The position numbers and the translations under genes are program-made. A DNA stretch of 64,000 nt from positions 256,001 through 320,000 of the forward strand of contig CAVONQ010000018.1 in assembly GCA_963697335.1 (NCBI GenBank), read 5' to 3'. Numbering within the stretch: position 1 is the first letter of the stretch; the number at the start of each line of letters is the position of its first letter. The stretch is from an uncultured cyanobacterium (lineage in GTDB: Bacteria; Cyanobacteriota; Cyanobacteriia; PCC-6307; Cyanobiaceae). This document shows, in pieces, positions 1 to 64,000 of the stretch. Below the pieces are notes generated by a model. It saw only the letters and a program-made list of their open reading frames with translations, searched no databases and had not been told where the DNA came from.

Positions 1-20
1 TAAGCAGGTCCTGGATCGTG

Positions 21-1529
21 TCAGTTGTCGCTAGTTGGGCGAACCAGGCACTGCCCTGATAGATCCATGCCCCCCAATGCTCGCGCCAGGGCAGCCTCCA
101 GGGCGCTCACCTCGCCCCGGTTGTCGAGCACCACATCTGCCAGCGTTCGCTTGCGGCCCAAGGGCCACTGGGCAGCGATGCGGGAGCCGGCCTCGGCCTC
201 GCTGAGCCCGTTGCGGTCCATCAGCCGGCTGAGCTGCTGGCCTGCGTCGCAGTCCACCAGCCACACCTCACTGCAGAGCGCCTCCAGGCCGGCCTCGAAC
301 AGCAGGGGGATCATCAGCACCACCACCGGGGCGTCTGCCAGCCGGGCCAGTTCCGCCTCGAACCGCTGCCGCACCAGGGGATGCACCAGTTGCTCCAGCC
401 AGGTGCGCTCGGCCGGATCGCTGAACACCAGGCGCCCCAGGGCGGCCCGATCCAGCAGCGGCGCTTCCCCGTCGGCGGAGACGGACTGCACAGTCTCCCC
501 GTAGCGCTGCAGCACCGCCGCTTCCCCGGCCGAGCCCGGTGCCAGGGCCTCGCGGGCGTAGAGGTCGGCGTCGAGCACCGGCAGGCCCGCCTGCTGCTCC
601 AGCCAGCGGCCGGCGGTGCTCTTGCCGCTGGCGATGCCACCCGTGAGGCCGATGCGCCGCTGGCGGCCGCTCCAGCGGCGACGGTTCAGCCCGGGGAGCA
701 TGGCCGGCGGGCCGAGCTGCTCGAGCCTGAAGTGCTCGCCATAGCTGGCCGTGGGGCGTTCGGAATAAAAGCGCGTGGCACCGGGCCGCCGGGGCCCGTA
801 GCGAGCCAGGCGGCTGCGCAGGCCCAGACCCGCCAGCACCAGCCGCTGCAGCCAGCCTGGGCTGCTGGACCAGCCCAGGCTGCCGCATACCTCCTGGCTC
901 ACCAGCGCCAGCAGCACCCGGCGCAGGGCCGGCCGCAGCGGAGCGGGCCAGTCGGCCAGCAGCATCGCCAGGGTGGCGTCGGCCACCCGCCCGTTGCTGG
1001 CGGCCGGGCGGAAGGCCCGGGCCTCCACCTCCCTGTTCAGGCCGAGCAGGGCCTCCAGGCTGACGGGCAGGGCCTGGAGGCCCATGGCCTCGCCCACCTT
1101 GCGCCAGAACAGAAACAGGCAGGTCTGTTCATGGACACTGAGGGGCCTCCAGCCATAGCGGGCCAGCCAGCGGATCGGCTCGGCCACGAAGGTGGAGAGC
1201 ACATACAGGAAGTCGTCGTTGCTGATGGCGTAGGCGCCGTGGATCCGGTTCATCCGCTCGATCACGGCCTGGCCTTCGGCGCTGCGGGGGCCCCAGCGCA
1301 GCAGCTCCGCCACCATCAGCCCCGTGTCGTCGTAGCGCTTGCGGGGCCGATGGGTCAATTCGCCCGTTCGGGCCAGCAGCTTGGAGATCGAGGGCACGCA
1401 GAAGGTCTTGAGCAGGGCCAGCTCCAGGGCACGGGTGATGTCCCAGGGGAAGAGCTCACCGGCCAGCCGCCGGCACACGGCCTCCACCTCACCGGGGGAG
1501 GGGCTGGCGCTGGTGTTCAGCTCCGCCAC
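21..1529 (-). CDS. coaE: Fusion: N-terminal DUF2236/MpaB-like (rubber-oxygenase-family) domain + C-terminal dephospho-CoA kinase
   Basis: N-terminal KRYDDT and RMNRIHGAYAISNDDFLYVLSTF motifs; C-terminal IGLTGGIASGKS P-loop, LDAD, LDRAALGRLVF, IPLLFEAG; divergent from argJ. Confidence 0.85.
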   Translation of the reverse strand: MAELNTSASPSPGEVEAVCRRLAGELFPWDITRALELALLKTFCVPSISKLLARTGELTHRPRKRYDDTGLMVAELLRWGPRSAEGQAVIERMNRIHGAYAISNDDFLYVLSTFVAEPIRWLARYGWRPLSVHEQTCLFLFWRKVGEAMGLQALPVSLEALLGLNREVEARAFRPAASNGRVADATLAMLLADWPAPLRPALRRVLLALVSQEVCGSLGWSSSPGWLQRLVLAGLGLRSRLARYGPRRPGATRFYSERPTASYGEHFRLEQLGPPAMLPGLNRRRWSGRQRRIGLTGGIASGKSTAGRWLEQQAGLPVLDADLYAREALAPGSAGEAAVLQRYGETVQSVSADGEAPLLDRAALGRLVFSDPAERTWLEQLVHPLVRQRFEAELARLADAPVVVLMIPLLFEAGLEALCSEVWLVDCDAGQQLSRLMDRNGLSEAEAGSRIAAQWPLGRKRTLADVVLDNRGEVSALEAALARALGGMDLSGQCLVRPTSDN

Positions 1530-1566
1530 GGCGGCTCGGCAGGATGGGGCGATTCATCCTGGCGCC

Positions 1567-2811
1567 GTGACCCCCACCTGGCACCCGATCCCCGGCGGCG
1601 TCACCGCCCCCGCTGGCTTCCTGGCCGCCGCCGTCACCGCCGGCCTCAAGCCGTCGGGCAATCCCGACCTCTGCCTGCTGCTGGCCCCGGAGGGGGCCGT
1701 GTGCGCCGGCACCTTCACCACCTCCCTGGTGCGGGCGGCCTGCGTGGACCTCTGCGCCGAGCGGCTGGCGGCCAGCGGCGGCCGGGCCCGGGCGGTGCTC
1801 ACCAACTCCGGCCAGGCCAATGCCTGCACCGGCGATCGTGGCCTGATCGACAGCCAGCGCGCCACCGCGGCCCTGGCCGATCGGCTGGGGCTGGCGGCCG
1901 AGCAGGTGCTGATCTGCTCCACCGGCGTGATCGGCGTGCCGATCCCGATGGACATCCTGCTGGCGGGGCTCGATCCCCTGGTGGAAGCCCTCAGCCCGGA
2001 GGGGGGCGCCGCCGCCGCCACAGCCATCCTCACCACCGATCTGACTGACAAGCAGATCGCCCTGGAGGCCGACCTCGGCGGCCGCCGCGTGCGGATCGGC
2101 GGCATGGCCAAGGGCTCCGGGATGATCCACCCGAACATGGCCACGATGCTGGGCTATCTCAGCTGCGATGCCGGCGTGCCGGCGGAGCTGTGGCAGGCGA
2201 TGGTGCAGCGGGCGGTGGACCGCTCCTTCAATGCGATCACGGTGGACGGCGACACCAGCACCAACGACACGTTCCTGGCCTTTGCAGCCGGGGAACCCCT
2301 GAACCCCGAGCACTACGACGCGCTGGAGGCGGGCCTGACGGCGGTGTCGCAGCACCTGGCCCGGGCGATCGCCCGCGACGGCGAGGGGGCCACCTGCCTG
2401 ATCGAGGTGCGGGTGGAGGGGGCCGCCGATGAGGCCGGCGCCATTGCCGTGGCCCGCACCGTCTGCGGCTCCTCGCTGGTGAAGTGCGCCGTGCATGGCC
2501 GTGATCCCAACTGGGGCCGGATCGTGGCCGCCGCCGGCCGCGCCGGCGTGGTCTTCGATCCCGGGGCGGTGGCCCTGTGGCTGGGGGAGCACCAGCTGAT
2601 GGCTGCCGGCCAGCCCCTGCCCTTCGACCGGCCTGCCGCCTCCGCCTACCTGCGCGATCGCGCCGCTGGCACCTACCTGGGCGGCAGCGGGCCTGGCGGT
2701 GACACGGTGCTGATCCGCCTGCGGCTGGGGGATGGCCCCGGCAGCGGCAGGGCCTGGGGCTGTGATCTCTCCGATCAGTACGTGCGCATCAACGCCGATT
2801 ACACGACCTAG
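1567..2811 (+). CDS. argJ: Bifunctional ornithine acetyltransferase/N-acetylglutamate synthase
   Basis: NSGQANACTG, GMAKGSGMIHPNMATML, DGDTSTND, C-terminal WGCDLSDQYVRINADYTT; GTG start chosen at 1567. Confidence 0.97.
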   Translation: MTPTWHPIPGGVTAPAGFLAAAVTAGLKPSGNPDLCLLLAPEGAVCAGTFTTSLVRAACVDLCAERLAASGGRARAVLTNSGQANACTGDRGLIDSQRATAALADRLGLAAEQVLICSTGVIGVPIPMDILLAGLDPLVEALSPEGGAAAATAILTTDLTDKQIALEADLGGRRVRIGGMAKGSGMIHPNMATMLGYLSCDAGVPAELWQAMVQRAVDRSFNAITVDGDTSTNDTFLAFAAGEPLNPEHYDALEAGLTAVSQHLARAIARDGEGATCLIEVRVEGAADEAGAIAVARTVCGSSLVKCAVHGRDPNWGRIVAAAGRAGVVFDPGAVALWLGEHQLMAAGQPLPFDRPAASAYLRDRAAGTYLGGSGPGGDTVLIRLRLGDGPGSGRAWGCDLSDQYVRINADYTT

Positions 2812-2914
2812 GCGCAGGGGGCCTTCCAACTGGATCAAAGAGGCACCCACCACCACCGAGCGGTTCAGGCAGTCGCTGGAGCGGATCTGGCAGGAGGATC
2901 AGCAGAGAGCGTGA
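2812..2914 (+). pseudogene. Probable 3' remnant of a small protein paralogous to the next ORF
   Basis: Reads ...TTERFRQSLERIWQE, similar to ATEFRKSLDKLWAK of 2911-3093; stop overlaps the next start (GTGA); no own start codon after argJ. Confidence 0.4.
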
Positions 2915-3093
2915 TGGACAACCTGAACGGGGGATCCATCCAATTGGGTCTGGTTGCTCTTGCCGTTGCGGGTCTGCAGATCTGGTGGATCGGCAGCATT
3001 GTCCGCAGGCGAAACCTTGCCAGGTCCATGCGTGCGACCGAGTTCCGCAAGTCTCTGGACAAGCTGTGGGCGAAGACGGGCGGCAAAGGCTGA
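2911..3093 (+). CDS. Small single-TM hypothetical protein (60 aa)
   Basis: Hydrophobic LGLVALAVAGLQIWWI followed by a basic amphipathic tail. Confidence 0.65.
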   Translation: MMDNLNGGSIQLGLVALAVAGLQIWWIGSIVRRRNLARSMRATEFRKSLDKLWAKTGGKG

Positions 3094-3531
3094 TCCACTC
3101 ACGAACCGTTGCAGAGCTTCTTGCGATGGTCCTGGTCGTCGGGCGGTCCTGGACGGGTCCGCTTTTTTCTTGGCCAAGGCGCGACGACGCCTTGGAACCG
3201 CCAGTTCCATCGAGGATCCAGGTGGCTGCCCTCCAGCAGCCCTGTTCGGAACGAGGCTGCTGCGAGTGGGCTGGTACTTCAGCAGACAGAGTCGATTCTT
3301 GAAGCGTGGCTTTGAGAGGGTCTGGGCCACAGGATTCAAGCTGTGGTTGCAGATGCGTTGCCGGTGCTTTCTGGGTGTATCGCAGATCCATTGCAGATCC
3401 CCATTGAGGAGCCCCCTGAAACCACCACCTCCCCACGGAGCATTCTGCTCGCCCATCAGCTCAGTCGCGACGCAATACAACAGCCCTGCGCTGGAAGTTG
3501 AGCTAACGTTGGTAGAGAAATCTTCTTCTGC

Positions 3532-4599
3532 ATGGGTGTTCATCCCTACGAAGACCTTCCCCCCGCTGCTTTCTGGAGATCAGGCGTTGCCCAGGAGGAT
3601 CCCCATGCGATCCAAGGAATCTACAGAAAAAAGTTTGAGATTCCCCCTGGTGCCAGGATCGCTACGGCAGGATCCTGCTTTGCTCAGCACATCACCAGGC
3701 GTCTGGCTGGCCATGGCTTCCAGGTGCTGGATGTGGAGCCCCCACCTTCCGGTCTGCCCACGAGTCTTCATCAGGCCTATGGCTTCTCCTTGTTCAGTGC
3801 GCGCTACGGCAACATCTATACCGTGAGGCAGCTGCTGCAGCTTGCGCAGGAGGTGGCTGGTGATTGGGTTCCTCAGGATCTGGTGTGGGAGAACAACGGG
3901 CGCTACTTCGATGCTCTCAGGCCTGGCGTTGAGCCTGATGGCCTTGACTCTCCCGGTGAAGTGATGGAGCATCGTCGCTATCACATCGCAAGTTTAAGAA
4001 CGCTCTTCCAAGACCTCGATCTTCTTGTCTTTACCCTTGGCCTGACGGAAGCGTGGGAGCACAGGCAATCCGGAACGGTCTATCCCACGGCCCCGGGCAT
4101 TCTTGCAGGCCAATTCGATCCCAGCCTTCACGCGTTCAGCAATGCCCAGTTCGCAGATATCCTCGCCGACTTCAACAGGTTTCAAGGTGTCCTCAGAAAT
4201 CTCCGCCAGGGGCGTCCCTTCAAGTTGATCCTCACGGTTTCCCCTGTTCCGCTCACGGCCAGTGCGAGCGGGAACCACGTGCTGGTTTCCACGGCGTATT
4301 CCAAGGCGCTCCTCAGATCTGTTGCCGGTCAACTCGCGTTCAATCAGCCGCATATCGACTACTTTCCGGCCTATGAAATAATCACTAATCCAAGATTGTG
4401 CTCGGCTGCATTCGCCGAAAACTGCAGATCAGTGCGCGAAGCTGCTGTGGATAATGTGATGGCTCACTTCTTCTCCCAGCACGCTCCCCCGCCGGCTTCG
4501 GCTTCTCCTGCTGGCATCCCTGGCGGGCAGGGGCGGGAGGAGGGTGTGGATGTCGCCTGCGAAGAGATGATTCTGGATCGGTTTGCGCCGCCTCGATGA
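3532..4599 (+). CDS. GSCFA-domain protein (SGNH-like)
   Basis: IATAGSCFAQHI, FSARYGNIYT, FTLGLTEAW, LTVSPVPLTAS, YFPAYEII; visibly lower GC than flanks. Confidence 0.9.
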   Translation: MGVHPYEDLPPAAFWRSGVAQEDPHAIQGIYRKKFEIPPGARIATAGSCFAQHITRRLAGHGFQVLDVEPPPSGLPTSLHQAYGFSLFSARYGNIYTVRQLLQLAQEVAGDWVPQDLVWENNGRYFDALRPGVEPDGLDSPGEVMEHRRYHIASLRTLFQDLDLLVFTLGLTEAWEHRQSGTVYPTAPGILAGQFDPSLHAFSNAQFADILADFNRFQGVLRNLRQGRPFKLILTVSPVPLTASASGNHVLVSTAYSKALLRSVAGQLAFNQPHIDYFPAYEIITNPRLCSAAFAENCRSVREAAVDNVMAHFFSQHAPPPASASPAGIPGGQGREEGVDVACEEMILDRFAPPR

Positions 4600-5351
4600 A
4601 CTACACGATCTGGGGCGACTCCCATCTGATTGGTTTCATGGAGGCGGTCGAAAACCTCGGCCTCAACGACCGCGCTGATCTCACTTTTCTGCCCACGCCG
4701 AATGTCGCCAACATCAAGGAGATCGTGAGCGGTGCCGCTAGCTCTGCATCCCTGCTGTTTGACGGAGAAGTGACACCTGTCGATCTGGCGCAGCCGGAGC
4801 AATCCGTGTTGGTTGTGGTTGGTAATGGTAATTTTGCCCATTTCTCTGTGTATGAACGAAAGGGAGGCCTGCCGCCCCTCTGGGTTTATGTACCGGAGAT
4901 TCATGCCTCTCGGGGCGGAGGTGAAGGTGATGGTCTGATCCCGTCGATTCCGCCAGTGTCGATGGGTCTCTTTCGGGCTGTCTATGCAGAATCGGTAGGC
5001 CATAACCTTCTCTATCGCCATGGATTTACGGCCCACTATTTCAATAGATTCGTCAAGCTCATTCTCTTTATTCCGCCATCGCCTTCAGTTGCCTTCTTCA
5101 GCAGGCAGCTCTGTTCCGAGGGTTATCTCGAGGCGAAATGCCTTCACGGTTTCCGGCGCGCCTACGCGGCGCTGTTCAAGCAGGAAGTGCGTCGACTTGG
5201 CCTGACAAGCGTGGAGATCAATGACCCGTCGGGCGCGCTGGAGCTTGAAGATGGCACCACGGCAGAGGAGTATCTCGTGGATGAGGTTCTTCAGGTCCAC
5301 GGCAACGCCGCCTACTGGGAGCGCAGGATCAGGTCCTCGTCCCTGGCGTGA
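4596..5351 (+). CDS. Hypothetical protein, SGNH/GDSL-hydrolase-like
   Basis: N-terminal IWGDSH and C-terminal D...VHGN..YW; ATGA overlap with the GSCFA gene. Confidence 0.6.
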   Translation: MNYTIWGDSHLIGFMEAVENLGLNDRADLTFLPTPNVANIKEIVSGAASSASLLFDGEVTPVDLAQPEQSVLVVVGNGNFAHFSVYERKGGLPPLWVYVPEIHASRGGGEGDGLIPSIPPVSMGLFRAVYAESVGHNLLYRHGFTAHYFNRFVKLILFIPPSPSVAFFSRQLCSEGYLEAKCLHGFRRAYAALFKQEVRRLGLTSVEINDPSGALELEDGTTAEEYLVDEVLQVHGNAAYWERRIRSSSLA

Positions 5352-5484
5352 GCTGCTGGCGATCGACTGTTCAACGCTGGGGCTGTTCAGCGGCTCACCA
5401 GCTTCCACAGCCCATACAGCACCACCGCCAGCAGCACGCCGGCGGAGCGGCGCTGCGCCGGGTGAGGGCCTTAACCTGGCCGCC

Positions 5485-5964
5485 ATGGCCTCCACCAGCC
5501 CCACCCGTGCCGCGCCGGCCCGGCCCCGCCACCGCTGGCGCGGCCCGCTGCTGGCCGGCTTCTGCTTCGGGCTGGGCTATGGCATCACCCAGCGGCTCCT
5601 GGTGCTGCAGCTGCCGGGGCTGGTGCAGCTGCAGCAGGGCTTTGATGTGCGCGAGTTCCCCGGCACCAGCCTCGAGAGCCTGCGCCTTCGCTTCGGAAGC
5701 GACAAAGAGGAGATCCGCGGCGACCTGGAGCTGCTCGAACTGGAGCGTCAGAGCAAGCAGCGCGAGCAGGAGCGCCAGGCTGCCGAGCGTCAACAGGCCG
5801 CCGAGCGCCAGCGGGATGAGCGGCAGACCGAGCAGGAGCGGGCTCTCCAGTCCCTCCCCAAAATCCCACCCCTCAACCCTGCCGCCAACCCAGGCGCCGA
5901 TGCCGCTGCCGAGCCCGACTCCTCCCCACCCCCAGCCCCGGCCTTGCCGGAGCCCAGCCCCTGA
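5485..5964 (+). CDS. Conserved cyanobacterial-type hypothetical membrane protein
   Basis: GPLLAGFCFGLGYGITQRL TM segment, ERQ-rich coiled coil, Pro-rich tail. Confidence 0.7.
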   Translation: MASTSPTRAAPARPRHRWRGPLLAGFCFGLGYGITQRLLVLQLPGLVQLQQGFDVREFPGTSLESLRLRFGSDKEEIRGDLELLELERQSKQREQERQAAERQQAAERQRDERQTEQERALQSLPKIPPLNPAANPGADAAAEPDSSPPPAPALPEPSP

Positions 5965-6045
5965 GGCCCTCCCCAGCGGAACCCTGTGGCTGGCCGCGCA
6001 CCGGCAGCGCCCATCTGGCACAGTTCCAGCAGCAGCTCAGGCCCC

Positions 6046-6402
6046 ATGACGGCGCCCCAGATCCTGATGCAGGCCGCCGTGGCCCGGCTGGGGGCCCGCC
6101 TCGGCAGTGGCCTCGTGGATGCCGTCGCCAGCCTGGCCCTGGTGGTGCAGGACGCTCCTGAGAAAGTGCGCCAGGAGCTGCGACTCTTCTGGGAGGAGGT
6201 GGAACTGGAGGCCGGCCGCCTGGAGCGCGATGGCCAGGACGGTGCGTCTGGCTCTGCCTCCACCCCCGTGGATCCAGATCACCCTGGCGACGGCCTCCCA
6301 CGCCCCGCCGCTGCGGTTCCAGGGTTGTCCGTCCAGGAGCAGATCGATGCCCTGCGGGCCCAGTTGGCCGGGCTGGGTCAGCGTCTGGATCGGCATCCGT
6401 GA
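6046..6402 (+). CDS. Hypothetical protein coupled to the ABC1 kinase gene
   Basis: Helical ORF (QDAPEKVRQELRLFWEEV; QEQIDALRAQLA); stop overlaps the next start. Confidence 0.75.
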   Translation: MTAPQILMQAAVARLGARLGSGLVDAVASLALVVQDAPEKVRQELRLFWEEVELEAGRLERDGQDGASGSASTPVDPDHPGDGLPRPAAAVPGLSVQEQIDALRAQLAGLGQRLDRHP

Positions 6403-8063
6403 TCCAGCGCCCCCTGCGCATCTGGTGGCTGGCCCTGCGCCTCAGCGCCGGACTCTGGTGGGACGGCAAGCGCTGGACCTACCCGGGCGGCCCCACCCCC
6501 GAACGCCGCAGCCGCCGCGCCCGGCGCCGCGCCCGCTGGCTGACCCGCGAGTTCCTGGCCCTCGGCTCGGCCTTCATCAAGCTGGGCCAGCTGCTCTCGG
6601 CCCGGCCGGACGTGCTGCCCCCCGAGCTGGTGGAGGAGCTGGCCTCCCTGCAGGACCAGGTGCCCGCCTTCCCCTTTGCGGTGGTGCAGGCCCTGCTGGA
6701 AGAGGAACTGGGGGAGCGTTGCGCCGAGATCATCGACCTCGAGGAACTGCCGCTCGGTTCGGCCAGCCTCGCCCAGGTGCATCGCGCCAGCCTCCGCAGT
6801 GGTCGCCAGGTGGTGCTCAAGGTGCAGCGCCCCGGATTGGAGCGGCTGTTCCGGCTGGACCTGGAGGTGCTGCAGCAGCTGGCCGCCGTGGTGCAGCGTC
6901 ACCCCCGCTGGGGCCGTGGCCGCGACTGGGTGGGCATCGCCCAGGAGTGCCGCCGCGTGCTGCTGCGCGAGCTCGATTTCCGCCTCGAGGCCGAGCACGC
7001 CGCCCGTTTCCGCCAGCAGTTCCTGGACGACCCCGGCATCCGCATTCCGGCGGTGGTGTGGGAGCTGAGCTCCCGCCGGGTGCTGTGCCTCGACTACGTG
7101 CCCGGCATCAAGATCAACGACCGCGAAGCCCTGCTGGCCGCCGGCATCGAGCCCGCCGCCGTGGCCGAGAAGGGGGCGGCCAGCTATCTGCAGCAGCTGG
7201 TGCGGTTTGGCTTCTTCCACGCCGATCCCCACCCCGGCAACCTCGCGGTCGCCCCGGACGGCACCCTCATCTACTACGACTTCGGCATGATGGGGCAGCT
7301 CTCGGGCCGGCTGCGCTCACGGCTGGGGCGCATGGTGCGCGCCGCCGCCTCCCGCGACGCCTCCACCCTGGTGAAGGAGTTGCAGGCCTCCGGGGTCATC
7401 TCCCCGGAGGCGGATCCAGGCCCCGTGCGGCGGCTGGTGCGGGTGATGCTCAACGATGCCCTCACGCCGCCCTTCTCCGCCAACGTGCTGCAGAAGCTCT
7501 CCGGCGACCTCTATGACCTCGTCTACGGCCAGCCCTTCCGGGTGCCGCCCGAGCTGATCTTCGTGATGCGGGCCCTCTCCACCTTCGAGGGGGTGGGCCG
7601 CAGCCTCGACCCTGGCTTTAGCCTGGTGGCGATTGCCCGCCCCTACCTGCTCCCCCTGATGACCTCCAGCGGCAACGGCGGCAGCGACCTGTTCGGCGAA
7701 CTCTCCCGCCAGGCGGCCGAGGTGGGCAGCCGCGCCCTCGGCATTCCGCGCCGCCTCGACGACAGCCTGGCCCGCATCGAGCAGGGCGACCTGCAGGTGC
7801 AGATCAGGGCCGGCGAAACCGACCGGCTGCTGCGGCGCCTCGCCCTGGCCCAGCAGTCGGCCGGCCAGTCCATGCTGCTGGCTGGCCTGGCCGTGGCGGC
7901 GTCGCTGCTCGCCACCAGCCGCCAGCCGGCCTTGGTGCTGATCCCAGCCGTGGCCTCGCTGCCGGTGGGGCTGGGCTGGCTCAAGCTGCAGGGCCGCCTG
8001 GCCAGGGATGGCCGCCTGGATCAGTTGCCCGGTATCAGCCCCAGCCCCACCGATCCAGACTGA
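6399..8063 (+). CDS. AarF/ABC1/UbiB family atypical kinase
   Basis: FIKLGQLLSARPD, LGSASLAQVH, VVLKVQRP, FFHADPHPGN, YDFGMMG. Confidence 0.95.
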   Translation: MIQRPLRIWWLALRLSAGLWWDGKRWTYPGGPTPERRSRRARRRARWLTREFLALGSAFIKLGQLLSARPDVLPPELVEELASLQDQVPAFPFAVVQALLEEELGERCAEIIDLEELPLGSASLAQVHRASLRSGRQVVLKVQRPGLERLFRLDLEVLQQLAAVVQRHPRWGRGRDWVGIAQECRRVLLRELDFRLEAEHAARFRQQFLDDPGIRIPAVVWELSSRRVLCLDYVPGIKINDREALLAAGIEPAAVAEKGAASYLQQLVRFGFFHADPHPGNLAVAPDGTLIYYDFGMMGQLSGRLRSRLGRMVRAAASRDASTLVKELQASGVISPEADPGPVRRLVRVMLNDALTPPFSANVLQKLSGDLYDLVYGQPFRVPPELIFVMRALSTFEGVGRSLDPGFSLVAIARPYLLPLMTSSGNGGSDLFGELSRQAAEVGSRALGIPRRLDDSLARIEQGDLQVQIRAGETDRLLRRLALAQQSAGQSMLLAGLAVAASLLATSRQPALVLIPAVASLPVGLGWLKLQGRLARDGRLDQLPGISPSPTDPD

Positions 8064-8067
8064 GACT

Positions 8068-9878
<1,811 letters not shown>

Positions 9879-9889
<11 letters not shown>

Positions 9890-12755
9890 GCTGGGTCCCG
9901 AGCTGTCCTCCGTGGTGCGTTCCGGGGGCAGCACCGCTGCGGCTCCCGCGGCTGCGGCCAGCCTGACGAGCGAGCCCGAACGCTTCAGCGCCGAGGCCTG
10001 GGAGTTGCTGCTGGCCGGCCAGGACGCGGCCCGCCGCTGGCGCCATGGCGTGCTCGATGTGGAGCACCTGCTGCAGGCCCTGCTGCTGGAGCGGCGCTTC
10101 GGGGCCTGGGCCGACCGCCTGCCCCTCGATGCCGATCAGTTGCTGGATCGGCTGGAGGGCTTCTGCGCCCAGCAACCCACCAGCACGTCCGAGCAGCTGT
10201 TCATCGGCGATGCCCTGGAGGATCTGCTCGAGGAAGCCGACCGTCGCCGGGCCGCCTGGGGGTCGCGGCTGCTGGATCTGCCCCACCTGTTACTGGCCCT
10301 GGTGGAGGAGCCCCGCATCGGCGCCAGCCTGCTGGCCCAGCAGGGCCTCAGCGAGGAGCTGCTGCTGCGGCAGCTGCGCCCGGGGGGCCAGGCGCCCGCC
10401 GCGCCGCGCCGTCCCGCCCCTGCCCCAGTTGCTCCCCCATCCTCGCCAGCAGCTGCCCCCGCCCCCGCTGCCGACGACTGGTCCGGCTCCGAGGACTGGA
10501 TGGAGGCGCCCCCCCGGCCGGCCCGTCAGCCCGTCGGGCGCCCCCCCGCCGCGGAGCGCTCGCCGGTAGCCGCCCCTGCCCCGGCCAGGACAGCGGTGCC
10601 AGCCTCCGAGCCGCCCCTGCAGCTGGAGCCGGAAGGCCCAGAACCCACAGCCCTGGAGCGCTATGGGCGCGACCTCACCGCCGCCGCCAGGGCCGCTGAA
10701 CTGGATCCGGTGATCGGCCGCGATGCCGAAATCCGCCGGCTGATCCAGGTGCTGTCGCGCCGCAGCAAGAACAATCCTGTGCTGATCGGTGAGCCGGGCG
10801 TGGGCAAGACCGCCGTGGCGGAGTGCCTGGCCCAGCGGATCGTGGCCGGTGAGGTGCCCGATGCCCTGCTGGGGCAGCGGCTGGTGGCCCTCGATCTGGG
10901 CGCCCTGATCGCCGGCGCCAAGTTCCGTGGCCAGTTCGAGGAGCGCCTGCGCTCCGTGCTGGCGGAGGTGCGCGATGCCGACCCCGGCGTGATCGTGTTC
11001 ATCGATGAGCTGCACGCGGTGGTGAGCAGTGACCGCTCCAATGCCGATGCCGGCAGCATCCTCAAACCGGCCCTGGCCCGCGGCGAGCTGCGCTGCGTGG
11101 GGGCCACCACGCCGGAGGAGTACCGCCGCAGCATTGAGAAAGACCCCGCCCTGGAACGCCGCTTCCAGCAGGTGGTGATCCGCGAGCCCGGCGTCGAGAC
11201 CAGCGTTGAGATCCTGCGCGGCCTCAAGGAGCGCTACGAGCTCCACCACGGCGTCACGATCACCGATGCCGCCCTGGCTGCTGCCGCCCGGCTGGCCGAT
11301 CGCTATCTCGCCGATCGCTGCCTGCCCGATTCCGCCATCGATCTGGTGGATGAGGCCGCCGCCAACCTGCGCATGGAGGTCACCTCCAAGCCCCGCCCCG
11401 TGGAGGAGGCCGAGGTGGCGCTGCGGCGGGTGGAGCTCGCCCTGCTCTCGGCCGAGGCGGCGCCGGAGGCCGAACGGGTCGCCCTGCAGGAGCAGCGGCG
11501 CCAGGCCACCGAGGCGCTGCATGGCCTCAAGCAGCGCTGGCAGGCGGAGCGGCAGCGGGTGGCGGAGCTGGGCGATCTGCTGCAGCAGGACGAGGACCTG
11601 CGCCATGCCATCGCCGAGGCGGAGCGCTGCGGCGATCTCGAGGAGGCGGCCCGGCTCCAGTACGACCAGCTGCATGGCGTGCAGCAGCGCCGTCAGGCCC
11701 TCGAGGTGGCGATGCAGGCAGACGCCATGCTGCGTGAGCAGGTGGAACCCGGCGACATCGCCGATGTGGTGGCCCGCTGGACCGGCATTCCGGTGCAGCG
11801 CCTGCTGGCCGGGGAACGCCAGAAGCTGCTGGAGCTCGACAGCCGCCTGGGCGAGCGGGTGATCGGCCAGCTGGAGCCGGTGGCGGCGGTGGCGGCCGCG
11901 ATCCGGCGCGCCCGGGCCGGCATGCAGTCGCCGCGGCGCCCCGTGGGTTCCTTCCTGTTCCTCGGCCCCACCGGTGTGGGCAAGACCGAGCTGGCCAAGG
12001 CCCTGGCCGCGGCCCTCTTCGACGAGGACGAGGCCCTCGTGCGCCTCGACATGAGCGAATTCATGGAGCGCAACGCCGTGGCCCGGCTGGTGGGGGCCCC
12101 GCCCGGCTACGTGGGGTATGAGGAGGGGGGGCAGCTCACCGAGGCCGTGCGGCGCCGTCCCTATGCCGTGCTGCTGCTCGACGAGGTGGAGAAAGCCCAC
12201 CCCGAGGTGTTCAACCTGCTGCTGCAGGTGCTCGATGACGGACGGCTCACCGATTCCCAGGGCCGCACCGTGGACTTCCGCCACACGGTGGTGATCATGA
12301 CCAGCAACCTGGCCAGCCGGGCGATCCTCGACCATGCCCGCGGCGTCTTGGACGGGGCCCAGGTGGAGGAGGCCATGGACCAGGCCCTGGCGGCCAGCTT
12401 CCGGCCCGAGTTCCTCAACCGCATCGATGAGGTGATCCGGTTCCGGCCCCTCTCGGAGGCCGATCTCGAGCGCATCGTGCGGCTGCAGCTGGCCGAGCTG
12501 GCGGCCCTGCTGGCCGAGCAGCAGCTCCAGCTGGAGGTGGAGGAGCCGGTGGTGCAGGCCCTGGCGGCCCAGGGCTATGAGCCGGAGTACGGGGCCAGGC
12601 CCCTGCGCCGGGTGCTGCGCCGTCGCATCGAGAATCCCCTCGCCACCGAGTTGCTGGAGGACCGCTACGAGGGCGCCCGGGGCGTGCGCATCAGCCTCGG
12701 GGAGGACGCCGCTGCTGGTCTGTGCTTTGAGCCGCTGGGGAAGGGCGTCCGGTAG
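9879..12755 (+). CDS. clpB: ClpB-family AAA+ chaperone
   Basis: Two Walker A motifs ([16 protein letters not shown]), [12 protein letters not shown], coiled-coil M domain, [13 protein letters not shown]. Confidence 0.93.
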
Positions 12756-12802
12756 GGTGACTGTTTGCCGAGTCGCGCGGATGCCCGCGTGCGTCAGCGC
12801 CC

Positions 12803-13132
12803 GTGTTGTCCGACCCCAACAGCCCCGATCCCAACAGCTCCAACGGCTCCCCGCGCACCGTTGCGGCTGAGCAGGCCGCCACTGAGGTGGCCACTGACGC
12901 AGCCGTGGTCGCCGACGCCTCGGAGGCCCAGCAGCTGGCAGCGGCTGAGGCCGCCAGCCCCAAGGGGTTCGGTGCCGCCACCCTGGCGGAACTGCGCAGG
13001 GTGGTCTGGCCCAGCCGCCAGCAGCTGTTCAGCGAGTCGGTGGCGGTGATTCTGATGGTGGGGCTCTCGGCGGCGGCAATTGCGGCGATCGATCGCTTCT
13101 ACGGCTGGGCCTCCTCCCAGGTGTTCGGCTGA
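12803..13132 (+). CDS. secE: Preprotein translocase subunit SecE
   Basis: ELRRVVWPSRQQL plus TM segment; directly upstream of nusG; start uncertain. Confidence 0.92.
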   Translation: MLSDPNSPDPNSSNGSPRTVAAEQAATEVATDAAVVADASEAQQLAAAEAASPKGFGAATLAELRRVVWPSRQQLFSESVAVILMVGLSAAAIAAIDRFYGWASSQVFG

Positions 13133-13218
13133 CCCTCTGCCACTCCTGTCCGACGTCCAGCCCCCAGCAGCCGCAGCGCCCACTCCCCCTGTTCCCCCGA
13201 GCCCCAAGCCTGAGCACC

Positions 13219-13884
13219 GTGTCCGAGACCCTGTCTGACCCCCAAACCGACCCAGCGGCTGAGCAGGGGGCCGAGACCGTGCGGGAGCTGCCGGCCGCCG
13301 AAGCCGCGACCGAGAAGCGCCAGGTGGCCCGCTGGTATGCCGTGCAGGTGGCCTCCAGCTGCGAGAAAAAAGTGAAGGCCACCCTGGAGCAGAGGGCGGT
13401 GACCCTCGGGGTGGACAACCGCATCCTCGAGATCGAGATCCCCCAGACCCCCGGGGTGAAGCTGAAGAAGGACGGCAGCCGCCAGAGCACGGAAGAGAAG
13501 GTGTTCCCCGGCTATGTGCTGGTGCGGATGATGCTCGACGAGGACACGATGATGGCGGTGCGCAGCACCCCCAACGTGATCAACTTTGTGGGGGCGGAGG
13601 AGCGTCGGGCCACGGCCCGCGCCCGCGGCCACATCAAGCCGAGGCCCCTGAGCCGCCAGGAGGTGGATCGCATCTTCAAGCGGGCGGCCGAGAAGAAAGC
13701 CGTGGTCAAGGTCGACCTCACCGAGGGCGATCAGATCCTGGTGACGGCCGGCCCGTTCAAGGACTTCCAGGGCGAGGTGATCGAGGTGTCGGGCGAGCGC
13801 AACAAGCTCAAGGCCCTGCTCTCGATCTTCGGTCGGGAAACCCCTGTGGAACTCGAGTTCGCCCAGATCAGCAAGCAGAGCTGA
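13219..13884 (+). CDS. nusG: Transcription termination/antitermination factor NusG
   Basis: WYAVQVASSCEKKV, FPGYVLV, KOW motif GPFKDFQG, IFGRETPVELEF. Confidence 0.98.
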   Translation: MSETLSDPQTDPAAEQGAETVRELPAAEAATEKRQVARWYAVQVASSCEKKVKATLEQRAVTLGVDNRILEIEIPQTPGVKLKKDGSRQSTEEKVFPGYVLVRMMLDEDTMMAVRSTPNVINFVGAEERRATARARGHIKPRPLSRQEVDRIFKRAAEKKAVVKVDLTEGDQILVTAGPFKDFQGEVIEVSGERNKLKALLSIFGRETPVELEFAQISKQS

Positions 13885-13987
13885 GCACCAGGCTCCGCTC
13901 AGCGGCCGTCTCCCTGCGGAGGATGGCCGTTCCCGTCACGCCTCCCCTCAGGAGGTGATCCGCAGCCCCGCCCAGTAGTTCGAGACG

Positions 13988-14413
13988 ATGGCCAAGAAAA
14001 TCGTAGCCGTGATCAAGCTGGCCCTCCAGGCCGGCAAAGCCAACCCGGCGCCCCCTGTGGGTCCTGCCCTTGGTCAGCACGGCGTCAACATCATGGCGTT
14101 CTGCAAGGAGTACAACGCCCGCACCCAGGAAAAGGCCGGCTATGTGATTCCGGTGGAGATTTCGGTCTTTGAAGACCGCAGCTTCACCTTCATCACCAAG
14201 ACCCCTCCCGCCTCGGTGCTGATCTCCAAGGCCGCCGGCATCGAGAAGGGTGCCGCCACCTCTTCGAAAGGAGCGGTGGGTGCCATCAGCCGCGCCCAGC
14301 TCGAGGAGATCGCCAAGACCAAGCTGCCCGATCTCAACTGCACCAGCGTGGAGTCGGCCATGCGCATCATCGAAGGCACCGCCCGCAACATGGGCGTCGC
14401 CGTCAACGACTGA
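13988..14413 (+). CDS. rplK: 50S ribosomal protein L11
   Basis: [25 protein letters not shown]. Confidence 0.99.
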
Positions 14414-14510
14414 GTCCTTCCATCCATCCCCAGGGGGAGATCCAGCCAGCGTCCGGCCGCAGCTTGCGTGCCCCAGGCCTGCCCTGCATCGCCCGCACCC
14501 CATTCCCGTC

Positions 14511-15218
14511 ATGCCAAAAGTTTCCAAGCGTTTTTCCGCCCTCCAGGCCAAGGTCGCCGAGCGAGCCCATGAGCCCATGGAGGCCATCGAGCTGGTGAAG
14601 GCCAACGCCACCGCCAAGTTCGACGAGACGATCGAGGCCCATGTGCGCCTCGGCATTGATCCCAAGTACACCGACCAGCAGCTGCGCACCACCGTGGCCC
14701 TGCCCCACGGCACCGGCCAGAGCATTCGCATCGCCGTGATCGCCCGGGGTGAGGCCGTGGCTGCCGCCAAGGCCGCCGGCGCCGACCTCTCCGGCGACGA
14801 CGACCTGGTGGATCAGATCGCCGGCGGCACGATCGACTTCGACCTGCTGATCGCCACCCCGGACATGATGCCCAAGGTGGCCAAGCTCGGCCGGGTGCTC
14901 GGCCCCCGGGGCCTGATGCCCAACCCCAAGGCCGGCACCGTCACCACCGACCTGGTCGGGGCGATCGCTGAGTTCAAGGCCGGCAAACTCGAGTTCCGCG
15001 CCGACCGCAGCGGCATCGTGCACGTGCGCTTCGGCAAGGCCAGCTTCGATCCCGCCAAGCTGCTCGACAACCTCAAGGCCCTTCAGGAAACCATCGACCG
15101 CCAGAAGCCCAGCGGTGCCAAGGGCCGCTACTGGCGCTCCCTCTACGTCACCTCCACCATGGGTCCCTCGGTGCAGGTGGACTTCGCCGCCCTGCAGGAC
15201 ATCAAGCAGGAGGGCTGA
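14511..15218 (+). CDS. rplA: 50S ribosomal protein L1
   Basis: [37 protein letters not shown] at 14511. Confidence 0.99.
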
Positions 15219-15229
15219 TCCGCTTCGCC

Positions 15230-15260
15230 GCTGGGCCCGGCATCAGGTGCCGGGCCCAGC
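15230..15260 (+). terminator. 13-bp perfect hairpin after rplA (terminator or processing stem; no U-tract)
   Basis: GCTGGGCCCGGCA-TCAGG-TGCCGGGCCCAGC. Confidence 0.55.
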
Positions 15261-15289
15261 ATGAGTTAGGTTGAGAAGCTGGCTAAGGC

Positions 15290-15385
15290 CAGAAGGGCAC
15301 GCGCCCTACCCCAGACAGCAGGTGAGAACGCCTTCCGGTTCGCCGGACGATCCGTTTCTGTAAGTCCTGCCGAGGTGTTCGCGAC
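15290..15385 (+). promoter_or_regulatory. Ribosomal protein L10 leader (autoregulatory RNA)
   Basis: AGACAGCAGG ... TAAGTCCTGCCGAGG core upstream of rplJ; boundaries approximate. Confidence 0.8.
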
Positions 15386-15547
15386 AGGTTTTCGGCCTCC
15401 AGGCCGCTTGTGGGTCGATCCCCAGGCGTCTTGATCGGGTCAGGAGCATGCAGCGGCCTCGAGCCCTCCGGCAGTCACTCTCCGAGTGGTTGGCGTTGGC
15501 GTCCAGGGCCGCGTACCCGGCTTGTTCCCCCGATCCGATCCTTTCCT

Positions 15548-16081
15548 ATGGGCCGCACGCTGGAGAACAAGCAACAGATCGTCGAAGAGCTCAAGGGGCT
15601 CCTCGGCGAGGCCGAACTGGCACTGGTCCTTGATTTCAAGGGTCTGTCCATCAAGGAGATGTCTGATCTGCGGACCCGTCTGCAGGCCAGCAACGGCGTG
15701 TGCAAGGTGACCAAAAACACCTTGATGCGTCGGGCCATTGATGGCGACAGTGCCTGGTCGAATCTCGAATCCCTGCTCACCGGCACCAACGCCTTCGTGC
15801 TCGTCAAGGGCGACGTGGGTGGTGCGGTGAAGGCCGTGCAGTCCTTCCAGAAGGACAGCAAGAAGTCGGAAACCAAGGGCGGCCTCTTCGAAGGCAAGCT
15901 CCTGTCCCAGTCCGACATCAAGGCCATCGGGGATCTGCCCTCCAAGGAGGTGCTCATGGCCCAGATCGCCGGTGCGATCAACGCTGTGGCCACCAAGGTG
16001 GCCGTGGGCATCAACGAGGTTCCATCCGGTCTCGCTCGGGCGCTCCAGCAACACGCCGATGGCGAGGGCCAGGCCTCCTGA
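15548..16081 (+). CDS. rplJ: 50S ribosomal protein L10
   Basis: [25 protein letters not shown]. Confidence 0.98.
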
Positions 16082-16162
16082 GGCCTGCAACCAGCGCCCG
16101 CGGCTGTTGCCGAGCTCAACCGATCCGACTGTTACCCACAGATCTGTTGCTGATTCCCAACC

Positions 16163-16546
16163 ATGTCTGCTACAACCGACCAGATTCTCGACCAACTCAA
16201 ATCCCTCTCGCTGCTTGAGGCTTCCGAGCTCGTCAAGCAGATCGAAGAGGCTTTCGGCGTCTCCGCCGCCGCTTCCGCCGGCGTGATGATGGCCGCTGCT
16301 CCTGCCGCTGCCGCCGAGGCCGTTGAAGAGCAGACCGAATTCGACGTGATCCTTGAGGGTTACGAAGATTCGGCCAAGATCAAGGTGCTCAAGGCCGTGC
16401 GCGAAGCCACAGGCCTGGGTCTGGGCGACGCCAAGGCCCTCGTCGAAGCCGCCCCCAAGGCGGTCAAGGAAGGCATCGCCAAGGCCGATGCCGAGGCCCT
16501 CAAGAAGGCCATCGAAGAGGTGGGTGGCAAGGTGTCGATCAAGTGA
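16163..16546 (+). CDS. rplL: 50S ribosomal protein L7/L12
   Basis: [32 protein letters not shown]. Confidence 0.99.
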
Positions 16547-16609
16547 TCGCCCTGGGGTCGGCTTGCCGGTCCCACTCCCACCCGGCGCCCAGGCGGCGTC
16601 TTCACCACA

Positions 16610-16637
16610 GCCGGCTCCCTCGAGGGCCGGCTTTTTG
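16610..16637 (+). terminator. Rho-independent terminator of the rplJL operon
   Basis: AGCCGGCTC-CCTCGA-GGGCCGGCT stem-loop followed by a T-tract. Confidence 0.75.
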
Positions 16638-16709
16638 CTGGGCCCCTGGTAGCGCCCCCCAGCCGCCCGGCCCGTCCTGAACCCTGCTGGTCCCAGAGCC
16701 TTCGTCAGC

Positions 16710-16806
16710 AAAAAAAATGCCCCGCCGAAGGCGGGGCAGGATTGTGGAACGGTCTTTCGGAGTCTGTCCTCGTTTCGACCCGGAAGAGTCGTTCCCCACT
16801 CCTCAC
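16710..16806 (-). ncRNA. Yfr2-family (Cyano-1)-like small RNA
   Basis: Minus strand: -10-like TAATCT, 5' GTGAGGAG, stem GGAACG...CGTTCC enclosing CGAAAC/CGAAAG loops, then terminator TGCCCCGCC-TTCG-GCGGGGCA-T8. Confidence 0.7.
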
Positions 16807-16880
16807 AAGCAACAGATTAACGAGGGAATCCGGGGGTGTCAGGGGGCGTCGGTCACTCGTTGAACTGGCCCGTGCCTGGG

Positions 16881-17684
16881 TCAGCTGCCGTAGGGCACCA
16901 CCTCTAGGGCAATCACGCCGTCCTGGCGGGGCAGCACTGACGGGCGCCCCACGCTGGCGATGCCCCTGCGGGTGCTGCTGGGTCTGGACTCCGCCACGGG
17001 GCCAGAGCGGTTCAGCAAAGGGGGCGGGGCCAGGGACGGCAGCGCCGCCAGCTGGCCGCCGCCCCGGGCCCGGGCCAGCAGGACTGGCAGGGGCTCGGCG
17101 TGGGCCATGTAGAGATGCCTGAGGGTTTCCTCGCCGAAGGTGCGGCGCTGGAAGGTCCAGCCCGGTTCCAGCTTGAGGCTGGCCAGGCCGCTGGCGGGAG
17201 CCAGGCCGCTGGCGACCGGGATCGGGGTGGTCTGCTGGGGGTTGGAGGCCAGCAGTCGCAGGCGGCCGTTGTCGCTCTCCACCCGCAGCCGCCAGGGGTT
17301 GCTGAGATCGTCGTTGGCGACCCTCAGCGAGTAGGCGCTGCTGGAGAGGTAGCGCCCGCAGACCCCCTCAGCGACGTCATTGTCGTAGGAGATCACCGAG
17401 CCATCCGGGAACTCCCGCCAGCAGGGCGGGGCCGCCTGAAGCTGCTCGAGCACGATCAGGTTCCAGCGGTTGCCGGCCAGGGGCTGGGCCACGGCGATCG
17501 CCTGACCGGGGGCGATGGGCTGGCTGCCGAACAGAGCGGCCGCCTGGGCAGCGCCAGCCTGGCGGCCCATCACCCAGCTGGAGCTGAGGATGGCGGCGCC
17601 TGCAGCGGTGACCGCTGCTCCAGTGACAGCGACGCGAAGCGCCATGCAGGCACGGCTGCTGACCGTGGCTCGGCTGCTGACCAT
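16881..17684 (-). CDS. DUF3747-domain secreted protein
   Basis: Signal-like N-terminus; WNLIVLEQL..APPCW, CGRYLSSSAYSLRV, C-terminal IALEVVPY. Confidence 0.8.
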   Translation of the reverse strand: MVSSRATVSSRACMALRVAVTGAAVTAAGAAILSSSWVMGRQAGAAQAAALFGSQPIAPGQAIAVAQPLAGNRWNLIVLEQLQAAPPCWREFPDGSVISYDNDVAEGVCGRYLSSSAYSLRVANDDLSNPWRLRVESDNGRLRLLASNPQQTTPIPVASGLAPASGLASLKLEPGWTFQRRTFGEETLRHLYMAHAEPLPVLLARARGGGQLAALPSLAPPPLLNRSGPVAESRPSSTRRGIASVGRPSVLPRQDGVIALEVVPYGS

Positions 17685-17752
17685 GGCGACGTTCTGCCCG
17701 TGTGGCAGCCCAGAGTAGAAGATCTCTTTAGCGACAATGATGGGGATGTCCA

Positions 17753-18565
17753 GTGGCTGATCGGCCAGTGCGGGTGGTGGCGGCGGCCTGTGACGGGGCC
17801 TGCAGCGGCAACCCTGGCCCGGGTGGCTGGGGGGCGCTGCTCCGCTTTGAGGATGGTTCGGTGCAGGAGCTGGGCGGTGCCGACCAGGACACCACCAACA
17901 ACCGCATGGAGCTCACGGCGGCCCTGGCCCTGCTGGAGGCCCTGCGGGACCTGCCCCGCCATCCCGACCTGGCGATCCGAACCGACAGCCGCTATCTGAT
18001 TGATGGCCTGGGCAAGTGGATCCACGGCTGGAAACGCAAGGGCTGGCGCACCGCCTCCGGTGGGCAGGTGCTGAACCGTGATCTCTGGGAGCAGCTCGAC
18101 CGGGCCCGCCTTGCCGACGTGTCCCTGCGCCACGTGAAGGGCCACAGCGGCGATCCAGACAACGACCGCTGCGACACCATCGCCGTGGCCTTTTCCCGTG
18201 GCCGGATCCCGCCCCTGATGGCGGGAGAGGTGCTGGCCACCGCCAGGCTGGAGGCCGAAGTGCCGGCTCCTTCCGGGCCGGCCGAGCGGACCGCTTCCGG
18301 CGCTGATGGATCCGATGCCCCGGACGCTGCCGTCGCCCCCGCGCCGCTGCAGCAGTTGCTGACTCGGCTGGAGTGGGCCGACCGGGTGGCGGATCGCGGC
18401 TATGGCCTCTCTCTGATGGAACTGGCCCAGCTGGTGGAGCAGCCCCTGCGCACGCTGGAGCGCCGCAGCCGGCCCTGGACCTGGCGGGACTGGCGGGTGG
18501 AGCCGCTCGAGGATGGCCGCTGGCGCCTGCGGCGCGGGACGGCAGGATTGGACGATCGGCCGTAG
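17753..18565 (+). CDS. rnhA: Ribonuclease HI with C-terminal extension
   Basis: [45 protein letters not shown]. Confidence 0.95.
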
Positions 18566-18571
18566 GCGGGT

Positions 18572-19771
18572 GTGATGGGAGATGGTGAGCAGCTGAGCAG
18601 CCAGGGTGGAGAGAGCGCCACGGGGGCGCTGTACGACCGCTTCGTGGCCCCCCTGCTCTCCCGCGATGGCGGGGCCGACGCCGAACAGCTCAGCCGTCTC
18701 ACCCTCACGGCCCTGGCCCAGGCCTCGTTGCGGCGTCGCTGGCCCCTGGTGAGCGGGGCCCTGGCCGGCCTCGGCCAGGAGTTGCGACGGCCCGACCCGC
18801 GCTTGGAGCAGACCCTGTTCGGCTGCCGCTTTCGCAATCCGCTCGGGCTGGCGGCGGGTTTCGACAAGGACGGCGTGGCGGCGGCGATCTGGCACCAGTT
18901 CGGCTTCGGCTTCGCCGAGCTGGGCACGATCACCTGGCACGCCCAGCCGGGTAACCCCCGTCCCCGCCTGTTCCGGCTGGCTGAGGAGCGGGCTGCCCTC
19001 AACCGCATGGGCTTCAACAACCAGGGCGCCGCCGCAGCGCTGCGCACCCTGGAGCGCCAGCGGTTGCCCGCCCCGGGCCAGCGCCCCGCGGTGCTCGGGA
19101 TCAACCTGGGCAAGTCGAAGCTCACCCCCCTGGAGCAGGCCCCGGACGACTACGCCGCCTCCCTGGAGCTACTGGCGCCCCAGGCCGACTACGCCGTGAT
19201 CAATGTGAGCTCGCCCAACACCCCAGGGCTGCGGGACCTTCAGGACGAAGTGCTGCTGCGCCGGCTGGTGGAGCGACTGCGGCGCCTGCCCGCCTGCCCT
19301 CCCCTGCTGGTGAAGATCGCCCCCGACCTCGAGGACGATGCCATCGACGCCATTGCCCGCATGGCCTACGAGGAGGGCCTGGCCGGGGTGATTGCCGTGA
19401 ACACCAGCCTCAACCGCCTGGGGCTGGAGCAGCGGCGTCTGGCCCAGACGGGGCGCAGCCTGGCGGAGGAGGCGGGGGGGCTCAGCGGCGCGCCGCTGCG
19501 ATGGCGTGCCCTGGAAGTGCTGCGCCGGCTCAGGGCCACGGCGGGACCTGCCCTGCCGCTGATCGGCGTGGGAGGGATCGACTCCCCCGAGGCCGCCTGG
19601 GAACGGATCTCCGCCGGGGCCTCCCTGGTTCAGCTCTACACGGGCTGGATCTATGGCGGCCCGGCTCTGGTGCCAAGGATTCTGGAAGGCCTGAGCCGCC
19701 AGCTCGCGTGCCACCGCCTCACCCATCTGGGCCAGGCGGTGGGGGCAGGCCTTCCGTGGAGATCCTCCTGA
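18572..19771 (+). CDS. pyrD: Quinone-dependent dihydroorotate dehydrogenase
   Basis: [40 protein letters not shown]. Confidence 0.97.
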
Positions 19772-19834
19772 TCGGCTATACCCAGAGCGGAAAAATCGCT
19801 TGTAGCCAGGGTAGCTTCGCTACCCATTGAATGG

Positions 19835-20725
19835 GTGCTTGGCTTGGTGCTCGCTGGGATCAAAGAACGCTGGCGGCCACTGCGGGCCGAGCTGCTGCCC
19901 AGGGTGGTTCTGCTGGACTTCACCGATCCCCAGCTGCTGGTGGGGCAAGGGTTCCGCAACGGCAAGCCCCAGGAACCGATCTGGAGTGCCGCGGTTCCGG
20001 CCCGGTCGCTGCGCGATGGCATGCCGATTGCCGCCGATGCCTTGGGTGATTTCGTGGGGGATCTGCTGCTGGAGCACGACGCCCCCGACGCCAGCCTGGT
20101 GGTGGCCCTGCCCCGCCAAGCCTGTGAGTGGCGCCTGATCACCTGGCCCGGTGGCGTCAGCCCTGGGAACCCCATCGAAGCTCTGCGCGGGCTCAATCCC
20201 GATCTGAAGCTCCCTTACCCCTTGGGCGCAGCCTGCATCGACGTGCAGCCGGTGCCTGGCCGCGAGGGGAACGCGGTGCTGGTGGCTGCTCCCCGTACCA
20301 CGGTGGATGCCTGGATTGACCTGTTCGCCATCGCCGGTTCGAGCCTGCGCCATCTGCTGCCCTCCCAGGCCTGCCAGATGCTCGCCCTGCGCGCGGAGCT
20401 GGACGCCATGGCGCCAGGGGAGCTGCTCGGCGTGCTGCAGCCCACCAGCACGGAATGCCTGCTGGACGTGTGGCTGGACGGGGCCCCCCACTTCCAGCGT
20501 CGCCTGCCCCTGGATGGGGCCCAGCTGGTGCCTGCCCTGCAGCGCTGTCTGCAGTTCTGCCACGGGGAGTTCGGCACGGCCTGCACCCGTCTGCTGGCGA
20601 GCGACGAGCTGGCGGCCGCAGCAGCCGTGGAGCAGGCGATCGGCCTTGAACTCGATGTTGTGGATCGGGGCCGTTTCGGCACCCTGGTGCTGGCCGGGTT
20701 GGCTGAAGCGGAGCTGGCCCGATGA
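19835..20725 (+). CDS. PilM-like type IV pilus assembly protein (divergent)
   Basis: LRDGMP, VVALP, LVAAPRTTVDAWIDLF; first of an overlapping pilM-N-O set. Confidence 0.65.
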   Translation: MLGLVLAGIKERWRPLRAELLPRVVLLDFTDPQLLVGQGFRNGKPQEPIWSAAVPARSLRDGMPIAADALGDFVGDLLLEHDAPDASLVVALPRQACEWRLITWPGGVSPGNPIEALRGLNPDLKLPYPLGAACIDVQPVPGREGNAVLVAAPRTTVDAWIDLFAIAGSSLRHLLPSQACQMLALRAELDAMAPGELLGVLQPTSTECLLDVWLDGAPHFQRRLPLDGAQLVPALQRCLQFCHGEFGTACTRLLASDELAAAAAVEQAIGLELDVVDRGRFGTLVLAGLAEAELAR

Positions 20726-21429
20726 GTTGCTCCCCCTTCGACCTGCTGCGCGAGAAGCGCGAGGAGCTTGGTCTTCCGGAACCGGCTCTGGCCGGCCAGG
20801 CCGATCGCCAGACCTTGCTCAAGGGTGCGGCGATCGGCACCGGCCTGATCGGGCTGCTGCTGGGCCTCACTGGGCTCACCATGCTGCGGGGCCTGTTCGT
20901 GCAGGCGGAGATCGTTCGGCTCGCCAGGCTGGAGGCCGAGGAGCAGCAACTCCAGGCCAGGCTCACCGCCAGCGCCCAAGGCCTCCAGACGCTGGAGCAG
21001 AACAACACGGCCCTGGTCAAGGGATTGATCGGAACCCGCTCCTCCTCAGCCCTGATGCGGGATCTGCAACAGCGGGTGCCGCAGGGGATTCAGCTCACCG
21101 ATGCCCTCCAGCAGGCCGACCAGCAGCAGATGCTGCTCAAGGGGCTGGCCAGTGATCCGGCAGCCTTTGGGCGGGTCAACGCCTTCCAGCTCGGCCTCAA
21201 GCGTTCGCCCCTGGTGGACGCCGCCAAGGGGGTGACCCTGGTCAAGGCCGCCCGTGACCGGGCCGACACCAACCGCAACAGGGTGTCTCCCGCCGTGGAG
21301 TTCGAACTGCGCTTCGCGTTCCGAGGGCCGATCCCTGCGGCTGCTGAAAAGGCCATCCTCGAGGAACTGGGCGCCGAGGGCCTCTCCCGCCGTCTCGACC
21401 TGCTCCAGAAGGAGGGATTGCTGCCATGA
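20722..21429 (+). CDS. pilN: PilN-domain protein
   Basis: FDLLRE N-terminus, TM, coiled coil, VPQGIQL, VNAFQLGLKRSP, LDLLQKEGLL. Confidence 0.8.
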   Translation: MSCSPFDLLREKREELGLPEPALAGQADRQTLLKGAAIGTGLIGLLLGLTGLTMLRGLFVQAEIVRLARLEAEEQQLQARLTASAQGLQTLEQNNTALVKGLIGTRSSSALMRDLQQRVPQGIQLTDALQQADQQQMLLKGLASDPAAFGRVNAFQLGLKRSPLVDAAKGVTLVKAARDRADTNRNRVSPAVEFELRFAFRGPIPAAAEKAILEELGAEGLSRRLDLLQKEGLLP

Positions 21430-22169
21430 CCAATCTCCAGGCTGCGCGAGCCCCTCAGGATCAGCTCCTGCGCCAGCGCTTGCTGCTGGGTGTGCCGATC
21501 GGCCTGGGGGTGCTGATGGCCTCGGTGCTCACCGCTGGATTGCTGGTGCCCACGCTGTTGCGTCTGCGGTCCGATTCCCAGCGGCTCGCCGATCTGCAGG
21601 CCCTGGAGCAGCGGCTGCCGCTGCTGCGCCGTCAGCTCGACCAGACCACCCTGGACCAGGAGAAGGCTGAGCGGCAGCAGCGCAAGCTCCTGGCCCTGAT
21701 TCAGGGCAGCGGTGAGTTCCTCACGTTTCTGAGCCAGATCGAGCGCGAGGCCATCCGCAACGGCGTCCAGATCGAGCTCTACGAGCCGGTGGCGAGCCGG
21801 GCTGCGCCCACACCGGCTGGCCAGGCTGAAGGAGGGCAACCTGAGCCTGGACAGCAACAGCAGCCCCCGCCCTCAACCTCGCCGCTTGAGCAGGCTGGTC
21901 TGAAAGCTGAGCAGGTGTTGCTCAGCGCCCGGGGAAGCTATCCGCGGTTGCTGGGTTTTCTTCGGGCTGTGGAGAAGCTGAGCCTGCTGGCCATCCCCAG
22001 CAACTTCAGGATGGTTCTGGTGAATCCAGCCGCAGCTACGGGGGCAACCCAGCAGGGCCGGCCCCCGCTCGGAACGCCAGCGGTGCCCGAGCTCAAGCTG
22101 TTGCTCACTTACTACACCGTTCCCGAGGGTGGCTTGAAACCTCAGCCTGCTGCACCAGCAGGGGAGTAA
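21426..22169 (+). CDS. pilO: PilO-like protein
   Basis: TM plus coiled coil, GSYPRLLGFLRAVEKL; ATGA overlap with pilN. Confidence 0.75.
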   Translation: MTNLQAARAPQDQLLRQRLLLGVPIGLGVLMASVLTAGLLVPTLLRLRSDSQRLADLQALEQRLPLLRRQLDQTTLDQEKAERQQRKLLALIQGSGEFLTFLSQIEREAIRNGVQIELYEPVASRAAPTPAGQAEGGQPEPGQQQQPPPSTSPLEQAGLKAEQVLLSARGSYPRLLGFLRAVEKLSLLAIPSNFRMVLVNPAAATGATQQGRPPLGTPAVPELKLLLTYYTVPEGGLKPQPAAPAGE

Positions 22170-22403
22170 CATGCTGGGGCCATGAAGGTAGTTGAGACTG
22201 GTGGCGCCACCGACCCCATGGCAAAAGCCATGCATTCCGATGCGCCGGCGCTACAGACCAGCCCCCTTGATCGGGTGTTCAACGAGAGAGAGCCCTGGCC
22301 TGGCTCCGACAGGCTGGCCTGCGATGGATGGTCCCCGTTGATGTAGGGAAAGCGACGGGAATCGATCGCCACTGTGCGTAGGGTCAACTTCCTCTGAGCT
22401 GCC

Positions 22404-24896
22404 TTGGCGATGGGCGCGCTGCGTGGTCTGCGGACTGGGCATCGAACGAGTGGGTTCTTGCCGCCCATCGCGATCACCGCTGCTGTGCTCTCGCCACTGC
22501 CGCTTGAGTCGCTGGCCCGTTCTGCGCCGAGAGTGCCATTGGCAGAAAGCCAGGTTGCGGGCGGGCAGGTGACCGGCGCGGTTCAGCTCAAGGTGCGCCG
22601 CCTGCCCGACAGCGTGGAACTGGTGATCGAGGGCACCGGCATCTCGCCCCAGTTGCAACAGAGTTCCGATGGCCCCGGCTGGCAGGGACGGCTGTTCACC
22701 GCTGAGCCCTCGGCGCTGATGGTGGGGCCCCAGCGCCTGTCGCTACCGGAGGTGGGTTTCCAGAGCATCAGCTTCGATGGCGGGGGCACCACGTTTGCGA
22801 TCAGCGTCACCCCCATGCCCGGGGTCAGCCTGGGCCGGCCCGTGGTGAGTGCCGATGGGCGCTCTTTAATCCTCTCCTTTCCCTCACCGGTGCCCCAGGC
22901 CTCGCTGCAGGTCAACAGCTTCAACCTGGCCCGCCCCGGCGCCGTGCCCCTGCCCACCTATGCGCCGCCGCTGCAGCCGAGGGCCGTGGCTCCTCCCTTG
23001 GGCGACATGGCCGTGGGCACCATGACCCTGCGCAATCCCGGCTTCGTGAATGTCTCCGGTCCACCGGTGACCATGACCCTCAAGAACGCGCCGGCCCGCG
23101 ATGCGCTGATGGCCTTGGCCAGCCTGGGGGGCTATGGCTTTGCCTATGTCGATGAGCCGCCCGCCGAAGCGGCGCCCGCTGGTGTATCGCTCAACCAGAA
23201 CAAGCGGCCCCTGTCGATTGCCTTCCGGGGCGAGACCTATGCCCGCGCCCTCAACACCACCCTGCTGGCGGCAGGCCTGCAGGGCAAGCTTGAGGGCAAC
23301 ATGATCCTGGCTGGTCCGAATGCCCTGTCGAAGGGCTTCGGAGCCCAGGTGTCGAAGGTGTATCGACTCAACCAGGTGGGCCCCAATGCCGCGGCGGATT
23401 ACCTGGCGAACCTGGGGGCCACGGTCACCAAGACCAACACCGTGACCACCTCGGTCACCCAGGGCGTCACCCAGGCCGAGGCGATCGCCTCGGCCCCCAA
23501 CGCCCAGACCACCCAGGCGAGTTCCATCACCACCGTGGAAGCCTTTGGGGCGACCACCGGCCCCCTGATCGGCCTGCGAGCCACCACCGACACCCGGCTC
23601 GGCACGATCACCATGGTGGGCGACCCATCAGTGGTGGCCATTGGTGAGCAGTACCTCAGACAGCTGGATCTCAGGCAACGGCAGGTTGCCTTGAATGTGC
23701 GGATTCTCGATGTCAATCTCGAGAATGATGCCTCGATTGACAACTCTTTTGCATTCCGATTCGGCAATAATTTCATTGTCAATGACAATGGCCAGCTGCT
23801 GGGGGCCTTCGGTCGTTTCCTCCCTCCTGGGGAAGCCGCGTTCACTCAGACCGAAACCCTCACCCGCAGCTCCTCCAACACGCTTACCGTCACGAGAGGA
23901 TTGAACAGGAACCTCGCCAACAGCCAGCTGAGGGAGCTCAATCGGGCGCTCTCCAGGGAAACCGGCTCGCGTCTGGTGGAGCAGGACGGGCAGTTCATCG
24001 TGGAGCCGATCAACGATTCCACCAACCTCAGCTCTGACTCTCTGCAGAGAAGTGTCAACAGGGTGCTCTCCCGCACGCTGGGGCGCAATGTGGAAACGTC
24101 CAATGCCTCTTCTTCGAATTTCACCGGTGCCAGGAGGGTGAACCCCGGCTCCAATTATCCTGCGGACACGTTCTTTGATTTTGTACGGGCCCAGATTGTT
24201 TCGGGGTCCACCAAGCTGCTGGCCAGTCCTACCCTGATCCTGCAGGAGAATCCTTCCTTGCTCAGGGATGGAAGCGAAACCTTCAGCGGCACGAATTCAA
24301 GCGATGTGCAGCAAGGCATTCGAGAATTTGGCGTGGATTCACCGATTGGCCGTCGCCGGGCCAATGAAGGTGTGGTGAGAGTAGGCACCAACGTGGTGAC
24401 CAGCTACGAGACGGAAACCCCCGCCCAGGGCGGCAATGTGGTGTGCACCCCGGAGCTGGCGACCGCAGGGCTGGTGCTGGGAGCACGGGTGGAGAAGATC
24501 GATGACAACGGCTTCATCACGTTTGTGTTGTCGCCGAGTGTCTCGGCAGTGACCCGCCAAGAGCCGGCCCCGCAGGGCTGCGGCTCAGACCTCAACATTC
24601 TCAGCATCCGAAGCCTGGATACTGGCGCCTTGCGGGTTCGTGACGGCCAGACACTCATCCTCACGGGTGTGATTTCAGACTTTGATCGCTCCGTGGTGAG
24701 CAAGTGGCCCATTCTGGGTGATATTCCTTTGATCGGTCAGTTCTTCCGAAGCTCCGGTAATCAAAAAGAAAAACGGGAGCTCGTGATTATGGTGACGCCA
24801 AGAATAATCAATGATGACATGGGTGGCAGCTTCGGTTACGGCTATCAGCCCGGCACCCGCCAGGGTCGTGAATTCCTCGGCCACGGAGGCTTTTAG
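22404..24896 (+). CDS. pilQ: Secretin (PilQ/GspD family)
   Basis: PRAVAPPLGDMAVG, LDLRQRQVAL, LASPTL, VRDGQTLILTGVI, KWPILGDIPLIGQFFR, ELVIMVTPRI; start uncertain. Confidence 0.9.
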   Translation: MAMGALRGLRTGHRTSGFLPPIAITAAVLSPLPLESLARSAPRVPLAESQVAGGQVTGAVQLKVRRLPDSVELVIEGTGISPQLQQSSDGPGWQGRLFTAEPSALMVGPQRLSLPEVGFQSISFDGGGTTFAISVTPMPGVSLGRPVVSADGRSLILSFPSPVPQASLQVNSFNLARPGAVPLPTYAPPLQPRAVAPPLGDMAVGTMTLRNPGFVNVSGPPVTMTLKNAPARDALMALASLGGYGFAYVDEPPAEAAPAGVSLNQNKRPLSIAFRGETYARALNTTLLAAGLQGKLEGNMILAGPNALSKGFGAQVSKVYRLNQVGPNAAADYLANLGATVTKTNTVTTSVTQGVTQAEAIASAPNAQTTQASSITTVEAFGATTGPLIGLRATTDTRLGTITMVGDPSVVAIGEQYLRQLDLRQRQVALNVRILDVNLENDASIDNSFAFRFGNNFIVNDNGQLLGAFGRFLPPGEAAFTQTETLTRSSSNTLTVTRGLNRNLANSQLRELNRALSRETGSRLVEQDGQFIVEPINDSTNLSSDSLQRSVNRVLSRTLGRNVETSNASSSNFTGARRVNPGSNYPADTFFDFVRAQIVSGSTKLLASPTLILQENPSLLRDGSETFSGTNSSDVQQGIREFGVDSPIGRRRANEGVVRVGTNVVTSYETETPAQGGNVVCTPELATAGLVLGARVEKIDDNGFITFVLSPSVSAVTRQEPAPQGCGSDLNILSIRSLDTGALRVRDGQTLILTGVISDFDRSVVSKWPILGDIPLIGQFFRSSGNQKEKRELVIMVTPRIINDDMGGSFGYGYQPGTRQGREFLGHGGF

Positions 24897-24997
24897 TGAC
24901 CTGCACAAAGTCCCGGTTGCCCGTGACCTGTGCGGAGCTCCGTGTGGTGCATTCCGTTCAGAGAGCGGCGCGCTCTCGCTTCTGACTTCCCCCTGCC

Positions 24998-25726
24998 ATG
25001 GCGCCATCCTCCTCGACGCAACCCTCCTCGACGCAACCCTCCACTAGTCCGCCGGATGTTGACGCTGCGACAGTGCTGTTTCTGGAGCAGGAGTTGGAGC
25101 GGGCCAAGGCGGAATTGGCGGAGTACCAGGTTCTGATGAATGAGGTTCCTTGCATCTATGAAGCCAAATATCGCCAGGAGTTGACTAGTCAATTGATGGA
25201 AATCCGTCGGCTCCTGGAGGAGCGCCGCAGCCTTCAGCAGCAGCTGTCCATGGCGCTGCAGTCCCGCCTCGAAAACCCTGCTCTGCCTGCGGGAGTGTCT
25301 GCGCCAGAGCCCGAGGCTGCGGCGGATCCTGTTCAGCCCAGGACCGATCGGCCCACTCCCAGGCGCCTCCGCCCTTGGCGTTTGCGGCGTTGGCGCCTCG
25401 GCCTGGCACGGCGCTTCGGCGCCCCGGCCCGCCGGCTTGCGCAACAGAGCGGGTTGCCGCTGCTGACCATCGGCACGGCGACTGCGGTAGCCCTGCTGCT
25501 GGTGGGCGCCGATGCCCTTGGGCCCAGGGGTCAGGACTCCCGGGGGTCAAGCCCACCTGAAGTTGGCCAAACGGAGGCCAGGACGGAGAGCCAGGGGCAG
25601 GCCAAGCTGGAATGCCCGTTGCCCGGCCAGTAAGGGCTGAGGGCCGCGGGTCCTTGCTGGGTGGAGGTACGGACAGCCAGCGGCAAGGTTGTTCCTGTGG
25701 AGCAGCTCAAGAAGGGCGAGCACTGA
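24998..25726 (+). pseudogene. Coiled-coil/TM protein with a degraded C-terminal DUF4115 (RodZ-C-like) domain; in-frame stop at 25631-25633
   Basis: Reading past TAA in frame gives GLRAAGPCWVEVRTASGKVVPVEQLKKGEH*, resembling the W.EV...GK...L..GE pattern. Confidence 0.55.
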
Positions 25727-25749
25727 ACTCTGCCCCGTCCAGTCAGCGC

Positions 25750-25912
25750 GCTCCCTGCCAAGGGTTGCATGGGGGCCAGGCAGGCGAACAGCGCATTCTT
25801 CAAGAACTCCTCTCTGAATCGGCCGTGGAAGGATTTCACGCCATGGTTCTCCCAGGCAGAGCCTGGTTGGATGGAGGCCGTCGAGCGCTGAGGGCAAAGA
25901 AACCCCTGGCGT
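25750..25912 (-). mobile_element. IS3-family transposase remnant (integrase-core C-terminal part)
   Basis: Minus strand STASIQPGSAWENHGVKSFHGRFREEFLKNALF matches the IS3 pattern YI.PG.PWENG..ESF.GRFRDE.LN.E.F. Confidence 0.8.
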
Positions 25913-25940
25913 AGCGTCAGCCCATTCCAACCGGATTCCC

Positions 25941-27320
25941 TTGGCAGCGCAGCTCCCCCGTCGCATCTGCTGCATCGGCGCGGGCTACGTGGGCGGTCCC
26001 ACCATGGCCGTGATCGCCGATCGCTGCCCCCAGCTCGACGTGACCGTGGTGGACCTCAACGCCGAGCGCATCGCCCTCTGGAACCACGCTGACCTCAGCC
26101 AGCTGCCGGTCTATGAGCCCGGCCTCGACGCCGTGGTGGCCCGCTGCCGCGGCCGCAATCTGCACTTCAGCACCGCCGTGGAGGAGGCCATCGCCGCCGC
26201 CGACATGGTTTTCCTCTCCGTCAACACCCCCACCAAGACCAGGGGGCTGGGCGCCGGCCAGGCCAGTGATCTCAAGTGGATCGAGGCCAGTGCCCGTACG
26301 GTGGCCAAGGCGGCCCGTGGCCACACGATCGTGGTGGAGAAGAGCACCCTGCCGGTGCGCACCGCCGAGGCCGTCAAGGCGATCCTCGGCTGCGCCGAGC
26401 CCGGCCAGAGCTTCGCGGTGCTCTCCAACCCCGAATTCCTCGCCGAGGGCACGGCCGTGGCCGATCTCGAGGCCCCTGATCGGGTGCTGATCGGCGGTGA
26501 GGCCCCCGAGGCCATCGAGGCCCTCGCCGCCATCTACGCCCACTGGGTGCCCCAGGAGCGCATCCTGCGCACCAACATCTGGAGCAGCGAACTCGGCAAG
26601 CTCGCCGCCAATGCCTTCCTCGCCCAGCGGGTCAGCTCGATCAACAGCATCGCCGCCTTCTGCGAGGCCAGCGGCGCCGACGTGAACGAGGTGGCCCGGG
26701 CCATCGGCAGCGACAGCCGCATCGGAGCCAAGTTCCTCAAGGCCGGCCCGGGCTTCGGGGGGAGCTGCTTCCAGAAGGACATCCTCAACCTGGTGTACCT
26801 CTGCCGCCACTACGGCCTCGAGGAGGTGGCCGGCTACTGGGAGCAGGTGGTGAGCCTCAACACCTGGCAGCAGCACCGCATCGCCCGCCTGGTGGTGCAA
26901 CGCCTGTTCGGCACCGTGACGGGCAAGCGCCTGGTGCTGCTCGGCTTTGCCTTCAAGGCCGACACCAACGACACCCGCGCCTCACCCGCCATCCAGATCG
27001 CCCGCGACCTGATCGAGGAGGGTGCCCAACTGCAGATCCTCGATCCCAAGGTGAGCCCGGCCCAGATCGAGGCCGACCTCGGCCAGCCCCCCGGCGAGGG
27101 CGAGGCCAGCTGGGCCCCCTGTGCCTCCCTGGAGCAGGGTGCTGCCGGGGCCGACGCCCTGCTGCTGCTCACCGAATGGCAGCAGTTCAGCCAGATCAAC
27201 TGGGCGGCCACAGCCGCCCTGATGCGCCGGCCCGCCTGGCTGTTTGATGCCCGCGGCAGCGCCGATCAGCAGGCCGCCCGCGCCGCCGGGCTCAGCGTCT
27301 GGCGCGTGGGGGAGGGTTGA
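25941..27320 (+). CDS. ugd: UDP-glucose 6-dehydrogenase
   Basis: [45 protein letters not shown]. Confidence 0.96.
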
Positions 27321-27324
27321 GTCG

Positions 27325-28275
<951 letters not shown>

Positions 28276-28279
<4 letters not shown>

Positions 28280-29355
28280 CCACGGCCGTACTGGTGACAG
28301 GAGCGGCTGGCTTCGTCGGCGAGGCGCTCTGCGAGCGCCTGCTGGCGCGGGGGGAGCAGGTGGTGGGCCTCGACAACCTGAATCCTTACTACGACCCCAG
28401 CCTGAAGCGGGCCCGCCTGGCGCGGCTTGAGCCGTTTGCCGCCTCGGGGGCCTGGCGCTTCGTGGCTGGGGCCATCGAGGACGCTGACCTTGTGAGCACC
28501 CTGTTCGAGCAGGAGCGCTTTGGCCGGGTGGTGCATCTGGCTGCCCAGGCCGGGGTGCGCTACTCGATCACCAACCCGGCGGCCTATATCGAGAGCAATA
28601 TGGTGGGTTTCTCCCGGGTGCTGGAGGCCTGCCGAGCCCAGCAGGTGACCCACCTGGTGTATGCCTCCAGCAGCTCGGTGTATGGCGGCAACACCCAGCT
28701 TCCCTTCACGGAATCCCAGCCGGTGAACCACCCGGTGAGCCTCTACGCCGCCACCAAGAAGGCCAATGAACTGATGGCCCACAGCTACAGCCATCTCTAC
28801 GGGCTGCCGGCCACGGGGCTGCGCCTGTTCACCGTGTACGGGCCCTGGGGACGGCCGGACATGGCGCCGATGCTGTTCGCCCGGGCGATCCTGGCCGGGG
28901 AGCCGATCCGGGTGTTCAACCACGGCGCCATGTGGCGCGACTTCACCTACATCGACGACATCGTGGAGGGGCTGGTGCGGTGCCTCGATCAACCCGCCAC
29001 GCCCGATCCGCAGTTCGATCCGGCCGCTCCCGATCCCGCCACCAGCTGGGCGCCGCACCGCCTGTTCAACCTGGGCAACAGTGAGCCGGTGGAGCTGCTG
29101 CGCTTCATCGGGGTGCTGGAGGCGGCGCTGGACCGCCGGGCCGTGCTCGATCTCCAGCCCATGCAGCCCGGCGACGTGCCGGCCACGGCGGCCGACACCT
29201 CCCGGTTGCAGGCCTGGGCGGGCTTCAGGCCTGCAACCAGCCTGGAGCAGGGAGTGGAGCGTTTCGCCCGCTGGTATCTGGATTATCACGGCTCCGGGCA
29301 GGCCCAGGACGCTGCAGTGCGGCTTCGCCAGGCAGACTCGGCTCCCTTCGCCTGA
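28276..29355 (+). CDS. UDP-glucuronate 4-epimerase (NAD-dependent epimerase)
   Basis: [55 protein letters not shown]. Confidence 0.92.
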
Positions 29356-29362
29356 ATCGGGA

Positions 29363-30646
29363 TTGGCTTCGCTGCAGAGCCTGCGCGGCATGGTGGATCT
29401 GCTGCCCGGGGCCACCGCCCTCTGGCAGCACGTGGAAGGTCGGGCCGCGGAGCACTTCCGCCGCGCCGCCATCCAGGAGATCCGCACGCCGCTGCTGGAG
29501 GTGACGGAGCTGTTCGCCCGCGGCATCGGTGAGGCCACCGACGTGGTGGGCAAGGAGATGTACTCCTTCGTGGATCGGGGCGAGCGCAGCTGCACCCTGC
29601 GGCCCGAGGGCACGGCGTCGGTGGTGCGGGCCGTGCTGCAGCACGGGCTGCTCAGCCAGGGGCCCCAGCGGCTCTGGTACGGCGGGCCGATGTTCCGCTA
29701 CGAGCGCCCCCAGGCCGGCCGCCAGCGCCAGTTCCATCAGATCGGCCTGGAGCTGCTCGGCTTTGCCGAGCCCCGCGCCGATGTGGAGGCCATCGCGGTG
29801 GCCTGGGATCTGCTGGCTGACCTGGGGGTGGGAGGTCTGGCGCTCGAACTCAACAGCCTGGGCAGCCCGGAAGACCGCGCCGGCTACCGCCAGCGGCTGG
29901 TGGCCTGGCTGGAGGAGCGCCGTTCCCAGCTCGACCCCGAGTCCCAGGCTCGCCTCCAGACCAACCCCCTGCGGGTGCTGGATTCCAAGCACCCCGACAC
30001 CCAGGCGCTGCTGGCCGACGCGCCCAGCCTGCTGGAGAGCCTCTGCGGGGCCAGCCGCGAGCGCTTCGAGGCGGTGCAGGCCGGCCTGGCGGCGCTGGCC
30101 ATCCCGGTGCAGCTCAATCCCCGCCTGGTGCGGGGCCTCGACTACTACAGCCACACGGCCTTCGAGATCACCAGCGATCAGCTCGGGGCCCAGGCCACCG
30201 TCTGCGGTGGCGGCCGCTACGACGGCCTGGTGCAACAGCTGGGCGGCCCGGCCACACCGGCCATCGGCTGGGCGATGGGGATGGAGCGGCTGGTGCTGCT
30301 GCTCAGCCGCTCCGCCGCCGCGGGCCTGCCCAGCCAGCCGCCGCCGGATCTCTATGTGGTGAGTCGCGGCGCTGAGGCCGAAGCCCAGGCCCTGCCGCTG
30401 GCGCGGCTCTGCCGCCGGGCCGGGCTGGTGGTGGAGATCGATCCCAGCGGAGCCGCCTTCGCCAAGCAGTTCAAGCGGGCGGATCGCTCCGGCGCCGCCT
30501 GGGCTGCGGTGATCGGTGAGGAGGAGGCCAGCGCCGGCGTGGTGCTGCTGCGCGAGCTACGCCACAGAACAGCGGAGGCCGCCCCTGGCGCCAGCGCCGA
30601 TCAGCGGCTCACTCCCGAGCAGCTCGCGGCACTGCTGGCCCGATGA
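29363..30646 (+). CDS. hisS: Histidine--tRNA ligase
   Basis: [53 protein letters not shown]. Confidence 0.98.
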
Positions 30647-30738
30647 CGACTGAGGACGTGTCCACTCCAGGCGGTCAGTGACCACGTCCTGGCAGTTGAC
30701 TGCCGCCAACCACGACTGGACTGTGACCGCCGGCCTAG

Positions 30739-31569
30739 ATGGGTGACTCGACCCTCGCGATCATTGCCGGTGCCGGCGTGCTTCCCAGGATGCTCTCGCA
30801 GGCCCTGAGAGCTTCTGGGCGGCCTCACCTGGTCTGCCGCCCCCATGGCCTGGAGGTGGAGCTGGAGGACGCTGAGGAGTTCTACTTCGAGCGCTCGATC
30901 TCCTTCTTCCGCTCGCTCGAGAAGCGCGGCATCCGCCAGGTGGTGATGGTGGGCAAGTTCCACCGGCCCCGGGCCCTCAACATCATGCGGTTCGAGGGCT
31001 CCACCCTGATGGCGGCGCCGCGCATCCTGGCCTCGCTGCGCAAGGGCGACGACGCCTCCCTGCGTTCCCTGGCGGAGATCATCGAGGAGCTCGGGCTGGA
31101 GGTGGTGGGGGTGGAGGACGTGGCCCCCAATCTGTTGCCTGAGCCCGGCGTCTATGCCAGCCGCCTGCCCACGGAGATGGATCGGGCCGATGTGGAGCGC
31201 GCCGCCCAGATCGTGGAGGCGATTTCGATGGTGGATGTGGGCCAGGGCGCCGTGGTGGCGGGGGGCCTCTGCCTGGCCACCGAAGCCCTGCCGGGCACCG
31301 ACGCCATGCTCGAGTGGGTGGCCAGCAGCCGGGCGCTGCCGCCGGAGGCGCCCCGTTCCGGTGTGCTCTACAAGGCCCCCAAGCTGCAGCAGGACCGCCG
31401 CATGGACCTGCCAGCCATCGGCCCCACCACGGTGGCGAAGGCGGCGGCGGCCGGGCTCTCCGGCATCGCCTGGGAGGCCCGCGGCGCCCTGCTGCTCGAT
31501 GCCGAGCGCACCATGGCCGATGCCGAGCGTCTGGGGCTGTTCCTGTGGTCGCGCCAGCAGATCCGCTGA
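30739..31569 (+). CDS. lpxI: UDP-2,3-diacylglucosamine pyrophosphatase LpxI (DUF1009)
   Basis: IIAGAGVLP, GDDASL, DVGQGAVV, EALPGTDAML, KAPKLQQDRRMDLPAIGPTT. Confidence 0.9.
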   Translation: MGDSTLAIIAGAGVLPRMLSQALRASGRPHLVCRPHGLEVELEDAEEFYFERSISFFRSLEKRGIRQVVMVGKFHRPRALNIMRFEGSTLMAAPRILASLRKGDDASLRSLAEIIEELGLEVVGVEDVAPNLLPEPGVYASRLPTEMDRADVERAAQIVEAISMVDVGQGAVVAGGLCLATEALPGTDAMLEWVASSRALPPEAPRSGVLYKAPKLQQDRRMDLPAIGPTTVAKAAAAGLSGIAWEARGALLLDAERTMADAERLGLFLWSRQQIR

Positions 31570-31610
31570 GGCGTTGAGGCCCTCCCAGCCCCGGGCCGGC
31601 CCACCCTGTG

Positions 31611-32258
31611 TCAGGCCGCGCCGGCCCGCTCCAGCACCCCCTTGCTGCTGGGGATGGCGCCGGCGCGGCGCGGGTCGATCTCCGTGGCCAGCCGCAGCGC
31701 CCGGGCGAAGGCCTTGAAGCAGGCTTCCACGATGTGGTGCGAGTTGGAGCCCGCCAGCTGGCGGATGTGCAGGGTGAGGCCGGAGTTGTTCACCACCGCC
31801 ACGAAGAACTCCTTCACCAGTTCGGTGTCGTAGCTGCCGATCCGCTGGGCCGGGATCTCCAGGCCATAGCTGAGGTGGGGCCGGCCGGAGCAGTCGAGGG
31901 CCACCTGCACCAGGGCCTCGTCGAGGGGCGCCACGAAGTGGCCGAAGCGCTGGATGCCGCGCCGGTCCCCCAGGGCCTGGGCCAGGGCCTGGCCCACGGC
32001 GATGCCCACGTCCTCATTGGTGTGGTGATCATCGATGTGGGTGTCGCCGTCGGCGCTGATCTCCAGATCCAGCAGGCCATGGCTGGCCAGCTGGTGGAGC
32101 ATGTGGTCGAGGAAGGGCACGCCGGTGCTCACCTGGCAGAGGCCGCTGCCATCGAGGCCCAGCCGCACGCGCACGTCGGTTTCGCCGGTGAGCCGGTGCA
32201 CCGTGCCGCTGCGGCCGCCGCCGGGGCCATCGTGGTTGAGGTCCGGAAGGGAGGACAC
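31611..32258 (-). CDS. hisB: Imidazoleglycerol-phosphate dehydratase
   Basis: [43 protein letters not shown]; start approximate. Confidence 0.97.
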
Positions 32259-32344
32259 GGGCCAAAGGGGCGGGACTGTACCAATCATGCCGAAGTCGAT
32301 GACCGGTATCCGTCCACAATCACGCCCACCGCCCCAGCCGCCCC

Positions 32345-32965
32345 TTGACCAACTCTCCCCAGGTGGTGCTCGCCGAGCTGCGCGCGGGCCATCGGCGCTT
32401 CCTGGATGGTGAATCGCTCCATCCCCACAGCAGCCGCGAGCGCATGCTCGAGGTGGAATCGGGTCAGCACCCCACCGCGGCCGTGCTGGGCTGCGCCGAC
32501 TCGCGGGTGCCCGTGGAGCTGCTGTTCGACACGGGATTCGGCGACCTGTTCGTGGTGCGCAACGCCGGCACCCTCTCCACCACCGCCGCCATCGCCTCGC
32601 TGGAGTACGCCGTGGCCCATCTGGGCGTGCCGGTGATCGTGGTGCTGGGCCATGAACGCTGCGGCGCCGTGGAGGCGGCCCTGAACCCGGCGCTCACGCT
32701 CACACCGAGCCTGGCCCAGCTGGTGGGCCAGCTGCGCATGGAGCTGATCAACCTCGGCGGCCACCACGACCTGGATCAGGCCTCCCGCCACCACACCCTC
32801 AACGCCGCCCGCAACCTGGTGGATTCCAGCGTGCTGCTCACCGACCTGTTGCGCTCCGGCCGCCTCAGCGTGGAAGCGGCCTTCTACAACCTGCACACCA
32901 CCACGATCGACTGGATGGGGGCGGTGATGCCGATGCGCACGGAGCAGTTCCTCAGCACCCCCTGA
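32345..32965 (+). CDS. Beta-class carbonic anhydrase
   Basis: GQHP, CADSRVP, FVVRNAG, SLEYAV, GHERCGA (Cys/His/Cys Zn ligands). Confidence 0.93.
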
Positions 32966-32977
32966 AGGGGCAGGTGA

Positions 32978-33760
32978 TCACATGCCGGTGATGCAGTAGC
33001 CGGCGTCCACGTAGATCACCTGGCCGGTGATGCCCGAGGCCAGGGGGCTGGCCAGGAAGGCCGCGGTGGCGCCCACCTCGTCCTGGGTGACGGTGCGCTT
33101 GAGCGGGGCCTTCTCCTCCACGTTGTGGATCATGTCGAGGATGCCGCCGATGGCGGAGCTGGCCAGGGTGCGGATCGGCCCGGCGCTGATGGCATTGACC
33201 CGTACCTGCTGCTCTGGCCCCAACTCGGCAGCCAGATAGCGCACCGAGGCCTCCAGGGCCGCCTTGGCCACGCCCATCACGTTGTAGTTGGGGATGGCGC
33301 GCTCGGCGCCCAGGTAGCTGAGGGTGATCACGCTGGCCCCCTTGCTGAACAGGGGCTTGGCGTGGCGGCAGAGGGGGGCCAGGGAGTAGGCGCTCACCTC
33401 CAGGGCCCGGGCGAAGCCCTCGGGGCTGATGGCGGAGTAGTCGCCCACCAGCTCCTCCTTGCCGGCGAAGGCCAGGCAGTGCACCAGCACATCGATGCAG
33501 CCCCACTGGGCCCTCACCTGATCGAACACTGCTGCGATCTGGGCGGGGTCCTGCACGTTGAGGGGCTCGAACAGGCTGGGGTTCAGCGGCGCGGTGAGTT
33601 CGCGCACCTTGGCCTCGAAGCGGCCCTTCTCATCCGGCAGGTAGGTGACCCCCAGCTCGCAGCCGGCGGCGGCGAGCTGCTGGGCGATGCCCCAGGCGAT
33701 CGAGCGGTTGTTGGCGATGCCGGTGACCAGGGCCTTCTTGCCGCGCAGATCGAGGAGCAT
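32978..33760 (-). CDS. fabI: Enoyl-ACP reductase
   Basis: GIANNRSIAWGIA, YNVMGVAKAALE, NAISAGPIRTLAS. Confidence 0.97.
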   Translation of the reverse strand: MLLDLRGKKALVTGIANNRSIAWGIAQQLAAAGCELGVTYLPDEKGRFEAKVRELTAPLNPSLFEPLNVQDPAQIAAVFDQVRAQWGCIDVLVHCLAFAGKEELVGDYSAISPEGFARALEVSAYSLAPLCRHAKPLFSKGASVITLSYLGAERAIPNYNVMGVAKAALEASVRYLAAELGPEQQVRVNAISAGPIRTLASSAIGGILDMIHNVEEKAPLKRTVTQDEVGATAAFLASPLASGITGQVIYVDAGYCITGM

Positions 33761-34079
33761 GGGGGGAGCCGCAGTGGCACAGGGTGGGCGTGTCATCCTC
33801 CCGCAGCACCTTGCCTGACGACGAGGCGGCTCAGCGAGGCATGGATTGCTTCCCTCCGTAGCCAGGCTCTGAGCGTCAAGCTCCAGGGGCGCTCCGCAAT
33901 CTTCAAGCTGGTCCATCAGCCACCTCATCGCGGCGATGGGTTGAAGGGCCTCAGCACCCGCCTCCACCAAGAGCGCCAATGCTGCCAATTGAGAGTTTCC
34001 GGTGCTCGCAATCATCTGCTGACAGGATGATCGTGTTCTCGTGTAGATAGCCCGTCTGCCATGCGATTTCGATGCAGCG

Positions 34080-35489
34080 TCACAACGCTTTCAGCACTCT
34101 CTTGGCAAAGGTATTGGGATTAAATCCTTTGCCGGGTGTCTGGCCCAGCCGCACGATCACCACGTTGCGGGATGGAATGATCATCACCAGCTGCCCCGCG
34201 AAGCCCCTTGCATAGAACGTGTCGCGGGGGAGATCAGGGAAACGGCCACCTTGATTCAGCCACCAGTGAGCACCGTAGTTTCCCTCGGAGCCGGGGGTGG
34301 GTGTGATCGCATGCTTGACCCAGCCGTGGGGGAGAAGACGCCGATTGCCCCACACGCCATCGTGGAGATAAAGCAACCCGAAACGAGCCCAGTCTCGGGT
34401 CGTGGCGTAGGCAAGTGAGGAGCCCACAAACGTACCGGAAGGATCGGTTTCGAACACTGCGCTGCCCATCCCCAGGGGCTGGAACAGTTGCTCATAGGGA
34501 AAGCGCCAGTAGGCGGCGTCATCCGACATGGCAAGTCGCAGCCCCCTGGTGATGAGATTGCTGTCGCCGGAGGAGTAGTGCCACAGGGTGCCGGGTTTCG
34601 CCTCCAGCGGCTTCCCCGCTGCGTAGGCAGCGGCATCATCGCTGTGCAGGAGCATCTTCACAACATCCGTCTCGAAGTCGCCGTAGACCTCGGTAAAGGC
34701 GAGACCGCTGCTCATGCGCAGCAGCTGGTCGAGGGTGATCGCCCGCCGAGGATCCCCAGGCAAGTGCCACTCGGGAACCTGAACAGGCTTGTCCAGCTGC
34801 AGCAGATTCTCTTTCACGGCGATTCCGACCAAGGCGTGGGTCAGGGCCTTGGTCACGGACCAGCCGATCAGTGGTGTCGCGGGACTGACGCCGCGGGCAT
34901 AGCGCTCCGCCACCACCCATCCGTTTCGTACCACCACGACAGCTCGGGTGCGGCGTGGGTTCTGGGGATCGGGCTCCCTGAAGGCGTCATCCAATGCTTC
35001 CTGCAGCTGCTGTTCGTCTAGAACTCCAGGAGATGCGTCTGGCGCGAGGGGGGCCAGGCGCCAGGGCATGGACGTGCTGGGCGGGTCTGAGCTGACTGGC
35101 CTGGGTTGCTCCGGTAGGGCAACGGGAGGAAAGTCCTGGTGGTAGAGCGAACACCCCAGGTTCGATTGCCGCGTCGCCCGGGCTGAGACCAGTCCCCAAA
35201 GGGCATCGGTGACCACCTCTCCCCGATCATGAATGAGCTTGGCGTTCACCAGACCACGGGCTCGTGCGAGTTCTTCCCCCCAGAGCTGCGCAGCGTCCAT
35301 CTCTGCCATCAGGACCCCGCTGCAGAGGGTCTTGGCGACGTAGGCCGAGCCGGCCTGGGCCAAAACGAGCCGGACGCGGATCTAGTCATAGAGCGTCGCT
35401 GCGGCCGTTCCTGTCAGTCCGAGCAGCACCATCGAGGCCAAGACCATGCATCGCCGCGTCCGAAGCCAGTTCCCACGGCGATCATGCAT
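34080..35489 (-). pseudogene. Beta-lactamase-family serine hydrolase with an in-frame TAG (35382-35384) after the N-terminal anchor
   Basis: SxxK (WSVTK), LLRMSSGL, WHYSSG, ARGFAGQ; upstream in-frame MHDRRGNW...LASMVLLGLTGTAAATLYD*IRVRLV. Confidence 0.75.
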
Positions 35490-35813
35490 ACTCCGCCCCA
35501 TTCATTGAATTGTCAGTTGAAAGCTAATTCTGAGGCAAAGATAGTAGCCCCAGCACACACTCATTGCGCGGCTAGATCGTGAGGGTTTGGGGTGGATTCT
35601 TGCCCCTGCTGCTGTTTGTGCTATGCAAGCTCTTGTTCCTCTCTATGTTGTCAAGAACAGTATGAGCGGGGTCAGTCCATGATCACAGAACAGAGGGGAG
35701 GCCTCCCCCAGCCACGCATTCCAAGCCATGGCTCCCAGGGCTGGTAACCTCTGTTCAGGCATAATCCTCTTGGTTTTCACGAATTGTTCCTTTGAAGCCT
35801 CTGACCCGGCCTC

Positions 35814-36527
35814 ATGGCTCAAGCAACTGATCTGGCACTCCTCAAGCCCATCCCGTGGCTCCCGGGATATTCCCTTTCGGAACTCCTGACTGCTGCGGAT
35901 GGCTGCCATCAAGATGATCAGCCCCTGCTCCTGGCAGTGAATCGTGGTGATGGCATCAGCGCTCCCGTTCTGACTGGTTTGGCCCGTACTCTGTCGGCAG
36001 AAGAGCAGTGCCGCCTTGGCGGCTATCGCCGCAAGGAGGATCAGGAGCGCTTTCTGCTGGGCCGAGTAATGCTGCGCCAGATGTTGGCTCTCTGGATGGA
36101 TCAGCAGCCCCAGCATGTGGCCATCGCCCTGGGTCCACAAGGCAAGCCCTATTGCCGCGGGGGGCCGCAGTTCAACGTCAGCCATTCCGGGGATCTGATT
36201 CTCCTGGCCCTCCACCGCTGCCGGCCTTTGGGGGTGGATGTGGAGCAGGAGCGGCCGGCGCTCAACTGGCAACCCATTGCGCGCCGACTGTTGTCGAGCC
36301 AGCAGGTTGACGCCCTCCTGCAGCGCCCTGTTGCAGACCAGGCCATGGCGTTTCTGCAGGCCTGGTGTCATCTGGAAGCCGAACTGAAGGCCGCTGGTTG
36401 GGGCCTGGCCGCGCCACCTGTGGGCGGATCGGGCGGCCTGATGTGCCACTGGCGGCTCTCCCTCAGCAGGGGTTACGTGGGTGCCCTGGCTGCCGGTCCA
36501 GCCTCAGATTCCTCGCTGAACGGCTGA
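35814..36527 (+). CDS. 4'-phosphopantetheinyl transferase (Sfp/HetI type)
   Basis: GKP, FNVSHSG, LGVDVE, W..LEA.LKA.G.GL. Confidence 0.9.
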   Translation: MAQATDLALLKPIPWLPGYSLSELLTAADGCHQDDQPLLLAVNRGDGISAPVLTGLARTLSAEEQCRLGGYRRKEDQERFLLGRVMLRQMLALWMDQQPQHVAIALGPQGKPYCRGGPQFNVSHSGDLILLALHRCRPLGVDVEQERPALNWQPIARRLLSSQQVDALLQRPVADQAMAFLQAWCHLEAELKAAGWGLAAPPVGGSGGLMCHWRLSLSRGYVGALAAGPASDSSLNG

Positions 36528-36597
36528 GGCCGATGCGCTGCAATGGCCTGAGGCTTCGTCGTTGGGCGAGCCGCCCCCCAGGCCCTGCTGTCACCCG

Positions 36598-37950
36598 ATG
36601 CCACCCGCCGATGCTGCGGCTGATCTGCCCAGCACCTTCCTGGATCGGAAGGACCTCGCGCACACCATCGCCGAACTATTCCCCACGGCCTGTGGAGGGT
36701 TGAGCCCGATCCGCGGTGGCGGCGTGGCTGCCTTGGCCCAGCTCGCCCAGCTGGATCCGATCGCCTATGGCCGCAGCCGCAACCACCTCGACGGTGCCGT
36801 GAGCGGCCTCTCGCCCTACATCCGCCACGGCGTACTCAGCCTGGCTGAGGTGCGCGACGCGGTGTTCCGCTGGCTGGAGCAGCGGGGCTACGGACGCAGC
36901 GGACAGCGGGCTGAGGGCCGGCAGCTTGCCGGCAAGTTGATCAATGAGCTCGGCTGGCGCGACTATTGGCAGCGGCTCTGGCAACAGAGGGGCGACGGGA
37001 TCTGGAACGACCAGGAGCCCCTCAAGACGGGTCATCCCCCCAGCCGCTATGCGGCTGGGCTTCCGGCTGACATTGCGGCGGGCCAAACCGGTCTGGCTTG
37101 CATGGACGCCTTCGCTGGGGAGCTGCTGGGGCGCGGCTGGCTGCACAACCACGCTCGGATGTGGCTGGCCAGCTATGTGGTGCACTGGCGCCAGGTGCAG
37201 TGGCAGGCAGGCGCCCGCTGGTTTCTGGAGCACCTGCTGGATGGAGATCCGGGCAGCAACAACCTCAGTTGGCAGTGGGTGGCCAGCAGCTTCAGCCAGA
37301 AGCCCTACCTCTTCAACCGCGCCAACCTGGAACGCTTCGCGGGGGATCGCCACTGTCGCGGCTGCCAGCTGGCTGGGGGCGGCTGTCCTTTTGAGGCCAG
37401 CTACGAAACCCTCCAGCAACGGCTGTTCGCCCCCTCGCCGGAAGGTCTGGACCAAAGCCTCCCAGCACCGGTGCAGCGACTCGCGGCTCCCGCTCCGCCT
37501 CCGAGGTCGGGCCCACCGCTGGCCCGCCCGTTGGTGTGGGTGCACGGTGAGGCGCTGGGGCCTGCCAACCCTGCCCTGCGCGCCTGGCCCGGGGCGCCTG
37601 CGCTGTTCGTGTTCGACACCTCCCTGATCGCGGCCTCTGGCCTCAGCCGCCAACGGCTGGGCTTCCTCTACGAGTGCGCCCTGGAGCTGCCGGTGAGCCT
37701 CAGGCAGGGGGATGTGGCCGAGCAGGTGCTCGCCTTCGCCGCCCGTCATGGGGCTGATGGCGTGGTGACCTCCGCGGCAGTGGATCCTCGCTTCGAGCTG
37801 ATCTGTCGCCGGATTGCGGCGGCAGTGCCCGTGCAGGTGCTGGAGCCCGAACCCTTTGTGCGGCTGGAGTCGCCCCCCGATCTGCGCCGTTTTTCGCGCT
37901 ACTGGCGCCAGGCCGAGCCCGAGGTGTGGCGCAGCTTTCTCACGGGCTGA
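36598..37950 (+). CDS. Photolyase-like protein with the FAD-binding domain first and a short alpha/beta domain at the C-terminus
   Basis: SRNHLDGAVSGLSPYIRHG, ELGWRDYW, GWLHNHARMWLAS, LLDGDPGSNNLSWQWVA; C-terminal WVHGEAL..., FVFD, RLGFLYEC, RFSRYW. Confidence 0.85.
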   Translation: MPPADAAADLPSTFLDRKDLAHTIAELFPTACGGLSPIRGGGVAALAQLAQLDPIAYGRSRNHLDGAVSGLSPYIRHGVLSLAEVRDAVFRWLEQRGYGRSGQRAEGRQLAGKLINELGWRDYWQRLWQQRGDGIWNDQEPLKTGHPPSRYAAGLPADIAAGQTGLACMDAFAGELLGRGWLHNHARMWLASYVVHWRQVQWQAGARWFLEHLLDGDPGSNNLSWQWVASSFSQKPYLFNRANLERFAGDRHCRGCQLAGGGCPFEASYETLQQRLFAPSPEGLDQSLPAPVQRLAAPAPPPRSGPPLARPLVWVHGEALGPANPALRAWPGAPALFVFDTSLIAASGLSRQRLGFLYECALELPVSLRQGDVAEQVLAFAARHGADGVVTSAAVDPRFELICRRIAAAVPVQVLEPEPFVRLESPPDLRRFSRYWRQAEPEVWRSFLTG

Positions 37951-37955
37951 TGAGC

Positions 37956-38504
37956 TCAATCCCTGGGTTGTGTGGCGTCCCTGAGGAAGGTCTCCTCCCG
38001 CTCCAGCACGGCGGCGGGATCGCTGAGCAGATCCGGCTCCTCCAGCAGCGGGAAGGCCTCCACCTTCACCTGCTCGGGCGTCAGGGGCGGCTCCAGCCAG
38101 CGGAAGCTGCGCTTGGGGTCGGCCTGTTGACAGAGGGCCTCGCTCTGCTGGCGCAGGGCCCGGCGCACGTCCCGCCGCGCCACGGCCTCGAAGAACTCCT
38201 GGCGGCTGGCCAGCCCCGAGCTGAACGGCGCCGTGCCGTTGCCGTTGAACAGCCGCGCCGGGTCGGGCGTCCAGCGCGGCTGGCAGATGTCGCTCTCGCG
38301 CGTGTCGGTGGCGATCCAGATGTGCAGGCCGTAGCCATCGGGCTGGCTCACCACCGCCAGGCCGTCGTGGGGCACGCTGCGCTGCAGGGGAAAGATCGCC
38401 CAGCTGGCCTGGCGGTGGGCCGGCACGCAGCCGGCGCTGAGCAACAACCCCGCCAGGGCCGCGGCGGCCTGCAGGGGAGGGTTCTTTAGCGTGGGGGCAG
38501 GCAT
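37956..38504 (-). CDS. Conserved cyanobacterial-type lipoprotein
   Basis: Lipobox LSAGC; PHDGLAVVSQPDGYGLHIW, RLFNGNG. Confidence 0.75.
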   Translation of the reverse strand: MPAPTLKNPPLQAAAALAGLLLSAGCVPAHRQASWAIFPLQRSVPHDGLAVVSQPDGYGLHIWIATDTRESDICQPRWTPDPARLFNGNGTAPFSSGLASRQEFFEAVARRDVRRALRQQSEALCQQADPKRSFRWLEPPLTPEQVKVEAFPLLEEPDLLSDPAAVLEREETFLRDATQPRD

Positions 38505-38522
38505 CGATGAGGGAACTGGCCC

Positions 38523-39143
38523 ATGGCGCTGACGCCCTCCACCATGCTGCCGTTGGGCACGCCCCTGCCGTTCGGAGTGATCAGGGCCCAGCTGGCCTCT
38601 GGTTCCGCCCAGCAGGTCAGTGGCGAGCCGCTCGACCTCGATCGCCTGGGCCCGCTGCCCCTGCTGGTGCTGTTTCTCTGCGCCCACTGCCCCTTCGTGA
38701 AGCATGTGGAGCAGGAGATCAGCCGCCTGCAGGCCGATGTCGCCGGCCCGCCGCCGCGGCTGCAGATCCTGGCGATCTCGAGCAACAGCGTGCAGACCCA
38801 CCCCCAGGACGGAGCCGAGGGTCTCAGGGCCCAGGCGGCTCGCCACGGCTGGACCTTCCCCTACCTGCTGGATGGCCACCAGGAGATCGCCCGGGCCTTC
38901 CGGGCCGCCTGCACCCCCGATCCCTACCTCTTCGCCCCGGCAGTCGACGGCGCTCTGCAGCTGGTGTATCGCGGCCAGCTCGATGACAGCCGCCCCGGCC
39001 AGGGCCGGGCCGCCGACGGCAAGGATCTGCGCGCTGCCCTCGCCGCCCTTGAGGCGGGAGGTACTCCGGCAGGAGAGCAGCGCCCGGCCATCGGCTGCAA
39101 CATCAAGTGGGATCCAGGTTCAGAACCGGAATGGGCCCGCTGA
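38523..39143 (+). CDS. Thioredoxin-fold (AhpC/TSA-like) protein
   Basis: FLCAHCPFV, AISSN, ACTPD, YRGQLDDSRP, IGCNIKW. Confidence 0.92.
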   Translation: MALTPSTMLPLGTPLPFGVIRAQLASGSAQQVSGEPLDLDRLGPLPLLVLFLCAHCPFVKHVEQEISRLQADVAGPPPRLQILAISSNSVQTHPQDGAEGLRAQAARHGWTFPYLLDGHQEIARAFRAACTPDPYLFAPAVDGALQLVYRGQLDDSRPGQGRAADGKDLRAALAALEAGGTPAGEQRPAIGCNIKWDPGSEPEWAR

Positions 39144-39176
39144 TCCCTGCCGCTCATTGCCTTTATGGTGAGCCGC

Positions 39177-40430
39177 ATGCAAGTGCCACCCTTCAGCCTC
39201 GGTGAGCAGATCCAGGAGCTGGGTGGCGCACTGGATGAGGCCGTGTTGACCGTGCTGCGTAGCGGCCAGTACATCGGCGGCCCCACGATCGCCGCCTTTG
39301 AGGCCGCCTTCGCCGAGGCCTGCGGTGTGCCCCACGCGGTGGGCTGCAACAGCGGCACCGACTCCCTGGTGCTCGCCCTGCGCAGCCTGGGGATCGGCCC
39401 CGGCGATGAGGTGATCACCTCCTCCTTCAGTTTCTTCGCCACCGCCGAGGCGATCAGCGCCGTGGGGGCCACGCCGGTGTTCGTGGACGTGGACCCCGCC
39501 ACCTACCTGATCAATCTGGATCTGGTCGAGGCGGCGATCACCCCGGCCACCCGGGCCTTGCTGCCCGTGCATCTGTTCGGCCGGCCGGTGGACATGGAGC
39601 GCATTGGTGCCATCGCCGCGCGCCATGGCCTCAAGGTGGTGGAAGACTGCGCCCAGGCCACCGGCGCCCGCTGGGCCGGCCGGCCGGTGGGCAGCTGGGG
39701 CGATGCCGGCTGCTTCAGCTTCTTCCCCACCAAGAATCTCGGTGCCGCCGGCGATGGCGGCGCCGTGGTGTGCAGCGATGCCGTGCTGGCCCAGCGGGTG
39801 CGGGAGCTGGCGGTGCACGGCATGCCGCGCCGCTACCTGCACACCGATCTCGGCTACAACAGCCGCCTCGACGCGCTACAGGCGGCGGTGCTGGCGGTGA
39901 AGCTGCCGCACCTGCCCCGCTGGCTCGAGTCCCGCCGGGCGATCGCCGCCCGCTACCACAGCCAGCTGGCGGGGCTGCCCGGGGTCGCCCTGCCGGCGGC
40001 CGGGCCGGAGGGCCACAGCTGGAACCAGTTCGTGCTGCGGGTGCCGGCCTGCCCGATCGGCGCTGCGGCCTGCGGCGCCGGGGGGGAAGCGCCCTGTGGT
40101 CCCGCCGCAGACATGGATGCCTTTGGCCTGCCGCAGGGCTGCTGCCGCGACTGGCTCAAGCAGCAGCTGCAGGAGGCGGGCGTGAGCACGATCATCTACT
40201 ACCCGATCCCCATTCACCGCCAGCCGGCCTATGCCGCCCTGGGCTACGGGCCCGGCAGCCTGCCCGTCACCGAGCGGCTCTGTGCCGAGGTGCTGAGCCT
40301 GCCAATCTTCCCGGAGCTCTCCCTGGCCCAGCAGCAGCGGGTGGTGGAGGCCCTGGGCCAGTTGCTGGCACGGCCCGGCGACGTTCCGGCCCCCAGCAGC
40401 CTGCCGGATCGGGCCAGCTGCGCGGTCTGA
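39177..40430 (+). CDS. DegT/DnrJ/EryC1/StrS aminotransferase
   Basis: NSGTDSL, VHLFG, EDCAQA, SFFPTKNLG..GDGG, GYNSRLD, LSLPIFPEL. Confidence 0.95.
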   Translation: MQVPPFSLGEQIQELGGALDEAVLTVLRSGQYIGGPTIAAFEAAFAEACGVPHAVGCNSGTDSLVLALRSLGIGPGDEVITSSFSFFATAEAISAVGATPVFVDVDPATYLINLDLVEAAITPATRALLPVHLFGRPVDMERIGAIAARHGLKVVEDCAQATGARWAGRPVGSWGDAGCFSFFPTKNLGAAGDGGAVVCSDAVLAQRVRELAVHGMPRRYLHTDLGYNSRLDALQAAVLAVKLPHLPRWLESRRAIAARYHSQLAGLPGVALPAAGPEGHSWNQFVLRVPACPIGAAACGAGGEAPCGPAADMDAFGLPQGCCRDWLKQQLQEAGVSTIIYYPIPIHRQPAYAALGYGPGSLPVTERLCAEVLSLPIFPELSLAQQQRVVEALGQLLARPGDVPAPSSLPDRASCAV

Positions 40431-40599
40431 ATCCTGACCTGCCTGTGCGGAGTGCATCGGTGAGCAAGCTGTGGCCCTGCACGTTCCCCAAGCCCTGCAG
40501 GGCTCGTGACGACACGGTGGCTCTTCTCTCTGAGGGAGCCTCGGCCAGCTGGAGGATTCAGTGGCTGACCTGGCTGAAAGGAGCGCCTATCGGCTGAGC

Positions 40600-42105
40600 T
40601 CAGCGCCCCAGCCCCGCATAGAGCCCCTTGAACCTGGCCTGCTGTTCCTTGTGGTTCACGATCGGCTCCGGGTAGCCGCGCCGCTCCAGGGGGGCGATGG
40701 CGCCGCTGATCAGATCGGCCGTGGCCACATGGCGCAGCTCCGGCAGCCAGGTGCGGATGTAGCGGGCCTCCGGATCGAACTTGGCGGCCTGGGTGAAGGG
40801 GTTGAAGATGCGCAGCGGTTTGGGGTCCATGCCGCTGCTGGCGCTCCACTGCCAGCCGCCATTGTTGGCGGCCAGATCACCATCCACCAGCCGCGCCATG
40901 AAGGCCCGTTCGCCCCAGCGCCAGTCGCAGATCAGATCCTTCACCAGGAAGGAGGCCACGATCATGCGGCAGCGGTTGTGCACCCAGCCGCTGGCGTTGA
41001 GCTGCCGCATCGCCGCATCCACGATCGGCACGCCGGTGAGGCCGTCGCACCAGGCCTGGAAGCGCCCGGCATCGTTCTCCCAGGGGAAGCGCCGCCACTG
41101 GGCCCGGTAGGGGCCATCGGCCAGCTCGGGGAAATGGAACAGGGCCTGCTGATAGAACTCGCGCCAGGCCAGCTCCTGCTCCCACACCGTGATCGACTGC
41201 TCGGCCTCACTGCTGCGGGCCAGCTGGCGGGCCTGCTGGGCGGCGGCCCAGGCCTGGCGTGGGCTGAGGGTGCCGAACTTCAGCGCCGCGCTCAGCCCGG
41301 AGGTGCCGGCCTCGCCGGGCAGGTTGCGGCCCGGCTCGTAGCCCAGCAGCGGCCCGCCATCGCAGAAGGCCTGCAGCTGCTCCAGGGCGGCGGCTTCGCC
41401 GGGGCGGCAGGGGCAGAGATCACGGCCGCTGAAGCTGGGGGACAGATGCAGCCCCGTGGTGGGATCAGGCTGCACGAACGAAAGGGCTGGCTCGGTGCCC
41501 TGTGTCAGCGTCGCCAGTTGGGACGGGTCGAGATCCCGCAGGCCAGTGGGAGCCGGCACGGGTTCGAGGCCGCCGCTGCTGGCGGCGCCCAGCCTGGCCC
41601 GAGCCTCCACCTGGCCGCGCCAGTTGCGCCAGAAGGGGCCATACACCCGGTAGGGATCGCCCTGGCCGGTGCGCAGCGCCTCCGGGGGAATCAATAGCTG
41701 ATCCCAGTCCACCAGCACCCGCTGCCCCTGGCCCTGCAGCGCCGCCGCGACCCGCCTGTCACGATCGCGGCCGTAGGGCTCCACATCCCGGTTCCAGGCC
41801 ACCACCGCCGCACCCAGGGCCAGGGCCAGCCGGGGCAGCACCACAGCAGGGTCGCCCCCCAGCACCAGCAGGCGGCTGCCGGCCTGGTGCCAGCGCTGCT
41901 GCAGCTCCCTGAGGCTCTCGGCCAGGAACCACAGCCTGGCGGGGGCCAGGTCCGGTGCCTCCAGGAGGCCGGGATCCAGCACGAACACACCGGTCACGGC
42001 CGGGGTGGCCCGCGCCGCGGCGGCCAGGCCGAGGTTGTCGGCCATCCGCAGGTCGCGGCGGTGCCAGAACAGCCAGCGCTCAGGCCTCTTCTGCGCTGCA
42101 GCCAT
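40600..42105 (-). CDS. phrA: Deoxyribodipyrimidine (CPD) photolyase, class I type
   Basis: WHRRDLRMADN, TSGLSAALKFG, ELAWREFY, TGVPIVDAAMRQL, HNRCRM, DLAANNGGWQW, RIFNP. Confidence 0.93.
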   Translation of the reverse strand: MAAAQKRPERWLFWHRRDLRMADNLGLAAAARATPAVTGVFVLDPGLLEAPDLAPARLWFLAESLRELQQRWHQAGSRLLVLGGDPAVVLPRLALALGAAVVAWNRDVEPYGRDRDRRVAAALQGQGQRVLVDWDQLLIPPEALRTGQGDPYRVYGPFWRNWRGQVEARARLGAASSGGLEPVPAPTGLRDLDPSQLATLTQGTEPALSFVQPDPTTGLHLSPSFSGRDLCPCRPGEAAALEQLQAFCDGGPLLGYEPGRNLPGEAGTSGLSAALKFGTLSPRQAWAAAQQARQLARSSEAEQSITVWEQELAWREFYQQALFHFPELADGPYRAQWRRFPWENDAGRFQAWCDGLTGVPIVDAAMRQLNASGWVHNRCRMIVASFLVKDLICDWRWGERAFMARLVDGDLAANNGGWQWSASSGMDPKPLRIFNPFTQAAKFDPEARYIRTWLPELRHVATADLISGAIAPLERRGYPEPIVNHKEQQARFKGLYAGLGR

Positions 42106-42665
42106 CAGAGCCCCAACAGCTGCTTGGCCCGCAGCCAGGCGCTGACGCTCTTGCCATCGAGGTATTCATCGCCGCTGGCCAGGGCCGCGTCCAGCTCATC
42201 GGGCTGCAGCAGCAGCACCTCCAGGTCTTCGTCGTCGTCGCCGGCTGGCTGGTCGGTGAGGGCCGTGAGCTGGCGGGCCAGGAACAGGTGGATCACTTCA
42301 TCGGAATAGCCGGGGCAGGGCAGCAGGGTGCCGAGCGGATCCCAGCGCTCAGCGCTGTAGCCCGCCTCCTCCTGCAGCTCCCGCTGGATCGTGCTCAGGG
42401 GCGTTTCGCCCGGATCCAGGGTGCCGGCGGGGAACTCCAGCAACCGGGTGGCCACCGCGAAGCGGTACTGGCGCAGCACCACCAGGCGGCCGTCGTCGAG
42501 CATCGGCACCGCCAGGGCGGCGCCGGGGTGGCGAATCACCCCGAAGCTGGCCTCCAGGCCCATGGGCAGGGCCACCCGGTTCACCTCAAACCGCAGCTTG
42601 TGGGCCTGCAGGGTGGCGATGGTGTCGAGATGGCGCGCGGGCTCGGGAGCGGGCAGGGGCGCCAT
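42105..42665 (-). CDS. NUDIX hydrolase (ADP-ribose pyrophosphatase-like)
   Basis: Nudix box PAGTLDPGE...RELQEEAG; RQYRF. Confidence 0.93.
   Translation of the reverse strand: MAPLPAPEPARHLDTIATLQAHKLRFEVNRVALPMGLEASFGVIRHPGAALAVPMLDDGRLVVLRQYRFAVATRLLEFPAGTLDPGETPLSTIQRELQEEAGYSAERWDPLGTLLPCPGYSDEVIHLFLARQLTALTDQPAGDDDEDLEVLLLQPDELDAALASGDEYLDGKSVSAWLRAKQLLGL
42469..42665. repeat. Direct repeat copy 1 (5' 197 bp of the NUDIX gene)
   Basis: Matches 44515-44711 with about 8 mismatches by manual alignment. Confidence 0.92.
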
Positions 42666-42771
42666 CGGCTGAGGTGCTTTGCGGTGGAGGCATTCTGGCG
42701 GCACCGCCGGCACCACAGCAGCGCCGGAATCGCTGTCGCCCTGGAACCGGCTGGGTCTGGGGTGGCCGCCC

Positions 42772-43740
42772 TCAGCGGCCGCACCACCAATCCCGCAGCA
42801 GCCGGGCCGTGGAGCGCTGGGCAAGGGCGGGAGACCGGGCGGCAGGAAAGGGACGAGCGCGTGCGAACAGTGGGCAGCGCCTGCTGCGGTGGAACAGCTC
42901 CGTGGCCAGCCACCGGTTGCCGCGCGCGTAGCGCTTCATGATGTGCAAGGAAAGCTTGGGCGACAGTGTCCGTTCCCTGCTCTGGGGGCGAAGGGATTGC
43001 ATGGCCAGCAGGAGTTCTCCCACCAGCAGATTTCCGTAGCGCATCCATGGCCGCCCATTCAGGCGGCGCTTCAGCTCGAGCAGTGGCGTGCCCAGCCGCT
43101 GGTTCTTTTCGGGTGGCATCCGAGCCCCCGCCAGCGTGGTGAGCCCAAGCGCCTGGGCATAGTCGCAGATGATGTTTCCCTCCTTGAGGCAGCCGGCTTC
43201 AAACAGACGCAGATCAACGACCGCGGCCCCCAGTCCATCGGCCCAAAAGCGATACAGCCGATCAAGGTCAATGGCCTTCGAACCCATGGTTCGCCTGGCG
43301 AACTGTGGCAATGTCTCTGTCAAGAGCCCTCGTTTAACCAGCTGGTTATGCATCGACTCACACCATTCATCCTGGCGTCGTGCATAGATGAGGACGCGAA
43401 CCTGATGGCCTTGCAGGCATTCTCGCAAGGTGGCCATCCGCGCTTTTGCCGACGTTCGCCAACGAATCCCGTTGATCCTCTCGTGGCTGATCACCAGGGT
43501 GCACCCCGGATGCTTATTGAGAATCGGCGCGAACGTTTGGTGCCAATAGGCCTTGACTGCAGTGAGGCCCTCCTCCTGAATGCCGTATTTCGTGAGCAGC
43601 TCGCCGAACTCCCGATTCATTCTGCGTGATGCGATGACAATGCCTCTACGCAGCAACAGTGAGCGGTTGCGGTAGCCAAAACTCTGCAGGCTCGTGCTCG
43701 CTGTTTTATGCAGTCCGATGTGGAGGATGACATGGCCCAC
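42772..43740 (-). CDS. Sulfotransferase-like P-loop protein
   Basis: LHIGLHKTASTSLQ (PAPS-loop-like), ISHE, YARRQD...S...Q; lower GC. Confidence 0.7.
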   Translation of the reverse strand: MGHVILHIGLHKTASTSLQSFGYRNRSLLLRRGIVIASRRMNREFGELLTKYGIQEEGLTAVKAYWHQTFAPILNKHPGCTLVISHERINGIRWRTSAKARMATLRECLQGHQVRVLIYARRQDEWCESMHNQLVKRGLLTETLPQFARRTMGSKAIDLDRLYRFWADGLGAAVVDLRLFEAGCLKEGNIICDYAQALGLTTLAGARMPPEKNQRLGTPLLELKRRLNGRPWMRYGNLLVGELLLAMQSLRPQSRERTLSPKLSLHIMKRYARGNRWLATELFHRSRRCPLFARARPFPAARSPALAQRSTARLLRDWWCGR

Positions 43741-44072
43741 CTTGTGCTGTCCCTGGCATTTAACCCGGGTTCGATGCTAGGGCTTGATCAGTGCCTCGGC
43801 GGTGTGAGCGTTGTTCTGGCGTCGCGTCAATGGCCTCGCTCAGCCATGGTTCCCATGGCGCTGAAATCTTCGTCAAAATCCTTTAAAAGAGGGTGCAGCA
43901 ACACTCGGTTCCCAGTTCCATCTGTGCCTTCCGCCCGTGCAGAGCTGTGTCGATTCCTGATCGAAACCGGTTTGCAAGCCCTGGCGACAAGCGCTCTGCT
44001 CTGCCGGTGGCTTGGCGGTGTCGTGGCGAGGCAGGGCTGTGGTTGGCCGGGCCGCCTCGTGCCCCGATTGTC

Positions 44073-45130
44073 TCAGCAGGCGAGCGCCCGCCAACCTGGG
44101 CGTCGAAGCCCGGTGCGGGGGGCTGCTTCCCTGCCCTTGGGCCCCCTCTGTGGGTTGGCGCTGATCACCAGCGTGGCCTGGGCCTGTTCTACCAGTGAGC
44201 GCAGGCTCTGCGGCGACAGGGATCGGTAGGCCGTGGGCACCTGCTTGAACTGCACGAAGCCGGCGCGACCGGTGTGAAGGGCCAGGTCTTCGAAGCCCGA
44301 GGGTGGCTTTACCACCACGGCCGTCTGCGGGCTGTGCTGCCGGATCCAGGTGTAGAGCTCGGCCCGCGCCGTCGTGTCCACGAAGCCAAGGCTGCCGCGT
44401 GCCAGGGCCAGCCAGCGCCTCAGGCCCGCCGCCAGCAGCAGCCACAACCCCAGCATCAGCGCGCAGCGTGCCCCGTCGCCCGCCGATCAGCCGCCGGGCA
44501 ACTGGTTGTGGGGATGGCGCAGCATCACCAGGCGGCCGTCGTCGAGCACCGGCACCGCCAGGGCGGCGCCGGGGTGGCGAATCACCCCGAAGCTGGCCTC
44601 AAGGCCCATGGGCAGGGCCACCCGGTTCACCTCAAAGCGCAGCTTGCCGGCCTGCAGGGTGGTGATGGTGTCGAGATGGCGCGCCGGCTCGGGAGCGGGC
44701 AGGGGCGCCATGGCGGTGAGGTGGAGTTGGTCCCAGCATGGCGCTCGAGGGGGCCTCAGCAGCCCTCAGGGTCGTTGCCAGGCCGTCCAGCACGAACAGC
44801 CCCAGCACCGGGGCGGTGCCGGCCCAGTCGCCTGCCACCAACCACCCGGCAGCAGGTGGAGGGGATTGCGCAGCACGACGGAGATCCAGCTGGCAGAGGG
44901 CAGGCAGGCGTTGCTGAGCCAGCCCGCTATCGAGCCCGCAGCACGGCGGCGTAGGCGAAGGTTTTCGGCTCGGCGCTGCCCACCATCCACTCGGCGGCCA
45001 CCACCCCCTGCGCCAGCGCGAGCGAGGATGGAAGCTGGCGATCTGGGGACTGGGAAAGGCGGCTCCCTTGAAGAGGGTCGTCGCTGCCCTGGCCCACTTC
45101 CGCATCACCTGCGTCCGCGTCACCCGGGCC
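44073..45130 (-). pseudogene. Decayed polytopic membrane protein (DUF6798-like), interrupted by the NUDIX fragment
   Basis: Colinear motif remnants in different frames: EWMVGSAEPKTFAYA (~45000), LRNPLHLLP (~44870), WIRQHSP..AVVVKPP...RAGFVQFKQVP (~44300). Confidence 0.6.
44515..44711 (-). pseudogene. Truncated duplicate of the NUDIX gene 5' end (repeat copy 2)
   Basis: MAPLPAPEPARHLDT...DDGRLVMLR, then diverges before the Nudix box. Confidence 0.9.
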
Positions 45131-45134
45131 AGCG

Positions 45135-45758
45135 TCACTCGGGCCAACCGGCCTGGGGAGGGAGCCGCTGCGGTGGTGGGCTGCCGTCATCCGCCACAGC
45201 AGCCAGCAGATCGCCAAGCAGCTCTCCCACCCGGCGCCCGGCTCCCGGCGGCACCAGCTCCGCTGCCAGGGCCGCCAGCGGGGCCAGCACGAAGGCCCGC
45301 TCCAGGTAGAGCGGATGGGGCAGCCACAGGGCGGCGCTCTGGCGCTGATGGCCGCCGCACCAGAGCAGATCGAGATCGAGGCTGCGCGGGCCCCAGGGCT
45401 GCAGCCGCTGCCGGCCGAAGGCCGCCTCCAGGCCCTGCAGGGCCAGCAGCAGTGGCAGCGGATCTCCCCCGCTCGTCCCTGCGGCTGATCCGTTCCCGGC
45501 GGGCCCGCTGGCCAGCAGCACCGCATTGAGATAGGGCGGCTGGCCAGCTGGACCCCCCACGGGAGCCGTGAGGAACAGGGGCGACCAGCGCAGCCGCCAG
45601 GGGGCCACCGCCGGGTCCGCCCCGGCCCAGTGGTGCAGCACCTGGCCCAACAGCGGCCGCACCGCCGTGAGCGTGGCCAGCGGGTCGCCGAGGTTGGCCC
45701 CCAGGGCGATGGCCGTGCAGGGCTCGGGCGCTGGGGCGCTGGCAGCCGCTGGATTCAT
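45135..45758 (-). CDS. folK: 2-amino-4-hydroxy-6-hydroxymethyldihydropteridine diphosphokinase
   Basis: IALGANLG, YLNAV, WGPRSLDLDLL, LPHP, RAFVLAPL. Confidence 0.95.
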   Translation of the reverse strand: MNPAAASAPAPEPCTAIALGANLGDPLATLTAVRPLLGQVLHHWAGADPAVAPWRLRWSPLFLTAPVGGPAGQPPYLNAVLLASGPAGNGSAAGTSGGDPLPLLLALQGLEAAFGRQRLQPWGPRSLDLDLLWCGGHQRQSAALWLPHPLYLERAFVLAPLAALAAELVPPGAGRRVGELLGDLLAAVADDGSPPPQRLPPQAGWPE

Positions 45759-45769
45759 CCCGCCTGCGT

Positions 45770-46279
45770 TCAGGGTTCCCCCAGGAAATCGCGCTTGCCC
45801 AGCACCACGCCGTTGTGGCGCAGGATCCCGTAGGCGGTGCTGGTGTGGAAGTAGACGTTGGGCAGCACGAAGCCGGAGAGGAACGGCCAGCCGATCATGG
45901 TGATGGTCTCCCCGCGGCCGATCGGCACGCTCAACTCCCGCTCGGCACTGCCCTCCAGCTGCTCGGCGGTAAAGCCACCCAGCTCGTTGATGGCGGCCTC
46001 CAGCCGCTCGATCAACTCCGCAAAGGTGGTCTCGTCATCGGCCACGGCGACGGCCTCCACGCCGGCGAGGCGGGCCACCCCGCGGCGGGCGATGTCGGCG
46101 GCGATCTGCACCTGCCGGGTCAGGGGGAACATGTCCGGGTAGAGGCGGCTGGCCAGCAGCACGGACGGATCGATGCCGCCGGCCTCGGCGTGCGCTTCGG
46201 CCTTGGCCAGCACCGCTGCCAGGTTGGTGAGCGTGCGCTGCAGGGGGGGCACGGCGGCCGCATGCATGGAGAGGGACAT
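45770..46279 (-). CDS. DUF1993-domain protein
   Basis: RLYPDMFPLTRQVQIA, LPNVYFH.STAYGILRHNGV.LGKRDF. Confidence 0.9.
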   Translation of the reverse strand: MSLSMHAAAVPPLQRTLTNLAAVLAKAEAHAEAGGIDPSVLLASRLYPDMFPLTRQVQIAADIARRGVARLAGVEAVAVADDETTFAELIERLEAAINELGGFTAEQLEGSAERELSVPIGRGETITMIGWPFLSGFVLPNVYFHTSTAYGILRHNGVVLGKRDFLGEP

Positions 46280-46390
46280 GGGGTGGCCCGGCCGATCAGG
46301 AGTTTTTGAGGCTAAGGGCTGTGCCGCCGTCGAGCTCCGTACAGGCCTATCGGCCAGACTGGCCTCCCTTCTCCTTCCGGCCCCGCCCCC

Positions 46391-48517
46391 ATGGTTGTCA
46401 GCGGCTCAGCAGCGTCTCCGGCCCCAGCCGGCCAGGGTGCTGATCGCTCCTTCCCGCTGGCGGCGATCACCGGCCACGGCACCCTCAAGCTCGCCCTGCT
46501 GCTGGCCGCCGTGGATCCCGGCCTCGGCGGCGTGGTGATCGCCGGCGGCCGCGGCACCGGCAAGTCGGTGCTGGCCAGGGGGCTGCACGCCCTGCTGCCG
46601 CCCATCGATGTGCTCGATCTGGGCGGGGCGGCGGTGCAGGCCCTCAACGTGGATCCCCAGCGCCCCGACGACTGGAACGAGGCCGTCTGCGAGCGCCTGC
46701 AGCAGCTGGGCGCCGACCCCAGCGGCCAGGACACCCAGGCCCTGCTGCCCACCCGCGTCATTCCCGCTCCCTTCGTGCAGGTGCCGCTGGGCATCACCGA
46801 AGACCGGCTGGTGGGCTCGGTGGATGTGGCCGCCTCCCTGGCCAGCGGCCAGGCGGTGTTCCAGCCGGGGCTGCTGGCCGAGGCCCACCGCGGCGTGGTG
46901 TACGTGGATGAGCTCAACCTGCTCGACGACGGCATCACCAACCTGCTGCTGGCGGCGGTGGGCAGCGGCGAGAACCGCATCGAGCGCGAGGGCCTCAGCC
47001 TCACCCATCCCTGCCGCTGCCTGCTGATCGCCACCTACAACCCCGAGGAGGGGGCGGTGCGCGACCACCTGCTCGATCGCTTCGCCATCTGCCTCAGTGC
47101 CAACCAGGCGCTGGACCTGGAGCAGCGGGTGGCGATCACCCGCTCCGCCCTCGACCATGCCGAGTCGGGCCAGGACTTCCGGGGGCGCTGGCAGGAGGAG
47201 ACCGACGCCCTCGCCACCCAGCTGTTGCTGGCCCGCCAGTGGCTGCCCGATGTGCAGATCAGCCGTGAGCAGATCACCTACCTGGTGACCGAGGCCGTGC
47301 GCGGCGGCGTGGAGGGCCATCGCTCCGAGCTCTACGCCGTGCGCGTCGCTCGGGCCCATGCCGCCCTCAGCGGTCGCGATCGCGTCGAGGCCGACGACCT
47401 GCAGGTGGCCGTGCGGCTGGTGATCGCCCCCCGGGCCCTGCAGCTGCCGCCCCCCGATCCAGACCAGCCCCTGGAGCCGCCGCCGCCGCCACCGCCCCAG
47501 GGCGAGCAGCCGCCGGAGGAGCCGCCTGAACCCGACCCGAACGAGCAGGAGCCCGAGGACGACAGCGATCCCGAGCAGCCCGACCAGGACGACGACACTC
47601 CCGAGGACCAGGCGCCCCCCTCGGTGCCGGAGGAGTTCATGCTCGATCCCGAGGCCGTGGCGATCGATCCCGAGCTGCTGCTCTTCGGGGCCGCCAAGGC
47701 CCGCTCCGGCGGCAGCGGCAGCCGGGCCGTGGTGTTCAGCGACTCCCGCGGCCGCTACGTGAAGCCGATGCTGCCCCGCGGCCCGGTGAAGCGCATCGCC
47801 GTGGACGCCACCCTGCGGGCCGCAGCCCCGTATCAGAAGAGCCGCCGCGAGCGCCAGCCCCACCGCAAGGTGGTGGTGGAGGACGGCGACCTGCGGGCCA
47901 AGCAGCTGCAGCGCAAGGCCGGCGCCCTGGTGATCTTCCTGGTGGATGCCAGTGGCTCGATGGCCCTCAACCGCATGCAGAGCGCCAAGGGCGCCGTGAT
48001 CCGGCTGCTCACCGAGGCCTACGAAAACCGCGACGAAGTCGCCCTGATCCCCTTCCGCGGCGAGCAGGCCGAGGTGCTGCTGCCGCCCACCCGCTCGATC
48101 ACCGCCGCCCGCCGCCGGCTCGAATCGATGCCCTGCGGCGGCGGCTCACCCCTGGCCCATGGACTCTCCCAGGCGGCGCGGGTAGGGGCCAACGCCCTGG
48201 CCACGGGCGACCTGGGCCAGGTGGTGGTGGTGGCGATCACCGATGGCCGCGGCAACGTGCCCCTGGGACGCTCCCTGGGGCAGCCGCAGCTGGAGGGGGA
48301 GGAGCCGGTGGATCTCAAGGAGGAGGTGAAACAGGTGGCCAGCCGCTACCGCGCCCTGGGCCTCAAGCTGCTGGTGATCGACACCGAGCGCAAGTTCATC
48401 GGCAGCGGCATGGGCAAGGACCTGGCCGAGGCCGCCGGCGGCAAGTACGTGCAGCTGCCCAAGGCCAGCGATCAGGCCATCGCCGCCATCGCCATGGAGG
48501 CGATCAGCGCGGTGTAG
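46391..48517 (+). CDS. chlD: Magnesium chelatase subunit D
   Basis: GRGTGKS AAA domain, Pro/acidic linker, vWA DASGSM, ITDGRGN. Confidence 0.97.
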
Positions 48518-49496
48518 GCATGGGGTAGGCCTTGTGCTCCTTGCCGGCTGGCGCTCCCTGTGGTTCGGCCTTGTCGCGGCTGGCCTTGTCGCGGGCGGCG
48601 CCCGTCTGGGCCGGGTAGAGCTCCTCGAAGAACTTGCCCAGGCCCACCGCCACGCTGCGCAGCCCATCCAGGAAGCGGGGATCGGAGGTGAGCTGGTTCA
48701 CATCGCCGCCCACCGCATCCCAGCGGGCCGTGAGCTGCTCGGCGTTGCTCACCGTCTGCTGCAGTTCGGCCACGGTCTTGGGATTTTCCAGGGCCGCCAT
48801 CAGCCGCCGCAGGTGGGCCGAGCTGGCGTTGAGGTTGGCGATGGTGGGCTGGGCATCCTGCACCGAGCGCTCGAGGCTGTTCACCAGCGATTCCCCCTGG
48901 CCCACCAGCACCTGGCCCTCCTTGAGGAAGGCGGTGGCTTCCCGGGAGGTCTGATCCGCGCTGGTGGCCAGGCCGGCGAATTTCTTGATCAGCTGCTCCC
49001 GGTCGCCCTGCTCCAGCAGCTGCTGCATCAGGCTGGTCACCGTGGACAGGTTCGGGGTTTCAGTGCCCGTGATCGAGGAGCCGTCGCAGAGCATCTCCTT
49101 GCGGGGGCAGCCGGGCGATCGCGGCGATGGCGCCGAGGCCTTTGGGGCTGGGCCGCTGCTGATCAGGGCCACCTGGGCCTCGCCGCCCAGCAGCGATCCC
49201 TGGCCCACCTCAGCCCGGGCCGGCAGGGAGAGGCGCAAGGTGGGGTTGGTGATCTCCAGCTCGGCCTCCACCGCGTCGGGGGTGACCCGCACGGAGCGCA
49301 CACTGCCCACCATCACCCCCCGATACACCACCGGCGAGCGGGCGGCCAGGCCGGAGGCTTGCTGAAAGCTGGCCTTGAGGGTCCAGAACTGGCGCGTGAG
49401 CGAGAGCCCGCGCAGCCAGAAGGAAAATCCCACCGCTCCGGCGACGGCTCCCACCAGGGAGAACCCCACGATCGCCTCACGCACAGAGCGGCGCAT
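48504..49496 (-). CDS. MlaD/MCE family lipid-transport protein
   Basis: [30 protein letters not shown] motif, coiled coil. Confidence 0.9.
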
Positions 49497-49499
49497 TGC

Positions 49500-50246
49500 T
49501 CAGGCCTCTGCCGGCTGGATGGGTCCGCGCAGGCTACCGCTCCTGAACTGAACCACATAGGGATTGTCCGTGTGCCGGTAGGCCTCCAGGTCGCCGGCCC
49601 AGCGAAAAATGCCGTCGTAGAGCATCACGATCTGGCCGCCGGTGCGCTCGATCGTGCTGTGCACGTGGCTCACCACCACCGAGCTGGCCCGGGCCACCGC
49701 CGTGGTGCGCACGATCAGATCCTCAATGCGGGTGCAGGCCACCGGATCCAGCCCCGCCGTGGGTTCATCGAACAACAGCAGGGGCATCTGGGGCGAGTTC
49801 AGCAGTTGGGGGGCCGGAATCAGGGCTCGGGCAAAGCTGACGCGCTTCTGCATGCCGCCGCTCAGTTCCCCCGGCAGCCGCTCCTCGATCCCACCCAGCC
49901 CCACGGCCTCCAGGGCCTCCGCCACCCGCTGGCGGATCTCGTCCTCCTTGAGCCGTCCGTAGCGATAGAGCAGGAAGCCCACGTTCTCGCGCACCGTGAG
50001 GGAGCCCAGCAGGGCTGGGTTCTGGAACACCAGCCGCACGTCGGGGGGGTTCTCCTGATCGATGCGCAGGTAGGTCTGGGGCTCACCGTGCAGCAGCAGG
50101 CTGCCGCCGCTGGGCAGCAGCAGGCCGGCGAGCAACCGCAGGATCGTGGACTTGCCCGCTCCGGAGGGCCCGACCACCACCAGCTGCTCGCCGGGCTGCA
50201 GACAGAGGTTCACGCCATCCAGCACCACCGTGCGGCCCCAGCCCAT
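49500..50246 (-). CDS. MlaF/Mkl-type ABC transporter ATP-binding protein (true start probably slightly upstream)
   Basis: GPSGAGKS, LSGGMQKRVSFARA, DEPTAGLDP. Confidence 0.93.
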   Translation of the reverse strand: MGWGRTVVLDGVNLCLQPGEQLVVVGPSGAGKSTILRLLAGLLLPSGGSLLLHGEPQTYLRIDQENPPDVRLVFQNPALLGSLTVRENVGFLLYRYGRLKEDEIRQRVAEALEAVGLGGIEERLPGELSGGMQKRVSFARALIPAPQLLNSPQMPLLLFDEPTAGLDPVACTRIEDLIVRTTAVARASSVVVSHVHSTIERTGGQIVMLYDGIFRWAGDLEAYRHTDNPYVVQFRSGSLRGPIQPAEA

Positions 50247-50341
50247 GCTGAGGTTGCGGAGTTCGGCCAGGGGTGGGGCTGGGGAGGCCAGCGGCGGCAG
50301 CGCGATCGCATCCCATCTTCGCGTCTGGTGGCCGAACTACA

Positions 50342-51832
50342 GTGAAGAGGCTCCCTGAGCACAGTCCCACGCCCTCGCCCCCCCCTGCGCCGGCTTCCAG
50401 GCCGCGGCGGTCTCGCCGGCTCAGACCACGGGCCAGCTGGGTTGGCCGGGGCGAACTCCGCCAGCGCGATCTGGTCAGCCGTTCGCGCCGGGCCGTGCGC
50501 TGGCTGCAGCCCGGCCTGGTAGTGAAACGCTGGGTGCTCACCTCCGGTCTGGGCCTGTTGATCGCCCTGCTGGGTGCCGCGGTGTGGGCCGATCTCCAGC
50601 CCATCTACTGGACGATCGCCGGCATTCAGTGGCTGCTCAAGAACCTCACGACCGTGCTGCCGAGGGGGATCACCGGACCGTTGGTGCTGGCGATCGGCGC
50701 CGCGCTGATCTGGCTGGGACAGAGCCGCAGCTTCGGCTCCATCCAGCAGGCCCTTGCCCCAGACCGCGGCACCCATCTGGTGGATGCCCTGGCCGCCCAG
50801 GGCCGTCTGAACCGCGGTCCCAGCATCGTGGCCGTGGGCGGTGGCACCGGCCTTTCCACCCTGCTCAGTGGCCTGAAGCGCTACAGCAGCAATCTCACCG
50901 CCATCGTCACCGTGGCCGATGACGGTGGCAGCAGCGGTGTGCTCCGCCGCGAACTGGGTGTGCAGCCTCCCGGCGACATTCGCAACTGCCTGGCCGCCCT
51001 GGCCCGGGAGGAGCCCCTGCTCACCCGGCTTTTCCAGTACCGCTTCCAGGCGGGCCTGGGGCTGGAGGGCCACAGCTTCGGCAACCTCTTCCTCTCGGCC
51101 CTCACGGCCATCACCGGCAGCCTCGAGTCGGCGATCACCGCCAGCAGCCGGGTGCTGGCGGTGCAGGGTCAGGTGGTGCCCGCCACCAATGCCGACGTGC
51201 GCCTCTGGGCGGAGCTTGAGAGCGGCGAGCGGATCGAGGGTGAATCGGCGATCGGCCGTGCCGATAGCCCGATCGTGCGGCTGGGCTGCTCGCCTGAGCA
51301 TCCACCGGCCCTGCCCCGGGCGATCGAGGCCATCGCCCACGCAGACCTGATCGTGCTGGGTCCGGGCAGCCTCTACACCTCATTGCTGCCGAACCTGCTG
51401 GTGCCGGAGCTGGTGGCGGCGATTGCCCGCAGCAAGGCGCCCCGGCTCTACATCTGCAACCTGATGACCCAGCCCGGCGAGACCGACCGTCTCGATGTGG
51501 AAGGTCACCTGCGGGCGATCGAGGCCCAGCTGGCCAGCCTCGGGGTCGAGCAGCGCCTGTTCAATGCCGTGCTGGCCCAGGAGGATCTGGAGGACACGCC
51601 GTTGCTGGATCGCTACCGCCAGAAGGGGGCCGAGCCGGTCCGCTGCGATGCCCGCAAGCTGCAGCGTCAGGGCTACCAGGTGATGCAGGCGCCCCTCCAG
51701 GGCGCGCGCCCTACCGCCACCCTGCGCCACGATCCCCGCAGCCTGGCGGTGGCGGTGATGCGGTTCTATCGCAGCTACCGCGGCAGCCAGCGGCCGGCGC
51801 GTCCGCTGCGCCCGGACCCAAGCCCCAGGTAG
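50342..51832 (+). CDS. YvcK/GlmR (CofD-related) family protein with N-terminal TMs
   Basis: GGGTGL, VADDGGSSG.LR, PPGDIRNC, GHSFGNL, GPGSLYTS, NLMTQPGET; start approximate. Confidence 0.93.
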   Translation: MKRLPEHSPTPSPPPAPASRPRRSRRLRPRASWVGRGELRQRDLVSRSRRAVRWLQPGLVVKRWVLTSGLGLLIALLGAAVWADLQPIYWTIAGIQWLLKNLTTVLPRGITGPLVLAIGAALIWLGQSRSFGSIQQALAPDRGTHLVDALAAQGRLNRGPSIVAVGGGTGLSTLLSGLKRYSSNLTAIVTVADDGGSSGVLRRELGVQPPGDIRNCLAALAREEPLLTRLFQYRFQAGLGLEGHSFGNLFLSALTAITGSLESAITASSRVLAVQGQVVPATNADVRLWAELESGERIEGESAIGRADSPIVRLGCSPEHPPALPRAIEAIAHADLIVLGPGSLYTSLLPNLLVPELVAAIARSKAPRLYICNLMTQPGETDRLDVEGHLRAIEAQLASLGVEQRLFNAVLAQEDLEDTPLLDRYRQKGAEPVRCDARKLQRQGYQVMQAPLQGARPTATLRHDPRSLAVAVMRFYRSYRGSQRPARPLRPDPSPR

Positions 51833-51841
51833 CCTCCGCCC

Positions 51842-52657
51842 ATGGCGGCTTCCGACCACCACTTCCTGCACCTGCCCGGCCACCATCTGCTCTACGGGCG
51901 TGTGCCCAAGGCGGCCAACAGCAGCGTCAAGGCGGCCCTCACCCGACTGATCAGGCCGGAGCTGCAGCGCAACCGCCGCAGCCTGGGCCAGCGGTTGCTG
52001 CGGGGACTGCGGCCCCAGCGCTCCTGGCAATCCCTCTCCTCCCAGGTGGACCAGTTCTGGGATCTGCTGCCCAACACGATCGCCCGCCCCGTGGACCGCG
52101 CCACGGCCAGGCAGCTGCGGGCGCACTGCTTCAGCTTCGCGGTGGTGCGCAACCCCTTTGATCGCCTGCTCTCGGCCTACAACAACAAGGTGATCGAAAA
52201 CCCCAGCTGCACGGCGCGGCTGCGGGCCATCGGCGTGGAGCGGGGCATGGCGCTGCCCCCCTTCATCGAGAGCATCTGCGCGGCGGAGTCGGCAGCCCTG
52301 GACGTGCATGTGCTCCCCCAGGCGGAGATCCTCTGCCTGGACAGGGAGCCCCTGCCCACCTGGGTGGCCTACGCCGAGAGCCTGGAGCTGCACTGGCCCT
52401 TTCTGGTGCAGCGGGCCCGCCGCGCCGGAGTGCCCGGTCTGATGCGGCAGCTGCCGGATAAGAACAGCCGGCGCCAGGGCCAGAGCACGGATCTCGAGCA
52501 ACTGCTGGCCCAACCGCAGCTGGTGCGCCTGCTGCGCCAGCGCTATGCCGACGACTTCAACATCTTCTACCCCTGGCTGGCCGAGGGGGAGCTGAGTGTG
52601 GCGCAGGTGCGGCAGGGTGGCCCGCGCCGACCGCGTCATTTCGTGCCGGCTCAGTAG
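51842..52657 (+). CDS. Sulfotransferase family 2 protein
   Basis: 5'-[14 protein letters not shown]; 3'-[22 protein letters not shown]. Confidence 0.85.
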
Positions 52658-53208
52658 GCGTCCTGCATCTCATAGAAGTCAGGCTGCACATAGTCCTTGC
52701 GCAGCGGCCAACCCTTCCAGTCCTCCGGCATCAGCAGCCGCTTGGGATGGGGATGGCCCTCGAACTGGATGCCGTACATGTCGAAGGTCTCGCGCTCCTG
52801 CCAGTCGGCGCCGCGGAACAGGCCGTAGAGGGTGGGAATGGTGAGGGCCCCATCGCGCTGCAGGAACACCTTGAGGCGCACCTCCTGGGGGCGTACTTCG
52901 GCGGGCAGCCTGGCCAGGCCGGCACTGCTGTCGGCCAGGCTGCCCAGCTTCACCAGGTGGTAGAAACTCACCAGTCGGGCCCCCGGGCCCTCGTCGTAGC
53001 CGCCCTGGCATTGCAGGTAGTCGAAGCCGTCGGCCTTGAGGGCGGTGGCCAGCAGCGGCAGGAAGGCCGGCTCCACGCCGATCACCTCCACGCCGAGGTG
53101 GTCCGGGGGAAGCACCTCGTGGTCGAAGCCCTGGCTCTTCAGCCACTGGCTCACCGGCCCGGGCTCCACGGTGGCGAGGGCCTCAGGGGCGGGGGTGGAC
53201 TCAGGCAT
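52651..53208 (-). CDS. ndhJ: NDH-1 subunit J
   Basis: [30 protein letters not shown]. Confidence 0.97.
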
Positions 53209-53974
53209 CGCTCGACTCGGCGGTGGGGGGGGTGCTGTCTGCTGCGGCCACGGGCAAGGCTGCCTCGGATTCGAGGCTGCCGAGGGGCAGGCCGGCCGCG
53301 GCGGCCAGGGCCTTGCGCTGGCTTTCGGCCGCCAGATAGGCGCCTGTGACGATCGGCTGGACGGGCGTCATCTGGTGGGCCACGGTGCAGTAGCGGTGCG
53401 TGGGTCGCAGCTTGCCCCGCTCGGCCAGGGACTCATTGCCCACCTTCTTGCGCAGCTTGATCACGGCATCGAAGATCGCCTCAGGCCGTGGCGGGCAGCC
53501 GGGCAGGTAGAGGTCCACGGGGATCAGCTTGTCGACACCGCGCACCGCCGTGGTGGAGTCGGCGGAGAACATGCCGCCGGTGATCGTGCAGGCGCCCATG
53601 GCGATCACGTACTTCGGCTCAGGCATCTGCTCGTAGAGGCGCACCAGGGCCGGGCCCATCTTCATGGTCACCGTGCCGGCCACGATCAGCAGGTCGGCCT
53701 GGCGCGGGCTGGAGCGGGGCACCAGACCGAAGCGGTCGAAGTCGAAGCGGGAGCCGATCAGGGCGGCGAACTCGATGAAGCAGCAGGCCGTGCCGTAGAG
53801 CAGGGGCCAGAGGCTGCTGAGGCGGGCCCAGTTGTGCAGGTCGTCGAGAGTTGTGAGAATCACGTTCTCCGACAGGCCTGAGGTGACAGCCGGGCTGCCG
53901 ACTGGGCCGCAACTGGCGGCACGCACGTCCCGCAGGGCGTCGATGCTGGGGCTGGTCTGGGGGGTGAGGGTCAT
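53201..53974 (-). CDS. ndhK: NDH-1 subunit K
   Basis: [31 protein letters not shown]. Confidence 0.97.
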
Positions 53975-53982
53975 GGGTTCCG

Positions 53983-54345
53983 TCAGCTCCACTCGAGGGC
54001 GCCTTTGCGCCAGGCATAGGCCAGGGCCACCACAAGGATGGCGATGAACACCAGGGCTTCAATGAAGGCCAGGAGCCCCAGCCGGTGGAAGGCCACCGCC
54101 CAGGGGTACAGAAACACGGTCTCCACGTCGAAGATCACGAAGACCAGGGCAAACATGTAGTAGCGGATGTTGAACTGAATCCAGGCTCCGCCAATGGGCT
54201 CCATCCCGGATTCGTAGGTGATCTCCCGCTCGCCGCCCCTGCTGGTGGGCGAGAGCAACTTGTTGGTGACAAGGGCAAGCACGGGAACGGCGGCCGAGAT
54301 CAGCAGAAAGCCGAGGAAGGCGTCGTAGCCGGAGAGCACGAACAT
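53983..54345 (-). CDS. ndhC: NDH-1 subunit C
   Basis: [28 protein letters not shown]. Confidence 0.97.
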
Positions 54346-54448
54346 GGGGGCGAGCCCAACGTGCGGGGCAGTCTGGCATCTGCAACCGGAAAGCCATGGC
54401 TTCGACTGCAGCACGGTTCCTAGAGTCAGCATCCCCAGCCCGACTTCG

Positions 54449-64000: not shown

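What the first reader, a model, noticed from the sequence alone, without database searches (positions are those of the whole stretch)
30739..31569. Orphan LpxI supplies the missing lipid X step
Seen: an intact LpxI/DUF1009 gene between hisS and hisB. Established: LpxI replaces LpxH, mainly in Alphaproteobacteria, and converts UDP-2,3-diacylglucosamine to lipid X, the LpxB substrate; cyanobacteria are generally described as lacking LpxH/LpxI. Inference: with the operon at 56.9-62.9 kb it completes LpxI>LpxB>LpxK>WaaA>late acylation>MsbA.
Basis: partly seen in the sequence, partly recalled or inferred. Interest (0 to 1): 0.7.

Follow-up and report, generated by a model that had tools for sequence, protein, structure and literature searches.

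The report
Acquired LpxI in Cyanobium picocyanobacteria
A small clade of Cyanobium-type picocyanobacteria carries an intact LpxI gene taken from Rhodobacter-like bacteria, together with the rest of the classical lipid A pathway that other cyanobacteria lack, so their outer membrane lipid is probably built differently.

Summary
Window 30739..31569 (+) is an intact 276-aa gene with both LpxI Pfam domains, between hisS and hisB. Six of eight substrate-contact residues of the solved Caulobacter enzyme are kept, including the catalytic Asp. dN/dS is 0.02-0.19.

The reading is supported by comparison only; no activity was tested. In 251 genomes of the family, LpxI occurs in 23, all in two genera. 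The same 23 carry full-length LpxK and an LpxL-type acyltransferase, and 21 carry WaaA. No LpxH was found in any of 5 genomes.

Three points change the picture:
- **Origin.** The gene is foreign. It nests inside Paracoccaceae (Rhodobacterales) LpxI at about 50-55% identity, against 24-27% to LpxI of other classes of the phylum.
- **Second LpxB.** The operon's LpxB is an extra copy, 36% identical to the native one. LpxI therefore belongs to an added lipid A branch and does not fill a gap in the native pathway.
- **Placement.** lpxI and the operon flank the two halves of an ancestral RPE65|hisB junction, so they may once have been one island.

KdsA is not specific to the clade (110/251). lpxD and kdsB are missing from this assembly, probably in gaps. 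NCBI already names the orthologues LpxI; my literature searches found no paper on them.

The parts
29381..30646 (+). hisS (histidyl-tRNA synthetase), the upstream flank of lpxI. The listed ORF starts at 29081, but the true start is probably later; 29381 is my working start.
   Evidence: Pfam tRNA-synt_His 2.6e-45 and HGTP_anticodon. hisS>lpxI><hisB is conserved in 12/12 loci L001-L012, in L111, and in 20/20 named Cyanobium-clade loci.
30739..31569 (+). lpxI: predicted UDP-2,3-diacylglucosamine pyrophosphatase (lipid X-forming), 276 aa.
   Evidence: Pfam LpxI_N and LpxI_C, both full length. Matches PDB 4GGM at E 3e-37 over residues 6-269. Q169, T187, D188, K212, D223 and T231 are conserved. dN/dS is 0.02-0.19.
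31611..32288 (-). hisB (imidazoleglycerol-phosphate dehydratase), convergent with lpxI. In LpxI-negative relatives its neighbour on this side is RPE65.
   Evidence: Pfam IGPD 3e-65. fabI-hisB-RPE65 is contiguous in 4/4 LpxI-negative genomes.
56050..56789 (+). psbE, psbF, psbL, psbJ: the core genes immediately upstream of the lipid A operon.
   Evidence: ORFs of 82, 45, 39 and 66 aa. I named them from their sequences by recall, not from a profile call. ycf48 lies upstream (PSII_BNR 1.5e-133).
56841..57596 (+). DUF374 / lysophospholipid-acyltransferase-like gene, first gene of the operon.
   Evidence: Pfam DUF374 2.8e-22 and Acyltransferase 6.1e-5. No NCBIfam hit. Same position in G339.
57586..58923 (+). 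waaA (Kdo transferase). The longest ORF starts at 57313, but a GTG at 57586 or a TTG at 57613 fits the profile start and the N-terminal hydrophobic helix.
   Evidence: Pfam Glycos_transf_N 1.1e-43. NCBIfam WaaA models reach up to 238.6 bits, all below their equivalog cut-offs. Start codons listed.
58920..60014 (+). lpxK (tetraacyldisaccharide 4'-kinase).
   Evidence: Pfam LpxK 2.8e-82. Present in the same 23 genomes as LpxI.
60005..61141 (+). lpxB2: a second lipid-A-disaccharide synthase, additional to the canonical lpxB1 on contig C7.
   Evidence: Pfam LpxB 7.7e-81. Two copies in G000, G394 and G339 against one in G303 and G282. 36% identity to LpxB1.
61138..62886 (+). msbA-like lipid A flippase (ABC exporter).
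   Evidence: ABC_membrane and ABC_tran. Best NCBIfam match is TIGR02203 MsbA_lipidA, 580.5 bits against a cut-off of 602.
62883..63998 (+). RPE65-family carotenoid oxygenase, running off the window. It is the ancestral neighbour of hisB and here abuts msbA.
   Evidence: Pfam RPE65 8.4e-83. Orthologue adjacent to hisB in G282, G142, G210 and G303.

Best explanation
The gene encodes a working LpxI, a metal-stimulated UDP-2,3-diacylglucosamine pyrophosphatase that makes lipid X plus UMP. The common ancestor of two Cyanobium-group genera acquired it from a Paracoccaceae-like (Rhodobacterales) alphaproteobacterium. It works with a foreign 'back half' of the Raetz pathway:
- the operon DUF374-waaA-lpxK-lpxB2-msbA, 25 kb downstream;
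- an LpxL-type acyltransferase elsewhere on the same contig.

The native lpxA/lpxC(/lpxD) genes supply UDP-2,3-diacyl-GlcN. LpxI turns part of it into lipid X. LpxB2 (and/or the native LpxB1) condenses the two. LpxK phosphorylates the 4' position, WaaA adds Kdo, acyltransferases finish the molecule, and MsbA flips it across the inner membrane.

Shown here: the gene and its domains, conserved contact residues, purifying selection, phyletic co-occurrence, foreign origin and conserved insertion site. Inferred: enzyme activity, the flow of intermediates, and that lpxI and the operon arrived as one island that a later rearrangement split.
For: **Family and active site**
- Both LpxI domains are full length.
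- E 3e-37 to Caulobacter LpxI 4GGM over residues 6-269.
- The D-to-A change that distinguishes 4J6E aligns with D223.
- The review PMC6286764 (LpxI section read) names Q169, T187, D188, K214, D225, T233, N74 and T228 as contacts. Six of these eight are kept here and are invariant in alignment A1.

**Selection**
- dN/dS is 0.018-0.194 in 9 of 9 orthologue pairs.

**Co-occurrence in the family sample of 251 genomes**
- LpxI_C: 23 genomes (g1 12/12 including G000, g172 11/11).
- Full-length LpxK: the same 23.
- LpxL family: the same 23, plus 4 weaker hits in g141.
- Strong WaaA: 21 of the 23.
- LpxH: 0/5 genomes.
- An extra LpxB only in the LpxI-positive genomes: 3/3 against 0/2.

**Origin**
- Next-best homologues after the clade are Rhodobacterales at 50-55% identity.
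- Of the 80 best species-representative loci, 21 are Cyanobium-clade and 59 are Rhodobacterales.
- In the tree the clade is monophyletic (SH-aLRT 99) and nested in Paracoccaceae through branches with support 98, 95 and 95.
- LpxI of other classes of the phylum is only 24-27% identical.

**Not an assembly artefact**
- GC3 is 0.91, like the neighbours.
- hisS>lpxI><hisB holds in 33 further loci, including single-contig genomes.

**One-island model**
- RPE65 abuts hisB in 4/4 LpxI-negative genera.
- In G000 and G339 RPE65 abuts msbA and lpxI abuts hisB, with the block hisB..ycf48 collinear between them.
Against: - No enzyme assay, complementation or lipid A chemistry exists for this protein or its clade. 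No RNA run holds the stretch.
- The score against the NCBIfam LpxI equivalog NF047836 is 192 bits against a cut-off of 400. Cereibacter and Frigidibacter LpxI also reach only 207-218.
- Two of the eight Caulobacter contact residues differ: N74 to K and T228 to A. Both also vary in Rhodobacterales.
- LpxI-negative cyanobacteria make lipid A with LpxB and none of the known hydrolases, so an unknown native enzyme may make LpxI dispensable.
- The partners do not share LpxI's donor signal. LpxB2 is 32-36% identical to Rhodobacterales LpxB, WaaA 27-28% and LpxK 41-47%.
- KdsA is not clade-specific: 110/251 genomes.
- lpxD and kdsB were not found in this assembly.
- G509 and G522 have LpxI and LpxK but no WaaA N-domain hit.
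- The one-inversion model predicted that hisS would sit next to psbJ in LpxI-negative genomes. That was seen in 0 of 5.
Confidence: 0.8

Rival explanations
1. LpxI is active but redundant. The unknown UDP-diacylglucosamine hydrolase that serves all other cyanobacteria is also present here, so LpxI supplies nothing that was missing and only boosts flux or acts as a spare.
For: LpxI-negative relatives have LpxC, LpxB and LpxD but no LpxH or LpxI. They are reported to make lipid A (Opiyo 2010, passages). The native lpxB1 cluster is intact in G000.
Against: LpxI was retained in 23/23 genomes that have LpxK and in none without it, under purifying selection. That argues for a needed role in the added branch. 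Native cyanobacterial lipid A is described as lacking phosphate, so the native route may not yield lipid X 1-phosphate at all.
Confidence: 0.12
2. The protein is an LpxI-family hydrolase with a shifted substrate or role, for example a different UDP-diacyl-aminosugar, and is not a lipid X synthase.
For: The stem leading to the clade is long (0.59 + 0.48 substitutions per site). Two ligand-contact positions differ from the Caulobacter enzyme. The score is below the NCBIfam equivalog cut-off. The gene is detached from lpxA/lpxB, whereas lpxB follows lpxI in 59/59 Rhodobacterales loci.
Against: All pyrophosphate, ribose and catalytic contacts are conserved. The tight co-occurrence with LpxK, LpxB2 and LpxL is what the canonical role predicts. 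The equivalog cut-off also fails for named Rhodobacterales LpxI.
Confidence: 0.06
3. The gene is an ancestral cyanobacterial LpxI, inherited vertically, kept only in this clade and lost everywhere else.
For: Other classes of the same phylum commonly carry LpxI and LpxK: 125 of 165 genomes in eight families.
Against: Those proteins are only 24-27% identical for LpxI and 29-36% for LpxK. They sit across a 2.97-substitution branch, while the clade nests within Paracoccaceae. Vertical descent would need losses in 62 of 64 sampled genera of the family and in all other sampled families.
Confidence: 0.02

Closest known systems
Caulobacter crescentus LpxI (PDB 4GGM; D225A mutant 4J6E), the characterised founder of the family
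   Same: Same two-domain layout over the whole length (E 3e-37, residues 6-269). The contacts Q169, T187, D188, K214 (K212 here), D225 (D223) and T233 (T231) are kept.
   Different: N74 is K and T228 is A here. The gene is not between lpxA and lpxB. The host is a cyanobacterium. Activity is untested.
Paracoccaceae / Rhodobacterales LpxI (e.g. Cereibacter, Frigidibacter, Gemmobacter, Falsigemmobacter)
   Same: These are the nearest relatives outside the clade: 50-55% identity and 41-53% in 59 loci. The clade nests among them. Their NCBIfam scores are similar: 207-218 bits against 192 here.
   Different: In 59/59 of those loci lpxB starts right after lpxI. Here lpxI stands alone between hisS and hisB, and the nearest lpxB is 28 kb away and not Rhodobacterales-like.
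LpxI of the other classes of Cyanobacteriota (families f31 and f37, genomes of about 2 Mb)
   Same: Same Pfam family, same phylum, and also accompanied by LpxK.
   Different: Only 24-27% identical and placed on the far side of the tree. They are not the source of this gene.
LpxH and LpxG, the two other UDP-diacylglucosamine hydrolases
   Same: Same step of the pathway (PMC4807358, abstract and passages read).
   Different: Unrelated folds, and attack at the alpha rather than the beta phosphate. LpxH was not found in 0/5 genomes. LpxG was not searched.

Membership tests
LpxI (UDP-2,3-diacylglucosamine pyrophosphatase, Pfam LpxI_N + LpxI_C) | N-terminal lipid-binding domain (PF17930) above the gathering score | tested here: met
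   75 bits against a cut-off of 25; residues 6-132 cover profile positions 2-129 of 129.
LpxI (UDP-2,3-diacylglucosamine pyrophosphatase, Pfam LpxI_N + LpxI_C) | C-terminal pyrophosphatase domain (PF06230) above the gathering score | tested here: met
   131.9 bits against a cut-off of 25; residues 136-270 cover profile positions 2-131 of 131. It is the only such gene in the genome.
LpxI (UDP-2,3-diacylglucosamine pyrophosphatase, Pfam LpxI_N + LpxI_C) | Catalytic Asp (D225 of the Caulobacter enzyme) and the pyrophosphate/ribose contacts Q169, T187, D188, K214, T233 | tested here: met
   The position that is A in 4J6E and D in 4GGM aligns with D223. Residues are named in PMC6286764. All six are invariant in alignment A1. 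N74 and T228 are not kept, but they also vary in Rhodobacterales.
LpxI (UDP-2,3-diacylglucosamine pyrophosphatase, Pfam LpxI_N + LpxI_C) | Score above the NCBIfam equivalog NF047836 cut-off (400 bits) | tested here: inconclusive
   192.2 bits, below the cut-off. Three named Rhodobacterales LpxI proteins reach only 207-218 bits, so this cut-off does not separate true members.
LpxI (UDP-2,3-diacylglucosamine pyrophosphatase, Pfam LpxI_N + LpxI_C) | Hydrolysis of UDP-2,3-diacyl-GlcN to lipid X + UMP, and rescue of an lpxH mutant | not testable with these tools
   Needs a bench assay. No RNA or biochemical data were found.
LpxI (UDP-2,3-diacylglucosamine pyrophosphatase, Pfam LpxI_N + LpxI_C) | Usual context (typical, not defining): placement next to lpxA/lpxB, in a genome without LpxH | tested here: not met
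   lpxB follows lpxI in 59/59 Rhodobacterales loci, but here lpxI lies between hisS and hisB. The 'no LpxH' half is met (0/5), and the pathway partners co-occur genome-wide.
Complete Raetz (Kdo2-lipid A) pathway | LpxA, LpxC, LpxD, a UDP-DAG hydrolase, LpxB, LpxK, WaaA, a late acyltransferase and MsbA all present | tested here: inconclusive
   Found in G000: LpxA, LpxC and LpxB1; LpxI; LpxB2, LpxK, WaaA and MsbA-like; LpxL family; KdsA and KdsC. Not found in this assembly: LpxD and KdsB. Both are present in the near-identical G394, and their positions there fall at G000 contig breaks.

The most novel reading that the evidence does not exclude
Cyanobium-group cells run two lipid A assembly lines side by side, each with its own disaccharide synthase. 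One is the native cyanobacterial route through LpxB1, which gives the simple phosphate-poor, Kdo-free lipid A. The other is an imported proteobacterial route (LpxI, LpxB2, LpxK, WaaA, LpxL, MsbA) that gives phosphorylated Kdo-lipid A. The cell would then display or switch between two chemically different outer-leaflet lipids. The import would have arrived as a single island at the RPE65|hisB junction and been split later.
Probability: 0.3. Interest if true: 0.75.

Novelty: new member of a known kind. Interest (0 to 1): 0.55.

Why it matters
Cyanobacteria are the textbook case of a four-enzyme lipid A pathway (lpxA, C, D, B) with LPS that lacks Kdo and phosphate. How they make lipid X without LpxH, LpxI or LpxG is an open question.

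This clade is abundant in fresh and brackish water. It is a natural exception, holding the full classical pathway next to the native one, and that makes three things testable:
- whether LpxI is what allows a phosphorylated, Kdo-linked lipid A in a cyanobacterium;
- what the two LpxB paralogues each do;
- whether Cyanobium LPS differs in structure, and so in how cells and phages sense it, from that of marine Synechococcus and Prochlorococcus.

It is also a clean example of a pathway module moving from Alphaproteobacteria into cyanobacteria and being kept under selection.

Tried and rejected
- **Expression.** The look-up of sequencing runs listed no RNA holder, and the six holders have 0.24-0.26 of the words. 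This says nothing on expression.
- **Signals.** The promoter/terminator scan around lpxI found 0 sites, which is uninformative at about 70% GC.
- **Donor of LpxB2 and LpxK.** The top-120 homologue lists for both were filled by the Cyanobium clade. The Atlas look-up for LpxB2 gave only generic LpxB clusters. The exhaustive representative search for LpxK gave best non-clade hits of 44-49% identity, but the 10 looked up carry no organism names. The donor is unresolved.
- **Sister lineage P0042/P0044 of the clade's LpxI.** Two metagenome scans found no such contig (none; 43 loci, the best about 53%, i.e. the Cyanobium clade again).
- **One-inversion model.** Its predicted ancestral hisS-psbJ junction was not seen in 5 LpxI-negative genomes. 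I keep only the weaker statement that both insertions flank the old RPE65|hisB junction.
- **KdsA as part of the module.** My first five-genome test (3/3 against 0/2) suggested KdsA belonged to the module. The family-wide scan overturned this (110/251).
- **Papers.** Metzger & Raetz 2010 (PMC2914816) and Metzger et al. 2012 (PMC3562136) are not held, so residue roles come from the review PMC6286764.
- **Earlier notes.** None exist for this genome.
- **Contamination or chimera.** Rejected on GC3 and on synteny in complete genomes.

Full report
**1. The observation**

An ATG-started ORF of 276 aa lies at exactly 30739..31569 (+). Its third-position GC is 0.91, like its neighbours hisS (0.88) and hisB (0.93).

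Pfam finds both LpxI domains from end to end: LpxI_N at 75 bits and LpxI_C at 131.9 bits, both against cut-offs of 25. It is the only LpxI_C match in the 2.58-Mb genome. hisS ends at 30646, and hisB (IGPD) lies convergently at 31611..32288.

On the + strand it holds:
- DUF374/acyltransferase, 56841-57596;
- waaA, probable start 57586, end 58923;
- lpxK, 58920-60014;
- lpxB, 60005-61141;
- an MsbA-like ABC exporter, 61138-62886 (TIGR02203, 580.5 bits against a cut-off of 602).

The rest of the window is ordinary picocyanobacterial core genome: rplKAJL, pilNQ, ugd, fabI, chlD, ndhCKJ, ycf48 and psbEFLJ.

**2. Is it a real LpxI?**

The protein matches the solved Caulobacter LpxI over residues 6-269 (4GGM, E 3e-37). 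The two PDB sequences differ at one position, the D225A mutation of 4J6E, and that position aligns with D223 here.

The review PMC6286764 (LpxI section read) lists the contacts to UDP-diacylglucosamine. Q169, T187, D188, K214, D225 and T233 all have their counterparts here (Q169, T187, D188, K212, D223, T231). All six are invariant in an alignment of Cyanobium-clade and Rhodobacterales proteins. N74 and T228 are K and A here, but these two also vary among Rhodobacterales.

The NCBIfam equivalog NF047836 gives 192 bits against a cut-off of 400. This is not informative, because LpxI of Cereibacter and Frigidibacter reach only 207-218 bits.

Nine of nine pairwise comparisons with orthologues give dN/dS of 0.018-0.194, so the gene is under purifying selection.

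**3. How unusual is it?**

In a sample of 300 other genomes of the phylum, LpxI_C was found in 125. All 125 lie in eight families of other classes. It was found in 0 of 135 genomes of families f1-f30, which include the window's own family and every family labelled 'same class'.

In 250 other genomes of the family it occurs in 22: genus g1 11/11 and genus g172 11/11. It was not found in the other 62 genera sampled.

The literature agrees. Opiyo et al. 2010 (PMC3087551, passages read) state that cyanobacteria have only lpxA, lpxC, lpxD and lpxB, and LPS without Kdo, heptose and phosphate.

NCBI records already call the orthologues 'LpxI family protein' or 'UDP-2,3-diacylglucosamine diphosphatase LpxI', for example in Cyanobium sp. 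PCC 7001 at 95% identity. Full-text searches for LpxI+cyanobacteria, lpxK+Cyanobium, cyanobacteria+'lipid A'+waaA+lpxK, and Cyanobium+'lipid A' returned no paper that discusses this. I read passages of two candidates and found nothing relevant.

**4.

All counts are over the same family sample of 251 genomes, including G000.

| Gene | Genomes with a match | Relation to the 23 LpxI-positive genomes |
|---|---|---|
| LpxK, full length | 23, plus a 52-position fragment at a contig end in an 89%-complete genome | same 23 |
| WaaA, strong match | 22 | 21 of the 23 (absent from G509 and G522), plus one fragmentary genome of another genus |
| LpxL-type acyltransferase | 27 | same 23, plus 4 weaker hits in long ORFs of genus g141 |
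| KdsA | 110 (29 of 64 genera) | all 23, but not specific to them |

At phylum scale LpxK has the same distribution as LpxI. LpxH was found in none of five genomes. So 'lpxI common in cyanobacteria lacking lpxK/waaA' is not the case; the reverse holds.

The KdsA result corrects an earlier five-genome impression of mine.

**5. A second LpxB**

The LpxI-positive genomes G000, G394 and G339 have two LpxB genes. The LpxI-negative G303 and G282 have one.

In G000 the canonical copy sits in bamA-lpxC-fabZ-lpxA-lpxB1 on contig C7. The window's copy, LpxB2, is only 36% identical to it.

The window's operon is therefore a self-contained added branch with its own disaccharide synthase. It is not the completion of the native four-gene pathway.

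**6. Origin**

After the Cyanobium clade (78-99% identity) the next homologues among 5.8 billion proteins are Rhodobacterales LpxI at 50-55%. Among species-representative genomes, the 80 best loci are 21 Cyanobium-clade and 59 Rhodobacterales. The search patterns came from those two groups, so other Alphaproteobacteria may be under-sampled.

LpxI from five other-class members of the phylum is 24-27% identical.

I built a maximum-likelihood tree of 102 rows with IQ-TREE (quick search, LG+C20, SH-aLRT support). Four rows were dropped, for short or interrupted matches: L043, L067, L077 and L099. The tree shows:
- the 32 Cyanobium-clade rows form one clade (support 99);
- an unnamed metagenomic pair, P0042/P0044, is its sister (99);
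- the whole is nested within Paracoccaceae through branches of 98, 95 and 95;
- the other-class Cyanobacteriota sit across a branch of 2.97.

The outgroup branch is long, so the root is a caveat. Even so, the cyanobacterial proteins of the two classes clearly do not group together.

The partner genes do not show the same donor signal:

| Protein | Identity to Rhodobacterales | Other comparison |
|---|---|---|
| LpxB2 | 32-36% | 26-39% to every LpxB in a 40-genome phylum sample |
| WaaA | 27-28% | not compared further |
| LpxK | 41-47% | 29-36% to other-class Cyanobacteriota |

The module is a mosaic, or its donor is unsampled.

**7. Placement and history**

hisS>lpxI><hisB is conserved in 12/12 loci from g1 and g172, in G339, and in 20/20 named Cyanobium-clade loci with flanks. 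That indicates one ancestral insertion. In 59/59 Rhodobacterales loci lpxB follows lpxI directly, so the detachment seen here is derived.

In four LpxI-negative genera (G282, G142, G210, G303) the order is fabI-hisB-RPE65, contiguous and on one strand. In G000 and G339 the block from hisB to ycf48/psbEFLJ is collinear with G282. Yet lpxI now abuts hisB, and RPE65 abuts msbA at the far end of the block.

Both foreign pieces thus sit on the two halves of one broken ancestral junction. The simplest reading is a single island, lpxI divergent from DUF374-waaA-lpxK-lpxB2-msbA, inserted between hisB and RPE65 and later split by an inversion.

That model also predicts hisS next to psbJ in LpxI-negative genomes. 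This was not seen in five of them; hisS is followed by ugd in three. The second breakpoint is therefore unconfirmed, and I hold the one-island model at about two in three.

**8. Gaps in this genome**

- **lpxD.** The LpxD N-domain was not found in G000 but is present in four relatives. The 21-kb G394 segment that holds it falls between the ends of G000 contigs C5 and C15.
- **kdsB.** It was not found by tblastn. G394 has two copies, in a region missing from G000 except for a repeat that matches contig ends.
- **kdsA and kdsC.** Both are present on C3, next to transposase genes.

These absences are most simply assembly gaps in a draft of 18 contigs that is 98.8% complete. They remain untested.

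**9. Verdict**

What it is: a functional-looking LpxI of alphaproteobacterial origin, fixed in two Cyanobium-group genera. It is part of an imported back half of the Raetz pathway that includes a second LpxB.

It is a new member of a known family in an unexpected host. Databases already annotate it, but my literature searches found no paper that discusses it. Enzyme activity, the lipid A product and the roles of the two LpxB paralogues are the open points.

Noticed in passing
family-wide; G000:C3:3724-4545: KDO-8-phosphate synthase (KdsA) is present above its curated cut-off in 106 of 251 picocyanobacterial genomes. Eighty-seven of the 110 hits are in genomes without LpxI, LpxK or WaaA. These cells make Kdo for some other purpose, which sits oddly with the statement that cyanobacterial LPS lacks Kdo.
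   Followed up: partly
window 27244-29355 (+): One 703-aa ORF carries two separate NAD-dependent epimerase/dehydratase domains (two stretches in Pfam), downstream of ugd. It may be a fusion of a UDP-glucuronate decarboxylase-like gene and an epimerase, or two genes read through. G339 shows two separate matches.
   Followed up: no
window 51842-52657 (+): A Sulfotransfer_2 gene sits between cofD and ndhJ. In G282 and G339 those two genes are about 20 nt apart, so this is a lineage-specific insertion.
   Followed up: no
window 32345-32965 (+): A beta-carbonic anhydrase lies between hisB and fabI here and in some relatives (L003, L006, L028, L037, L038) but not in others. It is a variable insertion beside the lpxI site.
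   Followed up: no
G509 and G522 (genus g1): Two genomes with LpxI, LpxK and LpxL have no WaaA N-domain match. One of them, G522, is a single contig. WaaA may be lost or replaced there.
   Followed up: no
P0042, P0044 (unnamed metagenome proteins): This pair is sister to the whole Cyanobium LpxI clade (SH-aLRT 99). It shares clade-specific motifs such as GKFHRP. Its organism could not be identified. It may be a second recipient or lie nearer the donor.
   Followed up: partly
G000:C3:226-2448: An ISAs1-family transposase fragment and a low-GC (46-53%) IS110-family transposase lie beside kdsC-kdsA at a contig start. The repeat matches other contig ends.
   Followed up: partly
phylum sample, families f31-f38: Other-class members of the phylum (genomes of about 2 Mb) carry both LpxI and LpxK in 125 of 165 genomes. 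LpxI is therefore common in the phylum outside the photosynthetic class, but it is a very different lineage of the protein.
   Followed up: partly
G000 assembly: lpxD and kdsB are not in this assembly, although both are in the near-identical G394. Their positions in G394 fall at contig breaks of G000.
   Followed up: yes
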